The position numbers and the translations under genes are program-made. A stretch of 64,000 nucleotides of DNA from a virus (taxonomy: Duplodnaviria > Caudoviricetes): the IMG/VR virus record IMGVR_UViG_3300037455_000250, positions 1 to 64,000 of that record. One strand, 5' to 3'. Positions within the stretch are counted from its first letter, which is position 1; each line of letters begins with the position of its first letter. This document shows positions 1 to 64,000 of this stretch, piece by piece. The notes beneath the pieces are model-generated. The model was not told the DNA's origin. It saw only the letters and a program-made list of their open reading frames with translations, and ran no database searches.

Positions 1-685
1 ACAAGGTTCAGTGGCAAGTTTTGAAACTGACTTAACCGAAGATTTAATTGAGGTTGTTTGCGATATTCAGTATAGTCAGGCAAGCGGTACACCAAGTCCG
101 TCAAACCCGTTGCCTATTACAGTTTATAATGCCCTTAATTTAAATCATAGCGGTGCAGATACGAGCAACCCGACTGTTTATAATATTCCGTTTGGTCAGA
201 ATGTTGCTAAAGGTACGTTGAATGTATCAACGGGTGTTTTGACTATTACCGACAAAGTTGTCGATATGGGTTCGTTATATTGGAGCTCATTTACATTTGG
301 TAGTAATAGCGGTTTCCGTGCTAATCTTTCAGACGGCGAGGCTATTGGTGGGGCGAGCGGTATAGGTAATGCGGCTTGTTCTGTATTTCCTATTGTCAAT
401 AATGGTGCGTTAAGTGCGAGTGGTGCCGATATGATTATGGCGGTTGGTGCTTATTGGACTGTGGGTTGTAATGCCTATGTTCTTGACAGTGATTATACAA
501 CGGCAAGCGACTTCAAAACGGGAATGTCAGGCAATCAGATTGTTTATAAATTGGCACAACCACAAGTCATACAGTTATCTGCAACACAGATAACTGCATT
601 ACTAAACGAAAACAATATTTGGTGTGACACTAATGGTGATACGAAAGTTAAATATATCCTGTCAGTGGGCAAATTGATAAGTTAA
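1..685 (+). CDS. Tail/baseplate protein, C-terminal part (truncated by window start)
   Basis: Frame is open from the window edge; Ser/Thr/Gly-rich, beta-type sequence; lies upstream of another tail gene and the lysis module. Confidence 0.6.
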   Translation, partial: QGSVASFETDLTEDLIEVVCDIQYSQASGTPSPSNPLPITVYNALNLNHSGADTSNPTVYNIPFGQNVAKGTLNVSTGVLTITDKVVDMGSLYWSSFTFGSNSGFRANLSDGEAIGGASGIGNAACSVFPIVNNGALSASGADMIMAVGAYWTVGCNAYVLDSDYTTASDFKTGMSGNQIVYKLAQPQVIQLSATQITALLNENNIWCDTNGDTKVKYILSVGKLIS

Positions 686-697
686 GGTGGTGAATGT

Positions 698-826
698 ATG
701 ACAGAACTAATTGCAATTCTTATACCTTGCTTTATGATTATTTTTCAGATTGTCGGTATGACATTTTTGTATTTCATACCTAACAAGTCAATCATAAAAG
801 GGTTGAAAGAGTGGTGGCAATACTAA
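698..826 (+). CDS. Small membrane peptide, 42 aa (MTELIAILIPCFMIIFQIVGMTFLYF...)
   Basis: Translated by hand; AAGGTGGTG SD upstream; hydrophobic stretch. Confidence 0.55.
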   Translation: MTELIAILIPCFMIIFQIVGMTFLYFIPNKSIIKGLKEWWQY

Positions 827-870
827 TTCGGCAAAATTGAAGTTATGTTGAATAACGAAAGGAGTTAAAA

Positions 871-2448
871 ATGGGTCGTATAAAGATAAAAGATGATTAT
901 GTGAGAGAAACATTCGGTGAACTTAAAATGCGTCAATTAAAAGGTCATGTTCGACTTGAATTACATAATTGTCGTACAGGCAAGACAATCGTACACGAAG
1001 GCGATAATACAGTTACATATGCGGTTCGTGATATTCTTGCAAATAATGTTATGTCCGCACTTAATGTTGGCTCACTTGCACCATTATGGTCAACCTGGTA
1101 TGGCGGAATACTCTGTTATAAGCAAGCACACCCTCTTGTAAATAATGCGTTAGACCCCTCTGATTACTTCATTCGTGGTAATGACATTCAAGAGTTGACG
1201 GCTCACGCTGGTCCTACCGCTCCGTCAGATTATGCAGATGATAAAAAAAGAGGCTCACCGAACACGGCTCAACAAGTCTTTACCGAGAACTCTGTTAAGC
1301 AAGGTTGGGAGTGGGGTTCTACACAAGGCAACGGCAAAATTTTGTCATTATCTCTTACGCACAAAGATGTTGGTAATGCAGGAACAGGTGCGGTAAGTAA
1401 CGCATTTGCAAATTTTGAGCCTTTTGCACCTATAAGTGAGGGACTTTCTAATCTCTTTGTTGCGGTCAACTCGGCAAATAACATCTTTTGTCAATATGAT
1501 GAGAGCCACGGCTTATGGTTCCATATTGGAGATGCAAGTGAATTTTATTCAGGACATACTAACTTTGCAACGAAAAAACTCACGGTTATCATTCGTAAGT
1601 TGCCTTATAAGAGAGTCGGCTTATACGATACAGAAAACGCCGATACAACTTATCAGAGAAGTTTTGTTATCGACCTCACAAATAATCTATACTTACAACC
1701 AGCGTGGTATTTTGATTACGATAATAAGAAGTTGTGGATATTTAATAATGTAACTTCTGTAATGAGCGGAAGTGAGAGTTATAGTGCCGCTGACATTAAC
1801 TATGCGGTTATTGATTGCGAAAATGAAGAACTTGACAGTGAGGGTACAGTAACAAGTGATACATCTAATATTGCCCCGCTTGCTATGTGCCATGTTCCGC
1901 AATCAGGTTGGAAAGATATGTATATTAGTGGCAATATCTTGAAGATTGATAATTATTTCTGTTTCCCTACAACAAGTGGAGTTTCTTGGGGTAATGCGTC
2001 TGATAGAGATTTCGGTCAAAATGTAAATGGCATAAAGCAAATCAACTTTAGCGATACATCAGACCAACATACTCTTGCGACATTTAATGCCTCTCAAAAA
2101 CACTTTAGATGTGCTATGACAGGCGGCGGCATTATCATTAATGGTGGTAGAGTTGTAAACGGTGGTGTTGGTTATACTTGTGCTAATAATTATCTTCTTG
2201 ATTTCTCAAATAGCACAGGTTATAACACATTTGCGGGAACTTGGGCATTTAGTACCCCTAACAGAATTTCGAGTTATGTTGTACCTATTGGTGCTGGCGA
2301 CCATTCTACTCCAACATCTTTGAGCAGATATATCCTCGCTAACAAAATGGTAAATACAACCTTGTTTAATCTTGAGCACGAAGAAACAAAGGACGCAACT
2401 CAGTCAATGACAGTCACATATACACTCACAGAACAAGCCGCAGAATGA
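871..2448 (+). CDS. Minor tail / receptor-binding-like structural protein, 525 aa
   Basis: N-terminal KGHVRLELHNCRTGK..EGDNTVT segment typical of distal tail proteins; beta-rich composition; position before lysis genes. Confidence 0.6.
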   Translation: MGRIKIKDDYVRETFGELKMRQLKGHVRLELHNCRTGKTIVHEGDNTVTYAVRDILANNVMSALNVGSLAPLWSTWYGGILCYKQAHPLVNNALDPSDYFIRGNDIQELTAHAGPTAPSDYADDKKRGSPNTAQQVFTENSVKQGWEWGSTQGNGKILSLSLTHKDVGNAGTGAVSNAFANFEPFAPISEGLSNLFVAVNSANNIFCQYDESHGLWFHIGDASEFYSGHTNFATKKLTVIIRKLPYKRVGLYDTENADTTYQRSFVIDLTNNLYLQPAWYFDYDNKKLWIFNNVTSVMSGSESYSAADINYAVIDCENEELDSEGTVTSDTSNIAPLAMCHVPQSGWKDMYISGNILKIDNYFCFPTTSGVSWGNASDRDFGQNVNGIKQINFSDTSDQHTLATFNASQKHFRCAMTGGGIIINGGRVVNGGVGYTCANNYLLDFSNSTGYNTFAGTWAFSTPNRISSYVVPIGAGDHSTPTSLSRYILANKMVNTTLFNLEHEETKDATQSMTVTYTLTEQAAE

Positions 2449-2479
2449 TATACTATAAGTAAGAAAGGTGGTGGTGAGT

Positions 2480-2866
2480 ATGAAAGAGATTGTTGCATTA
2501 GTATTGGGGAGCGGTGCGTTGTTCTCGTTCATTCAATATATGCTCACTCGTATGGACAACAAAAAGAATATCGAGAAGAAGATAGATGAACTGGACGAGC
2601 GTTCAGAAAGACGCTTTAAGGAAACGAATGATAAGATAGACCGCAATCAAGCGGTACTGTGTCGTACTCATATCTTGCGATTTGCAGATGAACAAAGGTC
2701 AGGAACAGTTCATCACTCAAAGGAGTATTTTGAACAACAGATACAAGACATAGACACCTATGAGAAGTATTGTGAACTTCACCCCGACTTTCGTAATGGT
2801 TTAACAGTAATGGCAAGTCAATATATCAAAGAAGAATATAAGAGGATATACCTTAACAATGATTGA
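2480..2866 (+). CDS. Holin-associated membrane protein (N-terminal TM plus coiled coil)
   Basis: One hydrophobic helix followed by a charged helix; position in lysis module. Confidence 0.55.
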   Translation: MKEIVALVLGSGALFSFIQYMLTRMDNKKNIEKKIDELDERSERRFKETNDKIDRNQAVLCRTHILRFADEQRSGTVHHSKEYFEQQIQDIDTYEKYCELHPDFRNGLTVMASQYIKEEYKRIYLNND

Positions 2867-2981
2867 ATTGACCATAGATTATGAGATACTTACAGTTATT
2901 GCAACGATGATATTTGTTATCGTACTAAGTGGTGGTGCAATATTTATGTTATACACAGAAAGAAAGGAGAACAAAAAATGA
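2859..2981 (+). CDS. Small single-TM peptide, 40 aa
   Basis: MIELTIDYEILTVIATMIFVIVLSGGAIFMLYTERKENKK; its stop overlaps the holin ATG (ATGA). Confidence 0.5.
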   Translation: MIELTIDYEILTVIATMIFVIVLSGGAIFMLYTERKENKK

Positions 2982-3253
2982 CAGAGATTGTAACTGTTCC
3001 TGTAATCGTAGGTTTTTGTTATCTCGTAGGCTTTATTATTAAGTTATTCAAAAACGACAAACTTGATAATTTCATTCCTGGCATTTGTGCGATAATCGGA
3101 CTTATTTTAGGTCTTGTATCATTCTATACAATTCCTAATCTCATACCCGCTGATAATTGGCTTACTGCAAGTGTTATTGGTGGATTTTCTGGTCTTGCCG
3201 CAACTGGTGTAAATCAAGTTGTCAAAAAGTTTAAGACACTTATAACTAATTGA
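2978..3253 (+). CDS. Holin
   Basis: 91 aa, three hydrophobic segments, basic C-terminus with GLAATGVNQ motif, directly upstream of the endolysin. Confidence 0.85.
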   Translation: MTEIVTVPVIVGFCYLVGFIIKLFKNDKLDNFIPGICAIIGLILGLVSFYTIPNLIPADNWLTASVIGGFSGLAATGVNQVVKKFKTLITN

Positions 3254-3267
3254 TGGAGGAACAATGT

Positions 3268-4077
3268 ATGGCAAGTTTATTCAGAAAACCTTGTGCTGAC
3301 ACAATGCGTGAAGATGGAGAAAGTGGTTATCAATCTAATGGCTATTGGAATAAGTACGCAGAGCGACTTGACCAGTGCGACTTTTTCACAGGTTGTGGAA
3401 AGAAGAATGGTGCAGTAGATTTCTGTGCTATTGCATATTGCTATTGGCTCTTTGTGAATGTAATTACCGATGATGGTGATATTACTGATGATGATAGAAA
3501 ATGGGCAACACACTGGTTTATGTATCAATCAGACAGTTGTTGTACAGCCGCTGGTTGTGAGCAACAAGTACAGGTTTATAAAGATAATGGTGCTTGGTTC
3601 ACAGACCCACAAGACCTTGTTGTAGGAGACCAAATCTTCTTCTGGAAATGGGACGAAGATAAGGGCAGAATGGTTTATTATCATACTGGTGGTTGCTATG
3701 ATTGGGACGACGAAGGTGTTTACGTTACAGAGGCAAACACAAATGGTGGAAAGACACAAAACAAGTTCTATCCCTATTCGGAGTTTGGTAACAAGATAGC
3801 AGGTTTCGGTCACCCTCGTTTTGATGGCTATGAACTTACTGCAAGTGATGATACAATCAATCAGCCTATTCCTGACCCAGAGCCTACACCAAGTGCTGAT
3901 TACACGAAATATACAGTCAATGTTGGCTCATTCCTCAATATCAGAACTGGACCGAGTACAGACAACGATAAGATTGGGGAACTTCTTGACGGTGCAACTG
4001 TCTATGTCTTTGAGATTGAAGATGGTTGGGGTCGTATTGGAGATAATATGTGGGTTTGTATGGACTATCTTGATTGA
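3268..4077 (+). CDS. Endolysin: CHAP-like Cys/His peptidase plus C-terminal SH3b cell-wall-binding domain
   Basis: DFCA, GDQIFF, HTG and EANT motifs; Pro-rich linker; LNIRTGPS...GWGRI SH3b signature. Confidence 0.85.
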   Translation: MASLFRKPCADTMREDGESGYQSNGYWNKYAERLDQCDFFTGCGKKNGAVDFCAIAYCYWLFVNVITDDGDITDDDRKWATHWFMYQSDSCCTAAGCEQQVQVYKDNGAWFTDPQDLVVGDQIFFWKWDEDKGRMVYYHTGGCYDWDDEGVYVTEANTNGGKTQNKFYPYSEFGNKIAGFGHPRFDGYELTASDDTINQPIPDPEPTPSADYTKYTVNVGSFLNIRTGPSTDNDKIGELLDGATVYVFEIEDGWGRIGDNMWVCMDYLD

Positions 4078-4083
4078 TAGACT

Positions 4084-4290
4084 ATGAGTTTTCCGATATA
4101 CGATTTCGTTGAGAGCGAGTTAGAGAAATTTCGTAAAGAGTGTAATTTTAGTGCAGATGAAATGGAATACTTCAATCTTCGTGCCAAACATTACACTAAT
4201 CTTCAAATCGCTATTCAGATGAATGTGTCAGAGGGAAAGGTAAACAAACTTGCAAAGTCTGTAAAGACAAAGATAAAAAGAGTGCTATAA
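4084..4290 (+). CDS. Small HTH regulator (sigma region 4 / LuxR-like)
   Basis: FSADEMEYFNLRAKHYTNLQIAIQMNVSEGKV HTH pattern. Confidence 0.7.
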   Translation: MSFPIYDFVESELEKFRKECNFSADEMEYFNLRAKHYTNLQIAIQMNVSEGKVNKLAKSVKTKIKRVL

Positions 4291-4327
4291 TTATAGTGTG
4301 TTGAGACGCTATTATATAGCATAGAGA

Positions 4328-4372
4328 ACCGCCCACGCCTCTTAACAATGCGTACCACGGGCGGTCTTTAAT
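4328..4372 (+). terminator. Branched hairpin followed by a U-rich tract
   Basis: ACCGCCC/GGGCGGT outer stem, ACGC/GCGT inner stem, then CTTTAATTTT. Confidence 0.5.
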
Positions 4373-4551
4373 TTTCGTAGAGTTTTCGTGCAATTTTTAG
4401 AGAGTAATCGTAGAAATACGGTTACTCTTTTCTTTGTATGATGAAGTCAGAAAAACACGAAAGGAGTTAATCAAAATGATAGACATTGGTCCGTTATTAA
4501 CTGATTGCCCGTTTCGTGCTTTTTGCATTTTAGCGAGAGGAGCACAAAATT

Positions 4552-4962
4552 ATGAACCAGTTTCCATACTCTTACAATCAGATGTATCAACGCCCGCAGA
4601 CGAACGGAATAACTTGGGTACAAGGCATAGAGGGTGCGAAAGCATTTCAGATGGCACCGAACAGTAACACTATCTTAATGGATAGTGAGAATGACGGAAG
4701 ATTTTATATCAAGGTTAGTGACAATGTAGGAATGTGTAATCTTCGCACATTCAGTTATAAAGAAGTAACTGAAAATCACGCACCACAAGTTGATATGTCA
4801 AATTATGTCACCAAAGAAGAATTAGAAAACGCATTAAGGAGTATTAAGTATGAACCAACTGTATCAACAAATGCAAAGTCAACAAGTGCAAAACAATCTA
4901 ACCAACAACCCTCAACTTCAAAGAGTTATGCAGATGGTCAAAGCAAGCAATATGACACCTAA
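4552..4962 (+). CDS. Cassette gene 1, hypothetical (WVQGIEGAKA motif)
   Basis: ORF with GAGGAG SD; Gln/Asn-rich N-terminus. Confidence 0.7.
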   Translation: MNQFPYSYNQMYQRPQTNGITWVQGIEGAKAFQMAPNSNTILMDSENDGRFYIKVSDNVGMCNLRTFSYKEVTENHAPQVDMSNYVTKEELENALRSIKYEPTVSTNAKSTSAKQSNQQPSTSKSYADGQSKQYDT

Positions 4963-5032
4963 AGAATATTTTTATGCTCTCGCAAGACAAAAGGGCGTAG
5001 ACCCTAATTCGATATTAAATATGTTCAAATAA
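4850..5032 (+). CDS. Cassette gene 2, small Gln/Met-rich helical protein
   Basis: AGGAG SD; NPQLQRVMQMV...LARQKGVDP. Confidence 0.7.
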   Translation: MNQLYQQMQSQQVQNNLTNNPQLQRVMQMVKASNMTPKEYFYALARQKGVDPNSILNMFK

Positions 5033-5180
5033 AAAGATTGCGAGTAGTGCCTGAATACTCGCAATCCAACGAACAAAGAGGTAAATCTTATGTCGAAATA
5101 CATCTACGCTTTTTATTATAACAAGATTTCTATATGTTGCAACAGTAGATAAATAAAATTTTAATGAAAGGAGAAATACT

Positions 5181-5831
5181 ATGGATAATGGATTATCTGC
5201 GGCGGATGTTGCTCTGCTTAATAATGATGGTGGTATGGGCGGCTGGAACGGAATGATTTGGCTTTTTGCTATTCTCGCCCTTATGGGCGGCGGTTTCGGT
5301 AATTGGGGAAATAACGGACTTGCTAATGCAATTGGTTATGAGAACCTTGCAACTTCTAACGAAGTACAGAGAGGCTTTGACAATCAGAACCTTCAAGCAC
5401 AGACCAGAGATATTCTTGCGGCAGTAAACGCAGGAACTGCACAGTCAGTAGCGGCAACAAATCAGACATTCCACGATAGCATTATGGCTAATCAGAACCT
5501 CTATAATGAGGTAGCAAGAGATATTTCAGGTCTCGCTATGGGACAGGCTGGTATTCTTGCAAAACAGAATGAGTGTTGTTGCGAAACCAAACAGATGATT
5601 ATGCAGAACAACTATGATAGTGCTATGCGTGACGCCAACACAAATGCTAACTTCACGGCGCAAATTCAATCAGTTAAGGATATGATTGCACAGAACAAGA
5701 TTGAAGATTTGCAGTCCAAGATTTCAGCACTTGAATTACAGGCTGCCACATCTAATGTTGTAAAGTACCCGAGTGCGTGGACTTACAATGCTGGTATGTC
5801 ACCATTCTGTGGTTGTAACTGCGGAATTTAA
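5181..5831 (+). CDS. Cassette gene 3: Gly-rich hydrophobic N-terminus, long coiled coil with CCC, C-terminal CGCNCG
   Basis: GAAAGGAG SD; features read directly from the translation. Confidence 0.8.
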   Translation: MDNGLSAADVALLNNDGGMGGWNGMIWLFAILALMGGGFGNWGNNGLANAIGYENLATSNEVQRGFDNQNLQAQTRDILAAVNAGTAQSVAATNQTFHDSIMANQNLYNEVARDISGLAMGQAGILAKQNECCCETKQMIMQNNYDSAMRDANTNANFTAQIQSVKDMIAQNKIEDLQSKISALELQAATSNVVKYPSAWTYNAGMSPFCGCNCGI

Positions 5832-5858
5832 TCGAGCATAGTAGTATGCCTATTCATA

Positions 5859-5890
5859 GGGAGAGTGGGAAACTACTCTCCCAATTTTAT
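5859..5890 (+). terminator. Hairpin GGGAGAGT/ACTCTCCC with a weak U tract
   Basis: 8-bp stem followed by AATTTTAT. Confidence 0.45.
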
Positions 5891-5905
5891 ACAAAGGAGA
5901 AAATT

Positions 5906-6283
5906 ATGTTAGAAGTTTATTCACTTAATCAAACAGTGGGAAGTTTAGAGCCTATTCCGTTTACGAATGTAACACTTAAAAAGGGATGTACTGCGGAGTT
6001 ATCTGGCACATCAACAATTCAACTTAACAAGTGTGGTGTATATATGATTGCATTTGATTGTAGTGCGGCTGCCTCTACTACTGTCCAACTTTACAAGAAC
6101 GGTGTAGCACAAGACCAAGCACAAGGAACAGGTAGTATCATTTCATTCGTAACACTTGTTCAGGTATCAGAGAATAACACTTGTTGCCCTTGCTCTGCTC
6201 CTACAACAATTCAGATACTTAATGCAAGTGACGCAGAGGCAACTTTCACAAATGCCAATGTCACAGTAACTAAGGTAGTATGA
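5906..6283 (+). CDS. Cassette gene 4, BclA C-terminal / C1q-like beta-sandwich protein
   Basis: IPF..GVYMIAFD..VQLYKNG pattern resembles BclA-CTD-like domains; contains TCCPC. Confidence 0.5.
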   Translation: MLEVYSLNQTVGSLEPIPFTNVTLKKGCTAELSGTSTIQLNKCGVYMIAFDCSAAASTTVQLYKNGVAQDQAQGTGSIISFVTLVQVSENNTCCPCSAPTTIQILNASDAEATFTNANVTVTKVV

Positions 6284-6525
6284 ACGAAAAAGAACAGTTA
6301 TCCTTTATTGACTTACTAAGTATATTGTCCTTTTGTATAGGTGTTATGAATTTAGATTTGAATGTGTCTGCGGAAGATATAGATAATCAAACACAAACAT
6401 TACTAAATGAAATTCACGGGCATTTGAAAACACAAGACAATAAATTGGATAACATTATTGAGAGATTGGAGAAATTAGAAGATGAAAAGCAAGGTAGAAA
6501 AGATGAGGCATTGTATGACAGATGA
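6280..6525 (+). CDS. Cassette gene 5, hydrophobic N-terminal helix plus coiled coil
   Basis: LSFIDLLSILSFCIGVMNL followed by a heptad-rich segment. Confidence 0.65.
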   Translation: MNEKEQLSFIDLLSILSFCIGVMNLDLNVSAEDIDNQTQTLLNEIHGHLKTQDNKLDNIIERLEKLEDEKQGRKDEALYDR

Positions 6526-6772
6526 ACTTGAAGGTGCTTATAAGTACGCCGAAAAGTATATCTATTATGCAAACTCTAACCCAGAATGGGCAAAGATGTA
6601 TGCAGAAATGGCTAAGCAGGAATTACATCACGCAGATATGCTACACAAAATTTATCAGGACGCTTTTAATGATATGCGTTGGGTATCTGATGAAGATAAA
6701 GACGCTTGGGAAAAGTGTGTAAATCATAAGGCGGAAGTTACTGCATTAGTTGAACTGATGTTATCTAAATGA
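6482..6772 (+). CDS. Cassette gene 6, ferritin-like / spore-coat-like helical protein
   Basis: DELEGA..Y and EMAKQELHHAD ExxH-type motifs; start may be 6503. Confidence 0.55.
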   Translation: MKSKVEKMRHCMTDELEGAYKYAEKYIYYANSNPEWAKMYAEMAKQELHHADMLHKIYQDAFNDMRWVSDEDKDAWEKCVNHKAEVTALVELMLSK

Positions 6773-6818
6773 TAATATTATCAAGAACATACTTTGCGTA
6801 TGGTTCTGTCTTTCTAAA

Positions 6819-6854
6819 GCGGCGAGTAATCTTTAGGGATTGCTTGCCGTTTTC
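6819..6854 (+). terminator. Intrinsic terminator closing the lysis/cassette unit
   Basis: GCGGCGAGTAATC/GATTGCTTGCCGT stem followed by TTTC. Confidence 0.75.
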
Positions 6855-6870
6855 AATTATAACAGTGTTG

Positions 6871-6899
6871 TTGACATAATTGAAATCGTTTAGTATAAT
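6871..6899 (+). promoter_or_regulatory. SigA-type promoter
   Basis: TTGACA-17-TATAAT. Confidence 0.85.
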
Positions 6900-6944
6900 G
6901 TTCTCAACTTTGAGTAAAACACACACAGAAAGCGAGCAAGGTAT

Positions 6945-8675
6945 ATGATAAACATTAGAGTAGACGATAGTATAAAGTGTAATGGAGATTATTCATTGTT
7001 TATTACATTCGACTATAAATACGAGATAGTTGAAACCATAAAGACAATATCTCCAAGAGAATACGATAAGTCAACAAGAACTTGGGAGATACCTCTTATG
7101 CGATTAGGCGAGGTAGTAAACAAGTTATCTGATTACGACATTACAATTACAGGTAAATACATTAAACTCCAGAAAGATACTGATGTTGAGTTGCCAACAG
7201 AATTTAAGTTTAAGACAAAGCCGTATGAACATCAGATTGAGGGAGTTAAGTTTGGCTTATTACATAATAAGTGGCTACTTGGTGATGAACAAGGACTTGG
7301 TAAGACAAAGCAAGTAATAGATATTGCAGTGGCAAAGAATGTAGAGCATTGTTTAATAGTTTGTTGTGTAAACGGCTTAAAATGGAACTGGCGAAATGAA
7401 GTTCACACACATTCTGATGATAATGCGTGGATATTAGGGCAGAAAGAAACATCAAACGGATTAATTATAGGAACTAACCCAGAGCGATTAGATGATTTGA
7501 ACTATATTGACAGATTGCCTCGTTTCATTATCACGAACATAGAAACTTTGAGATATAAAGTAAAGACAGGCAGAAAGATAATGAAAAGAGTAAAAGGCAG
7601 ACTGAAAGAGGTTGACGAGTATCGTTTTCCGATAACAGAGAAATTACAAGAACTCTGTAAAACAGGCAAAATCAATATGATAGCCGTTGATGAATTTCAT
7701 AAGTGTAAGAACCCAGACGCAGAACAGGCTCAACAGATATTGCAAGTTAGAGCGCCTATTGAAATTGCTATGACTGGTACTCCACTTATGAACGCACCGC
7801 TTGACTTGTATATGCCATTATCTTGGCTTGATTATGAGCGTCATACATTCTGGCAGTTTAAGACACATCATTGTAACTTTGGTGGTTATGGTGGTCACGA
7901 AGTTATTGGATATAAGAACCTCGAAGAAATTGAGGAAGTTCTTGATACTATGATGTTACGCAGACTTAAAAGTGAGGTGCTTGATTTGCCTGAGAAAACT
8001 CTTATCAATGAATATGTTGAAATGAGTTCGGAACAGACAGATGTATATATCAATATTCACGCATACTTACTTGAACATTCCACAGAGTTTAAGATGGCAA
8101 ACAATCCTCTTGCTGAACTTATCAGATTAAGACAAGCGACAGGTAATCCATTAATCGTTTCTGATGTAACAAGTAACGCAAAGTTTGACCGAATGGAAGA
8201 ACTTGTAGAGGACGCAGTAGAAAATGGACAGAAAGTAGTTATCTTTTCTAATTGGACACAGGTTACAGACCCGGCATTTGAGCGTTTATCTAAAAAGTAT
8301 AAAGGTGTAATGATAACAGGTGAAACTAATTCAAATATTCGTCAAGATTTGGTAGACAGATTTCAAAATGACGATAATGTAAAATTCATCATTGGCACAA
8401 TAGGTGCTATGGGTACAGGACTTACCCTTACTGCAGGAACAGTTGAAATCTTTTTAGACGAGCCGTGGAATATGGCACTTAAAGAACAAGCGATTGACCG
8501 TTGTCACAGAATTGGTCAGAACTCAAATATTACTGTATATACACTTCTTTGCAGGAATACTATTGACGAAAGAATAAATAGTCTTGTTGAAAAGAAAGGA
8601 CAGATGGCTGAAATATTGATAGACGGAAAAATCGAGGGAGACAAAAACGCTCTAATTAACTACTTGTTATCATAA
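6945..8675 (+). CDS. SNF2-family helicase with N-terminal HARP-like domain
   Basis: DEQGLGKT, DEFH, TGTP, VVIFS and QAIDRCHRIGQ motifs. Confidence 0.92.
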   Translation: MINIRVDDSIKCNGDYSLFITFDYKYEIVETIKTISPREYDKSTRTWEIPLMRLGEVVNKLSDYDITITGKYIKLQKDTDVELPTEFKFKTKPYEHQIEGVKFGLLHNKWLLGDEQGLGKTKQVIDIAVAKNVEHCLIVCCVNGLKWNWRNEVHTHSDDNAWILGQKETSNGLIIGTNPERLDDLNYIDRLPRFIITNIETLRYKVKTGRKIMKRVKGRLKEVDEYRFPITEKLQELCKTGKINMIAVDEFHKCKNPDAEQAQQILQVRAPIEIAMTGTPLMNAPLDLYMPLSWLDYERHTFWQFKTHHCNFGGYGGHEVIGYKNLEEIEEVLDTMMLRRLKSEVLDLPEKTLINEYVEMSSEQTDVYINIHAYLLEHSTEFKMANNPLAELIRLRQATGNPLIVSDVTSNAKFDRMEELVEDAVENGQKVVIFSNWTQVTDPAFERLSKKYKGVMITGETNSNIRQDLVDRFQNDDNVKFIIGTIGAMGTGLTLTAGTVEIFLDEPWNMALKEQAIDRCHRIGQNSNITVYTLLCRNTIDERINSLVEKKGQMAEILIDGKIEGDKNALINYLLS

Positions 8676-8724
8676 TAAACATATATTATAATATTAAATA
8701 TTTAATAAACGAAAGGAGATATAA

Positions 8725-8994
8725 ATGGAAAGAACAATCTTGACGATAGAGCAAGTGGCAGTAACTTGTGGTGTGTCTGTTCAAACAATCAATAACTGGT
8801 ACAAGTTCAAGCGTGAAAATCCTAATAATGAATACGCTAAACTTTTGCCTGAATATATGACGATTGGTGGACACGGACAAAGATTTTGGGATAAGTCCGA
8901 CATAGTTGCTCTATGTGCTTTTAAGCAAAAAATGCCTAAAGGTTGTAAGGGCGTAATGGGCGCTGTAACACAACGATATGTAAAGAAGGTATGA
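8725..8994 (+). CDS. HTH DNA-binding protein (MerR/excisionase-like)
   Basis: LTIEQVAVTCGVSVQTINNW. Confidence 0.7.
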   Translation: MERTILTIEQVAVTCGVSVQTINNWYKFKRENPNNEYAKLLPEYMTIGGHGQRFWDKSDIVALCAFKQKMPKGCKGVMGAVTQRYVKKV

Positions 8995-9428
8995 GTATGA
9001 CAGATTTAGAAAGATTGGAACAATGTGTCAAAGAATATGTTGCTGACAAAATGGAAGAAGGCCCGTTAAAAAAGAGAATTGAAGGCAATAATCTTCTTAT
9101 TAAGCAACTAATGGAAACACTTAATAAAGAAAAGTATGTACTTGATAATGGTAAAAAAGTTGTGTATTCGGTTACATCTAAATCTATTACAGATGAAGAA
9201 AGATTAATTGCCGTTATAAAGAAGTATGTACCAACAAGTAAGTGCATTAAGACAAAAGAATATATAGACGGTGATGTTCTCGAGGCTGAAATGTATAAAG
9301 ATGTTGACAAGCAGATGTTTACAGATGAGGCACTACAAGAAATGGGTAAGTGTACGACATATAAAGAAGTGCCTACATTAAACATCAGAAAGGCTGCAAA
9401 GGGTGAAACTAATGACGATAACGATTAG
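8991..9428 (+). CDS. Hypothetical protein
   Basis: ORF coupled to the upstream gene. Confidence 0.6.
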   Translation: MSMTDLERLEQCVKEYVADKMEEGPLKKRIEGNNLLIKQLMETLNKEKYVLDNGKKVVYSVTSKSITDEERLIAVIKKYVPTSKCIKTKEYIDGDVLEAEMYKDVDKQMFTDEALQEMGKCTTYKEVPTLNIRKAAKGETNDDND

Positions 9429-9562
9429 TCCTTTTGTTTTAGGTGTTTTATGCACAATCGGAGCAGAAATTTTAGCGTTTATTCTTATCTGTATATACTA
9501 TGCGATAAAGAATAGTCTTAAATCACGCAGAAATGCGTCTAAATGAGCGAGGAGAATAAAAT

Positions 9563-9811
9563 ATGAATAACGATACTAAATATGAAAGCAAAGCGATTAC
9601 AACGCAAATTAGAGCGACTTCCAGAGTAAGTGCAAAAATCGGTGACGATTTCTACACATTAGAGTTCTCCGAAGAAAGAACTATTCCTGATGTAGAGGGC
9701 ATTGACCTTGAAAAAGAGCGTGAACTTCTGTGGGAAGATGTTAATTATTCCGTTGATACACAATTACAAGACACGATTAAATCTGTACTTGAAAGTAAGC
9801 GTAAGAAGTGA
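9563..9811 (+). CDS. Hypothetical protein
   Basis: GGAG SD, 82 aa. Confidence 0.6.
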   Translation: MNNDTKYESKAITTQIRATSRVSAKIGDDFYTLEFSEERTIPDVEGIDLEKERELLWEDVNYSVDTQLQDTIKSVLESKRKK

Positions 9812-9868
9812 TATTATAATGAGTACATACTCATAGATTTTGTTTTTGCCATAAGAACAATATCTCTT

Positions 9869-9968
9869 GTCGGTTATTTGGTGTGAGCATTTAACCGCTA
9901 TAATTGAATAACCGACGAACTAACTTGTCGATGGAGTTCTCACACAACTCTATTGACAAGTTTTTTAT
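9869..9968 (+). promoter_or_regulatory. Two-hairpin leader with complementary loops and a U tract, upstream of the initiator
   Basis: Stem 9869-9878/9907-9916; stem 9922-9938/9946-9962; loop GTGTGAG pairs with loop CTCACAC. Confidence 0.65.
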
Positions 9969-9990
9969 TGCAAGATTTAGGAGTTATTTT

Positions 9991-10734
9991 ATGAATAGAG
10001 ATTTTAAGGGAGTGTGGATTAGCAAAGATATTTGGCTTAATCCAGATTTAGATATAACAGAAAAGGCATTATTTGCAGAGATTGATAGTTTAGACACTGA
10101 GAATGGGTGTACGGCAAGTAATAAATATTTTACAGAGTTTTTTAGAATTAGTGAGAGTACGGTAACCCGTGCTATCTCACACTTAAAAGAATTAGGGCTT
10201 ATTGAGAGTTCGTTTGACGGAAAAATTAGAACTTTGAGAGTAGTCAAATTGACGAGGCAGAGTAGTCAAATTGACGAGCATATTAATACAGTTAATAGTG
10301 ATATATCTAATACTCAATTAAATATTATTCAAGATAATACTAATATAACTAATAAAGAAGATACATATAAAATAAAAGGGCAAAAATTCGTGGACGATTT
10401 TAACTCAATTTGTAAGTCGTTACCAAAATGCACTCGATTAACTGTTAAACGAAGTAAGGGTATATCAAATATATTAAAGAAATATTCCTATGACGATATT
10501 TTAACTGTTTTTGAAAAGTTAGAGGAGTCAGATTTTTGTACTAATCGTGGGGGCAAAGGATGGAGAGCAGACATTGATTTCATTTTAAGAGAGGATAAGT
10601 TTGTTAGTGTTTTAGAGGGTAAGTATGATAATCAAGGTCGAAGATGTAATGTAGAAACAATATCACAGGGAAATAAGAAACATCTTTCAGCAGAAGAAAG
10701 AGAGGCGATAATTAAGAATGGAAAGAAATTCTGA
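9991..10734 (+). CDS. Phage replication initiator (N-terminal winged HTH)
   Basis: FKGVWISKDIW..EKALFAEIDSL..GCTASNKYF..S..TV.RAIS.LK..G pattern; low-complexity linker; followed by a DnaC-like gene. Confidence 0.85.
   Translation: MNRDFKGVWISKDIWLNPDLDITEKALFAEIDSLDTENGCTASNKYFTEFFRISESTVTRAISHLKELGLIESSFDGKIRTLRVVKLTRQSSQIDEHINTVNSDISNTQLNIIQDNTNITNKEDTYKIKGQKFVDDFNSICKSLPKCTRLTVKRSKGISNILKKYSYDDILTVFEKLEESDFCTNRGGKGWRADIDFILREDKFVSVLEGKYDNQGRRCNVETISQGNKKHLSAEEREAIIKNGKKF
10239..10380. repeat. Probable origin: two 18-bp iterons AGTAGTCAAATTGACGAG plus an AT-rich tract inside the initiator gene
   Basis: Exact copies at 10239-10256 and 10261-10278 (22-bp period). Confidence 0.7.
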
Positions 10735-11368
10735 TTGTTGGTATAGTCGTGTGTGTAATGACGATTGTGAGCGTTGCACGACATATCCTCAGATGTTATG
10801 GCAGTTTGAAAATAGCGGATTGCCTAAGTCAAAATATAAAGTAATTGATTTGTACGCAGGCGAAGAAGATTATGACGCTTTTACACGATTAGCCGAGATA
10901 CGAAAGAACATAGCAGATTTCGTTGAACAAGGAAAGAATTTATATATCTGTGGGGCAACTCCCGGAAACGGTAAGACTTCTTGGTCTATTAAGATGTTAC
11001 AGACATACTTTCATTATGAGGCAGAAGGTAATTTATTTAATGTTATAGGTATGTTTGTTTCAGTACCAGATTTGCTTATTCGATTAAAAGATTTTAGTAA
11101 TCCGTTAGATAACGAGTATAAAGAAAACATTAAAGCGTGTAATTTGTTAATTCTTGATGATATAGCCGTTACTGGTCTATCACAGTTTGATTATCTTCAA
11201 CTGTTTACCATTATAGATAGTCGAATGTTATCAGGTAAATCTATTGTATTCACTTCAAACAATATCTCATTAAAAGATTTAGAAAAGTCTGTTGGTGAGC
11301 GTTTAGCGAGCAGAATATGGAACAACAGTGAAATAATCGAATTAAGAGGCGGTGATATGCGTGGTTGA
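10718..11368 (+). CDS. DnaC/IstB-like helicase loader ATPase
   Basis: GATPGNGKT Walker A, LLILDD Walker B, GERLASR. Confidence 0.88.
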   Translation: MERNSDCWYSRVCNDDCERCTTYPQMLWQFENSGLPKSKYKVIDLYAGEEDYDAFTRLAEIRKNIADFVEQGKNLYICGATPGNGKTSWSIKMLQTYFHYEAEGNLFNVIGMFVSVPDLLIRLKDFSNPLDNEYKENIKACNLLILDDIAVTGLSQFDYLQLFTIIDSRMLSGKSIVFTSNNISLKDLEKSVGERLASRIWNNSEIIELRGGDMRG

Positions 11369-12671
11369 GTTACAGATAATCTCAAAGATATTAGAAACAG
11401 GAGATTTCTCAATAATTGAGGATAATCTTATAACTGATGATTATTTCAAAGACACAGGATGGGAAGATGAGTTTTTATTCATCAAGAATTATTATCAAGA
11501 ATATGGTACTGTGCCAGATAAATCAACATTCTTACACAAATTCAAAGACAGATTTAAGGGTGAGAACCCTTTAGTTGATACTGAAAGAACCAGTAATGAA
11601 TATCTTGTTGATACAATCCGTGAAGAATATCAGTTTAGAAAGTTAGCACCTGTAGTAGATAAGATTGCAGACATAGCCAATACTGACGCAAATAAAGCGT
11701 GTGAGTATATGTTGCAGGCTATGAAAGATTTGCAACCGAATTATCGTTTGGGTGGTATAGATATTATTGCTAATGGTGATAAGAGATTAGAGAATTATAA
11801 GGATAGAGTTGAACATCAATCTGATTGGTATTTTTCAAGCGGTTTTCCAGAGTTAGATACTGTTACACACGGCATACAAAGAGGGGAAGAATTTATTGTT
11901 ATTTTTGCCCGTATCAATCAAGGTAAATCTTGGATATTAGAAAAGATGATAACGCACATTTGGTGTCAAGGGTTTAATGTTGCGTATATATCTCCAGAAA
12001 TGGGTGATGATAGTATAGGATATAGATTTGATACTTTATTTAAGGGTTATCCTAACAGAAGTTTGATGTGGGGTACATCAGAAGTAAATATCACAGAGTA
12101 TGAGAACCACATTAGTACATTAAAGAATGACCATAAGAATAAATTTATTGTAGCAACTCCAGAAGATTTTAATAGAAAAATAACTGTAAGCAAGTTACGC
12201 ACATTTATTAAACAACATAAGTTAGACGCAATCGCAGTAGACGGCATTAAGTATATGACAGATGAAAGAGGAAGAAGAAATGATAGTGACGCTACCGCAT
12301 TAACTAATATTAGTGCCGATTTAATGTCATTATCAGTCGAATTAAAAGTGCCTATTTTAGTTGTTCATCAAGCAAACAGACAAGGTGTAATTGATAACGA
12401 TAGTGAGGGTACTCCTGGTATGCACACAATAAAAGACAGTGACGGTATTGGGGCGTGTGCGTCAAAAGTATTTTCATTAAGACAAAAAGACGGTGCAGTA
12501 TCTATTACTCCAGTAAAGCAGAGAAATGGCCCTGTCGGTGACACATTCAAATATCTTTGGAATATAAATATCGGTGAGTTTATATACACCGCAGATAATA
12601 AAGATTACACACCAGAAGAAAAGAAAGAACGCAGAGAACGCAAAAAGAATGGAGGTAAAGATGTATTCTAA
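11352..12671 (+). CDS. dnaB: Replicative DnaB-family helicase
   Basis: FARINQGKS, ISPEM, AIAVDG, HQANR, KQRNG motifs. Confidence 0.88.
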   Translation: MICVVELQIISKILETGDFSIIEDNLITDDYFKDTGWEDEFLFIKNYYQEYGTVPDKSTFLHKFKDRFKGENPLVDTERTSNEYLVDTIREEYQFRKLAPVVDKIADIANTDANKACEYMLQAMKDLQPNYRLGGIDIIANGDKRLENYKDRVEHQSDWYFSSGFPELDTVTHGIQRGEEFIVIFARINQGKSWILEKMITHIWCQGFNVAYISPEMGDDSIGYRFDTLFKGYPNRSLMWGTSEVNITEYENHISTLKNDHKNKFIVATPEDFNRKITVSKLRTFIKQHKLDAIAVDGIKYMTDERGRRNDSDATALTNISADLMSLSVELKVPILVVHQANRQGVIDNDSEGTPGMHTIKDSDGIGACASKVFSLRQKDGAVSITPVKQRNGPVGDTFKYLWNINIGEFIYTADNKDYTPEEKKERRERKKNGGKDVF

Positions 12672-12816
12672 TGATGTTAACCTTACATTATGCAACAAAT
12701 GTAAATCGTGTGTTGATGGAAAATGCACAGATAGTTTTGAACCCGGTGTTAGATATGCCTGTGTTAATGTGATATTTAAGGAGAACACAGATGAATATAG
12801 ACGGAACAATAATTAA
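12661..12816 (+). CDS. Small Cys-rich protein
   Basis: GGAGG SD; CxxC..C..C. Confidence 0.45.
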   Translation: MYSNDVNLTLCNKCKSCVDGKCTDSFEPGVRYACVNVIFKENTDEYRRNNN

Positions 12817-13759
12817 CGCAGAACCAGAAGATATAATCACTGAGTTAAGAGCCCAGTTGGCAAAGAGCGGCATACAAAAGTTTGCGAAGATATTTGATAG
12901 TGGGGATGATTTAATGATTTGTTGCCCATATCATAAAGAAGGCCAAGAGCGTAATCCAAGTGCTGGCATTAGAAAATCTGACGGACTATTTCACTGTCTT
13001 GCTTGTGGTGAAACACACGCATTAACCGAAATGATTAGTGATTGTTTGGGATATAATAACCCAATATTAGGATATAAATGGCTGATACAGAATTTTGCAA
13101 CAACAGAGGTCAGTTCTCGTGGAAAAATTATTGTTAATTATAGAAGGCTCAATAATGATAATGTGCCTGATATTAGTTCTCCAAAGATAAGTGAAGAAGA
13201 ATTGGATAATTACCGATATATACACCCGTATCTGTATGAACGTGGTTTAACAGATGAAATTATAGAAAAGTTTGATATAGGGTATGACAAAGCGACTGAC
13301 AGTATCACATTTCCTGTGAGAGATAATAATGGCGATTGTATGTTCGTTGCAAGACGGTCTGTTAAGACACATCACTTTGATTTGCCTAAAGGCATAACAA
13401 AACCATTATATGGTATGTATGAGTTGACACATACAAAAGGGTTCGGAGTTAAATATCCTACAAAGTTATATATCTGTGAAGGAACATTCGATTGTTTAAG
13501 ATTTTGGTGTAATGATAAACTCGCAGTAGCGGGTTTTGGTTGTTTGTTTAATACATATCAGATAAAGCAAATACAAGATTTGCCGATTAGAACAGTAGTG
13601 ATTGCCACAGACAACGATAAAGCAGGCTATGAGGCAAATAATAGATTGCGTAAACTATTAACAAACAAGGTAATCAAAGAAGTTATATGGCCAGAAGGTC
13701 GCAAAGACGCGGGCGAATGTACTGATGAAGAAATACAAAATCTCAAGGAGGTTCTATGA
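12791..13759 (+). CDS. dnaG: DNA primase (CHC2 zinc finger plus TOPRIM)
   Basis: CPYH..E.NPS, FHCLACG, ICEG..D, ATDNDKAG, KDAGE. Confidence 0.92.
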   Translation: MNIDGTIINAEPEDIITELRAQLAKSGIQKFAKIFDSGDDLMICCPYHKEGQERNPSAGIRKSDGLFHCLACGETHALTEMISDCLGYNNPILGYKWLIQNFATTEVSSRGKIIVNYRRLNNDNVPDISSPKISEEELDNYRYIHPYLYERGLTDEIIEKFDIGYDKATDSITFPVRDNNGDCMFVARRSVKTHHFDLPKGITKPLYGMYELTHTKGFGVKYPTKLYICEGTFDCLRFWCNDKLAVAGFGCLFNTYQIKQIQDLPIRTVVIATDNDKAGYEANNRLRKLLTNKVIKEVIWPEGRKDAGECTDEEIQNLKEVL

Positions 13760-14427
13760 TATACACTTTTTGGGAAGGGTCAATGTCTGGATACATAAAA
13801 TTGTGTTTAGATACTTGGCGTCAAGAGTTTACACTTTTGAATTATGACAACCTTAATAACTACACTAACTTAGATATAAAGGCGTTACAGAATTATACCA
13901 TTGCTCAAATATCCGATATTGTTCGTGTGCATATATTAAGAGATAACGGTGGATATTGGGTTGACGCAGATACTATTATGCTTACTGATTATTTGCCCGA
14001 AGAAAATATGATAGGTATGCCATCAGATAGAACTGCACATTGTGGGTATCTTCATTTTGATAAGAACGCTACTATGCTAAAAGAGTGGGCAGAAAAGCAA
14101 GATATGATTATCAGTTCAGGTAGCACGGGTGAATGGGACTTATTTGCAAACTCTCTTTCTGACCCGCTTGTTAAGAAGTATGATGAAGTTACCATAAAAG
14201 ACAGGCAATTATATTTTCCCGAAAGTTATATGTCTATTGAAAATAATCCATATTGTCAATACAGAGATTTTTATTTTGATAATCATTATCAAGTATCGGA
14301 TATAAAGCCGACTGAACTGCTTATGTTACACAATTCTTGGACACCATCTTGGTATAAAGATTTAAGTGAGATAGAGGTACTAACTAAAACAAGAACAATG
14401 TCAAATATATTAAAGGAGGTTTTATGA
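13756..14427 (+). CDS. GT32 / capsular-synthesis-like DxD glycosyltransferase
   Basis: YTFWEG, SDIVRVHILRDNGGYWVDAD. Confidence 0.75.
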   Translation: MIYTFWEGSMSGYIKLCLDTWRQEFTLLNYDNLNNYTNLDIKALQNYTIAQISDIVRVHILRDNGGYWVDADTIMLTDYLPEENMIGMPSDRTAHCGYLHFDKNATMLKEWAEKQDMIISSGSTGEWDLFANSLSDPLVKKYDEVTIKDRQLYFPESYMSIENNPYCQYRDFYFDNHYQVSDIKPTELLMLHNSWTPSWYKDLSEIEVLTKTRTMSNILKEVL

Positions 14428-15083
14428 GATACATAATTATGTGTGGTGGCAAGTATCATCAATGGAAAAAACCGAGACAACTCACACGAATATTTGGTGA
14501 AACACTTATTGAGCGTACAACTCGATTATTGAAGATGTGTGGAGTTAGTGGTCACGATATTTGGGTTAGTACATCTAATGCAGAAATGGTGCGTTCAATA
14601 TTGCAAGAAGTGCCACATACACACATTGTGGTACACAATAATCCTTTTGAAGTGATTAGTCCGAGTATTATTACTGGATATTGGTGTGACTGTTTTTATC
14701 CAATGACAGAGCCGTGTACTTATATAATGGGTGATGTTGTATTTTCAGAAAAAGCCATAGAAACGATTGTTAAGACAGAAACTACCGATATTGAGTTTTT
14801 TGCGTCAGCGCCGCCATTTACTAAACAGTATTCAAAAGAGTGGGCAGAGCCTTTTGCTTTTAAGGTATTTGACCAAGAACACTTGAAGTCTGCACAACTC
14901 AAAACAAAACAATTATGGGATGAACACAAATTTAATCGACACCCTATTGCGTGGGAGTTTTGGCAAGTAGTGAAAGATACACCACTAAATCAGATAGATT
15001 ATACTAATTACACAGTTATTAATGATTATACCTGTGACATAGATAAGCCAGAAGATATTAAATACTTTGAAGGAGTAATGTAA
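14424..15083 (+). CDS. Nucleotidyltransferase-like protein (LicC/NTP_transf-like)
   Basis: YIIMCGG..PRQL...GETLIER, GDV and CDIDKPED; canonical GxGTR is degenerate. Confidence 0.6.
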   Translation: MRYIIMCGGKYHQWKKPRQLTRIFGETLIERTTRLLKMCGVSGHDIWVSTSNAEMVRSILQEVPHTHIVVHNNPFEVISPSIITGYWCDCFYPMTEPCTYIMGDVVFSEKAIETIVKTETTDIEFFASAPPFTKQYSKEWAEPFAFKVFDQEHLKSAQLKTKQLWDEHKFNRHPIAWEFWQVVKDTPLNQIDYTNYTVINDYTCDIDKPEDIKYFEGVM

Positions 15084-15304
15084 TGATTAGGCGCAGAGTA
15101 GTTGAGTGTGATGTTTGTGGGGAAGAAGTTGGGGCTAATTCATATAAGATAATCAGAGCAAAGGATATATTAAATTGTTGGGATGACCCTGTATTTGTTT
15201 TTTCAGATAAGTATATTCTTTGTGGAGATTGTGAGTATCGGATTAAACGCATAACAAAACGAATGAAAAATATTATAAATACTAAAGAGAAAGGAAAACG
15301 CTAA
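15083..15304 (+). CDS. Small CxxC zinc-binding protein
   Basis: CDVC and CGDC. Confidence 0.55.
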   Translation: MIRRRVVECDVCGEEVGANSYKIIRAKDILNCWDDPVFVFSDKYILCGDCEYRIKRITKRMKNIINTKEKGKR

Positions 15305-15993
15305 TGGCATACTATTTAATTCATACTTGCAACCAACGATTTTGGTATGTAAAAGAGTATTTAATCCCGTCTATGATGTTACAAGGCATTCCAGCAGATA
15401 ATATATTTGTCTATCGGGATTATAACGAGATTGGAAATCTAAGGGCATTCATTGATAGTTGTAATAAGAATGTTCAACAGTGCGAGAAGAATGGCATTAG
15501 CGGAGTTTGGCACTTACAAGATGATATAATTGTCAGTAATGACTTTGCACAAAAGACACAGTTATATGATAACGGATTAGTTTGTGGGTTTACTTGTGCT
15601 TACGATAAACAACCAGAAGAGGGTTTCTTTCAGTTATATCAACAAAAGATGTGGTATAGTTTTCCGTGTATGCGAATACCAACAAGCGTGTTAAGAGCGT
15701 TCGTTGATTGGGCAAATGTAAATCTATGGCAAAGTAAATATTTTAAGTCGTGGGTTAAGAGAAACAAAGCAGATGATATGATTTTCAAAGAATGGCTATA
15801 TGATAACTATCCAGATATGACACATCATAATCTTGCCCCAAACATTGTAAATCACATTGATAAGTATTTAGGTGGTTCTGTTGTAAATACACAAAGAGAT
15901 AAAGACCAAGATACTATGTCAATCTTTTGGGAAGACAACGGAGAGTTACAGAATGTAATGAAGTTCTTGCTTGACAGAAAACAGAATATTTAG
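15304..15993 (+). CDS. GT-A-fold glycosyltransferase-like protein
   Basis: WHLQDDIIVS DxD-like motif, DDMIF, PNIVNHI. Confidence 0.6.
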   Translation: MAYYLIHTCNQRFWYVKEYLIPSMMLQGIPADNIFVYRDYNEIGNLRAFIDSCNKNVQQCEKNGISGVWHLQDDIIVSNDFAQKTQLYDNGLVCGFTCAYDKQPEEGFFQLYQQKMWYSFPCMRIPTSVLRAFVDWANVNLWQSKYFKSWVKRNKADDMIFKEWLYDNYPDMTHHNLAPNIVNHIDKYLGGSVVNTQRDKDQDTMSIFWEDNGELQNVMKFLLDRKQNI

Positions 15994-15999
15994 TATAAT
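15971..15999 (+). promoter_or_regulatory. SigA-type promoter
   Basis: TTGACA-17-TATAAT. Confidence 0.85.
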
Positions 16000-16052
16000 G
16001 TTTATAGTTTCATAAGAAACAAAACAGTAAAACAGTATAAAGGAGACAGTTT

Positions 16053-16733
16053 ATGGGCAGATTAACAGGCGACAACATTGAACAGTTTAGGAGTTACTCA
16101 GGTGACGGTTCAAACAACAGACGCAAATTTTTATCTCTTAAAGATAAGGGTTCAACCGCAAGAGGTAGAATTGTTTGTGAGAAAGCAGAAGATGTTGAGT
16201 GCTATGTAGTTCACAGAGTAAAAGTTGGTGACTACGAAAGAGAAGTAAATTGCTTGTATGAGCAGGGCGGTTCTATCGAAGATTGTCCGTTCTGCAAAGC
16301 AAAGTTAGACAGGTCAGCAAAGATTTATATCCCATTCTTTGACGAGGCAGATGGAGAAATTAAGATTTTTGAAAGACCTAACAGTTTTTACAGTAAGATT
16401 TCAAGTTATTGTTCCCGTTTCGCACCTATCGTTTCGTATGATATAGAGATTGTACGCAATCACGAAAAGGACAGTAAGAAACCCGATTTTGATATTTTCC
16501 CTGGTAAGTCAGATGGAGCAACTGTTGAGGATATTCTGGATGACGCAGGTGTTGAAGAATTGCCAAAGATTTTAGGTGTATATGTTCTTGACAAAACCGC
16601 AGATGATATGGAATATTATCTCGAACACAACGAGTTTCCAGAAACAAGAAGTGAAGATACTCCTATAAGACGAGGAAGTTCATCAGAAGAAGAAAGACCC
16701 CGTAGAAGAGGACGCAGTGGAGATAGGTTCTAA
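16053..16733 (+). CDS. Single-stranded DNA-binding protein (phage type)
   Basis: HRV..C..CPFC zinc motif, charged disordered C-terminus, directly upstream of polA. Confidence 0.65.
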   Translation: MGRLTGDNIEQFRSYSGDGSNNRRKFLSLKDKGSTARGRIVCEKAEDVECYVVHRVKVGDYEREVNCLYEQGGSIEDCPFCKAKLDRSAKIYIPFFDEADGEIKIFERPNSFYSKISSYCSRFAPIVSYDIEIVRNHEKDSKKPDFDIFPGKSDGATVEDILDDAGVEELPKILGVYVLDKTADDMEYYLEHNEFPETRSEDTPIRRGSSSEEERPRRRGRSGDRF

Positions 16734-19033
16734 TGTCACAGTTGTCTTTGTTCGGCGATAGGTTTGACAAAGAAACCGATTTAGAAATCGCAAAACAATC
16801 TAAACAGAAGTCCAAGAGAAATGCCGTTACTGTAAAAGGTAACGGCATACTTGACAAGATAGCAATTATTAGGAACAATGTCGAGAACGCACTTGGCAAA
16901 TATAAAGACAGATATGTTTGTATTCAAGATATGGACACTTTGCGTAAATACATTGATACCTGTTTAGATGATGGCAGAATTGCATTAGATACAGAAACGA
17001 CAGGACTTAATGTATTCAAAGATAAGATAGTTGGTATATGTCTTAAATCAAAGAGCAATAAAGGAGCATACATACCAATTAACCATGTTTCATATAACAT
17101 AGCAGATAATACATTTACTCGTATTGATACCCAATTAACGATTGAGCAAGTAAGGCCTGAATTGAAAAGACTTGCCGAAAATATCAAAGAGGTTGATATG
17201 TTTAACTCATTCTTTGATAAGAGAGTAATCAAGCACAATTTTGGGCTTTACTTCCCTTGTACTTGGGAGTGTTCTATCGGAGCAAAGATACTTAATGAGA
17301 ATATGAACGAGAAGGACTATAACTTAAAGTTCCAACATTCTTACTATGTTCTTAACGGCGAGGAAGACGAGTTTAGATTTGGTGATTTGTTTAATGATAT
17401 AGGGTTTGATAAATGTCCTATTGATTGTGCGACCATATATGGTGGGCATGACGCCGATGATACATTTGAGTTGTCAGATTTTCAGCGTGAGCATATCTAT
17501 TATGAGCCGGATTGCACATTTGCAGATAGAAACGGAATGAATGGTGCGTCTTGGTGTTTCTTTAACATTGAAATGCCGTGTGTTGACGCAACAATCGAAC
17601 TTGAAGAAAACGGCATAGCACTTGACCTAAACTATCAAAAAGAATTATCAGAGAGATACAATAAAAAAGCAAAGGAAATACTTGATAGATTTAGTACAGA
17701 GTTAGAGCCATATAATGAGCAGTTAGACGCATTAAGACGGCAAGGTGTTAAACTCGATAATCCTATAAATATAGGCAGTCCAAAGCAGTTAGCAGTATTA
17801 CTATATGATGTGCTTAATGTAGGTGTTATAGAGAAGAAAAGTCCGAGGGGTACAGGAGAAGAAATCTTAACAAAGATTGATAACCCTATTGTTAAAACTA
17901 TTCTTGATTATCGTAGTGTTCAAAAACTTATAGGCACATATATTGATAAATTGCCTACTTGTCTTGAAGATGATGGAAGAATACACGCACAGTTTCATCA
18001 ATATGGTGCGAGAACTGGTAGATTTAGTTCAAGTAATCCAAATTTACAAAATATTCCATCACACAACAGAGATATTAGACCTATGTTTGTTGCAAGTCCA
18101 AATCATTTATTGATTTCTATGGACTACTCACAACAAGAGCCTTCGTGTCTTGCCGCTTTCTGTAAAAAGATGGGTTACGATAATCTGTTTAATGCACGAT
18201 TTAAGGGAAATGACTTATACAGTGAGGTTGCAAGTGCTATCTTTAATCTTCCTTATGATGATTGTGTTGAGCATAGAGCAGACGGCACGATTAATAAAGA
18301 AGGTAAAGCAAGACGAAATGACGCTAAACCAGTTCTGTTAGGTATCTTATACGATAGAGGTGATGATAGCGTTGCAGAGGCACTACACATAACATTAGAG
18401 CAAGCCAGACAACTTAAACGCAATCTGTATAAGAGATTTCCAGAGATACTTAAATTTGAGCAAGAGAGTGTCAGAATGGCGCAAGAGTTTGGTTATGTTG
18501 ATACGATTTGTGGTCGTAAGTGTCGTATACCAGATATGATGTTAGATGATTATGACTTTAAGTGGATTGACGCACCAAAAACTGATGATGTGCTTGATTT
18601 TGATGGTGATATTGTTGATGAAGTTCCAGACGAAATCTGTGATAAGTATTGGAACAGACTTCATCAAAAGTATGCAAAGAAAAGAGAAATCTTTGAAGAG
18701 GCAAATAAGAAAGACGGAATATGGATTATTGATAACACATTCAAGATAGCAGAGGCTACGAGAAAGTGTGTTAATTCTCGTATTCAAGGCAGTGCGGCAG
18801 ACCTTACAAAGAAAGCAATGGCAGAAGTTCTTAAATGTAATCGACTGACAGAGTTAGGTTTCAAGTTACTTATCCAAGTACACGACGAACTTATTGGAGA
18901 ATGTCCAGAAGAAAATATTAAAGAATGTTCAAAGTTATTAGCAGAGGTAATGTCAAAGGCCGCAGAAGAACTTATCGGTATGCCGTTTAGTTGTGATGCA
19001 GAAATTACAAAAGCGTGGTACGGATTAGATTAA
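16733..19033 (+). CDS. polA: Family A DNA polymerase with 3'-5' exonuclease domain
   Basis: DTETTG ExoI, TGRFSS..PNLQN, DYSQQE, AK..LLG..Y, QGSAAD, VHDEL. Confidence 0.95.
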   Translation: MSQLSLFGDRFDKETDLEIAKQSKQKSKRNAVTVKGNGILDKIAIIRNNVENALGKYKDRYVCIQDMDTLRKYIDTCLDDGRIALDTETTGLNVFKDKIVGICLKSKSNKGAYIPINHVSYNIADNTFTRIDTQLTIEQVRPELKRLAENIKEVDMFNSFFDKRVIKHNFGLYFPCTWECSIGAKILNENMNEKDYNLKFQHSYYVLNGEEDEFRFGDLFNDIGFDKCPIDCATIYGGHDADDTFELSDFQREHIYYEPDCTFADRNGMNGASWCFFNIEMPCVDATIELEENGIALDLNYQKELSERYNKKAKEILDRFSTELEPYNEQLDALRRQGVKLDNPINIGSPKQLAVLLYDVLNVGVIEKKSPRGTGEEILTKIDNPIVKTILDYRSVQKLIGTYIDKLPTCLEDDGRIHAQFHQYGARTGRFSSSNPNLQNIPSHNRDIRPMFVASPNHLLISMDYSQQEPSCLAAFCKKMGYDNLFNARFKGNDLYSEVASAIFNLPYDDCVEHRADGTINKEGKARRNDAKPVLLGILYDRGDDSVAEALHITLEQARQLKRNLYKRFPEILKFEQESVRMAQEFGYVDTICGRKCRIPDMMLDDYDFKWIDAPKTDDVLDFDGDIVDEVPDEICDKYWNRLHQKYAKKREIFEEANKKDGIWIIDNTFKIAEATRKCVNSRIQGSAADLTKKAMAEVLKCNRLTELGFKLLIQVHDELIGECPEENIKECSKLLAEVMSKAAEELIGMPFSCDAEITKAWYGLD

Positions 19034-19111
19034 TTTACAAAAAGTTTACAGTTAAACATTATAATAAATGTTATAATAAAGTATAGATAGAGTACGAGTG
19101 AGGTATATTAT

Positions 19112-20317
19112 ATGACAAGACGAATAGCGATAATTAATCCTGTTGGAGTAGAAGGCGGTGGCGCAACAACTTTATGTGTGCAATATGCAGGATTAGGTAT
19201 AGATTGTTGGATGAAAAATACCGTAGATTACGCAAACTCAATCGTAGCGACAATACCAAATATCAAGCCATATTCAACAGATAATGATTTGTTAGATATT
19301 GCAACGAAGTATGATAGGTTATTATTTGTAAATATGTGGTTTGGGCATACTATGCCCGATAATGTAATAGATAATGTAATTAAGTTACGAAAAAATTATC
19401 CTAATTTAGAGATTTGCTATATACATTGTTGTAGAGGATTAGGTGATTTATATACTTTATTACCAGTTTGTCAGCAACATAATTTTATGTTTGATTATAT
19501 TTTTTCTTTACATCCTCAAATTACTTCTTTTCCATATTGTAAATCAGTGTTTATGAATATTAATGCGTGTATTTTGCCTGATTATTCACCATTAAGTGTT
19601 AATGAGAGAAATAATATTGTATTCACATCTGGTAGAGTAGAGGGGTTTAAAGGAGTAGTTAAATATTTTAATTCTATTGATGATGATTTTTTGGCCTCAA
19701 CAGGAAAGTTTACGTATATACACGAAGGTGCAAAATATTCACATCATAAGAATAATGATGGAATAAGTTGTCCACCTCAAATGCTTTCAATATTTGACAC
19801 AACAACGTCTCCGAAATCACTTAAACCACAGTATGTATTACGTGATTATGGGCAAGAGCCTTTGTGTGATAAATTTAATATTTATCCGTCTTATGATATG
19901 CGTTTTATACGTGATAGATGGAAACATTATTTTGCTGGTATTTGTTGTGTTCTCGGAACAACAAGCGGATATATGGTGGAGCAGACATTATTTGGCACAG
20001 AATATAAAATCAAGGATAAGCGAGAGAGAACATTAATAGATAAGCGTACAAATGATTGGGGAGATACCTTAGAGTACGCAGACATTGAAAAAATGTCATT
20101 TGGTGTACCAGTATTTTTTTCTCGTAAGTTCTCGCAGATAATTGGGTTTACAGATGAGAGGTTAATATACAATTCGTTTTCAGAGATACCGGAAAAGGTA
20201 AAGTTATTACACACGTATTATGATGATGTGCGAGAGGCACAGTATACGTGGTTACACGAAAAGTTACAGAATGTAAATGCAACGATTTTAGAAAAGTTTA
20301 CAGGAGATATAAACTAA
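19112..20317 (+). CDS. GT-B-like glycosyltransferase (putative)
   Basis: GVEGGGA N-terminal loop, SGRVEGFKG, LEYADIEKMSFGVPV resembling the GT-B E..G.P motif. Confidence 0.5.
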   Translation: MTRRIAIINPVGVEGGGATTLCVQYAGLGIDCWMKNTVDYANSIVATIPNIKPYSTDNDLLDIATKYDRLLFVNMWFGHTMPDNVIDNVIKLRKNYPNLEICYIHCCRGLGDLYTLLPVCQQHNFMFDYIFSLHPQITSFPYCKSVFMNINACILPDYSPLSVNERNNIVFTSGRVEGFKGVVKYFNSIDDDFLASTGKFTYIHEGAKYSHHKNNDGISCPPQMLSIFDTTTSPKSLKPQYVLRDYGQEPLCDKFNIYPSYDMRFIRDRWKHYFAGICCVLGTTSGYMVEQTLFGTEYKIKDKRERTLIDKRTNDWGDTLEYADIEKMSFGVPVFFSRKFSQIIGFTDERLIYNSFSEIPEKVKLLHTYYDDVREAQYTWLHEKLQNVNATILEKFTGDIN

Positions 20318-21168
20318 TGCGTAATGATTTTGCCGTTTTCATTATAACTCACGGACGTCCTGATAAACAACTTACATATGATACCTTGCGTAGATGTGGA
20401 TATAATGGTAAAATTTATCTTGTAGTAGATAATACGGACAATACAATACAACAACACATAGATAAATATGGCGCAGAAAATATCATTGTGTTCGATAAGA
20501 ACCATTATATAAATTCAGACAGATTTGATAATGGAACAGAGGGTGTTTTTGCGTGTGCCGTTTATGCAAGACGAGCAGTGGAAGATATAGCAAAAAGTAT
20601 GAAGTTGGCATACTTTTGTATGATAGATGATGATGTTACCGATTTATGTCTAAGGATTCCATTAGAAAACAAAGTACGCAGATTAAAAATATATAATATG
20701 GATGAAATATTTAATGCGTATTTAGAGTTGTTAGAGATAAAACAAATTAGTTGTCTTGGTTTTGGCTATCAAACTCTTTATTTTTCTGGTATGAAGTATT
20801 TTACAACAGATTTTAGGCCATTACCTTTTAGACTATTCATAAGAAAAACATCAGTAGATATTGATTGGTCTAATTGGTATGGTGAAGATGAGATTGCAGG
20901 ATATCAAAGCAATATAAAAGGTCTATTATGGACTGCTATACCATTAGTTATGGTGACAACATCAGAAGAGGCTACAGGCGCTATGCAAACAACATATGAA
21001 CAAACAACCTCTTTTTTACGTTCAATAGTTGAGTTAAGGTATGTTCCATCACAAGTAGTAATTGCGACTTGTACGAGAGGTAAAAAGAAAGGAACACAAC
21101 ATCTATATAGAAGAAATCAAGATTGGTTTCCTAAAATCATAAGTAGCACGTATAAAAAGGAGATATGA
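20317..21168 (+). CDS. GT-A glycosyltransferase, TAGT/GREB1-like
   Basis: FAVFIITHGRP, YLVVD, MIDDD. Confidence 0.75.
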   Translation: MRNDFAVFIITHGRPDKQLTYDTLRRCGYNGKIYLVVDNTDNTIQQHIDKYGAENIIVFDKNHYINSDRFDNGTEGVFACAVYARRAVEDIAKSMKLAYFCMIDDDVTDLCLRIPLENKVRRLKIYNMDEIFNAYLELLEIKQISCLGFGYQTLYFSGMKYFTTDFRPLPFRLFIRKTSVDIDWSNWYGEDEIAGYQSNIKGLLWTAIPLVMVTTSEEATGAMQTTYEQTTSFLRSIVELRYVPSQVVIATCTRGKKKGTQHLYRRNQDWFPKIISSTYKKEI

Positions 21169-21566
21169 ATATGCAGTTAGAGTTTTTTAACACACCAGAG
21201 GTAGATAGCAACAACAAGTACACAAAAAAGATTGCAATTCCACAGTATGTGCCTTCTGAGGTTGCACCCACATTAAACGAACTCTGTAATTTATCAAAAT
21301 ATTCCGAATTGTTACGAGATATAAAATCTTCAAATGTAACAGAGGAAGAAAAAGAGTTTTTAATACGTGCGGCTACACGACACATTGTATTTAATTATGC
21401 GAAAATAGCGGATTATTATGCACACGCAACACCTGAAATGCAAAAACTTATGGAGAAATCTGCGTTAGTTATTATTGATTATGAGGATGCAATAGCAAAT
21501 GGTTATGTGAAATTAAGTAGCACGATAAAGTCAATCATAGAGGAAACAAACAAAAATGAGAACTGA
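21165..21566 (+). CDS. Conserved protein accompanying TAGT-like glycosyltransferases
   Basis: KIADYYAH..EMQKLMEKSALVIID; sits between two GT paralogues; N-terminal QLEFF. Confidence 0.65.
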   Translation: MNMQLEFFNTPEVDSNNKYTKKIAIPQYVPSEVAPTLNELCNLSKYSELLRDIKSSNVTEEEKEFLIRAATRHIVFNYAKIADYYAHATPEMQKLMEKSALVIIDYEDAIANGYVKLSSTIKSIIEETNKNEN

Positions 21567-22422
21567 TTTTGCAGTATTCGTTTTAAGTCACGGCAGAGCA
21601 AAAAGTCTTAAAACAATTAATTCTTTATTGTCGAGAGGGTATACTGGTAGATGGTATATTATTGTTGATGATGAGGATGACCAAATATCGTTGTATCAAC
21701 AAAATTTTGGGGAAGACCATATAATTGTGTTTGATAAGAAAGAAGTCGGCAAAACATTCGATATAATGGATAATTTTGAAGGTCGACAAGTGCCGACTTT
21801 TGCTCGAAATGCGGTGTACGATATAGCAGATAATCTTGGGTTAAAATACTTTTATGAGGCAGATGATGATTTAGTATGCTTTAGAGCAAGATTATTAGAC
21901 AGTGAGGGTGTATTACGTACAGTCTATTTTAATGATATGGATAAAGTGTTTTCTGCATATCTTGATTATATGGATAATGCAGAACGTATAGATGTATTAG
22001 CGTTTGGACAAACTGGAGATTTAATCGGCGGAAGTGGCTCAAAACTTTTTATAAAAGGATATATTAGAAAAGCCATGCAGGGATTTATTGTACGTGTGTC
22101 GAGTAGAATAACATATGTAGGAAGATTTAATGATGATGTTAATGCGTATGTTGACGCGGGTAAAATAGGTTATTTGTTCATTACATATAAAGATGTGATA
22201 ATGGACACAATAGAAACACAGAAAAGCAAAGGCGGTATAACGGAAAATTATAAGAAATATGGTACCTATGTTAAGTCTTTTTATTCTGTAATATTAGACC
22301 CGAGTTGTGTATTTATAAGCACAATGGGCTTTGGTAATTATAGAATACATCATCAGATAGATTGGGAAAAAGCGGTGCCTAAAATAATAAGTAGCGATTT
22401 TAAGAAAGGAGAGGCAGAATGA
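21556..22422 (+). CDS. GT-A glycosyltransferase, TAGT/GREB1-like (paralogue)
   Basis: FAVFVLSHGRA, YIIVDD, EADDD, GRFNDDV, KSFYSV, HHQIDW. Confidence 0.78.
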   Translation: MRTDFAVFVLSHGRAKSLKTINSLLSRGYTGRWYIIVDDEDDQISLYQQNFGEDHIIVFDKKEVGKTFDIMDNFEGRQVPTFARNAVYDIADNLGLKYFYEADDDLVCFRARLLDSEGVLRTVYFNDMDKVFSAYLDYMDNAERIDVLAFGQTGDLIGGSGSKLFIKGYIRKAMQGFIVRVSSRITYVGRFNDDVNAYVDAGKIGYLFITYKDVIMDTIETQKSKGGITENYKKYGTYVKSFYSVILDPSCVFISTMGFGNYRIHHQIDWEKAVPKIISSDFKKGEAE

Positions 22423-23159
22423 AAGTAGGATTGTTCCCTATGGTAGCAGATGTATTACACGCCGGTCATATACTCGCTATCAAAGAGGCAAAAGCAAACT
22501 GTGATTACCTTATAGTTGCGTTATATTGTAAACCTAAGAGAAAACCAAATATTGTGCAGAGTATCTTTGAGAGATATACTCAACTATCCGCAATCAAATT
22601 TGTTGATGAAGTGATGCCTTACGAAGATGAAGAGGATGTTTATAGGGTGTTGCTCTCTATTAAATTTGATGTATATTTTCTCGGCGCAGATTACAAGAAT
22701 AAACGATTTGAAGGACAAGACCTCGTTGAAAATTTAGGCAAAGAAATTTATTACTTATCCCGTAATCACACAATGAGTAGTTCCAAATTAAAATCAGATA
22801 TTATTAAAAATGGCGCAAAACAAGAAACGAAAGATAAAGTTATTGCGGTTGATTTTGATGGGTGTATTTGTAGTATGAATTATCCTGATATAGGAGAGCC
22901 TAATTGGGATGTAATCAATGCTCTTAAACAAGAAAAAGAGAACGGCGCAAAAATCATTTTATGGTCTTGTCGTGCTGATGAATATTTACGTGCGGCGATA
23001 GAGGCGTGTGATGAATGGGGATTACAGTTTGACGCAGTAAATGAAAACGTACCAGAAAGATTAGTTAAGTATGGATATTCCGATTCTCGAAAGGTTAGTG
23101 CTGACGAGTATTGGGACGATTTAGCAAAAGTTATTAAATTTAAAGGAGGACAGAATTAA
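22419..23159 (+). CDS. TagD-like cytidylyltransferase fused to a HAD-superfamily phosphatase
   Basis: DVLHAGH (HxGH), GAD, SSSKLK; then AVDFDG, WSCR, DEYWDD. Confidence 0.8.
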   Translation: MKVGLFPMVADVLHAGHILAIKEAKANCDYLIVALYCKPKRKPNIVQSIFERYTQLSAIKFVDEVMPYEDEEDVYRVLLSIKFDVYFLGADYKNKRFEGQDLVENLGKEIYYLSRNHTMSSSKLKSDIIKNGAKQETKDKVIAVDFDGCICSMNYPDIGEPNWDVINALKQEKENGAKIILWSCRADEYLRAAIEACDEWGLQFDAVNENVPERLVKYGYSDSRKVSADEYWDDLAKVIKFKGGQN

Positions 23160-24235
23160 TGTCGACATTTACAACAGAGAGGTTAAAGCAGTTAGTAGCG
23201 TATGTGATTAAGGGAGCAGGGTTCAAACCTAACTTTGAATTATCTGATAAAATCGGTATACGAGTTAGAGATGGTGTCTTGTACTTAAATACAACAGATG
23301 GTACAAATTATTTGAGTGTATCAGATAGGTGTGTGTCGGATAATTTCGATATTGTAGTAAATGCAGAGGTATTTTCAAAACTCATTGGTAAGATTACATC
23401 AGAAACCGTAGATATTATTGTTGTTGATGATACAAAACTTGAAGTAACCGGTAATGGTAAATATACACTTGAACTTGTGCCAAGTGAGAGCGGTGAATTA
23501 CTTTCATTTCCTGATAAATTTCCTGAAAATACAGTTGAAAAAGGAACAATATCTGCAAGTGATATAGTTGCAATAAATACCACTCTTAGTGCGTCACTGT
23601 CAAATAAAATCGGCAGTATCTATACAAACTATTATTTTGGTGAAGTCGTTGCAAGTACAGACCGTGCTATGATGGCAATTTTCAATCGTAAATTAGTAGA
23701 TGATGTATACCTGTTTAATAAAGAATTTGTTGAACTAATGACATTGAGTGGTGCAGAGGTTTCTATATCACAGAATGATAATGTAATTGTGGCAGAAAGT
23801 TCAATTAGTGAACACGGCTCAATTCGTGTTTGCACTATACTTCCAACAGATGTTGATAAGTTTGAGATTGATGGCATTCGTAAGTTTGTATCTATGGAAC
23901 TAACATCATTCTGTCGTATTCGTAAAGCAGAAATATTGGCTCTCCTTGATAGACTTTCACTGTTTGTAAGTGATAAGTTTGATGATGGTGCAATCATTCT
24001 TAATTTTAAGAAAGAATATGTTGAGGTTTCATCATTAGCAAGTAGCGGTGTTGAGCGTATCGAATACACCGAGTGTAAAGAGCCGATTGAATTGCAAATC
24101 AAGATTAATATTGATAGACTGCGTGACCAGTTAAAGTCATATACATCTGATATGGTAGATTTGTATTACGGTAGTGATTTGTGTATTAAACTCGTTGATG
24201 GAGATATGACACAGTTAATCGCTTTAATGAAGTAA
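23159..24235 (+). CDS. dnaN: Beta sliding clamp
   Basis: 358 aa, three-domain pattern, TTDG and STDR motifs, LALLDRLSLF. Confidence 0.8.
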   Translation: MSTFTTERLKQLVAYVIKGAGFKPNFELSDKIGIRVRDGVLYLNTTDGTNYLSVSDRCVSDNFDIVVNAEVFSKLIGKITSETVDIIVVDDTKLEVTGNGKYTLELVPSESGELLSFPDKFPENTVEKGTISASDIVAINTTLSASLSNKIGSIYTNYYFGEVVASTDRAMMAIFNRKLVDDVYLFNKEFVELMTLSGAEVSISQNDNVIVAESSISEHGSIRVCTILPTDVDKFEIDGIRKFVSMELTSFCRIRKAEILALLDRLSLFVSDKFDDGAIILNFKKEYVEVSSLASSGVERIEYTECKEPIELQIKINIDRLRDQLKSYTSDMVDLYYGSDLCIKLVDGDMTQLIALMK

Positions 24236-24258
24236 AGATAACAAACAAAACATTTATG

Positions 24259-24288
24259 TAGGGACTTGAAATATAGTCCCTATTTTTA
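24259..24288 (+). terminator. Intrinsic terminator
   Basis: TAGGGACT/AGTCCCTA stem plus TTTT. Confidence 0.8.
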
Positions 24289-24303
24289 TTATAAAATTCG
24301 CTA

Positions 24304-24332
24304 TTGCAATTCATTCAAACATTTAGTATAAT
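24304..24332 (+). promoter_or_regulatory. SigA-type promoter with an AAACAT/ATGTTT inverted repeat around -10
   Basis: TTGCAA-17-TATAAT. Confidence 0.75.
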
Positions 24333-24375
24333 GTTTACAAGTTGAGATAAACTCAACAAGAAAGTGAGGTATCAT

Positions 24376-24582
24376 ATGAACAGAGAAGAACGACCTATCG
24401 TCTATACGATAACACAGATAACTCGTAACTTTGGTGGGTTATACACTATTAAAACATACGATAAAAGATGTACTCCGCACAACTATACAGATGTAGGAGT
24501 TACACAGTTGTTTGCCATTTTAGAAATAATCACACAAGACCTTAATGATGAAGGCTATTCGGTAGTATTTGAGGTAGATTGA
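24376..24582 (+). CDS. Hypothetical protein
   Basis: GTGAGGT SD. Confidence 0.55.
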   Translation: MNREERPIVYTITQITRNFGGLYTIKTYDKRCTPHNYTDVGVTQLFAILEIITQDLNDEGYSVVFEVD

Positions 24583-24583
24583 T

Positions 24584-24829
24584 ATGAAACTGATAATTGA
24601 TATGCCCGAAGATATATTGGCAGATATGAAAAACGGTCATACTCGTTTAGGCGAAATTGCAGATGTTGTTGCTAAAGGTACAGTTTTTAAAAAGGGCAAG
24701 TGGATAAGCCATTATGACGAACTTGGCTATACTTGTTCCGTTTGCGGTGCATTTAGAATGAGTGCAAAGACCGACAACTTTAAGTTTTGTCCTGATTGTG
24801 GTGCAGACTTACGAGGTGCAGAAAAATGA
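24584..24829 (+). CDS. Zinc-ribbon accessory protein
   Basis: GKWI..CSVC..CPDCGADL. Confidence 0.7.
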   Translation: MKLIIDMPEDILADMKNGHTRLGEIADVVAKGTVFKKGKWISHYDELGYTCSVCGAFRMSAKTDNFKFCPDCGADLRGAEK

Positions 24830-25167
24830 AAGTTGTAATTGATATTGACGAAGAAGATTACAAGAAAATCATCAAGATAACAAATGCTTGGAGATACACA
24901 GGCACAACAATAGTAGGGAGTGCTTATCACGCAATTGCTAATGGTCAAATTCTCCCAAAAGGACACGGAGATTTGATTGAGCGTAAGGAATTGAAAGAAC
25001 ACAAGTTCTTGTCGCCACAAGTCAAAGTAATTGGTGGTAGACATAGCGGAAAACTGAAAGAGCAGATTACACAAGCCTATCAAAAAGGTTGGAATGATTG
25101 CATTGACGCAATTATCGACAATGCTCCCACAGTAATTGAAACAGATAAGGAGAAAGGACAATGCTGA
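24826..25167 (+). CDS. Accessory protein (MKVVIDI...PKGHGDLI...NAPTVIE type)
   Basis: Paralogous to 27671-28021. Confidence 0.7.
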   Translation: MKVVIDIDEEDYKKIIKITNAWRYTGTTIVGSAYHAIANGQILPKGHGDLIERKELKEHKFLSPQVKVIGGRHSGKLKEQITQAYQKGWNDCIDAIIDNAPTVIETDKEKGQC

Positions 25168-25736
25168 CAATGCTTAAAGACTATAAAGGTTTGATTGAAA
25201 TTAACGGAGAAAAGTACGATAGCGTTAAAACTGCATTAAATCGCTTTAAGAGTGATAGCGATACAATTACGATTAAGTTATCGTCTAAACATCAAGAGAG
25301 CGTTAAATCAAGCGTAAGAGCGTCAGAGAGTAACACATTAAAAAAGATATATGTTAAACAGTATATGACGAAAAAATCTTCTCCTGATTTTACATTTATG
25401 ACACAGTATAATAATGACAATCCTATGCCATACAGAGAGATGATAGGCACTGTTGAGAAAGAAACTCGTGGCATGGTTTATATGAAACTTCACGCAGATA
25501 TTTCGGCAGAGAGAACTTTTAGATGTATGTGTTGTGGAAGACCACTCACTAATCCAGTATCACAATATTTCGGTATAGGACCAGAGTGTGGCGGACACAA
25601 TTATGTTAATCCGTTTTACAACGAAGAAGAATTAAAGAAGGCAGTTAATGATTACCGAAAAGTGTTACAGAATGTAACATGGGAAGGTTGGATAATTAAA
25701 TCAGCAATTTTAGAAGAGGAGGAAATCACACAATGA
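25161..25736 (+). CDS. Protein with a DUF6011-like zinc motif
   Basis: CMCCGRPLTNPVSQYFGIGPEC. Confidence 0.65.
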   Translation: MLTMLKDYKGLIEINGEKYDSVKTALNRFKSDSDTITIKLSSKHQESVKSSVRASESNTLKKIYVKQYMTKKSSPDFTFMTQYNNDNPMPYREMIGTVEKETRGMVYMKLHADISAERTFRCMCCGRPLTNPVSQYFGIGPECGGHNYVNPFYNEEELKKAVNDYRKVLQNVTWEGWIIKSAILEEEEITQ

Positions 25737-26365
25737 GAACAGACGAAGTACCTAAGAATGTTCAGAACAGACTTGAAATGTTGGGCAATCCAATCAGACG
25801 CTTGCTTAGAGATGAGGAAGACCCTGCCGTAGTTTGTGCCGTGTTATCCGCAAATCTCGATACTTGGGCACAGGAACACGGATATGACGCAAGCAACCTT
25901 GCAACTGCAATAGCCATTGCCGTTATTCATCATACGGAGGATAGAGTATGACAGAAAATCAAATGAAAGACTGGCGTGAGATTTGTCAAGCGTTTGCAGA
26001 TAAGTACGGCTATAAGTTGCTTTTTGTGAATGAAGAAAGTTGCGGTGTAGAAATGAAAGACGGAAGTTTTGCTCACATTTATGCAGATGAAATGTCAGAA
26101 ATGTTAAGGAGAAATTCGAATGTTAATTAAGTACGGTACACCAATCAGATACTTTGACAGTCTTGGTAATGAAATTCACGACGGCGATTACGTGATATTA
26201 GAAGGTCGAAAAGAAAGAGTTTATTTGACAGATGATGGTTATCTCGGAACAGACGCAACTAATCCGAAGTGGATAGAAACAGGCAGAGCATTTACTTGTC
26301 AGTATGGTATTTATCCGTTCAATGAAAAAGATGAACCTGTATTAGTGAAGGAGAACATAAGATGA
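25733..26365 (+). CDS. Three small hypothetical ORFs (25733-25951, 25948-26130, 26120-26365)
   Basis: Translationally coupled ORFs with SD sites. Confidence 0.55.
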
Positions 26366-26652
26366 GTGCATATAGCGATTGGAAATGTGGTGCTATGTCA
26401 GACGAGGAGTTTGAACAGTGGGGTATCAGATTTAATGCAGAGGAAAGATACTATGCGGCACACGAATTTGACGAGCCATATAACGAGGACGATTATGACG
26501 AGTAATACACATTTCGCGGGTTTAGAAGGACACTGGTCTTGTGTTGGTTGTAAACACGAACATTTAGCGTGTGCCGCAGAGCCGTGTTACAGTTGTCGCA
26601 ACGGAGTGTGTGACGAATGTTTGAACAGAAAAGATAATTGGGAGCCACAAGA

Positions 26653-27000
26653 ATGAATAGACCAACTCGTTTTTACTCAAATAAACAGGAAAAGCATATT
26701 GCTAAAGTTGTTGGTGGCAAGAAAGTCGCTAATTCTGGTGCCACTGCATTTAATAAAGGTGATGTTACATCTGAAAACTGGCTATTTGAGGCAAAGACAA
26801 AAACATCTGAAAGTCAATCTATGACGATTAAGAGAGAATGGTTAACAAAGAATAAGGAAGAAATGTTTGCTATGGGCAAATCGTATTGTGCTTTAGTGTT
26901 CGATTTTGGTGATGGTAATAATTATTATGTACTTGATGAAAAAACATTTTTACAGATGAAGGAGGCTTTAGAGATTAAAGATGAAGATAATTTGCACTAA
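26653..27000 (+). CDS. PD-(D/E)xK nuclease, Holliday-junction-resolvase-like
   Basis: E..IA...GG....SGA...KGD.....FEAK. Confidence 0.7.
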   Translation: MNRPTRFYSNKQEKHIAKVVGGKKVANSGATAFNKGDVTSENWLFEAKTKTSESQSMTIKREWLTKNKEEMFAMGKSYCALVFDFGDGNNYYVLDEKTFLQMKEALEIKDEDNLH

Positions 27001-27134
27001 ACAGGAGAAAGATAATTTTATCCGAGCAACGATTAATAACAGATACTGTCCATTTTTATTTGAAGAAAAAACTTTTGAATGTATAAGCAAGTGTGGTATT
27101 TGTTGTGAAGAAAATATAGAGTGGGAGATTATTA

Positions 27135-27390
27135 ATGACTAAACAGGAGATTATCGACTATTTGTATGATGTTAACTGTTATGCAGACTATACTATTGAG
27201 GATATTGCAGAAGATTTAGCAACACCCTGTGGTAGATGGAAACCATATATGGATGACACTTACATTTGCACAAATTGTTTAAGAAAAGCAAATGGAATGG
27301 TTTATCGTATAGACCACTTGTTTTGTAAAGACGAATTGAGTTCATTTTGTCCGTACTGTGGGGGCTGATATGCGGGGTGATAACAAATGA
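27135..27390 (+). pseudogene. Zinc-ribbon accessory gene with an apparent +1 frameshift near its 3' end
   Basis: G5 run at 27360-27364; a G4 allele gives CPYCGADMRGDNK-stop overlapping the next ATG. Confidence 0.55.
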
Positions 27391-27674
27391 CAACAATCTA
27401 TAATCCTTTGAGTGACAATCCAAAATGGCGATATAGTGACGAGAATAACAAGCCAAAAACAAAAATCCATCCAAGAACTACCGAACAAAAAGCGTCTGCA
27501 AAATTATTTGCCAAAGCACTGATGAAAGAAATGAGCCAAGAAGAAATTGCATTATTGCTTTGGGAGGTCGAGTGTGAAGTTTGTGCATATCATAAATATT
27601 GTGCAGGGCGTTGTTCACATAAGCATTGTGCCGATGGATTAAAAGAAACATATTTAGCGAGGTACAAGAAATGA
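27387..27674 (+). CDS. Hypothetical protein with a Cys cluster
   Basis: CEVC..C..C..C. Confidence 0.55.
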   Translation: MTTIYNPLSDNPKWRYSDENNKPKTKIHPRTTEQKASAKLFAKALMKEMSQEEIALLLWEVECEVCAYHKYCAGRCSHKHCADGLKETYLARYKK

Positions 27675-28021
27675 AAGTTGTAATTGATATATCCGCAGAT
27701 GATTTTAATGCAATTCGTCAAGGTCGTTTATATTTTATCGGACACGATAGGTTAGACCAGTGTATAACCGAGGCGTTTCAAAGTTCCACAATCATTCCAA
27801 AAGGACACGGAGATTTGATTGACAGAAATGCTTTCATTAAAAAGACAACAAATCTGTATTGTGAAAATTGCGAGCGTAGAATGGGAATGAAAAAAGGCAA
27901 AAAGCAATTTGTATATGATATTGGAGACGCGCCTTGTCGAGCGTGTGAAGTATGCGATTTGATTGATGATGTTGAAAACGCCCAGACAGTAATTGAGGCA
28001 GATAAGGAGAATGAAAAATGA
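27671..28021 (+). CDS. Accessory protein, paralogue of 24826-25167 with added CxxC motifs
   Basis: 26-bp identical DNA block shared with 24955-24980. Confidence 0.7.
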   Translation: MKVVIDISADDFNAIRQGRLYFIGHDRLDQCITEAFQSSTIIPKGHGDLIDRNAFIKKTTNLYCENCERRMGMKKGKKQFVYDIGDAPCRACEVCDLIDDVENAQTVIEADKENEK

Positions 28022-28178
28022 GCATTGAAAACGGAAAAGTTTGTTGTAATTGCCGACACAATATCAGAACAGGTGAAGTGCCAAAAATAGAATGTCATTG
28101 TGACATTGATGGTTCATGCATTGGTTATGTTCGAAGTAAGGTACATTGGTGTAAGCATTGGAGTAAGGAGAATAAAGA

Positions 28179-29362
28179 ATGAAATGCCCATATCAGACCA
28201 TAACAACAGTTGAAACAATAAAGGCTATGGCAAAAGTAAATGAAGATATGCAAGTAGTAAAGACATATTTTGCAGAGTGCTACAAAGAAGAATGTCCTTG
28301 GTATGTACCTGAAAGACAATTTAGTGGCGGAATTATCACAACAGACTATTGTTTAAGAGTAAGTAAGGAGAATAAAGAATGAAACAGTATAAATCCACAG
28401 AGATAAGATGTTTGCGGTGCAATACTAAAGTAGGTGTAATACTTATGACAGAACCTATCGAAACGGTAAAAGCATTATGTCCTACCTGTGCATATATCGT
28501 ACAACACCTTAACGGCGGCAGAGTTACCGCATATAGTAAAGGAGAGAAAGAATGACAGATTATCAGAAAGGTTATCAAGACGGCTACAAAGACGCAAAAG
28601 AAGAAAGACCGCAAGGCGAGTGGATTAAGAACGAGGGAAAAGATATAAGAGATAATTTTTACACCTGTTCAAAGTGCGGCAGAAGTATCAATGTCATTTG
28701 TGGTGAAACAATAGAAGATTATCCATTCTGTCATTGTGGTGCAGATATGAGAGAGGTGATAAAGAATGAACAACGATTTAATCAGCCGTGAGGCTTTGAA
28801 AAAGGAATTGCATAATTTCTTTGATGGAAAAGTTATTAATGAACCTACTTATATTTTGCGTGATGTTTTTTGTCATATTGACAATGCTCCGACAGAACCA
28901 TTACCTGATTTCAAAGAAGGTTACAAGCAAGCCATAATTGACGGAAAGACTAACTATTCAAGACCACAAGGCGAGTGGATAGAATGTACTAAATCGGGTA
29001 TGCCTTTAACAGAATATGGAAGAATGACGGGCGAAAAGTGGTATGGGTTTAAGTGTTCACAATGCAATTTCATATACAAAGGAAATGCTTTAATTGAAAG
29101 TCCTTACTGTCAAAAGTGCGGTGCAAAAATGACGATAGGCTAATTCACTAAAATTGAAAGGCGGTGCGGAATGAAGTATAGTTTACCATTAGAAACTGCA
29201 TTACACGATTTATATATGATAAAACAAGGATATGAGCCAGATGGTATCTATCCTGCGTGTCTTGATGTTGCTATTGAATTATGTAAGGAACGAATAGAAC
29301 ACGAACATAGGTTAGAAAATATGGTTAATGAACTTGCGAGAGAGCATAATGCAGATGAATAA
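28179..29362 (+). CDS. Run of small accessory ORFs, several with zinc ribbons (28179-28382, 28552-28791, 28766-29143, 29171-29362)
   Basis: RPQGEWI..CxxC..CxxCGA motifs; coupled starts and stops. Confidence 0.6.
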
Positions 29363-30005
29363 TCGAACCTTTACAATATTAATATTGTCGTTATCTGTGT
29401 ATTTATTGTTCTTGTGCTTTAGCGTGTTTGCAATAAATAACAGAGAAGATAAGGCACGATTACAACCAGTTTATACGGATATTCCAGCAAAAGATTTATA
29501 TGTTGAGTTGCCAGATATAGAGTATATTCATCCCGTAATGTCTAATCTTGGTGAATTACAAGAACAGTACAGAGTAGTGGAAATAACATATAAAGAAATG
29601 CGACTAACATATTTAGGTACATATTTTATAACGGCATATTGTCCTGCTGAATGTGGTGGCTCTTGGTCTACTGCAAGCGGAGAAACTTGTCATAGAGCCG
29701 ATTATGAGGACAGATTAGTTGAGCCTACTACTTGTGCAATAGATAGGCGTTTTCATTCTTTTGGAGATACCTTCTATATAGAGGAATTTGACCGTACATT
29801 TGTTGCGGAAGATACTGGACCCGGAGTTCAAGGACATTGGTTAGATTTGTTTTATGAGGATTATGATGATGTGTTATCATTCCCAACAGGATATTATACT
29901 GTGTACTCTGTTGAATGGGTTGATGTTACATTTATAACTGGTGAATATGAAGAAGGATATTTATTATATGAGCCCCCTACAAGTCAATATGAACGTGTAA
30001 ATTAG
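29349..30005 (+). CDS. Membrane-anchored 3D-domain protein (peptidoglycan-active)
   Basis: N-terminal TM; ITAYC, TASG, AID, AEDTG, LDLF. Confidence 0.8.
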   Translation: MQMNNRTFTILILSLSVYLLFLCFSVFAINNREDKARLQPVYTDIPAKDLYVELPDIEYIHPVMSNLGELQEQYRVVEITYKEMRLTYLGTYFITAYCPAECGGSWSTASGETCHRADYEDRLVEPTTCAIDRRFHSFGDTFYIEEFDRTFVAEDTGPGVQGHWLDLFYEDYDDVLSFPTGYYTVYSVEWVDVTFITGEYEEGYLLYEPPTSQYERVN

Positions 30006-30008
30006 TTA

Positions 30009-30037
30009 TTGATTTTTAATCAAACATTTAGTATAAT
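30009..30037 (+). promoter_or_regulatory. SigA-type promoter with an AAACAT/ATGTTT inverted repeat
   Basis: TTGATT-17-TATAAT; AAACATTTAGTATAATGTTTACA is identical to the copy at the 24.3-kb promoter. Confidence 0.75.
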
Positions 30038-30082
30038 GTTTACAGATAGTAAGATAATACTATTAGAAAGTGAGGTTATTCT

Positions 30083-30271
30083 ATGAAACGAAATAAGAGT
30101 GGGTCAGTCACACTAACAGAGAACGATTTTAGGGATATTTCAACAGATGTAGCCGCAGAGATATGTCAAAAGTTAGAGTGTGCTCCTAACGCAATATTAT
30201 TATCTGCATTATTATGTGCTGAAATTTCAAAACGCATTTTTGATAATGAATTAATCATTGAGGAGAGGTAA
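30083..30271 (+). CDS. Hypothetical protein
   Basis: GTGAGGT SD. Confidence 0.5.
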   Translation: MKRNKSGSVTLTENDFRDISTDVAAEICQKLECAPNAILLSALLCAEISKRIFDNELIIEER

Positions 30272-30865
30272 TATGCCTGAAGATGAATTTGCAATTAAAT
30301 CTAAGGACTTATATGACATCCTCGATAATCGTAAAAATATGGTATTAAAACTTGTTTATGGTAAAGTTGACTATGAAACATATAGACAGATTGAAGAGGT
30401 GTTTGAGGTTAAAGTATGAGTGAGTACAGATGTACGCAACGCTGGTGTTGTAGTGGAGATTGTAGCGAATGTGATAACTATACTCCTGAGTTCGACAAAG
30501 AGGCGTATGATGAATACTACAATATGTTAGAGGATAGAGAAAGAGATGGAAATTGATTTAACAGAAGAAGAATTGGAACATATTAATTATGCTTTATATG
30601 TAACAGAAATGCAGATGGGTTTAGCAACATTCACATTAACAGGTATGTTAGAAACACAAAAGAAAATAAAATCAGCAATCGAAGGAGTTGCAAATGAATG
30701 AGCCTAAAGACAGTTTGTTATGTGATGTATGCAGAACTTGTATGAGGCGTAAGCGTTGTCCAAAAGCACTAACTTATCCGCAAATAGATAAGTGCAACGC
30801 ACACAGAACGAGTAAAAAACGCGGCCAAGAACCGCCAAATAAAAAACATAAGGAGACAGAACAAA

Positions 30866-31054
30866 ATGAAAGAAACAAAACCAACAAAAGAGCAGTTTGA
30901 GGAGTATGTAGCAATCAGAGATAGTGGAGTAACTAATATGTTTGATGTTAAGTTTATTGAAGGTTGCTCTTATTCTGGTCTTACAAAAGAGCACTGTATT
31001 TACATTATGAAACATTTTGAAGAATTAGCAGATGAATACGAGGTAGCAGTATGA
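30866..31054 (+). CDS. DUF5049-like protein
   Basis: AIRDSGVTNMFDV. Confidence 0.65.
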   Translation: MKETKPTKEQFEEYVAIRDSGVTNMFDVKFIEGCSYSGLTKEHCIYIMKHFEELADEYEVAV

Positions 31055-31275
31055 GAGGACAGAGAAACGCAATTCTTAATCATTTGAAGTCAGGCAAGTC
31101 AATCACAAGTAAAGAGGCATTTGAGTTGTATGGAGTAACTCGTTTGTCAGCAATCATTCACGATTTAAGGTGTATGGGCTATCCTATTCATGCTTTCACA
31201 GTTGAAGGTACTACAAGATTTGGTGATAGTTGCAGATATGCGAAATACATTTTAGGAAAGACAGAGGAAGAGTAA
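31051..31275 (+). CDS. Winged-HTH protein
   Basis: ILNHLKSGKSITSKEAFELYGVTRLSAIIHDLR. Confidence 0.75.
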   Translation: MRGQRNAILNHLKSGKSITSKEAFELYGVTRLSAIIHDLRCMGYPIHAFTVEGTTRFGDSCRYAKYILGKTEEE

Positions 31276-31276
31276 T

Positions 31277-31755
31277 ATGGGCGAAGATGTAAAAGAATTA
31301 GTTGAAAGACTTACTAATTTAGAGGTCAAATCAAGATATTTGGACACACTCGTTTCTGTGCTTTTGAGCGGTATGGAAAAAGGATATACAAAAGGAGAAT
31401 ATAGATTTTATAGCGACACAGAGGTTTGTGCGTTAATAAAACTTATCGCACCAGGCGCGTTTAATCTTCGAGTTGCAGAATTGGAAAAAGACAAAGTAAA
31501 GGGGGAAGACTAATGACAGGATTAATTGTTGCAGTAACAATATTAGGAACATCATTTGTAGCATATGCAATATATAGTTTTATCCGTATGTATCAAATGA
31601 CAAGAAATATGGACGCAATCGCACAGTGTTTTTTGACAATCGTGACACATCCAGAAGATGTGGATATTATTGAAGATTACTCAACTAATGGCACAACATC
31701 AAAGTGTATGAAGTCTGATTGGAATTTTCCTAATACGGAGGGCGGTTTTCAATGA
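31277..31755 (+). CDS. Two hypothetical ORFs (31277-31513; 31513-31755 with an N-terminal TM)
   Basis: Coupled ORFs. Confidence 0.55.
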
Positions 31756-32771
31756 GCGTATCACTTGCAATAAAATATAGACCCCAAAAGTTTGACGAGG
31801 TGGTAGAGCAATCTGCCACCAAGGTCATTCTCAAACAACAATTAGATAGCGGAGATATTAAGAACGCATATTTATTCTGTGGTGGTGCAGGTACAGGCAA
31901 AACAACTTGTGCCAGAATATTTGCGAATGAAATTAATAAGGGTAAGGGTCTTCCCATTGAGTTAGACGCCGCAAGTAATAACTCCGTAGATGATGTAAGA
32001 GAGATTATTCAGCAAGCCAAAACAAACGCATTAGATAGTGAGTATAAAGTGTTTATTATGGATGAAGTCCACGCACTATCAAACAATGCGTGGCAGGCTA
32101 TGTTGAAGATACTCGAAGAACCACCAAAAAAGTCCATATTCATTATGTGTACGACAGACCCACAGAAGATACCAAAGACAATTCTTTCAAGAGTGCAGAG
32201 ATACAATTTCCAACGAATTAGTCATAAGGCGATTGTTGAGAGATTATGGTATGTGGTTAAGTGTGAGTTTGAGAACGGTTACCAAATTCGAGCCACAGAT
32301 GAGGCTCTTGATTTTATCGCAAAGCAGGCACAGGGCGGAATGAGGGACGCTTTGACAATGCTTGATAAGTGTCTCGCATATTCAGAAGATTTAACCATTG
32401 ATAGTGTTGTTAAGGCATTAGGAATGTCTGATTATTCTTATATGATTGACTTGTTATATGCGGTTGTAATCGTAGATTGTAAAGGTCAGATAGATGTTAT
32501 CAATAAAGTATATATGTCTGGTATTGACTTAAAGCAGTTTATTAAGGACTTTACAGTCTTTGTGTTAGATTGTTGCAAGTATGATTTACAGGTAGATTTT
32601 AAGCATTGTTCTTGTCCTGATACACCAGACATTTGTGATGTGTTTGAGAGTGCTTGTAAAGATATAGATATTATTAACTTGTTACGCAGTCTTATTAGAT
32701 TGCAAACAGATATTAAATGGGACACTAATCCGAAGAGCCGTCTGGAAGCCTGGTGCATAACTGGTGAATAA
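31752..32771 (+). CDS. dnaX: Clamp-loader gamma/tau subunit
   Basis: KYRPQKF, GGAGTGKTT, ELDAASN, DEVH, LKILEEPP, TILSR, GGMRDAL. Confidence 0.93.
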   Translation: MSVSLAIKYRPQKFDEVVEQSATKVILKQQLDSGDIKNAYLFCGGAGTGKTTCARIFANEINKGKGLPIELDAASNNSVDDVREIIQQAKTNALDSEYKVFIMDEVHALSNNAWQAMLKILEEPPKKSIFIMCTTDPQKIPKTILSRVQRYNFQRISHKAIVERLWYVVKCEFENGYQIRATDEALDFIAKQAQGGMRDALTMLDKCLAYSEDLTIDSVVKALGMSDYSYMIDLLYAVVIVDCKGQIDVINKVYMSGIDLKQFIKDFTVFVLDCCKYDLQVDFKHCSCPDTPDICDVFESACKDIDIINLLRSLIRLQTDIKWDTNPKSRLEAWCITGE

Positions 32772-32827
32772 GTGCTATTGTGTACTATTTTATTGTGTGA
32801 TATATTGTATGTGAAAGGAGCGTTTAT

Positions 32828-33502
32828 ATGAAATCATACAAAGTATATATTCACACATTTCCCAATAATAAGCGTTATGTTGGCATTACAAGCAGTAGCA
32901 CATTACACCGTTGGGGTGACCATGGACAAGGTTATGCAAATCAAAAATTGATGTGGAGAGCAATTCAAAAATACGGTTGGGATAATATCCAACACATTGT
33001 TATTGCAGACAATCTTACTAAAAAACAGGCGTGTGCATTAGAGATACAGTTAATTGCTCTCTTTCAATCAAATAAACCAAGATATGGCTATAATGTTTCA
33101 GACGGAGGAAATATTCCTGCGCCTCGTTCAGAAGAAACACAAAGACGCATTACTGAAAAATTGCGTGGTAGAAAACTCTCGGAAGAAACAAAAAAGAAAA
33201 TATCAAAAAGCCATCTTGGAGAATTAAACGCATTTTATGGTAAAAAGCACACGGAAGAAACAATAACTAAATTAAGAATTGCACATACGGGTAAAAAAGC
33301 AACAGAGCGTACAAAACAAAAGTTAAGCGAACAACGGAAAGGAAAACATAAGTCGCAAGAGCATAAAAACAAATTGAGTAAGTCTTTGCTTGGACATTCT
33401 GTATCTGAGGAAACTCGATTGAAAATGTCATTGGCTAAAAAAGGACGAAAATTGTCAGAAGAAACTCGCAGAAAAATGAGCGAGGCACATAAACGAAAAT
33501 AA
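32828..33502 (+). mobile_element. Free-standing GIY-YIG homing endonuclease with NUMOD3-type repeats
   Basis: VYIH..YVG.T, R...H, GYN; repeated SEETRxKxS. Confidence 0.88.
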
Positions 33503-33542
33503 TATCAAGAATAGAGGCTTGGTGTATTGCAAAGGAGTAACT

Positions 33543-34358
33543 ATGATTGGACAGACAGTATTAAGAGAGCGTATTAACGGTCAGATAGAGCGTAAGAAAT
33601 TTCCGAGATTTTCAATCTTAATAGGTGAAAAGGGAAGTGGTAAGAAAACACTTGCCAAAGAGATTGCAAAGAATTTGGGAATAAGTGCCGTAATGACAGA
33701 AACCACAGTTGATAACATTCGACAGGTAATAGACGATTGTTATAAGATTATTGAGCCGTTGGTGTTTATATTACCAGACTGTGACAATATGTCCTCTGCG
33801 GCGGCTAATGCTCTTTTGAAAGTAACAGAGGAACCTCCGCAAAGAGCCTACTTTATCCTTACCTGTGAAAGTATTGACAATCTTCTACCAACACTTAAAA
33901 GTCGTGGCGTAACTTATATGCTTGAACCTTATTCGTATGAGGATAAATGTGATTATCTTGATAATCTTGAAATGTCAGATGAAGATATGGAGTTTATTCT
34001 TGGAGTATCTTCAACTATAGGCGATGTTAAAACTATGTCAGAAATGAACATCACGGAGTTTAAAGATTATGTTGAGTTGGTAATAGATAATATCGCAGAG
34101 GTATCTGTCAGCAACGCATTTAAGATAGGTGATAAGATTGCTCTTAAAGATGAGGAAGACAAATATAATCTTAAACTTTTCTGGAAAGCGTTTAACGCAG
34201 TATGTGTGGACAGAATGAAACAAAGCGATTATCCTGTTATGTATTCAAACGCAATCGCAATTACTGGTGATTTTGCTCAACAGTTACATATAAGAGGTAT
34301 AAACAAGCAAATGCTATTTGATGGTTGGCTACTTAAAATCAGAGAGGCTTGGGTATGA
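33543..34358 (+). CDS. holB: Clamp-loader delta-prime subunit
   Basis: GEKGSGKKT, AANALLKVTEEPP, LLPTLKSR. Confidence 0.85.
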   Translation: MIGQTVLRERINGQIERKKFPRFSILIGEKGSGKKTLAKEIAKNLGISAVMTETTVDNIRQVIDDCYKIIEPLVFILPDCDNMSSAAANALLKVTEEPPQRAYFILTCESIDNLLPTLKSRGVTYMLEPYSYEDKCDYLDNLEMSDEDMEFILGVSSTIGDVKTMSEMNITEFKDYVELVIDNIAEVSVSNAFKIGDKIALKDEEDKYNLKLFWKAFNAVCVDRMKQSDYPVMYSNAIAITGDFAQQLHIRGINKQMLFDGWLLKIREAWV

Positions 34359-35299
34359 ACATTACTGATGTTAAAACTCAAATCAAGAACAAGGATATAC
34401 AGTCATACTATATCTTTGCTGGTGATGAGATTGAGATACAGAGAATATACATTAACAAGATTGCAGAGGTACTTGGCTATGAAGTAGTTAGAGCGGACAC
34501 AATCGCAGATGTTTGGTCAAGTATCATAACACCAGCTTTGTTTGATAAACCTTGTGTGTATGTTGTTCGTGACGATAAAGACCTATTACAAAATGAAAAG
34601 TTAAATGAAAAGTTAAATAGTAAAACGGAAAACTTAAATGATAATGTCATTATCAATTTGATAACAACAGTAGATAAGCGTACAAAATGGTATAAAGCAA
34701 ATAGCGATAAAATCATTCTATTTGAGCGTTTAAGTGATACAGTCTTAAAGAAATACATTCAGCGTGAGATAGCACTAAATAACGCTAATTGTGAGCGTTT
34801 AATCGCTATATGTGAGAGTGATTATTCACGCATACTTTTAGAGATAGACAAAATCAAACGCTATGTTAATTATTTAGGACCGGCAGAGTTGTTTGACGGA
34901 GTATTTGTGAAGTTAGTTGAAGATGGGACAATTTACACGCCACCTAAAGACGCAATCTTTGATTTAGTGGACGCTATATTAAAGAGAAATGTTCCGCTTG
35001 TGTATGACTTGCTTGAACAGTGTTATGCAGTTGGAGAGGCAAATATGGTTATCTTGTCTGTTCTATATAACAATGCAAAACAGGTGTTACAAGTTCAAGC
35101 GTGTGAAAGTTCGGATGTTTGTAAGTCAACAGGATTAACTTCTTGGCAAGTAAAGTGTGCAAAAGAAAAATGTGGTCATTATTCTCTTGGCGAGTTGGAA
35201 CGCATTTTGAAATTGATACAAGAAACACAGAAAGGAATAATCACAGGACAGATTGAAGATAGTTTGTCCGTAGAAAGATTATTGGTAGAGATTTTATGA
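34355..35299 (+). CDS. holA: Clamp-loader delta subunit
   Basis: YIFAGDE, PALF, EIDKI, IFDLVDAI. Confidence 0.8.
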   Translation: MNITDVKTQIKNKDIQSYYIFAGDEIEIQRIYINKIAEVLGYEVVRADTIADVWSSIITPALFDKPCVYVVRDDKDLLQNEKLNEKLNSKTENLNDNVIINLITTVDKRTKWYKANSDKIILFERLSDTVLKKYIQREIALNNANCERLIAICESDYSRILLEIDKIKRYVNYLGPAELFDGVFVKLVEDGTIYTPPKDAIFDLVDAILKRNVPLVYDLLEQCYAVGEANMVILSVLYNNAKQVLQVQACESSDVCKSTGLTSWQVKCAKEKCGHYSLGELERILKLIQETQKGIITGQIEDSLSVERLLVEIL

Positions 35300-35586
35300 C
35301 AGACCAAGAGGCAATATCTCAATTAAAAGATTTGTATAATGGACCAGCACGATTAACACAGAAACAATATATGGCATTAGACAAAGCAATCGAGGCTCTC
35401 AAACTGGCTATTTGTGTTGACGCAGTTTCGGATAGTATTGGCACACAGGATTTTTCTAATTCTAAAAACTATACCAGATGTTTACGGTGTAATCGCACAC
35501 TTAAAGACCCCATATCACAAGAAAGGGGTTATGGTGAGATTTGTTGGAAGAAACATATGTTAGATACGCAACAGACCTTATTCTAA
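35296..35586 (+). CDS. DUF6011-like zinc protein ending in QQTLF
   Basis: CLRCNRTLKDPISQERGYGEIC. Confidence 0.65.
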   Translation: MTDQEAISQLKDLYNGPARLTQKQYMALDKAIEALKLAICVDAVSDSIGTQDFSNSKNYTRCLRCNRTLKDPISQERGYGEICWKKHMLDTQQTLF

Positions 35587-35663
35587 AATTCACAATTTGT
35601 TTACAGATTAAATCTATTCTAAAGCGTATAATTAAAGTATAGAAACTTGATAATTAAATAAGT

Positions 35664-35855
35664 GAGTAAGCACCCTCTGTGACGCAATTCTTTCTTTCTC
35701 CGAGTAAGCAACCTCAATCGTATCGAATATTCTTAGTTCATTTGGTTTTTCTCAGCGTTGACAGTTAAGGTTTAAGACGATATGGCATACGCAACGCACT
35801 CCAGATAACCTTATAATCGTATGAGTTCATCAAATATCTTAAACAAAAGGTGCTT
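35664..35855 (+). ncRNA. Unidentified structured RNA candidate (~190 nt) upstream of the tRNA
   Basis: No ORF; closing stem 35668-35680/35843-35855 plus several internal 6-8 bp pairings. Confidence 0.45.
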
Positions 35856-35863
35856 TTCTATAT

Positions 35864-35938
35864 TGAGGTATGGTGTAATCGGTAGCACACGGGCCTTTGA
35901 CGCCCTTAGTGAAGGTTCAAGTCCTTATACCTCAGCCA
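35864..35938 (+). tRNA. trnQ: tRNA-Gln (anticodon TTG) with encoded CCA
   Basis: Acceptor TGAGGTA/TACCTCA, anticodon loop CTTTGAC, T loop TTCAAGT; mismatches at the base of the anticodon and T stems. Confidence 0.92.
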
Positions 35939-36048
35939 ACCATACTCTCATTGTCAAGTATGGTCCTCACTTATGCAGTATGTGAAATTCATAGCCTCGT
36001 TTGTGTGTTTAGGGGTCGTTAAAGCCGATTTTAGAAAGGAAAAATCAT

Positions 36049-36864
36049 ATGGCAAGAAATTTGAAAAACATTACCAGATTAATTGAACGAGCAAACAGTG
36101 TGGTTCCCATAGAGCAACAGTTTCTTGATGATTTGAAAAGGTCAATAGAGATTTCTGATAAGAAAAATTCCCGTAAACCAAGTGCAACATATAGTCCGTC
36201 TGGGATGGGGTGTATTCGTGCTATGTATTATAAGCGAGCAGGAATAGATGTTGAGGGTGATAGTAATTACACAATGATTGGTATTTGTAATTCTGGGAGC
36301 GACCATCACAATCGTATTCAGACTGCAATTTCCCAGATGAAAGACAATGGGTTCGATTGTGAATATATTGATGTAGCCGATTATGTTAAATCTCGTGGCT
36401 TAGATATTTATTTGGACATTGTAGATAAATGCGGAAATGAAACAAAACTCTTTGATAGAAACCGCAGTATCAGTTTTCTTTGTGACGGAATTATTCGTTA
36501 TCAAGGTAAGTATTACATTGTTGAGTTTAAGACAGAAAGTTCATTTAAGTGGAGAGATAGAAAGGGAGTAGACCCTAAACATTACAATCAAGCAGTTACA
36601 TATAGTTTGGAATTACAGTTAGATAATGTTATTTTCGTGTATATCAATAGGGATATATGTGATTATAAATCATACTTATTTGAAGTCACAGAGTACGACA
36701 GAGAGCGTATAGTCGATTTAATAGACACTTGTGAGAACTATGTAATCAACAAAGAGTTGCCGCCTAAGCCTAAGGACGCAACTGACAGGAAATGTGCGTA
36801 TTGTGCATACCAAGAATTATGTAAGGTGAATAGTAATGGCTACAAACAAGGGGAAGAAGTTTGA
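36049..36864 (+). CDS. Cas4-like PD-(D/E)xK recombination exonuclease
   Basis: SPSGMGC, CDG..VEFK, QAVTY, CAYCAYQELC. Confidence 0.8.
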   Translation: MARNLKNITRLIERANSVVPIEQQFLDDLKRSIEISDKKNSRKPSATYSPSGMGCIRAMYYKRAGIDVEGDSNYTMIGICNSGSDHHNRIQTAISQMKDNGFDCEYIDVADYVKSRGLDIYLDIVDKCGNETKLFDRNRSISFLCDGIIRYQGKYYIVEFKTESSFKWRDRKGVDPKHYNQAVTYSLELQLDNVIFVYINRDICDYKSYLFEVTEYDRERIVDLIDTCENYVINKELPPKPKDATDRKCAYCAYQELCKVNSNGYKQGEEV

Positions 36865-37309
36865 GGATGTAATCAAAGAGGCATTTCTAAAGGTTGAAGA
36901 TATTTCAATAGACAGATTGCGTGACGCTCCAAAGAAATTAAAGGGAGTAGATAATCCATCAGATTTTATCGTGTATAAAAAACCTCACGAATTGTATGTT
37001 GAGTGCAAATCACATAAGGGAGGAACTCTCCCTTTTTCTTGTATTCGACAAGAACAATGGAATGGAATGTTAATGAAGTCCAAAATAGACGGTGTAAGAG
37101 CAGGCTTTATTATTTGGTTTATCGACCACGATAAGACATTTTGGGTAAGCATTGAGAACGCCACTTATTTTTATCGTAATGGGTATAGGTCAATCAGACT
37201 TAAAGACCTGAATAATTATAACAGTATTGAGATACACGGAACGAAAAAGCGTGTGTATTTTGATTATGATATGGATGAGTTTTTGGAGGAATTGTATGGT
37301 GCCACTTAG
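36836..37309 (+). CDS. recU: RecU-family Holliday junction resolvase
   Basis: GKKFE, PSDF, VECKS, Q...M, FIIWF. Confidence 0.8.
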   Translation: MATNKGKKFEDVIKEAFLKVEDISIDRLRDAPKKLKGVDNPSDFIVYKKPHELYVECKSHKGGTLPFSCIRQEQWNGMLMKSKIDGVRAGFIIWFIDHDKTFWVSIENATYFYRNGYRSIRLKDLNNYNSIEIHGTKKRVYFDYDMDEFLEELYGAT

Positions 37310-37547
37310 ATTTATGGTAATTGATAAAAAGACAGGAAAAGAGGCAGACACTTACGAGATTGCTTTACACGAAGAATGGGCAAATCGTCTTTGTTTTTGT
37401 GATATGGAAGGTTGGTATATCGGAGAAGATGGATATTTAATGCTCGCAGACGAATGTGGTCAATATGCTTATCCACCTGACCCAGATAGATTTGAGGTAG
37501 TGTTTTTAACAGAGGAGGAACAGAATGGCGATAATACTGACGATTAG
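37296..37547 (+). CDS. Hypothetical protein
   Basis: GGAGG SD. Confidence 0.55.
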   Translation: MVPLRFMVIDKKTGKEADTYEIALHEEWANRLCFCDMEGWYIGEDGYLMLADECGQYAYPPDPDRFEVVFLTEEEQNGDNTDD

Positions 37548-37618
37548 TATTTGTCTGAATGTATTTCAGTTTATTTGGTTTTGGTTATTGATGTATACCT
37601 GGAAAAAGGAGAAAGACA

Positions 37619-38140
37619 ATGAGTAAATTTGACAATATTGATTTGGAAAAGATTAGTGCCATTCAACTTCGTGTTGAAGATAGTTCAAAACAGATGGATG
37701 AAATCGTAAATGGCATTATTGAGGAATATGTTAGAGAACTTGATAACTATGTCGGACACATAGACGATAGGCTCTGTGATAGAGATAATCCTCCCACTGA
37801 CAGTGAGTTAGATAATTTCTGTATGAATTTAGGAACACTGATTTATTTTGCTGGTAGTATGTGTGAAAAGTTAGGTATTCGTGATGATATTGCAAAAGCA
37901 GTATATAAAGAAACTTATAACACATACAGAGATAATCAAGCAAAAGGAACAGTTCAAGATAAAAACACAATGGCAGAGTTAAGTTCCCAACAGGAGCAAC
38001 TCGTAAGTGTTTGTTATACGAGAGCATACAAGATTGTTAAAAGCAAAGTAGATAACGCACAAGAACTGTTAACAGGAGTTAAGAAGGTTATCAGTCGCAG
38101 GATGCAGGAACAACAACTCACACAAGTAGGAGGTAGATAA
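37619..38140 (+). CDS. Helical hypothetical protein
   Basis: 173 aa, coiled-coil-like, in the recombination cluster. Confidence 0.6.
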   Translation: MSKFDNIDLEKISAIQLRVEDSSKQMDEIVNGIIEEYVRELDNYVGHIDDRLCDRDNPPTDSELDNFCMNLGTLIYFAGSMCEKLGIRDDIAKAVYKETYNTYRDNQAKGTVQDKNTMAELSSQQEQLVSVCYTRAYKIVKSKVDNAQELLTGVKKVISRRMQEQQLTQVGGR

Positions 38141-38529
38141 TGCTTAAAGTAGTAGGAATGGGTAGTGTATGTTGTGCATTTTCTGAAATGTCTACAACAG
38201 AACTTTTCCAAATGAACGCTCCATTTAATTTTTATGTTGAGGCTCCCTTATATTGGTGGCTCGATTTTGATTACACAAAATTTGGTTTTGAATTAGGCGA
38301 TTTCACTGAGGTTGATAAACTGAATATGTCTGTATCTACAATGGTCAAAGGTTGTGCGATATTGACCTATCAAGAAATTGTTACGATATGCCAAGAATAC
38401 TGTAATGGCGTATATAAATATACTCACAAATCTTATGAATGGAATAATGAGCGTGAGTGGAACGATTTTTGTGAAACACTGTTAGATGTTAAAGGTGTAA
38501 GAGATTTAGTTGACGAGGAGGTATTTTAA
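38140..38529 (+). CDS. Hypothetical protein
   Basis: Coupled ORF. Confidence 0.55.
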   Translation: MLKVVGMGSVCCAFSEMSTTELFQMNAPFNFYVEAPLYWWLDFDYTKFGFELGDFTEVDKLNMSVSTMVKGCAILTYQEIVTICQEYCNGVYKYTHKSYEWNNEREWNDFCETLLDVKGVRDLVDEEVF

Positions 38530-38530
38530 T

Positions 38531-39559
38531 ATGTCGAGCAGTATGGACGCGTTACTTGCTAAAGTAAACAAAGAAGTCAAAGAGGAGATTATCTTTAAGG
38601 GACTTGCGAGTTATAACTACAATAAAATTCCCTTTTTATCTCCCAGATTTAATTATTGCACATACGGCGGGATTCCCGCTGGTAAAGTAATCGAACTCTT
38701 TGGTCCTGAACACGGGGGTAAAACAACAACGGCTCTTGGCGAACTTGCGGAGTTTCAGAGACTGGAAAGAAAACACGCAGAAGAGGACAACACTTATGTT
38801 GAAAGGGACGCCTTTTATGTTGATGTAGAAAATACACTTGATAGCGATTGGGCACAAAATTTAGGTGTTGACACGGATAAAATGTATCTCTTACAACCAA
38901 AATCTCAGAGTGCGGAAGTTATTTTTAATCTCATTACAGACGCTATTGAAACAGGTGATATTGGCTTTGTCGTGTTAGACAGTATTGCGGCTATGGTATC
39001 ACAAGATGAATTAGAAAAGGACTATGATGAAAAATCTTTTGGTGGTATCAGTGGGCCTCTTTCGAGATTTTCCCGTAAAATTGAAATGCTCTGTGCAAAA
39101 TATAATTGTACCTTAATAGGTATTAACCAAGTTCGTGATGATGTTAACAGTTCTTGGGGTGGATATAAGACACCCGGTGGCCGTGCTTGGAAACACATTT
39201 GTATTATGCGTGTGGAGTTTAGAAAAGGAAAATTCATTGATGAAAACGGAGTAGAACTTTCTAATAACACAGAAACACCCGCAGGCACTTTAATTACATT
39301 TACCGTAATCAAGAATAAGACTTGCCCTCCTGACAGACGAGTTGGTTTTTATACACTTCGTTGGAACGGCGTTGATAAGATAGCAGACCTTATTGAGGTT
39401 GCAATTAAGTGTGGTATCATTGAAAAATCTGGTTCTTGGTTTATTATTCCAGAAGTATCAGAAAAGATACAAGGACAAAATAATGTTCGTAAATATCTCG
39501 AGGAACATCAAGATGTATTAGCGAATTTGGAAGAGTTAGTTGCTGAAACAATATCTTGA
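38531..39559 (+). CDS. recA: RecA recombinase
   Basis: GPEHGGKTT, DVENTLD, VLDSIAA, INQVR, TPGGRA. Confidence 0.95.
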   Translation: MSSSMDALLAKVNKEVKEEIIFKGLASYNYNKIPFLSPRFNYCTYGGIPAGKVIELFGPEHGGKTTTALGELAEFQRLERKHAEEDNTYVERDAFYVDVENTLDSDWAQNLGVDTDKMYLLQPKSQSAEVIFNLITDAIETGDIGFVVLDSIAAMVSQDELEKDYDEKSFGGISGPLSRFSRKIEMLCAKYNCTLIGINQVRDDVNSSWGGYKTPGGRAWKHICIMRVEFRKGKFIDENGVELSNNTETPAGTLITFTVIKNKTCPPDRRVGFYTLRWNGVDKIADLIEVAIKCGIIEKSGSWFIIPEVSEKIQGQNNVRKYLEEHQDVLANLEELVAETIS

Positions 39560-39720
39560 TAAAACGCAAATAATTCCTATCGCGTATAACGCTCTGTATA
39601 GTGTCTATTTTGCGTCGGCATATACAATGAATATCTGTATATGTTTTCGATATGCCAAGATAAATTAGACATAATTCCGTAAGTTGTTAAAATTCATCAT
39701 TTTGTATCACCCAAATAATA

Positions 39721-39759
39721 AATTACCCCCGATAGATTTAGTATCTACCGAGGGTAATT
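39721..39759. terminator. Hairpin between the converging arms (likely bidirectional terminator)
   Basis: AATTACCC..ATAGA/TCTA..GGGTAATT inverted repeat. Confidence 0.7.
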
Positions 39760-39765
39760 TGCGTT

Positions 39766-39840
39766 TCATGGGTTTTGTTGTTGATGGTTTTCTTTGTCTG
39801 CCATAAGCATTAACCAATATTCGAGTTCCTCTTCCGACAT
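39766..39840 (-). CDS. 24-aa acidic peptide MSEEELEYWLMLMADKENHQQQNP
   Basis: GAGGTG SD on the minus strand; translated by hand. Confidence 0.45.
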   Translation of the reverse strand: MSEEELEYWLMLMADKENHQQQNP

Positions 39841-39896
39841 ACAATCACCTCAACTAATGATGATATTATTGTATGCAAAAATTTCCATAAATACAA

Positions 39897-39927
39897 GTGC
39901 GGGCTATCCTACGCTAATAGCCCGCAC
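39897..39927 (-). terminator. Intrinsic terminator of the leftward arm
   Basis: 10-bp stem GTGCGGGCTA/TAGCCCGCAC followed by TTGTATTT on the minus strand. Confidence 0.75.
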
Positions 39928-39959
39928 TCAATAAGGAAAGTGAGAAATATAGAAAAATG

Positions 39960-41057
39960 TTATCTTGTTGGATAACTATGAATTGCTCCTGTATTATCTG
40001 TCCAACAATTTACAGGTGCGTCATAGTCAGCGTTTTCGTGGTCCCAATATTTGTTATTTACCATTATTGTTTCACTATTGCCAATACTCATAAACAGATA
40101 TGCAGTACCCTCCATAAACGCTTTAGGATTGTATTTCTTGTATAATGCTTTAATGTCCTCTAATCTTGCAATAAGTTCTGCCTCAAAATCTCCTCTACTC
40201 ATCATACTTATTCTTCCTCCTCATTCAAACTCTCAAATATTCTTACCGCTACATTTGCGGAATACATAACAAGTAATTCACTTACTAAGTCCAATAAATC
40301 TTTGTCGCCTGTAAGTTTTGCCGCAAGTTCCGCTTTTGCTATTTCTTCGTGCATTATCTCCGCTAATCTGTCACGGGTAATAGAAACTTCTCCGCTTAAC
40401 CACTTTTCGTCTACCATATTAATATTCCTCCTTCAATCGTATATTAGTTTTCTTCTTTCCAATAAGAGCCTTCATCAATGAACTTCTTTGTCCCGTAAAG
40501 CAACTCTGGCGCATTTTTATTCATTGACGAATAATCCCGTAATAAAAATCTTTCTGCACCACTCACCGTCTTAAACTGTCTAATCGTATAGGTCATGATA
40601 CTGTTTCCTCTTCGCATAAATCGTGCTACACAGTAACGACCAAGATGATACATAATACCAATCTGACCATACTCGCCAAACTTAATCATATAGGCATATT
40701 TTCGTTCTTCCATAATTACTTACCTCTCATATCTGCGGTTGTGAGTGTTCTTGCTCCTTGATAGCCACAATTCCACATTGTTGCACTTTTACCTTCATAT
40801 TCAGTTACGGCATATCCATACTGCGATAACAAGAATTTTAATTCGGTCTGAATTTTTGAGGTTGTACGGCTATACTTCTTAACATTGACCTTTGCCGTTT
40901 TATTTTCTCGGTCAATCTGACAAATTTCTGTGGAGTAGTTGAATAGGGTATCATTTGCACAACCTAAGTGCCCATATGCTCCAAACTTCTTCTTTCCTGT
41001 GATGTACTGTCTGATAAAATCGGTGTTATTCATTGTTATTCCCTCCTTAACCTTCAA
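39960..41057 (-). CDS. Four small hypothetical ORFs (39960-40205, 40208-40417, 40444-40713, 40716-41057)
   Basis: Minus-strand ORFs with SD sites. Confidence 0.6.
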
Positions 41058-41691
41058 GTGCGTTTCTTTTCATAGCGTTATATCCAGCAGTTTTGCCTGT
41101 TCTAAATGCCTCTCCGTTATATGCTCGCGGTGTGCTTGTTCTTACTCGTCGGAATCCCTTTGTGTGGTCAGCATATAATTCTTTAACATCTTCTGGAACG
41201 ACCACCATCAATGCTTTGCTCTGTTCAGCAAGGGCTTCTTTAATACCTTCAACAAAACCAATTACACAGGAATTGTAAACATTATCGGCATATCCGTACT
41301 TCGCTTTAGCCTCTCTATACAGTTTATTTCCTAAACTGTTACCCATATCGAATAAGTAATTAAATGTTTCTGCGGCAATCATCACGTCGGTCTTGTGTCC
41401 AAAGAATACGATTGTACCCTTACCGTGTAAAAAGTGCTTACATCTGAAATTATCCGCTACGGTGCGAGCAAGTGAATACTTCCACTTCTTTGCGGGAACA
41501 TCAATCTCTACTTCGCCGATAGGCTCTTCTTTTGTGATATCCACATTCTCGACCTCTGCCAAGGCAATATTATACTGTTGCATTAATTCCTGTGCTTTGC
41601 AGGCAGCAGAGATTGCCTCTTCTTTGGACGGGTTGTTCTTGGATAACTCAAACAATTTCTTAATCTTTTCCAAAACCTTTTCATTTTCCAT
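41047..41691 (-). CDS. DUF2786-domain protein
   Basis: KIKKLFELS..EEA..A..KAQELM..YNI. Confidence 0.8.
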   Translation of the reverse strand: MENEKVLEKIKKLFELSKNNPSKEEAISAACKAQELMQQYNIALAEVENVDITKEEPIGEVEIDVPAKKWKYSLARTVADNFRCKHFLHGKGTIVFFGHKTDVMIAAETFNYLFDMGNSLGNKLYREAKAKYGYADNVYNSCVIGFVEGIKEALAEQSKALMVVVPEDVKELYADHTKGFRRVRTSTPRAYNGEAFRTGKTAGYNAMKRNALEG

Positions 41692-41755
41692 TTTAGTTTC
41701 CTCACTTTCTGTAAACATTATCTATCGTTTACACTTACTATTATAATGGGAGAAT

Positions 41756-41795
41756 ATTAATATTTCTTACATATCCTGTGAATAAATTGTAAACA
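41756..41795. repeat. 40-bp regulatory repeat, copy 1 (copy 2 at 43121-43160)
   Basis: 35/40 identical by manual alignment. Confidence 0.75.
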
Positions 41796-41808
41796 TTATC
41801 ATAAACGA

Positions 41809-42210
41809 TTATGTGAGCCGTGGCAGATAGTTTTCCACAAAGTCTTTATAAACTGGTTCGCTTGTATATCCTGCCATCCAATAATGTATTTCTCTTATCC
41901 ACTGATAGATAAATTCGTCTTCATCACCTTTGTATTGATGTGTCCAGTTTTTCTTTGTAAATTCTTTGAAAATGGGCATATTGTGTTCTATCATTTCAGA
42001 CCAATCACAGATGAGACCATCACGAACCTTCTTCTTAACGTCTACCAACTTTACTATACCACGGCAGAACTTTTCGTAGAAGTCCCTTTCTGTTCCAATC
42101 CAATCAACTGTAACGATGGCGTCAAAAGTATTATCGTAGGTATCAAAAGTACCTTCTGTAAGTTCCAATAATTCGTATAATGTAATATTCATAATTGGTC
42201 TCCTAACCAT
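41809..42210 (-). CDS. Hypothetical protein
   Basis: Minus-strand ORF. Confidence 0.6.
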   Translation of the reverse strand: MVRRPIMNITLYELLELTEGTFDTYDNTFDAIVTVDWIGTERDFYEKFCRGIVKLVDVKKKVRDGLICDWSEMIEHNMPIFKEFTKKNWTHQYKGDEDEFIYQWIREIHYWMAGYTSEPVYKDFVENYLPRLT

Positions 42211-42345
42211 TCTTTAAATAATTTTAATGCGTCTTTTTCGGAATAGCCTATATACTGTCGTTTAAAAAACATACCTTTGGCAACGGCACGTATTTCATAT
42301 ACATTCTTTGCCATTTTTGATATTGATAGCCGTACGTTTATCTGT

Positions 42346-43059
42346 TCACCCATATATAGTACACTCCTTCAGGTCTGTTAAAATCGACTGTTCTATTACC
42401 TCATCCGGAATTTTAGGTACATATACGCGTTTTACATCTTCTCCCGGCCATCTGATGAGTGCCTCTCCATACATTGGTAATTCTTCACAACCACTAACTT
42501 CAATGATATTTCGTGAGTGTTGTGCGGTAGCGGTATGTAATCCAATTAGCACAGGAAAATTCACCTTAATTCGTGTTGGAATTACACTGGCTAATGGACA
42601 CTGTGTTGCTACTATTACTTGAACTTTTGTGGCTCTTCCCAACTGGCATATTCTTTGTAATAAATTAGCGGCTTTTTTGCTCGTAAGCATAAGGTCTGCC
42701 ATTTCATCTACCACTAAATGTACGGTAGACTTGTCGTATAACTGAATGCCTCGTGATTTCATATCATCTAATCTTGCCATCACCATTCTTAATACACCTT
42801 CAAGTGTATTTTCGGCATCCTCAATACTTGTGGCACATCTGATACAGTGTTTGGTGTTTTCAAATCGAGATAATTCAACCATTTTCACATCAATAAGTAC
42901 GGACTTATGTTCGTTCACGTCCTTAAGCGACAATACTTCCAATAATGATGTAATCAGTGTTGACTTTCCTGAGCCAGGACATCCCGCAATTAATGTGTGC
43001 TTGCCACTATTTAATATATCTTCATATAGTGGCGCGGTTAATCCAACAAATTCTTCCAT
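42346..43059 (-). CDS. Stand-alone FtsK/SpoIIIE-family ATPase domain
   Basis: HTLIAGCPGSGKS, LIDVKMVEL, VVDEMADLM, GRA..V.VIVATQ.P. Confidence 0.85.
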   Translation of the reverse strand: MEEFVGLTAPLYEDILNSGKHTLIAGCPGSGKSTLITSLLEVLSLKDVNEHKSVLIDVKMVELSRFENTKHCIRCATSIEDAENTLEGVLRMVMARLDDMKSRGIQLYDKSTVHLVVDEMADLMLTSKKAANLLQRICQLGRATKVQVIVATQCPLASVIPTRIKVNFPVLIGLHTATAQHSRNIIEVSGCEELPMYGEALIRWPGEDVKRVYVPKIPDEVIEQSILTDLKECTIYG

Positions 43060-43131
43060 ATATAGTCCTCACTTTCTGATTGCTTGTGTGCAATACTGTA
43101 TATAGTATAGATTGGCGTATATTAATATTTC

Positions 43132-46100
43132 TTACATACCGTGTGAATATTCTGTAAACAGTTCTTCCCAAACTTCATCATTTCTTGCCACACTATCAAT
43201 AAACTGTAAGAGGTCAGTAATATCCGCCTCGCAATTCGTGTACTTGGCAAGTAAGACTGCCCCTGCCTCTCTCAAAGGATTAAGATGTGCTAATTTTTCC
43301 CTTGCTCGATTGTATTCGTCCACATAACACTTCAGGTCGAACGGGATACAATTTCTATATGCGCCTTCAAGTATTGTTTCCGCAATTTCGTCTGTATCAA
43401 GGTCATACCAAATATCGTTGGTAAAATCAATGTCGCTATATCCATCACAAGTGAAGAAGTCCGCATACTCATCATATTCCAGATTAATAAGGTCCCAAGG
43501 GTCCCAGTTTGCTAACTGGTCGTTGATGTTTTCCGCATTGTTCTCATATAAACGGTCATACCTGTTGTTATCTCTGATTTCGTTTCCCAATTCGAGTGCG
43601 TCCTCATTACTCATATAATCCAACGCATCCACAACAAACTCTTTTGCCTCTTCCCATAACTCCTCGAGTGTCTTAAATCTGCCATTTTCCTTCTTAATTT
43701 CGATGTTTTCCATAGTGCTGTCTCCTTCCTTATGCTACTTCCTGTAAGTTTAATAATGGTTCCATTTCTGCGGCGTCATATATTTCATATCCGCCTTCTT
43801 TCCATTCAATGTATGCCTCAATATCTCCGTCGTAATAACTTGCCAGATATCCGCTCTCGACAAGTGTAGATATAATATTTTTGCACACTATCGACCAATC
43901 ATCTGGGCTCGTATCAATCGAAACTCTTCCAATAACTCTCCAATCATTTACTGTCCAACCCTCACAGTCAGACCATACATCTAACCATACAACCTCGTAC
44001 TCTCGCATATTATTTCTCCTTCCATAAAAGTTTATAGACTTCTTCCATAATTGCTGGGATTACTTCCTTATTTATGCGTTTGTATTCGTCCTCATTCTTA
44101 ATGGTGTCTTTCGCAGGGTTAGTAGTATAGTGTGCTCCACCTATGGATAACATATCGGAATATGCCCTTGCGATATAGAAACTCCTCATCAACTCTACTA
44201 ATTGCCATGTTTCCTTATCTGTTAAAACGGTTTCGGTAAAGAACTCCGTGAAAGCGTCATATCCATTTTTATCGGGGTTCTTAAAGAACAGTCCGTCAAA
44301 GTGCTGGTGGCTTGCAATATCTCTTGACAGATGAGGTATTCGGTTGTTCGTGTACGTTTCAACATAGCCAAAGCCCCAATACCAGCCACAATCCCAACTT
44401 CCACTTTCGAGAAAATACTTAATACCGTCTTTGTCTGTTCCAAGTAAGAAACAATCCTTACCAAATTTGTGCATAACATATTTCTTCATGGGTTATTCCT
44501 CCTTAATCGTCATACGCCCAACCGGGTTCTACCTGAACTTCATATCCTTCTAATGACGCTTTTGGTCCATAGCATACCCACATCATTCCAAAACTTGCTC
44601 TATCCATTCCTCGTTCTATATAGTAATCTTCAATCCGATTAAATATTTCCTTTCCCACTTCAATCTTGGTGCAATCATAATGGTCAAATGATTTTCCTTC
44701 AATAGCGTCTGCCATCATCTCATAGAGGTCAACAATCCCACATTTTGCTAATTCGGGGTTCATAATCCAAGTTTCTTTTGTCTTTTCCATAATATTTTCC
44801 TCACAGTTCATATTCAATTTCCTCTATTCTTACATTGTCATAGCACGGAATACTGATAACTCCGTCCTCGTTCTTCTTGGTCAGGTGTTCTTTTATATAC
44901 TTCTTTGCCTCAGCCTCAGTTTCAAACCATTTCAGGTCCAGATGACTTTCTGTAAGTGAGGACTTAAATACATATATCTTGTATTTATTCCTCATTGTGT
45001 AGAGATATTTAGGTTCTCTACCAATTCCATCTTTCTTTGTTTCGTCATATACAAAGTAATCTACCTTGATAACATAGTATTTTGCCATTATTCTTCACCT
45101 TCTTCCTCAACAATATTTGCAACAAGAACTCCGGTCTCACCTACAATAGCTCTGACTTCATCACACGCGGCAAATTTAGCGTCCAGTAACGCTTTTGCTC
45201 TCTTTTCCACATCACTCTCAGGAATTTCCGCAATTTCAATTTCAGGATAAAATGTTCCGAAAGGCTCTCTTCCCTTCTTTCTATCCGTTGTTGTCTTGTA
45301 ATACTTAACCTCAAACTTTGCCATAATTCTTTCTCCTTTCATTATTGGCTTGCGTTTTCGCTTTTCGCTACACTAATTATAGACAGGTAATTATTACTAA
45401 ATCATCAATACCTTGTGAATATTTTGTAAACAAACTATGACGGTTGTAGACACACTATCATATAGATATGGTAGTTTATTTATATTCGTCAAGGACAACC
45501 TCTTCCCATAACCGCACATTCTCACAGTATTCATCTACTTCCAAAAAATACGGTTTATAATACTCGGTATAATCATAACTTCCTATTACAATTAACTTTC
45601 CTTCTTCGTCCTCAATCATTATCGGATAATTTAATTGGTAGAACTGTCCGAGTGCATACAGTTTTCCCTTATGCCTAAAGTAAATTAAATCGCCACAGGG
45701 CTCGGCATAATCGAATAGTTGATGGCGTTTGGTAACATACGTGCAGTTTATCTTTATCCATCGGCTTGCTTTGATGTACCCATATTTAGGATTAGGTTCT
45801 TTCGGAATATAAATTTTAGCCATGATGCTTTCTCCTTTCTGTTGCAGGGCTTGTTGTATTGTCTCCTCTAAAGTTAGGTCCAAATACGCGGTGACGCGGA
45901 AATTCTTTTTCATCTATTTCCCGTATATCTCCTTTTACTTTAACCCACGGGTTTACTTCCCCGAGTGTAAACTCTCTTGCCAAGGTTTTATTCGGGGCTT
46001 CCACATAATACCACTTTTTTCCCCAATTCGGGTCATAAATTGGCACGGCAAAACATTTCCACTGTGAATATGGAATACTCCAATACTTCTTCAACAACTC

Positions 46101-49100
46101 TTTACTTGGCATACAGGTCAATCTCCTTTTCCAATCGAATTTCAACCAATTCATCTTTCTTGTGGTCATATCGGGTGAAAATCATCCTTCCCGGCTCACT
46201 CTCCGTTGCCTCATATTCATAGCCTATGGCTTTAATTGTGCTGATGGCATACTGCAATTTACTGTCCTCAAATTCTGTTTGGTTCAGAACTTTAGGATAT
46301 AGTCCAGATAATTTCCAAGTCGTGCAACTCCACATATTATTCTCCTTTCTTTTATGACGGTTGTAGATTAGAACGGTAATAGAAGTTCTCCAATCTCTCT
46401 TCCAAGAATGTCCATTCTGTATAATGGGTCGTGTCCTTTTGCTTGTCGTACTGTTATGCGGTGCGGGCACGTACTATCCTCGTGACGAGCATACCAATAA
46501 TTTTTTCCGTTAATCGTCTTTTTGTAAATTAGATAGTGGTCACGGTACTCAATAAATTTCATATCCTCGTTCATAATCTCACCTTCTCTCTTACAGGAAA
46601 AAGTCATTTTGGAAATAACTGTCTGCCATATCGTGGGCGTATTCCTCTGGGTCAGTATCAATCTCATCTTCGTGCGCCAACGCCCACTCATATTCCTCGT
46701 TATAAATTCTTTCCCATTCGTCGGCTATCTGTTCTCCGTACGATTTAACATCCTCACGGTAAACACATCTTGCCTCAGGATAGTTTAATCGTATCTCGTT
46801 AATCCGCATTTCCACAAAACTATCAAGATGTTCACCCATAGCCTCAACCGCTTTAGCCTCGATAGTATCCGCAATAACTTCCGAGCCACATTCGTCTATC
46901 AAAACAATCTGTACCTTCATATTATTCTTCCTCGCTTTCACATATAATTTCCACAATTTCTATTCCATCGTAGAGTAGGGAGAATGTCTCCCGCACATCA
47001 TCTTCATCATATCCATCAATAAGGGTTTGACCTAACAGTTCAGGATGGGCGTAATCCGTGTGTATCACGGTGTAAAGTTTCTTAATTCCCATATTCATTC
47101 CTCCTCATTGTTATAGCAGATAACCATACGACCATCCGCAAGTGTGTATAAGTCAGTGACTTCCTCTTCCTGAATTTCATCAAACAGGTCTGTCATTTTG
47201 AAGTCGCTAACCTCTCCCTCAAACCTCTCTCCAGAGTCCTCATCATTAATAAAGGCGTCATTCTGGACAATGATATTAAAATTCATATTGTCCATCCTGT
47301 ATAACAAATCATAAATAGTCCACATATTGTTCTTCCTCACTTTCTCCCCGTATAGTCGATAGGACAACTCTTTGACGGTTGTAGATTTATTCGAGTGTTA
47401 CTCCTAACTTGTCGGCTAATCTATCTAATTTGATGTTCATTCGGTCGGTAAAGTCGGTTATCTCTTGTATCATATAGGCTACTGCCTCTTCTTCTTCGTG
47501 ACAAGCGTGGATAAACGCATCTTCGGGGCACTGGAAGTAGTGACCTTGTCCCCAATACATCAGTCGGTCTGTGTTTTCATCACTGTTATCAGGACGTCGC
47601 TCTCCCTTAACTCCTTTTATTCGAGGTGACCAACACGCTATCCATTGATAATCACCATTTCTTTCCCATCTCACTACTGCATAATCGGATAAAGGAAATA
47701 CCTTAAGAACTTTAACTGTCTGTGCCATATTATTCCTCCTCTCTGTTGTCCCAGATAAACGCTAACTGGACGGCTTTAATTATCACAAGAATAATTCCTA
47801 CAAACCAAGCGATAACTTCAGGCTGCATTGTTTGGTTCCTCCTTTAAAGTAAAATATCATCAAGGTAATCAGGTTCAAGGTCATATCCTGCAAGGATATC
47901 TTCTATCTCCTCACTGCCTTCAAGGATATCTTCTAAGTCCATTGTTGCGAGTACTCCATTAATTTCTGATTTAAGGATACGGTATTCGTCCTTTGCAACC
48001 TCTTCACTCATCCCATCTCTTTCCATAAAAATCTTGATAATTCTGTTCATACTGTTCTCCTTTCCTTTTTGAACTTTGTAGATTTGTTGTTTTATGCCTC
48101 TGAAAGTATTTCTCCATCAAGAGTTGCTATGGTTCTAAGTCCCGTTCCTTGATACGCAAACGGCATTCCAACAATCTCCTCAACTGCTTTCCCAGCGGCT
48201 AACCATCTGTTGTGTTCCTCTTCTGACTTCGGGCAGAGATATAAATCCTGATATACTTTCTCAGGTATCTCAATTATTTCTTCCTTGCAAATAGTGACTT
48301 TAACCTGTATCATATTCTTACCTCACTTTCGTAATAATTCCATCTTCGAGTGTTACACTTGCGTACCATCTATGCGGTTCGGGGTAGTGCGGTCCCTCCA
48401 CACAAACTGTTCCATTACTCGGCTCGTTCCCACCGAACGGTCCTGGCTGATAAACTCTCACCTTCTGTCCATTGGCAACGGCCTCCTTGAGTGCTTTCTT
48501 GGTCTTGAAGTTGATTGTGGTATACATATTCAGTCCTCCTTCTTAAATCTCTTCGTTAGCAAGTATTTCCTTATAGGTCATAATAAGCACTTCGTCAGTG
48601 CAGGCTCTAATCCAATCCTCACTCCAACCTCTCTTACGCAACTCCTGTCTGATACATTCCATCACCAGCATATTAATTCTCCTTTCTTTCAAACCAAATT
48701 TCTTCCATTACGTTCTCAAAATCTTCTAACATCGGGTATCACCTCACTCTCTTTCTTCAACCGGCAGGTATTCCATTGTTATTTTTCTGGTTTTCTGTAA
48801 ATCTTCTACGTCTCCGTAGGCATAAATTCTATCCACTTTGTACTGTCCATCTGGGTTAAGGATGTTGTAAACCCTCATCACGTTGGGCAATTCTTCTGGT
48901 GTGGTATCTAATTTCAAGATTTCCGCAGTCGCAAGGTTGATAACCTCGATTGTCATCCTTACGGTCTTAACTCTACCGAACATTGTCATATTCTTTCTCC
49001 TTTCACTTGACTGGTGTAGATTTAGTTTTTATTCAATCAAGCACACAGACTATTCGCACGGAAGGGTATCTATTTAGAACTCGTTGGGATCGGTGTCGTA

Positions 49101-49594
49101 TTCCCAATCATATGTTCCGTGATAGCGGTTCTGCTCTTCAAGGAACTCCAATCTTTCTTCTTCTTCAATGTGGTTGTAGGCGTCTTCAATGTCGATAGCG
49201 GATAGCGGACAACGCATTTCATCTAATCTTCTTTGGCACTCTGCCAGAACTTTCTCAATTTTTGTCATAGGTCACTTTCCTCCGAATGTATGTATCGTGT
49301 TAAACCAGCGGACAAATTCTGCCCCGTATAATTCTCTGCAAATTCTAAAACCGAACTTTTCGTACTGGCTTGCGTAGTATTTAGCCATATCTTTAGTCCT
49401 CCTTATTAGTAATTAAGTGATAGGATTGCTCTCATATAGTCTTCCGCACAGTGGATTCCCATATCCAAATCAAATCTTCCTTCGGCTTTGTACTTTTCAT
49501 ATTCTTGTGTCATTTCTTGATAACCCTCATCGGTTATGATTGCGGTACAGGATGCGCCCTGTCTATAAGAATAATATTTAATCTTGTGGTCCAT
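43132..49594 (-). CDS. Array of about 25 small hypothetical genes (e.g. 43132-43713, 43730-44008, 44010-44489, 44503-44817, 44801-45088, 45088-45342, 47387-47728, 47844-48050, 48092-48313, 48318-48527, 48744-48989, 49074-49268, 49272-49388, 49406-49594)
   Basis: Co-oriented ORFs, most with GGAGG/AAGGAG/GTGAGG SD sites; no function recognised. Confidence 0.65.
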
Positions 49595-49644
49595 TTTAAT
49601 TTCCCCCTTTCTTAGGTGCGAATAATCTGTATTCTTGATTGACT
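49031..49644. repeat. Imperfect 34-bp inverted repeat (49031-49064 / 49611-49644)
   Basis: 28/34 identical. Confidence 0.8.
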
Positions 49645-49645
49645 T

Positions 49646-50261
49646 CAGGCGTGTTTTGCGGACACTTACTAATGCGTGTTATTTATTTATGCTATGAACT
49701 CTGTAGATGCGAGTTCGTTTCGGCTTGTGTTATGCGGGAGCATTTTCTTTTGTAATCTGACGGAAGACGATTTCGGGCTTGTCTTTCTTCTTGGGAGCGG
49801 CTGCAGGTTTCTTGCTTTCGGCTTTCTTATCTGCGGGCTTCTTTTCGGCGGGTTTCTTCTTGTCAGGACGTTCCTTGACTGTGGCAAACTGGACATCTTT
49901 CAGGTTGTCTTTCAGGAACTTCTTGATAGCGTCAACTGCGGTCTCTTTTTCGCCAACTTTGATAAGTTTCATATACTCGTAATCGTCGGGATTCTTCTCG
50001 AGGTCGGGCTTTAACTTCACGCCCTCAAGGTTCTTAAAAGTGTCATTCCAGTTTTTGTGCAGGTAAACGTGTGCTGTGGACGAATTTGCCTTCTTATATG
50101 CGAAAACAATTTGCTTGTCCTCAGTATAGAAACGGAATGTGGTGTTCTGTGCAAAAATCTTAATTTTCATGGTAAGTTCCTCCTTATGAACTAAAATATT
50201 ATTGTGTTTGGGTGGGTGCATAAATAATACACGCATAGTAAGTATCTCCAAAACACGCCTG
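49646..50261. repeat. Imperfect 44/47-bp inverted repeat (49646-49692 / 50218-50261)
   Basis: 13-bp perfect outer block; few mismatches and small indels inside. Confidence 0.85.
49730..50170 (-). CDS. Lys-rich protein (146 aa), first clear gene of the leftward arm
   Basis: AAGGAGG SD; KKP-rich C-terminal tail. Confidence 0.75.
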   Translation of the reverse strand: MKIKIFAQNTTFRFYTEDKQIVFAYKKANSSTAHVYLHKNWNDTFKNLEGVKLKPDLEKNPDDYEYMKLIKVGEKETAVDAIKKFLKDNLKDVQFATVKERPDKKKPAEKKPADKKAESKKPAAAPKKKDKPEIVFRQITKENAPA

Positions 50262-50549
50262 TTTTTGCGGTAGAAGAACCGGACGCCATCTCGTTTTACG
50301 CGATACTCTCGTATCTCCCATTCAGAGCCTCTCCTGGTTGAGGGTTATATGCTATTTTCTTCTGGACTTTATTGGGGGTGCGAGCCCTACTGAGGTGCCA
50401 TACTAAGATAGTCAGTTACTCCGAGCGACGTATATTCAGTTGTACTTTTTATTATTCTTATCTTCTTGCTTACATCACTTCTTTCTGTATCTGTATTTCA
50501 ATCTTGCTTTTGTGCTTGATTGATGGCTTCAGTCTAACACTGCAAAAAT

Positions 50550-51000
50550 TACGTTTCTGTTAATAAAATATGAATTTTTAACGTTTAACGATAAATTTTC
50601 ACGATTTTTGTTAATCATTTATGAACAAAAAATTAAGTCAAGAATTTTTTAACAATTTTCTTTGACATTTATTGTTTCCCAATAAAAATTTGTTGTTTTA
50701 CGATATGAATATTTATGCAATTTGATTTATAATATTGTATTCTTTTATGCAATGTTTTATCGTTTTTCGATAAATAAATGAATATTCACTGTATAATGTC
50801 AAATAAAATTTATATGTAAATTTTTTGTAAACTTTATCAGACTAAAGAAAATATTAACAAACTGTTAAAATCAATCTCTTTTGTGTAAACGAATATGAAT
50901 TATTTGTGTCATATATTATGGAATTGTAAAAAGTATCAACCACCGTGTTTTTATATCATGTTTTTGTTGTGCTATTTGTCAAGTATATTTACTTTACAGG
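50550..51000. promoter_or_regulatory. Very AT-rich non-coding divergent control region
   Basis: No credible ORF; many A/T tracts and TTGAC/GTCAA hexamers on both strands. Confidence 0.6.
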
Positions 51001-51179
51001 GCTAATTCGAGTACCAAGCGGGATCTCCTTTGCTCCAGACCGTTTCTTATATTAGCATAGTCTGGCCCTCTCCTACGCGAGGGACACGCAGCCAGAGCGT
51101 TCCAGCCCTATATTGACACGTGAGCAAAACAGAAAACAGATGGCGGGGTGGCGTGGCTGAGCTACGGAGAATTACACGT

Positions 51180-51367
51180 GGACTGTTGTAGATAAAGTAT
51201 GCGATAACGCTGGATATACGTAACCATACATAAAAGTAAGCTGAATGACCTGCTGGATAAACGGAATGAGGACGTGTTTCTGGACGCGTCCTAGGACAGG
51301 AAAAACAAAAATAAAATAGATTTTCAAAGTGGTTGTCTGATTTATGTGGGACTGTTGTAGATAAAGT
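51180..51367 (+). repeat. 19-bp direct repeat GGACTGTTGTAGATAAAGT x2
   Basis: Exact copies at 51180-51198 and 51349-51367. Confidence 0.85.
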
Positions 51368-51377
51368 GTTCAAAGTA

Positions 51378-51406
51378 TTGACTTATATATAGGCAGATGT
51401 TATTTT
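51378..51406 (+). promoter_or_regulatory. Promoter of the morphogenesis arm
   Basis: TTGACT-17-TATTTT with extended TG. Confidence 0.6.
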
Positions 51407-51540
51407 AAGTGTATAAACAAGATATTCATTGTATCGGGGGTCTCTGAAATGGTCCTGAGGACGAGTAAGAACGACGGGTGATTAACAGTTTATCTTATTT
51501 ATATTAGAAAGACAGACAATTAAATATGCGAGGTGTATGT

Positions 51541-51795
51541 ATGGATAATCAAACACTGGCAAGTGAAATGCTACACGAACTTAAGGCAAGTAACCGAAGG
51601 TGGTTTATAGCGTTTATAGTCGTTTTGGTATTATGGTTTGCTACTATAGGTATCTTTATTTGGTATGTGTCTTTGCCGATTGATGAATATACGGTAGACC
51701 AATATGCTGATGGAGATACTAACACTATGATAGGTGTAGGTGACTTAAATGGCTACGCGACAAAGAGTGACACGCAGACGGAGAGCATCCCGTAG
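51541..51795 (+). CDS. Single-TM membrane protein
   Basis: WFIAFIVVLVLWFATIGIFIWYV. Confidence 0.7.
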   Translation: MDNQTLASEMLHELKASNRRWFIAFIVVLVLWFATIGIFIWYVSLPIDEYTVDQYADGDTNTMIGVGDLNGYATKSDTQTESIP

Positions 51796-51811
51796 TCGTA
51801 GGAGAAGATAA
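51749..51811 (+). CDS. 20-aa Arg-rich protamine-like peptide MATRQRVTRRRRASRSRRRR
   Basis: AGGTGA SD 5-6 nt upstream; stop 2 nt before the next ATG. Confidence 0.55.
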   Translation: MATRQRVTRRRRASRSRRRR

Positions 51812-51813
51812 TT

Positions 51814-52134
51814 ATGGGTGCGGGCGCTCAAACTAAAACTATAAAAACTTTGCAGAGGGCTCTCCAGCACGAAGGAGAGTTTATTTTAATCAATACCTCA
51901 CAGTTTTATAGTATTGATAAACATAAAACAGTTACCCGCTATCATATTAAAAAACAAGTTCAATCATTAGATAGTAAGAATAAATCTACTATGGTTGAAC
52001 TCTTTTCATCTTGTTCCCAAATTCAGATAACCCTGTTTTTAAGAGATTATTATTTTGAGATTACAGGACAAGAGATACCTCACGATAATCCTTATTGGGA
52101 GCAGGTTAAAGCAGAATATTTTAAGGAGCACTGA
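51814..52134 (+). CDS. Hypothetical protein
   Basis: AGGAG SD. Confidence 0.65.
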   Translation: MGAGAQTKTIKTLQRALQHEGEFILINTSQFYSIDKHKTVTRYHIKKQVQSLDSKNKSTMVELFSSCSQIQITLFLRDYYFEITGQEIPHDNPYWEQVKAEYFKEH

Positions 52135-52136
52135 AT

Positions 52137-52652
52137 ATGGCACGAGGAAAAAGTGAAGGCAACGCAAAAGGACAAGAGTATAAAATGTCTGTCCGTGAAC
52201 AGAAATTCGTATTGTTTTATCTGGAACACGGTGACGCTACCAAAGCAGTAGTTGACGCCAAATTTAATACTAACGCTCCTAAACAATATGGTAAGAAACT
52301 TCTGGCAAAGCCGAAGATACAAAGAGAGATTGCCAAACAGTGGGAACTGTTTCAAAATGAACGAATTGCAGGCTCACAAGAAATTATGGGCTTTTATACT
52401 GCCGTTATGAGAGGTCAAGTTAAAGACCAATTCGGATTAGAGGCAACTCTCGCAGATAGATTAAAGGCAACTGACTCCCTTGCTAAAAGACAGATTGACG
52501 CCCAGACACTGGCGCAAAAGGGAATTGATAATCAAGTTACGATTAAACTTTGTTGGGATAGAGATAATACAGTTCAAGAGCCCGATATACCTGTAATTGA
52601 TGATGATTACATAGATGATATTCCTGAAGAGGGCGAAGATGGCAACGAGTAA
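52137..52652 (+). CDS. terS: Terminase small subunit
   Basis: REQKFVLFYL..DATKA, LLAKPKI, DRLKA..LAKR. Confidence 0.85.
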   Translation: MARGKSEGNAKGQEYKMSVREQKFVLFYLEHGDATKAVVDAKFNTNAPKQYGKKLLAKPKIQREIAKQWELFQNERIAGSQEIMGFYTAVMRGQVKDQFGLEATLADRLKATDSLAKRQIDAQTLAQKGIDNQVTIKLCWDRDNTVQEPDIPVIDDDYIDDIPEEGEDGNE

Positions 52653-53019
52653 ATGGTTACAAATTGATGGCGTAGAGTATCAAGTGCCAATTGTTGACTT
52701 GCAGAGAAAAGGAGACATTCTTGACCTTACTGCAAATCGTACAGAGGACGGTGTTCTTCATAGAGATGTTATAGGCACATACTATAACTATACACTTAAT
52801 ATTGGTCGTGTACGTGACCAGAGTGTAAATGAGGCACTTTGGTGGGCATTAACTGCTCCTGTAGCAAGCCATCAAGTTCAGTTACCGTATCAACCTGAGC
52901 CTTTTGAAGGATATTTTGGTAGTTGCAAAGATAACATTACGTTGATAGACGCAAACGGACAAAAAACGAAAGGACTGTCTTTTAACTTAATCGCTACAAG
53001 ACCCTCACGCAATGCCTGA
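52639..53019 (+). CDS. Distal-tail (Dit)-like protein located between terS and terL
   Basis: RTEDGVLHRDVIGTYYNY..LTAPVASH...LSFNLIA; pattern I recognise from proteins that normally follow tape measure genes. Confidence 0.6.
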   Translation: MATSKWLQIDGVEYQVPIVDLQRKGDILDLTANRTEDGVLHRDVIGTYYNYTLNIGRVRDQSVNEALWWALTAPVASHQVQLPYQPEPFEGYFGSCKDNITLIDANGQKTKGLSFNLIATRPSRNA

Positions 53020-54271
53020 AATAAATATCAATATACAAGACTGTATTATACCTATGTATGATGAGGTGCTTAAGGACATACTGTCACATAAGCACACTCA
53101 CTATGTGTTTCCTGGAGGAAGAGGTAGTTGTAAATCATCTTTCGTAGGACTCGCTATTCCATTAATCATTGTAAATAATCCACAAGTACACGCCGCTTGT
53201 TTCAGAAAGATAGGAAATACCATTCAAAACTCTATTAGGGCGCAGATTGAGTGGGGAATTAGTAAATTAGGACTGGAAAGTCTGTTCTTAATGCCAAAAT
53301 CATATGCTAATCCTATCGTTTTTAAGCCTACGGGACAGTGTATTCACTTTTTGGGTTTGGATAAACCACAAAAAATCAAATCAATTAAGCCTAAATTCGG
53401 ATATATAGGAGTTACTTGGTTCGAGGAGTTAGACCAATTTGCAGGAGAGAATGAACTTCGTACTGTAACGCAGTCAACAATGAGAGGTGGTTCCACTTAT
53501 TGGGACTTTAGAACTTTCAACCCACCTATTTCAAAGAATAATTGGGCTAATATGTATGCAGAAAAAGCATATAAACGCTCTCCAAGTACAATAGTTACAC
53601 GTAATACTTATTTAGATGTTCCACCGTCTTGGTTAGGTACACAGTTTTTTGAAGAGGCAAACGAACTTAAAGAGATTAACCCGAGAGCGTATGAACACGA
53701 ATATCTTGGAATTGCTACAGGCACAGGCGGTGATGTGTTTGAAAATGCGTGTGAACTTGATATGACGCAGATGATACCAAGGTTTGACCATATTTATAAT
53801 GGAATTGACTGGGGTTTTGCAAGAGACCCTTTCAGATTTGTCCGTATGCACTTTGACGCCAAGAAACTTGATTTGTATATATTTGACGAGTTTACTACTT
53901 ATAAAACCCGTAATGAGGACACTTTCCATAGACTTTATGATGAAGAAAAGAAGATATACAGACAGGAATTAGTTACCGCAGATAGTGCGGAAGAAAAATC
54001 TGTTGCTGATTTTAGAGCCTATGGAGCATTTATTAGACCTGCAAAGAAGGGTCCTGATAGTGTTCGTTATGGAATTAAGTGGTTACAAGGTTTAAGACAT
54101 ATTTATATAGACAAAAATCGTTGTCCAGAGACCTATTATGAGTTTGTCAACTATGAATATGAGAGAGATAAAGACGGAAACTTTATTAGTGCTTATCCTG
54201 ACGCAGATAACCACTCTATTGACGCAGTTAGATACGCTCTGGAGAACTACTGTAATAGACGAGGAAACTAA
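53012..54271 (+). CDS. terL: Terminase large subunit (PBSX/SPP1-like)
   Basis: GGRGSCKS, WFEE, TFNPP, GIDWGF, DSAE, NHSIDAVRY. Confidence 0.95.
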   Translation: MPEININIQDCIIPMYDEVLKDILSHKHTHYVFPGGRGSCKSSFVGLAIPLIIVNNPQVHAACFRKIGNTIQNSIRAQIEWGISKLGLESLFLMPKSYANPIVFKPTGQCIHFLGLDKPQKIKSIKPKFGYIGVTWFEELDQFAGENELRTVTQSTMRGGSTYWDFRTFNPPISKNNWANMYAEKAYKRSPSTIVTRNTYLDVPPSWLGTQFFEEANELKEINPRAYEHEYLGIATGTGGDVFENACELDMTQMIPRFDHIYNGIDWGFARDPFRFVRMHFDAKKLDLYIFDEFTTYKTRNEDTFHRLYDEEKKIYRQELVTADSAEEKSVADFRAYGAFIRPAKKGPDSVRYGIKWLQGLRHIYIDKNRCPETYYEFVNYEYERDKDGNFISAYPDADNHSIDAVRYALENYCNRRGN

Positions 54272-54285
54272 TTTTTCCCGTTTTA

Positions 54286-54314
54286 TTTACTTTCATCTAC
54301 AACTGTTATAAAAT
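54286..54314 (+). promoter_or_regulatory. Promoter, likely giving a leaderless mRNA
   Basis: TTTACT-17-TAAAAT, ATG 6 nt downstream, no SD. Confidence 0.5.
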
Positions 54315-54320
54315 TGTAGT

Positions 54321-54938
54321 ATGAGCGAACATCTTAACTTACTTACTATGGCATTTGACGGTGTTGGCGAATACAGAATACCGCAAATTAAGCCCGTTAC
54401 TGAACTCTATGTGAAAGATTGGATAGGGTTTAACTTCGTTGCGACAACAAAAAAGCAACGAGAAACAACTGGAATACACTTTTATATAGACGATTATCAA
54501 TTTGAGCGTGTTTGGAACTATCCGTGGCGATACTCAAAGACATTTAAAGAATTTGGTGCGATAATGGCACCAAATTTCTCAACTTATCTTGATTTTCCTA
54601 AAGCGGTACGTATATTTAATCAGTATAGGTCATACTGGTGTGGTGCTTATTGGCAAGAAATGGGGGCTATTGTTATACCCTCTGTTGAATGGGGATTGCC
54701 TGAGGATTATGATTGGTGTTTTGACGGTGCGCCAGAAGGCGGAATTGTAGCAGTTTCAAATGTAGGATGTATGCGAGATAAAGAGGCAAGACAGGTTTTT
54801 ATGGATGGATATAAGGAAATGCTTATTCGACTACAACCAAAAGAAGTATTAATGTTTGGTCATTTATTTGACGATTATCCAGGTCCTGTGCATTATATTA
54901 AGTATCAACAAGCAAAAGGCACACAAGGAGACGAATAA
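54321..54938 (+). CDS. DUF4417-like protein
   Basis: IHFYIDDYQFERVWN, PNFS.Y.D.P, VIPSV.W, VAVS. Confidence 0.8.
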   Translation: MSEHLNLLTMAFDGVGEYRIPQIKPVTELYVKDWIGFNFVATTKKQRETTGIHFYIDDYQFERVWNYPWRYSKTFKEFGAIMAPNFSTYLDFPKAVRIFNQYRSYWCGAYWQEMGAIVIPSVEWGLPEDYDWCFDGAPEGGIVAVSNVGCMRDKEARQVFMDGYKEMLIRLQPKEVLMFGHLFDDYPGPVHYIKYQQAKGTQGDE

Positions 54939-54939
54939 T

Positions 54940-55299
54940 ATGGGAAAAGCGAGATATTATGGAATGGCTACGAGGGAAGAGAAACAAGATGTTTCTCGTT
55001 CTGATAGAGGCGCAAGAGTATATGGAGGGGGTCCCTTGACGTATTCTGCGGTAGTTACTGCAATCCTTAATTATAAAGATACACACCCGAATTTTGATAA
55101 TTTAACTACTACTGCGGCTGCCAGTGCAATCGCAAAAGAGTTAAAAGACACGGGAAAATATGGCAGTGTGTCCGCATCGGGTTCAAGAATTAAAGGAGAA
55201 GGGTATTCTATTGCTCTTACAAAGGGCGGGAGTACAGGCGGTATGATAGTTGCGAGTAAGGCCTCCGAACAAATCAATACCGATAAGAAAAAGAAGTGA
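54940..55299 (+). CDS. Hypothetical basic protein
   Basis: AAGGAG SD. Confidence 0.55.
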   Translation: MGKARYYGMATREEKQDVSRSDRGARVYGGGPLTYSAVVTAILNYKDTHPNFDNLTTTAAASAIAKELKDTGKYGSVSASGSRIKGEGYSIALTKGGSTGGMIVASKASEQINTDKKKK

Positions 55300-55307
55300 G
55301 GCGAAAT

Positions 55308-57083
55308 ATGAGTTTATGGAGTACAATAACCGATAGAGTAAAGGGGATATTTAATAAAATGTTTGGCAAATCAACGATAGAAGAAGTATTACACATTACT
55401 CCTGCAATTTCTGACAAGATGTTCAATGCGATTAATCTTTGGACAAAAATGTATGAAGGAAATGCTCCGTGGTTAAAAGCACCTACTGAGGAAGACCCGA
55501 GTTGTGTTAAATCTCTCGGTTTGCCTCAGTTGATTGCGTGTGAAAAAACCAGAACGGCTCTTATTGAGTTTGAAAGTGAAATCACTACGCCAATTAAAGA
55601 TATTAAACCCGCTACTCCTAATTATATGGACAATCGTAATATAGGTACAGACGGAAAACCTCAACCAATGATTGCTAATCACGTAATTCCAGAAGATGTG
55701 CCTAAAGGGTCTACTGATAGGGCAGAGTTTCTTAATAACCAGTACGCTAAACTTAAAGACGCTTTGCGTGTTCAGATTGAATATGGTATTGCGAAAGGCG
55801 GATTAGTAATTAAACCTTATCCTGTAAAACATAACATAGACATACAACAAACAAATATGCTCACAGGAAAAGTTATACAAAAAGACACTACAAACCCCTG
55901 GACAATAGAATTTGATTATATTCAGGCAAGTGACTTTTATCCTCTCGCGTTTGACGCAAGTGGAAAGATAACAGAGGCGGCATTTGTTGAGCGTAAGATG
56001 GATAAAGGCATTGTATATAGTCGTGTAGAGTATCATAAACTGACAGAAACGGGTATAACTGTCATTAATAAAGCATTTAAGACAAAAGTAGTAGATGGCA
56101 GAGCAGACCAAGATTATTTAGGAGAAGAAATCAAACTGAGTGAAGTGCCTGAGTGGGCAGGTTTTTCCGAAGAAACAACCGTTGCAGGTGTAAATCGTTT
56201 ACTTTTTGCATACTTTAAAATGCCCGAGGCTAATACGATTGATACTCATTCTCCTCTCGGCGTAAGCGGTTTTGATAAAGTAAAAGGACTTATCGAGGAG
56301 GCTGACAAACAATATTCTCGTATGCTTTGGGAATTTGAAGGCGGTGAACTTGCTATTGATATTGATAGACAGGCATTGAGATGGTTGGAAGACCCAGATA
56401 ATCCCGATAAAGGACATTCAGTTATGGGTACACTTCAACAAAGATTATATCGTAAAGTAGACCTTAATGAGGATAATACTTATAATGTATTTTCTCCTGC
56501 TTTGCGTGACCAATCCCTTATTAATGGACTTAATTGTCTGTTAATGAGAATTGAAGATGGTGCGGGTATCTCTCGTGGTACTCTGTCTGATGTTACAACT
56601 GAGGCAAAGACGGCTACTGAATTAAGGATGTTGCGTATTCGTAGTTATGAGACCAACGCACATATTCAAAAGGCAATCCAACACGCATTAGAGGATGCGA
56701 TTTATGTTATGAACGCTTATTGTGATTTGTATGATATTACACCTGATGGTGAGTATGAAGTTTCTTACGAATGGGATGATAGTATCATCAATGATAGTGA
56801 TACCGAACTTACTAAGAGGATGATATTGGTTCAAAATGGAATTGCGTCTAAACTCGAAACTCGTATGTGGTATTTTGGTGAAACAGAAAATCAAGCAAGA
56901 GAGGCATTACGCCGGGTTCAGGTTGAAAGTATGGAAAGCGTTGAACAGAATATCGCAGAAATGCAAATGATGGGACAACCTCCAGAAAGTAAAAAAGAGG
57001 AAAGTCCGAAAGACCAAAACAAAAATAGTAACACTAACTCCGCAAACAACTTTAAGAGTGGCGATAACCAATATAGTGAATAA
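55308..57083 (+). CDS. Portal protein (SPP1/A118-like)
   Basis: PLGVS, EFEGGE, KTATE, WDDSII motifs; position after terL. Confidence 0.9.
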   Translation: MSLWSTITDRVKGIFNKMFGKSTIEEVLHITPAISDKMFNAINLWTKMYEGNAPWLKAPTEEDPSCVKSLGLPQLIACEKTRTALIEFESEITTPIKDIKPATPNYMDNRNIGTDGKPQPMIANHVIPEDVPKGSTDRAEFLNNQYAKLKDALRVQIEYGIAKGGLVIKPYPVKHNIDIQQTNMLTGKVIQKDTTNPWTIEFDYIQASDFYPLAFDASGKITEAAFVERKMDKGIVYSRVEYHKLTETGITVINKAFKTKVVDGRADQDYLGEEIKLSEVPEWAGFSEETTVAGVNRLLFAYFKMPEANTIDTHSPLGVSGFDKVKGLIEEADKQYSRMLWEFEGGELAIDIDRQALRWLEDPDNPDKGHSVMGTLQQRLYRKVDLNEDNTYNVFSPALRDQSLINGLNCLLMRIEDGAGISRGTLSDVTTEAKTATELRMLRIRSYETNAHIQKAIQHALEDAIYVMNAYCDLYDITPDGEYEVSYEWDDSIINDSDTELTKRMILVQNGIASKLETRMWYFGETENQAREALRRVQVESMESVEQNIAEMQMMGQPPESKKEESPKDQNKNSNTNSANNFKSGDNQYSE

Positions 57084-58270
57084 TGCTTACTGACGAACAA
57101 ATTGAGCAGATTTTATATAAGTATACCAGTCGGCAAGACGAATTTAATCTCTCCGTAATAACTGTAATTGCGGAGAGATTATCTAAACTTGCCGATTTTG
57201 ATAGTCTCTCCACTTTAAGTGGCTCAACAACCGTGATTTCAGATATTGCGGAAATGAACGATATTCATAAAAAATATATCAAAAAACAGAAAAAAGCCCT
57301 TGAAGAAGATTTTTGGTGGATTGCTTTTTTACTTTATGCAGAGGCATTAGGGTTTTATGATGTTCAATTATCTATTCGAGAAAACACGGAAGTATATAAC
57401 GCAGTTGTGAAAGCAATAAAAGAGGCGCAAACAAAATTAGAGGAAGTTGTTAAATATCCTGTTTTTGTTATTCGTGATTTAAAAAATCCCGCTATCCTTA
57501 AAGCATATAATTTTGAAAAAACTTATAGGTCTGTTATCACAGAGGCATTTAATTATCGTAATGTGTCGAAAGAACTTCAAAGCATAGCGTTAAAACGCAC
57601 GGAAATGCAGTTATTTGATAGTGGCGTACACTATATGATAGATAACTCATCTGACAGTGCAAAAGACGCTAAAAACGCAAATCTCGCAGTTAGGTTTAAT
57701 GTGCTTGATAGTATGAAAAATTTGATAAATACAATGCAAGATATTATGGGTAACCAGTTTGGCGCAGATGGTCTCGAATTATCCGCTCATATTTTTCCTG
57801 CTCCTGACCATGCACCGGCACAAGGACACCAGTTTACATTTGAAGAAGTAGAAAAAATGCAAAATGGAGAAGATTTTAAAGATGTTACAGGACGAGAGTA
57901 TGTGGGGTTTGTTCGTAATATCGGAGAATGGAACTGTCGCCATTATTTTATGCAGATAAAATTAGGGGCTAAACCGGAACACTCTCAAAAAGAGTTAGAT
58001 AAAATACTGGAAGAAAATGAACGAGGATATACTGACGAAAACGGAAAACACCGAACATTATACGAGTGTACTCAGGTTCAGCGTAGATATGAACGAGAAA
58101 TCAGGTACGCTAAACAAAAATATTTATATGGTAAAGCATTAAATGATACCAGTATAATGTCCGCGGCCCGTAACAGAGTGGGAAAATTAACCACTCAATA
58201 CAAACAGTTTAGTAAGAACTGCAATATACCAGCACAGTTAGAGCGAATACGTGTCAATGGTTACCAATAA
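57083..58270 (+). CDS. Minor capsid / head morphogenesis protein
   Basis: SAH..PAPDHAPAQG, NCRH, QRRYER.IR. Confidence 0.85.
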   Translation: MLTDEQIEQILYKYTSRQDEFNLSVITVIAERLSKLADFDSLSTLSGSTTVISDIAEMNDIHKKYIKKQKKALEEDFWWIAFLLYAEALGFYDVQLSIRENTEVYNAVVKAIKEAQTKLEEVVKYPVFVIRDLKNPAILKAYNFEKTYRSVITEAFNYRNVSKELQSIALKRTEMQLFDSGVHYMIDNSSDSAKDAKNANLAVRFNVLDSMKNLINTMQDIMGNQFGADGLELSAHIFPAPDHAPAQGHQFTFEEVEKMQNGEDFKDVTGREYVGFVRNIGEWNCRHYFMQIKLGAKPEHSQKELDKILEENERGYTDENGKHRTLYECTQVQRRYEREIRYAKQKYLYGKALNDTSIMSAARNRVGKLTTQYKQFSKNCNIPAQLERIRVNGYQ

Positions 58271-58273
58271 TCG

Positions 58274-58302
58274 TTGACGCTAAAAGGATTATATATTATA
58301 AT
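58274..58302 (+). promoter_or_regulatory. SigA-type promoter for scaffold/capsid genes
   Basis: TTGACG-17-TATAAT. Confidence 0.75.
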
Positions 58303-58475
58303 ATTGTAAATTAAGGATAATTATTACCTTAATTTAGGTTCTTCAAAATAATTACGGCGATAAGTCGTGTTATATAGTCACGCCAAGACGCTTAAAATGG
58401 CACAATCCACGCAGACCGCGCCTGCGACATTATAAATTAAGCGGATATAAAAGATTGTTTTAGGAGGACTTTTTC

Positions 58476-59153
58476 GTGAACATTAAGGACATTTTCGACA
58501 AATCAGAAACAGGCTCAATGACTTATGCAGAGTTCGAGGCCGCACTTAAGGATAGTGGTGCGAAGTTCGCGGACTTATCCGAGGGCAAGTATGTAAGCAA
58601 GTCAAAGTATGATGATGATATTAAGGCAAAAGATGGTTCTATTGAAGAACTGAATGCCACTATCACACAAAGAGATACAGACCTTGCTGACTTAAAGGGA
58701 AAACTTGCAGAGGCTGGCACAGACGCAACGAAGTTATCAGAACTCCAAACGAATTTTGATAACCTGCAGAGCAAGTACACAACCGATATGCAAGAATATC
58801 AACAGAAACTTGCTGACCAGAAGTACGAATTTGCGGTAAAAGAATACGCAAACGGCAAAGAATTTACCAGTCAAGCCGCAAAGAGAGATTTTATTAGGTC
58901 TCTTATGAGTGAAAAGTTGAAGATGAAAAACGACACAATCATTGGTGCAGATGATTTCGCTAACACTTATGCTACAGAAAATGCAGACGCATTTAAACCT
59001 GTAGAGCAAACAGAAACCACACCTGCACAACAGACAGTCGCTAACAAACCGCAGTTCGTGGGCGCAACACCGGGAACCCAAGAACAAAAAAAGCCGTCAT
59101 TATCCGATATGATGAGAGCGGCAAATGAAAATCCTGGTGCAAACTCTTATTAA
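58476..59153 (+). CDS. Capsid scaffolding protein (GP20-like)
   Basis: GKYVSKSKY, long coiled coil, directly upstream of the capsid gene. Confidence 0.85.
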   Translation: MNIKDIFDKSETGSMTYAEFEAALKDSGAKFADLSEGKYVSKSKYDDDIKAKDGSIEELNATITQRDTDLADLKGKLAEAGTDATKLSELQTNFDNLQSKYTTDMQEYQQKLADQKYEFAVKEYANGKEFTSQAAKRDFIRSLMSEKLKMKNDTIIGADDFANTYATENADAFKPVEQTETTPAQQTVANKPQFVGATPGTQEQKKPSLSDMMRAANENPGANSY

Positions 59154-59181
59154 TAAATACTAAAGAAGGAGAAAAGAATTT

Positions 59182-60600
59182 ATGGGACTTTTTGACGCAA
59201 AACTCTTTAATGGTGAAGTGTTCCAGAAGTATATGGACCGCATTCCCAACACAAAGTTGAATGAACTCGTTAAGTCAAGAGCCATCGTTGCTCGTCCTGA
59301 ACTTGCAACGGCTATGGCAGACCAAGTAGGTGGTAACTATCTTACAACTCCCTTGAAGGGTCTTATCAGTGGTGCAGTTCCGCTTAACTATGACGGTCAG
59401 ACAAACATCACATCCAATAGCACAAAGACATTCTCTCATTCAAGAGTAGTTGTTGGTCGTGCAAATGCTTGGACAGAAAAGGACTTCTCTTACGACATTA
59501 CTGGTGGCGTAGACTTTATGGAGAATGTTGCTCAACAGATTTCCGAGTATTGGGATGAGATTGACCAAGACACAATCGTACATATCCTCAACGGTATCTT
59601 TAAGATGGAAGATGATGAGGGTGCAAAGTTCGTACAGAGCCACACCTATGATGTATCTGCCGCTACAAACACAGAGAATGTTGTAGGTTATATGGATGGT
59701 ACAACACTCAATACTGCTATTCAGAGAGCGTGTGGAGACCACAAGGGCAAGTTCTCTCTTGCTATTATGCACTCTTTCGTAGCAACAAACCTTGAGAACC
59801 TTAAGTTGCTTGTTTATCTGAAATACAATGACGCTAACGGACTTCAGAGAGACCTCTCTATCGGTACTCTTAATGGTAGACTTGTTATGGTAGATGATAG
59901 TATGCCTACTACTGATATAGTTTCTACACCTGGCGTATGGAACTTCGAGGTTACTACACCCGCAGTTGCTGGTGATAAGATTACGATTTTCGATAAGACA
60001 TACACATTTATTGCCAATTCCTCTACACCTGCCGCAGACGAGATTAAGGTTGGCACAAACGGTACTGCCGCACAACAGGCTACTAACATTGTTGCTAAAC
60101 TCAATGCTCTCACAACGGGTCCCGCAACACAGTACACAATCGCAGTTGCAAGTAGCACAAAGGTACAGTTCACACAGAAGGCTACGGCTTATGGTGCTGG
60201 TGCTCCTACTGCATCCGCAGAGCAGGTTGGTACAAGCGGTGCAATCGTAATCTCTGATGTTGCAAACACAACTCCTAAGGTTGAAGTTACAAAGTACACA
60301 ACTTATGTATTCGGCGATGGTGCTATTGAGTACACAAACTGTGGTGCAAAGGTACCTTACGAAATGTATCGTGACCCTGCTACAAACGGCGGTCAGGACA
60401 CACTCTATTCTCGTCAGAGAAAGTGCTTTGCTCCTTACGGCATTTCGTTCACAAAGGCATCCATGTCTAAACTCTCTCCTACAGACGCAGAGTTGGAGAC
60501 GGGTGCTAACTGGGAACTCGTTAATAGCAACGAAGATGGTACAAAGGAGTACATCAGCCTGAAGGCTATCCCGATTGCAAGAATTATCTCTCTCGGTTGA
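59182..60600 (+). CDS. Major capsid protein with a ~128-aa inserted domain
   Basis: FDAKLFNGEVF, RANAWTEKDF, LNGRLVMVDDSMP, TYVFGDGAI, PTDAELETGANW. Confidence 0.92.
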   Translation: MGLFDAKLFNGEVFQKYMDRIPNTKLNELVKSRAIVARPELATAMADQVGGNYLTTPLKGLISGAVPLNYDGQTNITSNSTKTFSHSRVVVGRANAWTEKDFSYDITGGVDFMENVAQQISEYWDEIDQDTIVHILNGIFKMEDDEGAKFVQSHTYDVSAATNTENVVGYMDGTTLNTAIQRACGDHKGKFSLAIMHSFVATNLENLKLLVYLKYNDANGLQRDLSIGTLNGRLVMVDDSMPTTDIVSTPGVWNFEVTTPAVAGDKITIFDKTYTFIANSSTPAADEIKVGTNGTAAQQATNIVAKLNALTTGPATQYTIAVASSTKVQFTQKATAYGAGAPTASAEQVGTSGAIVISDVANTTPKVEVTKYTTYVFGDGAIEYTNCGAKVPYEMYRDPATNGGQDTLYSRQRKCFAPYGISFTKASMSKLSPTDAELETGANWELVNSNEDGTKEYISLKAIPIARIISLG

Positions 60601-60637
60601 TTTAACACTGACTAAAAGAATTTAAGGAGGGTCTCTG

Positions 60638-61075
60638 ATGGTTTACTACTTAACTTTTGCGGAATATCAAGAAATGGGTGGTACGCTTGACGAGGCCCTC
60701 TTTAGTTCTCTTGAACTTGACGCACAGGGTTATATTGACTGGCATACTTTCAACAGATTATGGAAAGAAGAATGGCGCACAGAAGATATTATGGAGCGAG
60801 TTAAAATCTGTATGTATCAACTTATTAAGTTGCTTGCAGTAACAAATAATATGCTTACTCCAGATGTTCAGGCAACGCACGGAATTAACGTGAATGCCCA
60901 AGTAACAACACAATCAAATGATGGCGTTTCTTCAACATACGCAGTATTTTCCGCAGATATTCTGTATGAGAAAGCCAAAAGAGAGATTAACGATTGCATT
61001 ACACGAAATCTGTCTGGCATAATGAACAATGCGGGCAGAAAACTGTTGTATAGGGGATTATATCCAAATGAGTAA
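60638..61075 (+). CDS. Head-tail adaptor
   Basis: YLTFAEYQEMGG, SNDGVS, LLYRG. Confidence 0.8.
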   Translation: MVYYLTFAEYQEMGGTLDEALFSSLELDAQGYIDWHTFNRLWKEEWRTEDIMERVKICMYQLIKLLAVTNNMLTPDVQATHGINVNAQVTTQSNDGVSSTYAVFSADILYEKAKREINDCITRNLSGIMNNAGRKLLYRGLYPNE

Positions 61076-61538
61076 TTTTCCTTTTCAGTGGTGGGATAAG
61101 ACCATTACAATCTATAACAAGTTAATTGACCCATCAACCCAACGGGTTAGTTGGTATAAAAATACTTGTGAGAATTGCTTTTGGAAATGTATCAATAACA
61201 CGTACACAATAGGCAGAGGCCGTGTGTCCTCATCCGGTGTTGTGTTAGAAACAAAAAATATTGTCTGCAGGATACCTAAAGACGATAAATTTGTGACTAA
61301 ACGTGTATGGAAAACTCTCACGGATAGTGAAAAAGCAACCCATTTTACGTTAAGTAACGGTGATATAATCGTACTGGGCGAAGTTACAGATGTTATTGAT
61401 GAGTACACAGACGGTCAACGCTCTACGGACTTGCTTGCTAAATATAAAGAATTTGATGAGTGTTTAGAGATTGACGCCTACGTGAACAATACAGGAGAAG
61501 GTTTAGGTGTAGAACATTATCGTATAGTTGGTAAGTAA
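61068..61538 (+). CDS. Head closure protein
   Basis: ITIYNK..W, GDIIVLG; position in the neck module. Confidence 0.7.
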   Translation: MSNFPFQWWDKTITIYNKLIDPSTQRVSWYKNTCENCFWKCINNTYTIGRGRVSSSGVVLETKNIVCRIPKDDKFVTKRVWKTLTDSEKATHFTLSNGDIIVLGEVTDVIDEYTDGQRSTDLLAKYKEFDECLEIDAYVNNTGEGLGVEHYRIVGK

Positions 61539-61539
61539 T

Positions 61540-62118
61540 ATGCAGTTTATTATTAAAAAAACACCCAATATGGAAAAATATATTACGGCATTTGCTGATT
61601 TAGAAACATCTGCCAATATGAGTGTTGCGGGTCAAATAGCGGCATATTATATCAAGCAAAAAGTTCCTACAAGAACAGGTGCTTTGAGAGTGGCATATAC
61701 GATAGACAGTACATCTAATTCCTTTGCAGTAGATTGGGGTGGTAGTAATGCTTTGCCCTATTCTCGCTATCAATTTTACGGAAGAGTGTACGAAATTAAT
61801 AAAGCGGTATTCGCTAATGGACAACATATGGGCTGGGTATCTCCAATTAAACCAAAGAGACCTACAGAACGTATGATGGGCACACCCGCTGAGATACCCT
61901 TAAAAGATGGTCGCGTGATTATCATAGAGGGCTATCATACACCAAACACAGGCCCAGAATGGACAGACAGTCCAAATACTGATATGGAAATCTCTCAACC
62001 TATACAGTATGGAATTGGTCGCTACTTATATGAACAGTATTGTAAAGCAACAGACACAAAACCTGTCGGAGGTTTTCAAGTATTAGAGTGGGCGGAGAAG
62101 TTGAATAATGCCAGTTGA
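61540..62118 (+). CDS. Minor capsid / neck protein
   Basis: VPTRTGAL, PYSRYQFYG. Confidence 0.7.
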   Translation: MQFIIKKTPNMEKYITAFADLETSANMSVAGQIAAYYIKQKVPTRTGALRVAYTIDSTSNSFAVDWGGSNALPYSRYQFYGRVYEINKAVFANGQHMGWVSPIKPKRPTERMMGTPAEIPLKDGRVIIIEGYHTPNTGPEWTDSPNTDMEISQPIQYGIGRYLYEQYCKATDTKPVGGFQVLEWAEKLNNAS

Positions 62119-62587
62119 TAAGAACCAAGCAGTCTTAAATTTTCTTGCAACATACGATGGTATGGAGACAAACCCTATCTTCATAAACTTTATTAATGCA
62201 AAAAATAATGATGTGCAATATCTGACGTCATCCAATGATAGGTCATTAAATAAGAAATTTGTGGACGGCAGTATATTAAAGCGTTTCACATTTTCTATCG
62301 TCATAACTAAATCAATTACAAGTATGGCAATAGCAAAAGATATAATGATGAATGAGAATATTACAGATATTGCCAACATTCAAACATTTATGGATTGGGT
62401 CAATGAACAAGGAGAAAATCAGAATTTTCCAGATTTTGGGACAAATTGTGTAATTGAAGAAATGCACACTACCGCAGACAACCCGTTATTAAACGGCATT
62501 AACACAGAGGTTACTCCTGCTCTGGCTTTATACAGTACAGAGATTAGGATTGACTATATTGATTATTCAAAAATAATTTGGTCATAA
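62108..62587 (+). CDS. Tail terminator-like protein
   Basis: Position immediately before the tail tube gene. Confidence 0.6.
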   Translation: MPVDKNQAVLNFLATYDGMETNPIFINFINAKNNDVQYLTSSNDRSLNKKFVDGSILKRFTFSIVITKSITSMAIAKDIMMNENITDIANIQTFMDWVNEQGENQNFPDFGTNCVIEEMHTTADNPLLNGINTEVTPALALYSTEIRIDYIDYSKIIWS

Positions 62588-62603
62588 GAAAGGAGAAACA
62601 GTT

Positions 62604-63164
62604 ATGGCTATAAGTGAATTTAACTTGGCTCAACACCAGAGAGCCGCTCGTAAGTTGCTTATCACAGTAGCAGAATGGGAAGACCCTAATGGTTCCATCA
62701 CTATTGGTGAAGGTACAAGTTCGTACAAGGTAAATCGTGAAATTCTCGGCCGTAGAACTGAGGACAGTTCCATCGAGTACAATGCTGATATTGAGACCAC
62801 AACAGATATTCTCGGTATCAACTATACTGATGTTAATAGAACACAACCTCAGCAGGACTTTGACCCTTACCTCATTCTCGGTGGTTCAAAGTTGGGTGCG
62901 AAGTTGAACGATATTCGTAAGAGAAACGCTCTCACGGAACTCAATGCGTTTACACTTTACATCATTACGGCATATATTGGAGATAGTTCCAACGGCTATG
63001 AGGCAGAAAAGCAAAGTAATTGCACAATCACCTACAACTCTTTGGGCGGTGACGCAAATGTTAATATGCCTATTTCCGCATACTTCTCTAATGAGAGCGT
63101 AACAGGCACCGTTAATAAGTTGAGCGACGATTTCACATTCCAAGAAGACACACCTGGAGCGTGA
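62604..63164 (+). CDS. Major tail (tube) protein
   Basis: Strong SD, followed by a terminator; size and position. Confidence 0.75.
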   Translation: MAISEFNLAQHQRAARKLLITVAEWEDPNGSITIGEGTSSYKVNREILGRRTEDSSIEYNADIETTTDILGINYTDVNRTQPQQDFDPYLILGGSKLGAKLNDIRKRNALTELNAFTLYIITAYIGDSSNGYEAEKQSNCTITYNSLGGDANVNMPISAYFSNESVTGTVNKLSDDFTFQEDTPGA

Positions 63165-63182
63165 GATTAATTGATTTAAGTG

Positions 63183-63214
63183 TCTCCTGTATGCGATAAT
63201 ATCCATACAGGAGA
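63183..63214 (+). terminator. 11-bp hairpin after the tail tube gene
   Basis: TCTCCTGTATG/CATACAGGAGA. Confidence 0.65.
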
Positions 63215-63239
63215 TTACTAAATCTATATGGAGGTCATT

Positions 63240-63809
63240 ATGATTGACGAAATTAAGAAAGACACAGAACTTAACAAAGAAAAGACAGAACTTGAACAGG
63301 AAAATACTTCTCCTGCAGTTTCTACTCCGATAAATACAGAGTCCGACATTGTTGATGTTGATTTAGGCTTTGTTGAAAAGAAAAGGTTTAGAATTGCAGG
63401 CGATTACAATAGAATGTTGGAACTTAATGTTTCTGACCTCAATGCTCTTGTAAGATTAAAAGCCGGATATCCTAAACTTCAAAAGTTGTTTGAGAAAGCC
63501 ACAACAAATATAAGCAAGTTAGATGATAATATGGATGATTTAGAGGGTCTCGGAATAATCGCAGATACACTGGAAAGTATTGACAAGGATATGCGTGATA
63601 TTATTGACAGTATTTTTGACGCTAATGTATCAGCAGTTGTGGCCCCTTCTGGAAATATGTTTGACCCTGTTGGCGGACAATATAGATTTCAGCGTGTAAT
63701 TGACATTGTATCTGGTTTGTACTCGACAGGACTTAACGCAGAATTTGAAAAGATGAAAAATAAGGTAGAGAAAAAAACAAGCAAGTACACAAAGAAGTAC
63801 CATAATTAA
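63240..63809 (+). CDS. Tail assembly chaperone-like protein
   Basis: Position after the tail tube gene. Confidence 0.6.
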   Translation: MIDEIKKDTELNKEKTELEQENTSPAVSTPINTESDIVDVDLGFVEKKRFRIAGDYNRMLELNVSDLNALVRLKAGYPKLQKLFEKATTNISKLDDNMDDLEGLGIIADTLESIDKDMRDIIDSIFDANVSAVVAPSGNMFDPVGGQYRFQRVIDIVSGLYSTGLNAEFEKMKNKVEKKTSKYTKKYHN

Positions 63810-63811
63810 AA

Positions 63812-64000
63812 ATGTATGAGTTACCAACAACAATAACGATTAATGGAACAATCTATACCATACGATTAAGAGGTGATTATCGTGTGGTATTAGATTGTTT
63901 TGCAGTTCTTAATGATGTTGAATTAACACAACAGGAACGCACTTTAGCGTGTTTACTTATTTTCATTGAAGATTTTAATGAGATTGAAGATGTATTATCT
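63812..64000 (+). CDS. Gp15-like tail assembly protein (truncated by window end)
   Basis: MYELPTTITING..Y.IR.DYRVVL. Confidence 0.7.
   Translation, partial: MYELPTTITINGTIYTIRLRGDYRVVLDCFAVLNDVELTQQERTLACLLIFIEDFNEIEDVLS

Follow-up and report, generated by a model that had tools for sequence, protein, structure and literature searches.

Long-range inverted repeats heading the leftward gene block of a tailed phage are candidate RNase III stalks of an early mRNA

The window analysed here is a stretch of 64,000 nt (positions 1 to 64,000) of the Caudoviricetes record IMGVR_UViG_3300037455_000250, a 72,967-bp IMG/VR virus genome classified as complete by CheckV. The only leftward gene block of this rumen phage (~40.7-50.2 kb) comprises about thirty small genes, mostly orphans, and is headed by two adjacent long-range inverted repeats, hereafter termed stalk 1 and stalk 2, each of which encloses genes between its arms. 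To the right of the stalks lies a 1.26-kb AT-rich non-coding spacer (50262-51525), and past this spacer a rightward operon opens with a small membrane protein, terS and terL. An ORF of 134 aa (52615-53019; PHROG 1194) is situated between terS and terL and overlaps both. The ends of the record carry imperfect direct repeats (587-815 versus 72739-72967, 94%; 1-246 versus 72171-72416, 78%). These repeats point to circular permutation or terminal redundancy of the genome and to assembly from a mixed population. No match to the region came from a distant blastn search of 50,697 GenBank phages, and a single near-identical contig of 30.8 kb was found in Logan (SRR12681659). The features of the locus are listed below in the direction of leftward transcription.

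50982-50955, 50820-50793 and 50641-50614, minus strand: three sigma-70-like leftward promoter candidates upstream of the stalk 1 5' arm, as consensus matches only
50512-50524, minus strand: 13-nt leader sequence, a perfect copy of stalk 2 5' arm sequence and complementary to the outer end of the stalk 2 3' arm
50314-50470, minus strand: non-coding leader upstream of stalk 1, 83% conserved, in the relative L040 only (L040 positions 1867-2026)
50218-50261, minus strand: 5' arm of stalk 1 on the transcript, upstream of the P0001 gene, pairing with 49646-49692
50179-50185, minus strand: Shine-Dalgarno (SD) sequence AAGGAGG of P0001, read from the sequence, in the loop 32 nt past the 5' arm
49730-50170, minus strand: P0001 gene (146 aa, Lys-rich tail), the single ORF in the stalk 1 loop
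49696-49716, minus strand: local 3'-UTR hairpin GAACUC / GAGUUC, located past the P0001 stop codon and ahead of the 3' arm, with one RTCTACA-N4-TC motif
49646-49692, minus strand: 3' arm of stalk 1, beginning 37 nt past the P0001 stop codon
49611-49642, minus strand: 5' arm of stalk 2, 3 nt past stalk 1, with an extension that reaches the SD of the next gene
49074-49594, minus strand: three small genes (62, 38 and 64 aa) in the stalk 2 loop, with no Pfam or PHROG family match
49033-49064, minus strand: 3' arm of stalk 2 (27 Watson-Crick and 2 G-U pairs of 32)

The arms of stalk 1 (47 nt and 44 nt) align with 41 matches, 3 substitutions and 3 one-base indels (87% identity), and as RNA they form 41 Watson-Crick pairs and one G-U pair with three one-base bulges around a loop of 525 nt. 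This agrees with the duplex of about 40 bp reported in a preliminary description of the locus, although the 44/47 given in its title overstated the identity, which the alignment sets at 41/47. The same description had noted that exactly one gene is enclosed with its SD inside, and the ORF and the AAGGAGG motif indeed both lie within the loop. In a self-comparison of the whole genome, stalk 1 was the top inverted repeat (48.2 bits, E 1.7e-5) and stalk 2, only 3 nt away, the second best. When the minus strand was folded as RNA, both stalks were present in the MFE as well as in the centroid structure. The stalk 1 cassette alone folded with a z-score of -5.3 compared to shuffles, and the duplex of the 5' flank with the 3' flank of the P0001 gene reached z = -6.8.

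The SD region of the 62-aa gene is paired within the extension of stalk 2. The leader 13-mer at 50512-50524 is the sole 13-mer match of the stalk 2 3' arm elsewhere in the genome. Together with CTGAAG it constitutes an ~18-nt direct repeat of the stalk 1/stalk 2 junction (49630-49648), which could provide an alternative outer pairing or represent the trace of an insertion of leader plus cassette 1. The non-coding leader (50314-50470) had no match in Rfam, and a search of the 44-56 kb region with the Rfam families at E <= 1 returned nothing.

P0001 is predicted to consist of a folded N-terminal part of ~100 aa and a disordered C-terminal tail of 45 residues rich in Lys, Pro and Ala. It matched no Pfam or PHROG family, had no relative in the IMG/VR protein search and nothing usable in the ESM Atlas, and matched only itself among 5.8 billion proteins; its AlphaFold model (mean pLDDT 64) had no PDB match by Foldseek at E <= 0.001. 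The first genes of the window and of the related loci L040 and L041 are homologous (24-33% identity) and have a C-terminal KPE(I/L)VF...A motif in common. On the basis of these searches, P0001 is without detectable relatives outside this phage group.

The genes of the block are co-oriented, promoter-like sites lie upstream of the stalks, and a consensus scan detected no terminator-like site between the promoter candidates and the stalks. Since the promoter-like matches upstream of the stalks are no more numerous than expected from shuffles, we only infer that both arms of a stalk are transcribed together. Judged by promoter-like sites and gene layout, the enclosed genes would also be the first to be expressed. 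Within 43859-51362 the motif GA-N4-TGTAGAY occurs in 10 copies compared to 1.24 expected; nine of them are on the plus strand (e.g. at 49009, 49696, 51181 and 51350), which corresponds to RTCTACA-N4-TC when the leftward operon and the spacer upstream of it are read in the sense direction. In the distant loci L097, L090 and L080 the same motif, as ATCTACAAAGTTC/ATCTACAAAGTCA, is found ~10 nt ahead of the SD of the post-stalk gene. The motif may be a phage-specific promoter or a signal for RNA processing or RNA binding.

To place the stalks in a wider context, about 115 related loci were gathered from IMG/VR, JGI metagenomes, ENA and Logan with terL, the membrane protein and small-protein cluster mates as anchors; judged by sample numbers, these loci appear to be mostly from rumen samples. 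The early genes are hypervariable, as only one of 12 had a homologue in the terL-anchored IMG/VR loci (L004-L039). Clean gene-enclosing stalks were found in ~10 of the 43 distinct loci with enough upstream sequence, and these represent six lineages. The most extensive array, in L042, consists of five consecutive stalks of 25-32 bp with one or two small genes each, followed by an FtsK-like gene; the gaps between its neighbouring arms are 2, 0 and 4 nt, with an overlap of 2 nt at the last junction. Three of these five stalks are visible in L007, which is 98% identical to L042. The tandem-stalk architecture put forward in the preliminary description was thus encountered again among relatives, and the search of relatives that it had proposed yielded stalks with different arms around different cargo. 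L040 and L041 have one stalk each, around the first early gene, and such a stalk is also present in the much more distant L080 and in the lineage of L090, L097, L098 and L119. In contrast, the close relative L039 (85% terL identity) has no first-gene stalk (z = +0.9). The stalk-less L039 and the proportion of ~10 in 43 loci imply that the feature is dispensable.

The arm sequences are private to each stalk, and no two stalks have arm sequence in common. Still, in the window, L040, L041 and L042 the 3' arm starts 37-39 nt past the stop codon, behind a local hairpin. The same offset combined with unrelated arms implies that the position of the stalk is conserved and its arm sequence is not. All 12 stalks examined span 21-47 bp, i.e. 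at least about two helical turns (~20-22 bp). The loops measure 317-588 nt, and start codons lie 17-59 nt and stop codons 9-39 nt from the stem base. No arm overlaps an ORF; the intergenic gaps in which the arms lie are almost completely taken up by them and far exceed the remaining gaps of the operon in length.

The comparison of L040 and L041 bears on the origin of the arms. Across the end of the first gene and its 3'-UTR, right to the edge of the 3' arms, the two loci have 86% identity, while the arms themselves are unrelated, which makes slow compensatory drift a poor explanation. Moreover, a 3'-UTR segment with the sequence GCATAAAT, common to the window, L040 and L041, is used for the inner 10 bp of the window stem. 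These patterns and the leader copy of stalk 2 sequence hint at arms being replaced or extended by events at the DNA level, e.g. recombination or small inverted duplications. As the breakpoints do not simply match the cassette borders, we regard a portable cassette as a hypothesis rather than a finding.

The level at which the stalks are selected, RNA or DNA, was assessed from the mismatches between the arms. In an alignment of nine stalks in which G-U and A-C were penalised equally and G-U received no bonus, the transition mismatches on the sense strand comprised 15 G-U and 4 A-C (one-sided p = 0.01), and with L080 and L097 added the ratio was 17:4 (p = 0.004). The ratio expected from arm composition is 1.2:1, while the composition of the sense-strand loops predicts the opposite bias (0.56:1). 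A recount for the two stalks of the window agreed with the earlier observation that, read on the transcribed strand, G-U accounts for three of their four transition mismatches. As RNA, each of the 12 stalks is more stable in the sense than in the antisense orientation, the mean difference being 4.5 kcal/mol (Wilcoxon p = 2e-4). Between L090 and L097/L098/L119, which are 92% identical overall, the single stalk difference turns a G-C into a G-U pair. Furthermore, as the arm pairs are private, only base pairing can recognise the two members of a pair; a common protein site is lacking. The sense-strand G-U bias, the stability of 12 out of 12 stalks in the sense orientation, the private-arm stalks at the same offset, the intergenic position of the arms and the lack of a recombinase together favour, on statistical grounds, selection of the structure in the transcript. 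This extends the earlier preference for RNA pairing over DNA inversion, which had been drawn from the two stalks of the window.

Some observations weaken this reading. The nearly identical stalks available (L007/L042 and the L090 group) include no double compensatory change, and the arms of L007 and L042 are identical, which makes their comparison uninformative in this respect. The MFE fold of antisense L042 RNA also forms all five stems, which counts against selection at the RNA level. In addition, the G-U excess could in part result from C-to-T deamination of the non-template strand, and G-T, the least destabilising mismatch in single-stranded DNA, is also tolerated there.

We consider it probable, at roughly 60%, that the stalks are long-range helices of the early mRNA which are cut by host RNase III into messages with paired ends. 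The two arms would represent the flanks of such a helix in a leftward early polycistronic mRNA: once transcribed, the 3' arm would pair with the 5' arm and thereby close the Lys-rich gene and its ribosome-binding site into a loop of ~525 nt on a stem of ~44 bp, and the next stem, beginning 3 nt further on, would close the following three genes. Bacterial RNase III requires roughly two helical turns of duplex. As the stems exceed this length, cleavage by host RNase III within each of them would be the most likely outcome; RNase III and dsRNA-binding domains are both missing from the phage genome, so the host enzyme would have to act. The early polycistronic RNA would in this way yield messages of one to three cistrons, each with its 5' end still paired to its 3' end in the remaining stem stub. 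Exonucleases acting from either end would attack such paired termini poorly, and each message would be insulated from neighbouring sequence. Joint transcription of the arms, cleavage and message stabilisation are thus proposed steps, built upon the complementarity of the arms, its recurrence in relatives and the sense-strand bias. The preliminary description had also raised the possibility of circularised mRNAs; this found no support, since the genome encodes neither RtcB nor an RNA ligase.

In the main variant of this reading, the helix might form in the mRNA and remain uncut, acting as a clamp that protects the ends, insulates the folding of the cistron, aids ribosome recycling or re-initiation between stop and start codons or, in the case of stalk 2, masks the SD as in icaR. 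All structural evidence fits this possibility equally well, and the pairing of the stalk 2 extension with the SD region of the 62-aa gene as well as the closeness of start and stop codons to the stem base (17-59 nt and 9-39 nt) are in line with it. However, the SD of stalk 1 lies outside the stem. RNase III is present in nearly all bacteria, and as near-perfect or perfect duplexes of 25-47 bp are canonical substrates of this enzyme, their escape from cleavage is hard to picture; we therefore judge an uncut clamp to be unlikely. Similarly low is the probability we assign to the stalks being features of the DNA, i.e. scars or tools of cassette insertion or exchange (MITE-like elements or inverted duplications from template switching) or sites of single-stranded DNA pairing with no role in RNA. 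The early region is a fine-scale mosaic, the arms of L040 and L041 differ beside 86% identical sequence, the ~18-nt direct repeat flanks the leader and cassette 1, and stalks are patchy among relatives, all of which would suit such an origin. Yet private arms offer a transposase or recombinase no common terminal sequence, the genome contains no further copy of an arm and a search of IMG/VR with an arm pattern was empty. The 0-4 nt between abutting arms leave no space for target-site duplications, and additional copies with the same terminal repeats, as typical of MITE or IS elements, were not found. Finally, neither a transposase signature nor any encoded recombinase was detected in the genome, and the sense bias of mismatches and stability would be unexpected for features of double-stranded DNA.

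A gene-sized segment bracketed by inverted repeats, with several such segments adjacent to each other, also resembles an invertible DNA switch, be it a single phase-variable segment or a shufflon-like array. The lack of a recombinase noted before for the window extends to the whole 73-kb genome, in which no match to the serine or tyrosine recombinase families (PF00239, PF00589) was found. Shufflon and invertase sites have one common core, whereas the arms of the stalks are imperfect (87-96%) and each pair is different; neither a nearby recombinase nor a common core was thus identified. Moreover, inverted genes would be antisense to the one side from which a promoter could serve them, and all independent assemblies display one and the same orientation. 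We consider inversion very improbable. An integron gene cassette with an attC site was rejected as well, given that no tyrosine recombinase is encoded and the gene lies between the two halves of the repeat. As the genome is a metagenome assembly, a chance match or an assembly artefact was also taken into account. This explanation is effectively refuted by the genome-wide E of 1.7e-5, the spacing of only 3 nt between the two best repeats, the occurrence of the same design in IMG/VR, ENA, Logan and JGI assemblies of different samples, and the imperfection of the arms, which distinguishes them from chimeric fold-backs.

Among known systems, the RNase III stalks of 16S and 23S rRNA precursors, to which the locus had been likened from the outset, are the closest structural parallel to the proposed mRNA helices. 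In both cases the immediate flanks pair over a long range, several stalks occur per precursor, the stem length suits RNase III and the product ends stay paired after cleavage, in the phage by prediction; the long-range complementarity of the flanks is evident in the fold of stalk 1 (z = -5.3). Unlike in rRNA operons, the cargo consists of one to three small phage genes with an SD in loops of 0.3-0.6 kb, up to five stalks abut (0-4 nt), their arms are not conserved and they are optional among close relatives. The closest functional analogue in phages is the processing of the T7/T3 early transcript (R0.3-R1.3), which host RNase III cuts between cistrons, leaving a stem that stabilises the 3' ends. 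The T7 sites are, however, local intercistronic hairpins with internal loops. Here, the stem joins sequences from beyond either end of a gene, with arms 317-588 nt apart and the cistron enclosed between them, so that one helix would hold both ends of a message.

In B. subtilis, RNase III cleaves mRNAs at long-range intramolecular duplexes that measure 10-36 bp, the paired cuts being up to 505 nt apart (PMC11780869). Their size range and loop lengths match those of the phage stalks (25-47 bp, 317-588 nt), but these targets are scattered in cellular mRNAs and tandem enclosure of whole cistrons is not described in that study. In Staphylococcus aureus, a duplex between the 5'-UTR and the 3'-UTR of icaR is an RNase III substrate (PMC3868564). 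As in the phage, the two untranslated regions of one mRNA pair; the icaR pairing is, however, short and masks the SD to repress translation, whereas the SD of stalk 1 is free in the loop rather than paired in the stem and an SD is reached only by the extension of stalk 2. In T4-type phages, PeSL cassettes, made up of an early promoter and a local stem-loop, provide homology for recombination (PMC2839356, PMC4122927). They too are regulatory motifs bordering small, fast-changing early genes in a hyperplastic region, but represent common direct repeats, while each cassette described here has its private inverted pair. Searches of the full-text literature found no description of arrays of gene-enclosing stems in phage mRNAs. 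This concurs with the initial statement that no phage equivalent had been described, although long-range duplexes have been published for B. subtilis (PMC11780869).

Should the stems indeed be cleaved and hold the message ends together, they would constitute a third design for the processing of operon transcripts, beside the local hairpins of T7 and the rRNA stalks. It would concern the least understood and fastest-changing phage genes, the pool of host-takeover and anti-defence functions, could explain how such genes are dependably expressed despite shuffling, and would provide synthetic operons with a natural insulator part that does not depend on sequence. A more far-reaching idea, which we regard as tentative and on balance doubtful, is that phages widely package their early messages in gene-enclosing stems, a strategy that would so far have escaped description. 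Each message, with its two ends clamped in one helix, would be released by host RNase III as an exonuclease-resistant molecule or even a host-ligated circle, and its insulation would allow genes to be swapped between phages with their expression undisturbed.

Several other, weaker repeats found in the related loci were set aside. Those in the more distant relatives L013, L020, L025, L033 and L035 are repeated palindromes resembling operators or terminators. The repeat of L022 and L023 spans a convergent gene junction: it is an inverted repeat of 33-36 nt (L022 2285-3308, L023 1706-3106) extending across the junction of rightward and leftward small genes and ~700 nt of non-coding sequence. The repeats in L067 and L095 are nested or multi-copy and promoter-like; with 58-86 nt and TTGACA/TATAAT elements (L095 29-1948, L067 1482-2596) they are of a different kind from the private stalks. 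In L090 (1758-1789 / 2379-2410), as in L097, L098 and L119, both arms have a local hairpin at their end within the long-range stem (CAGUC-UUUU-GACUG in one, CAGGC-GAAA-GCCUG in the other), and the mutual differences compensate within each hairpin. The structure in this group is a four-way junction and not a simple stalk.
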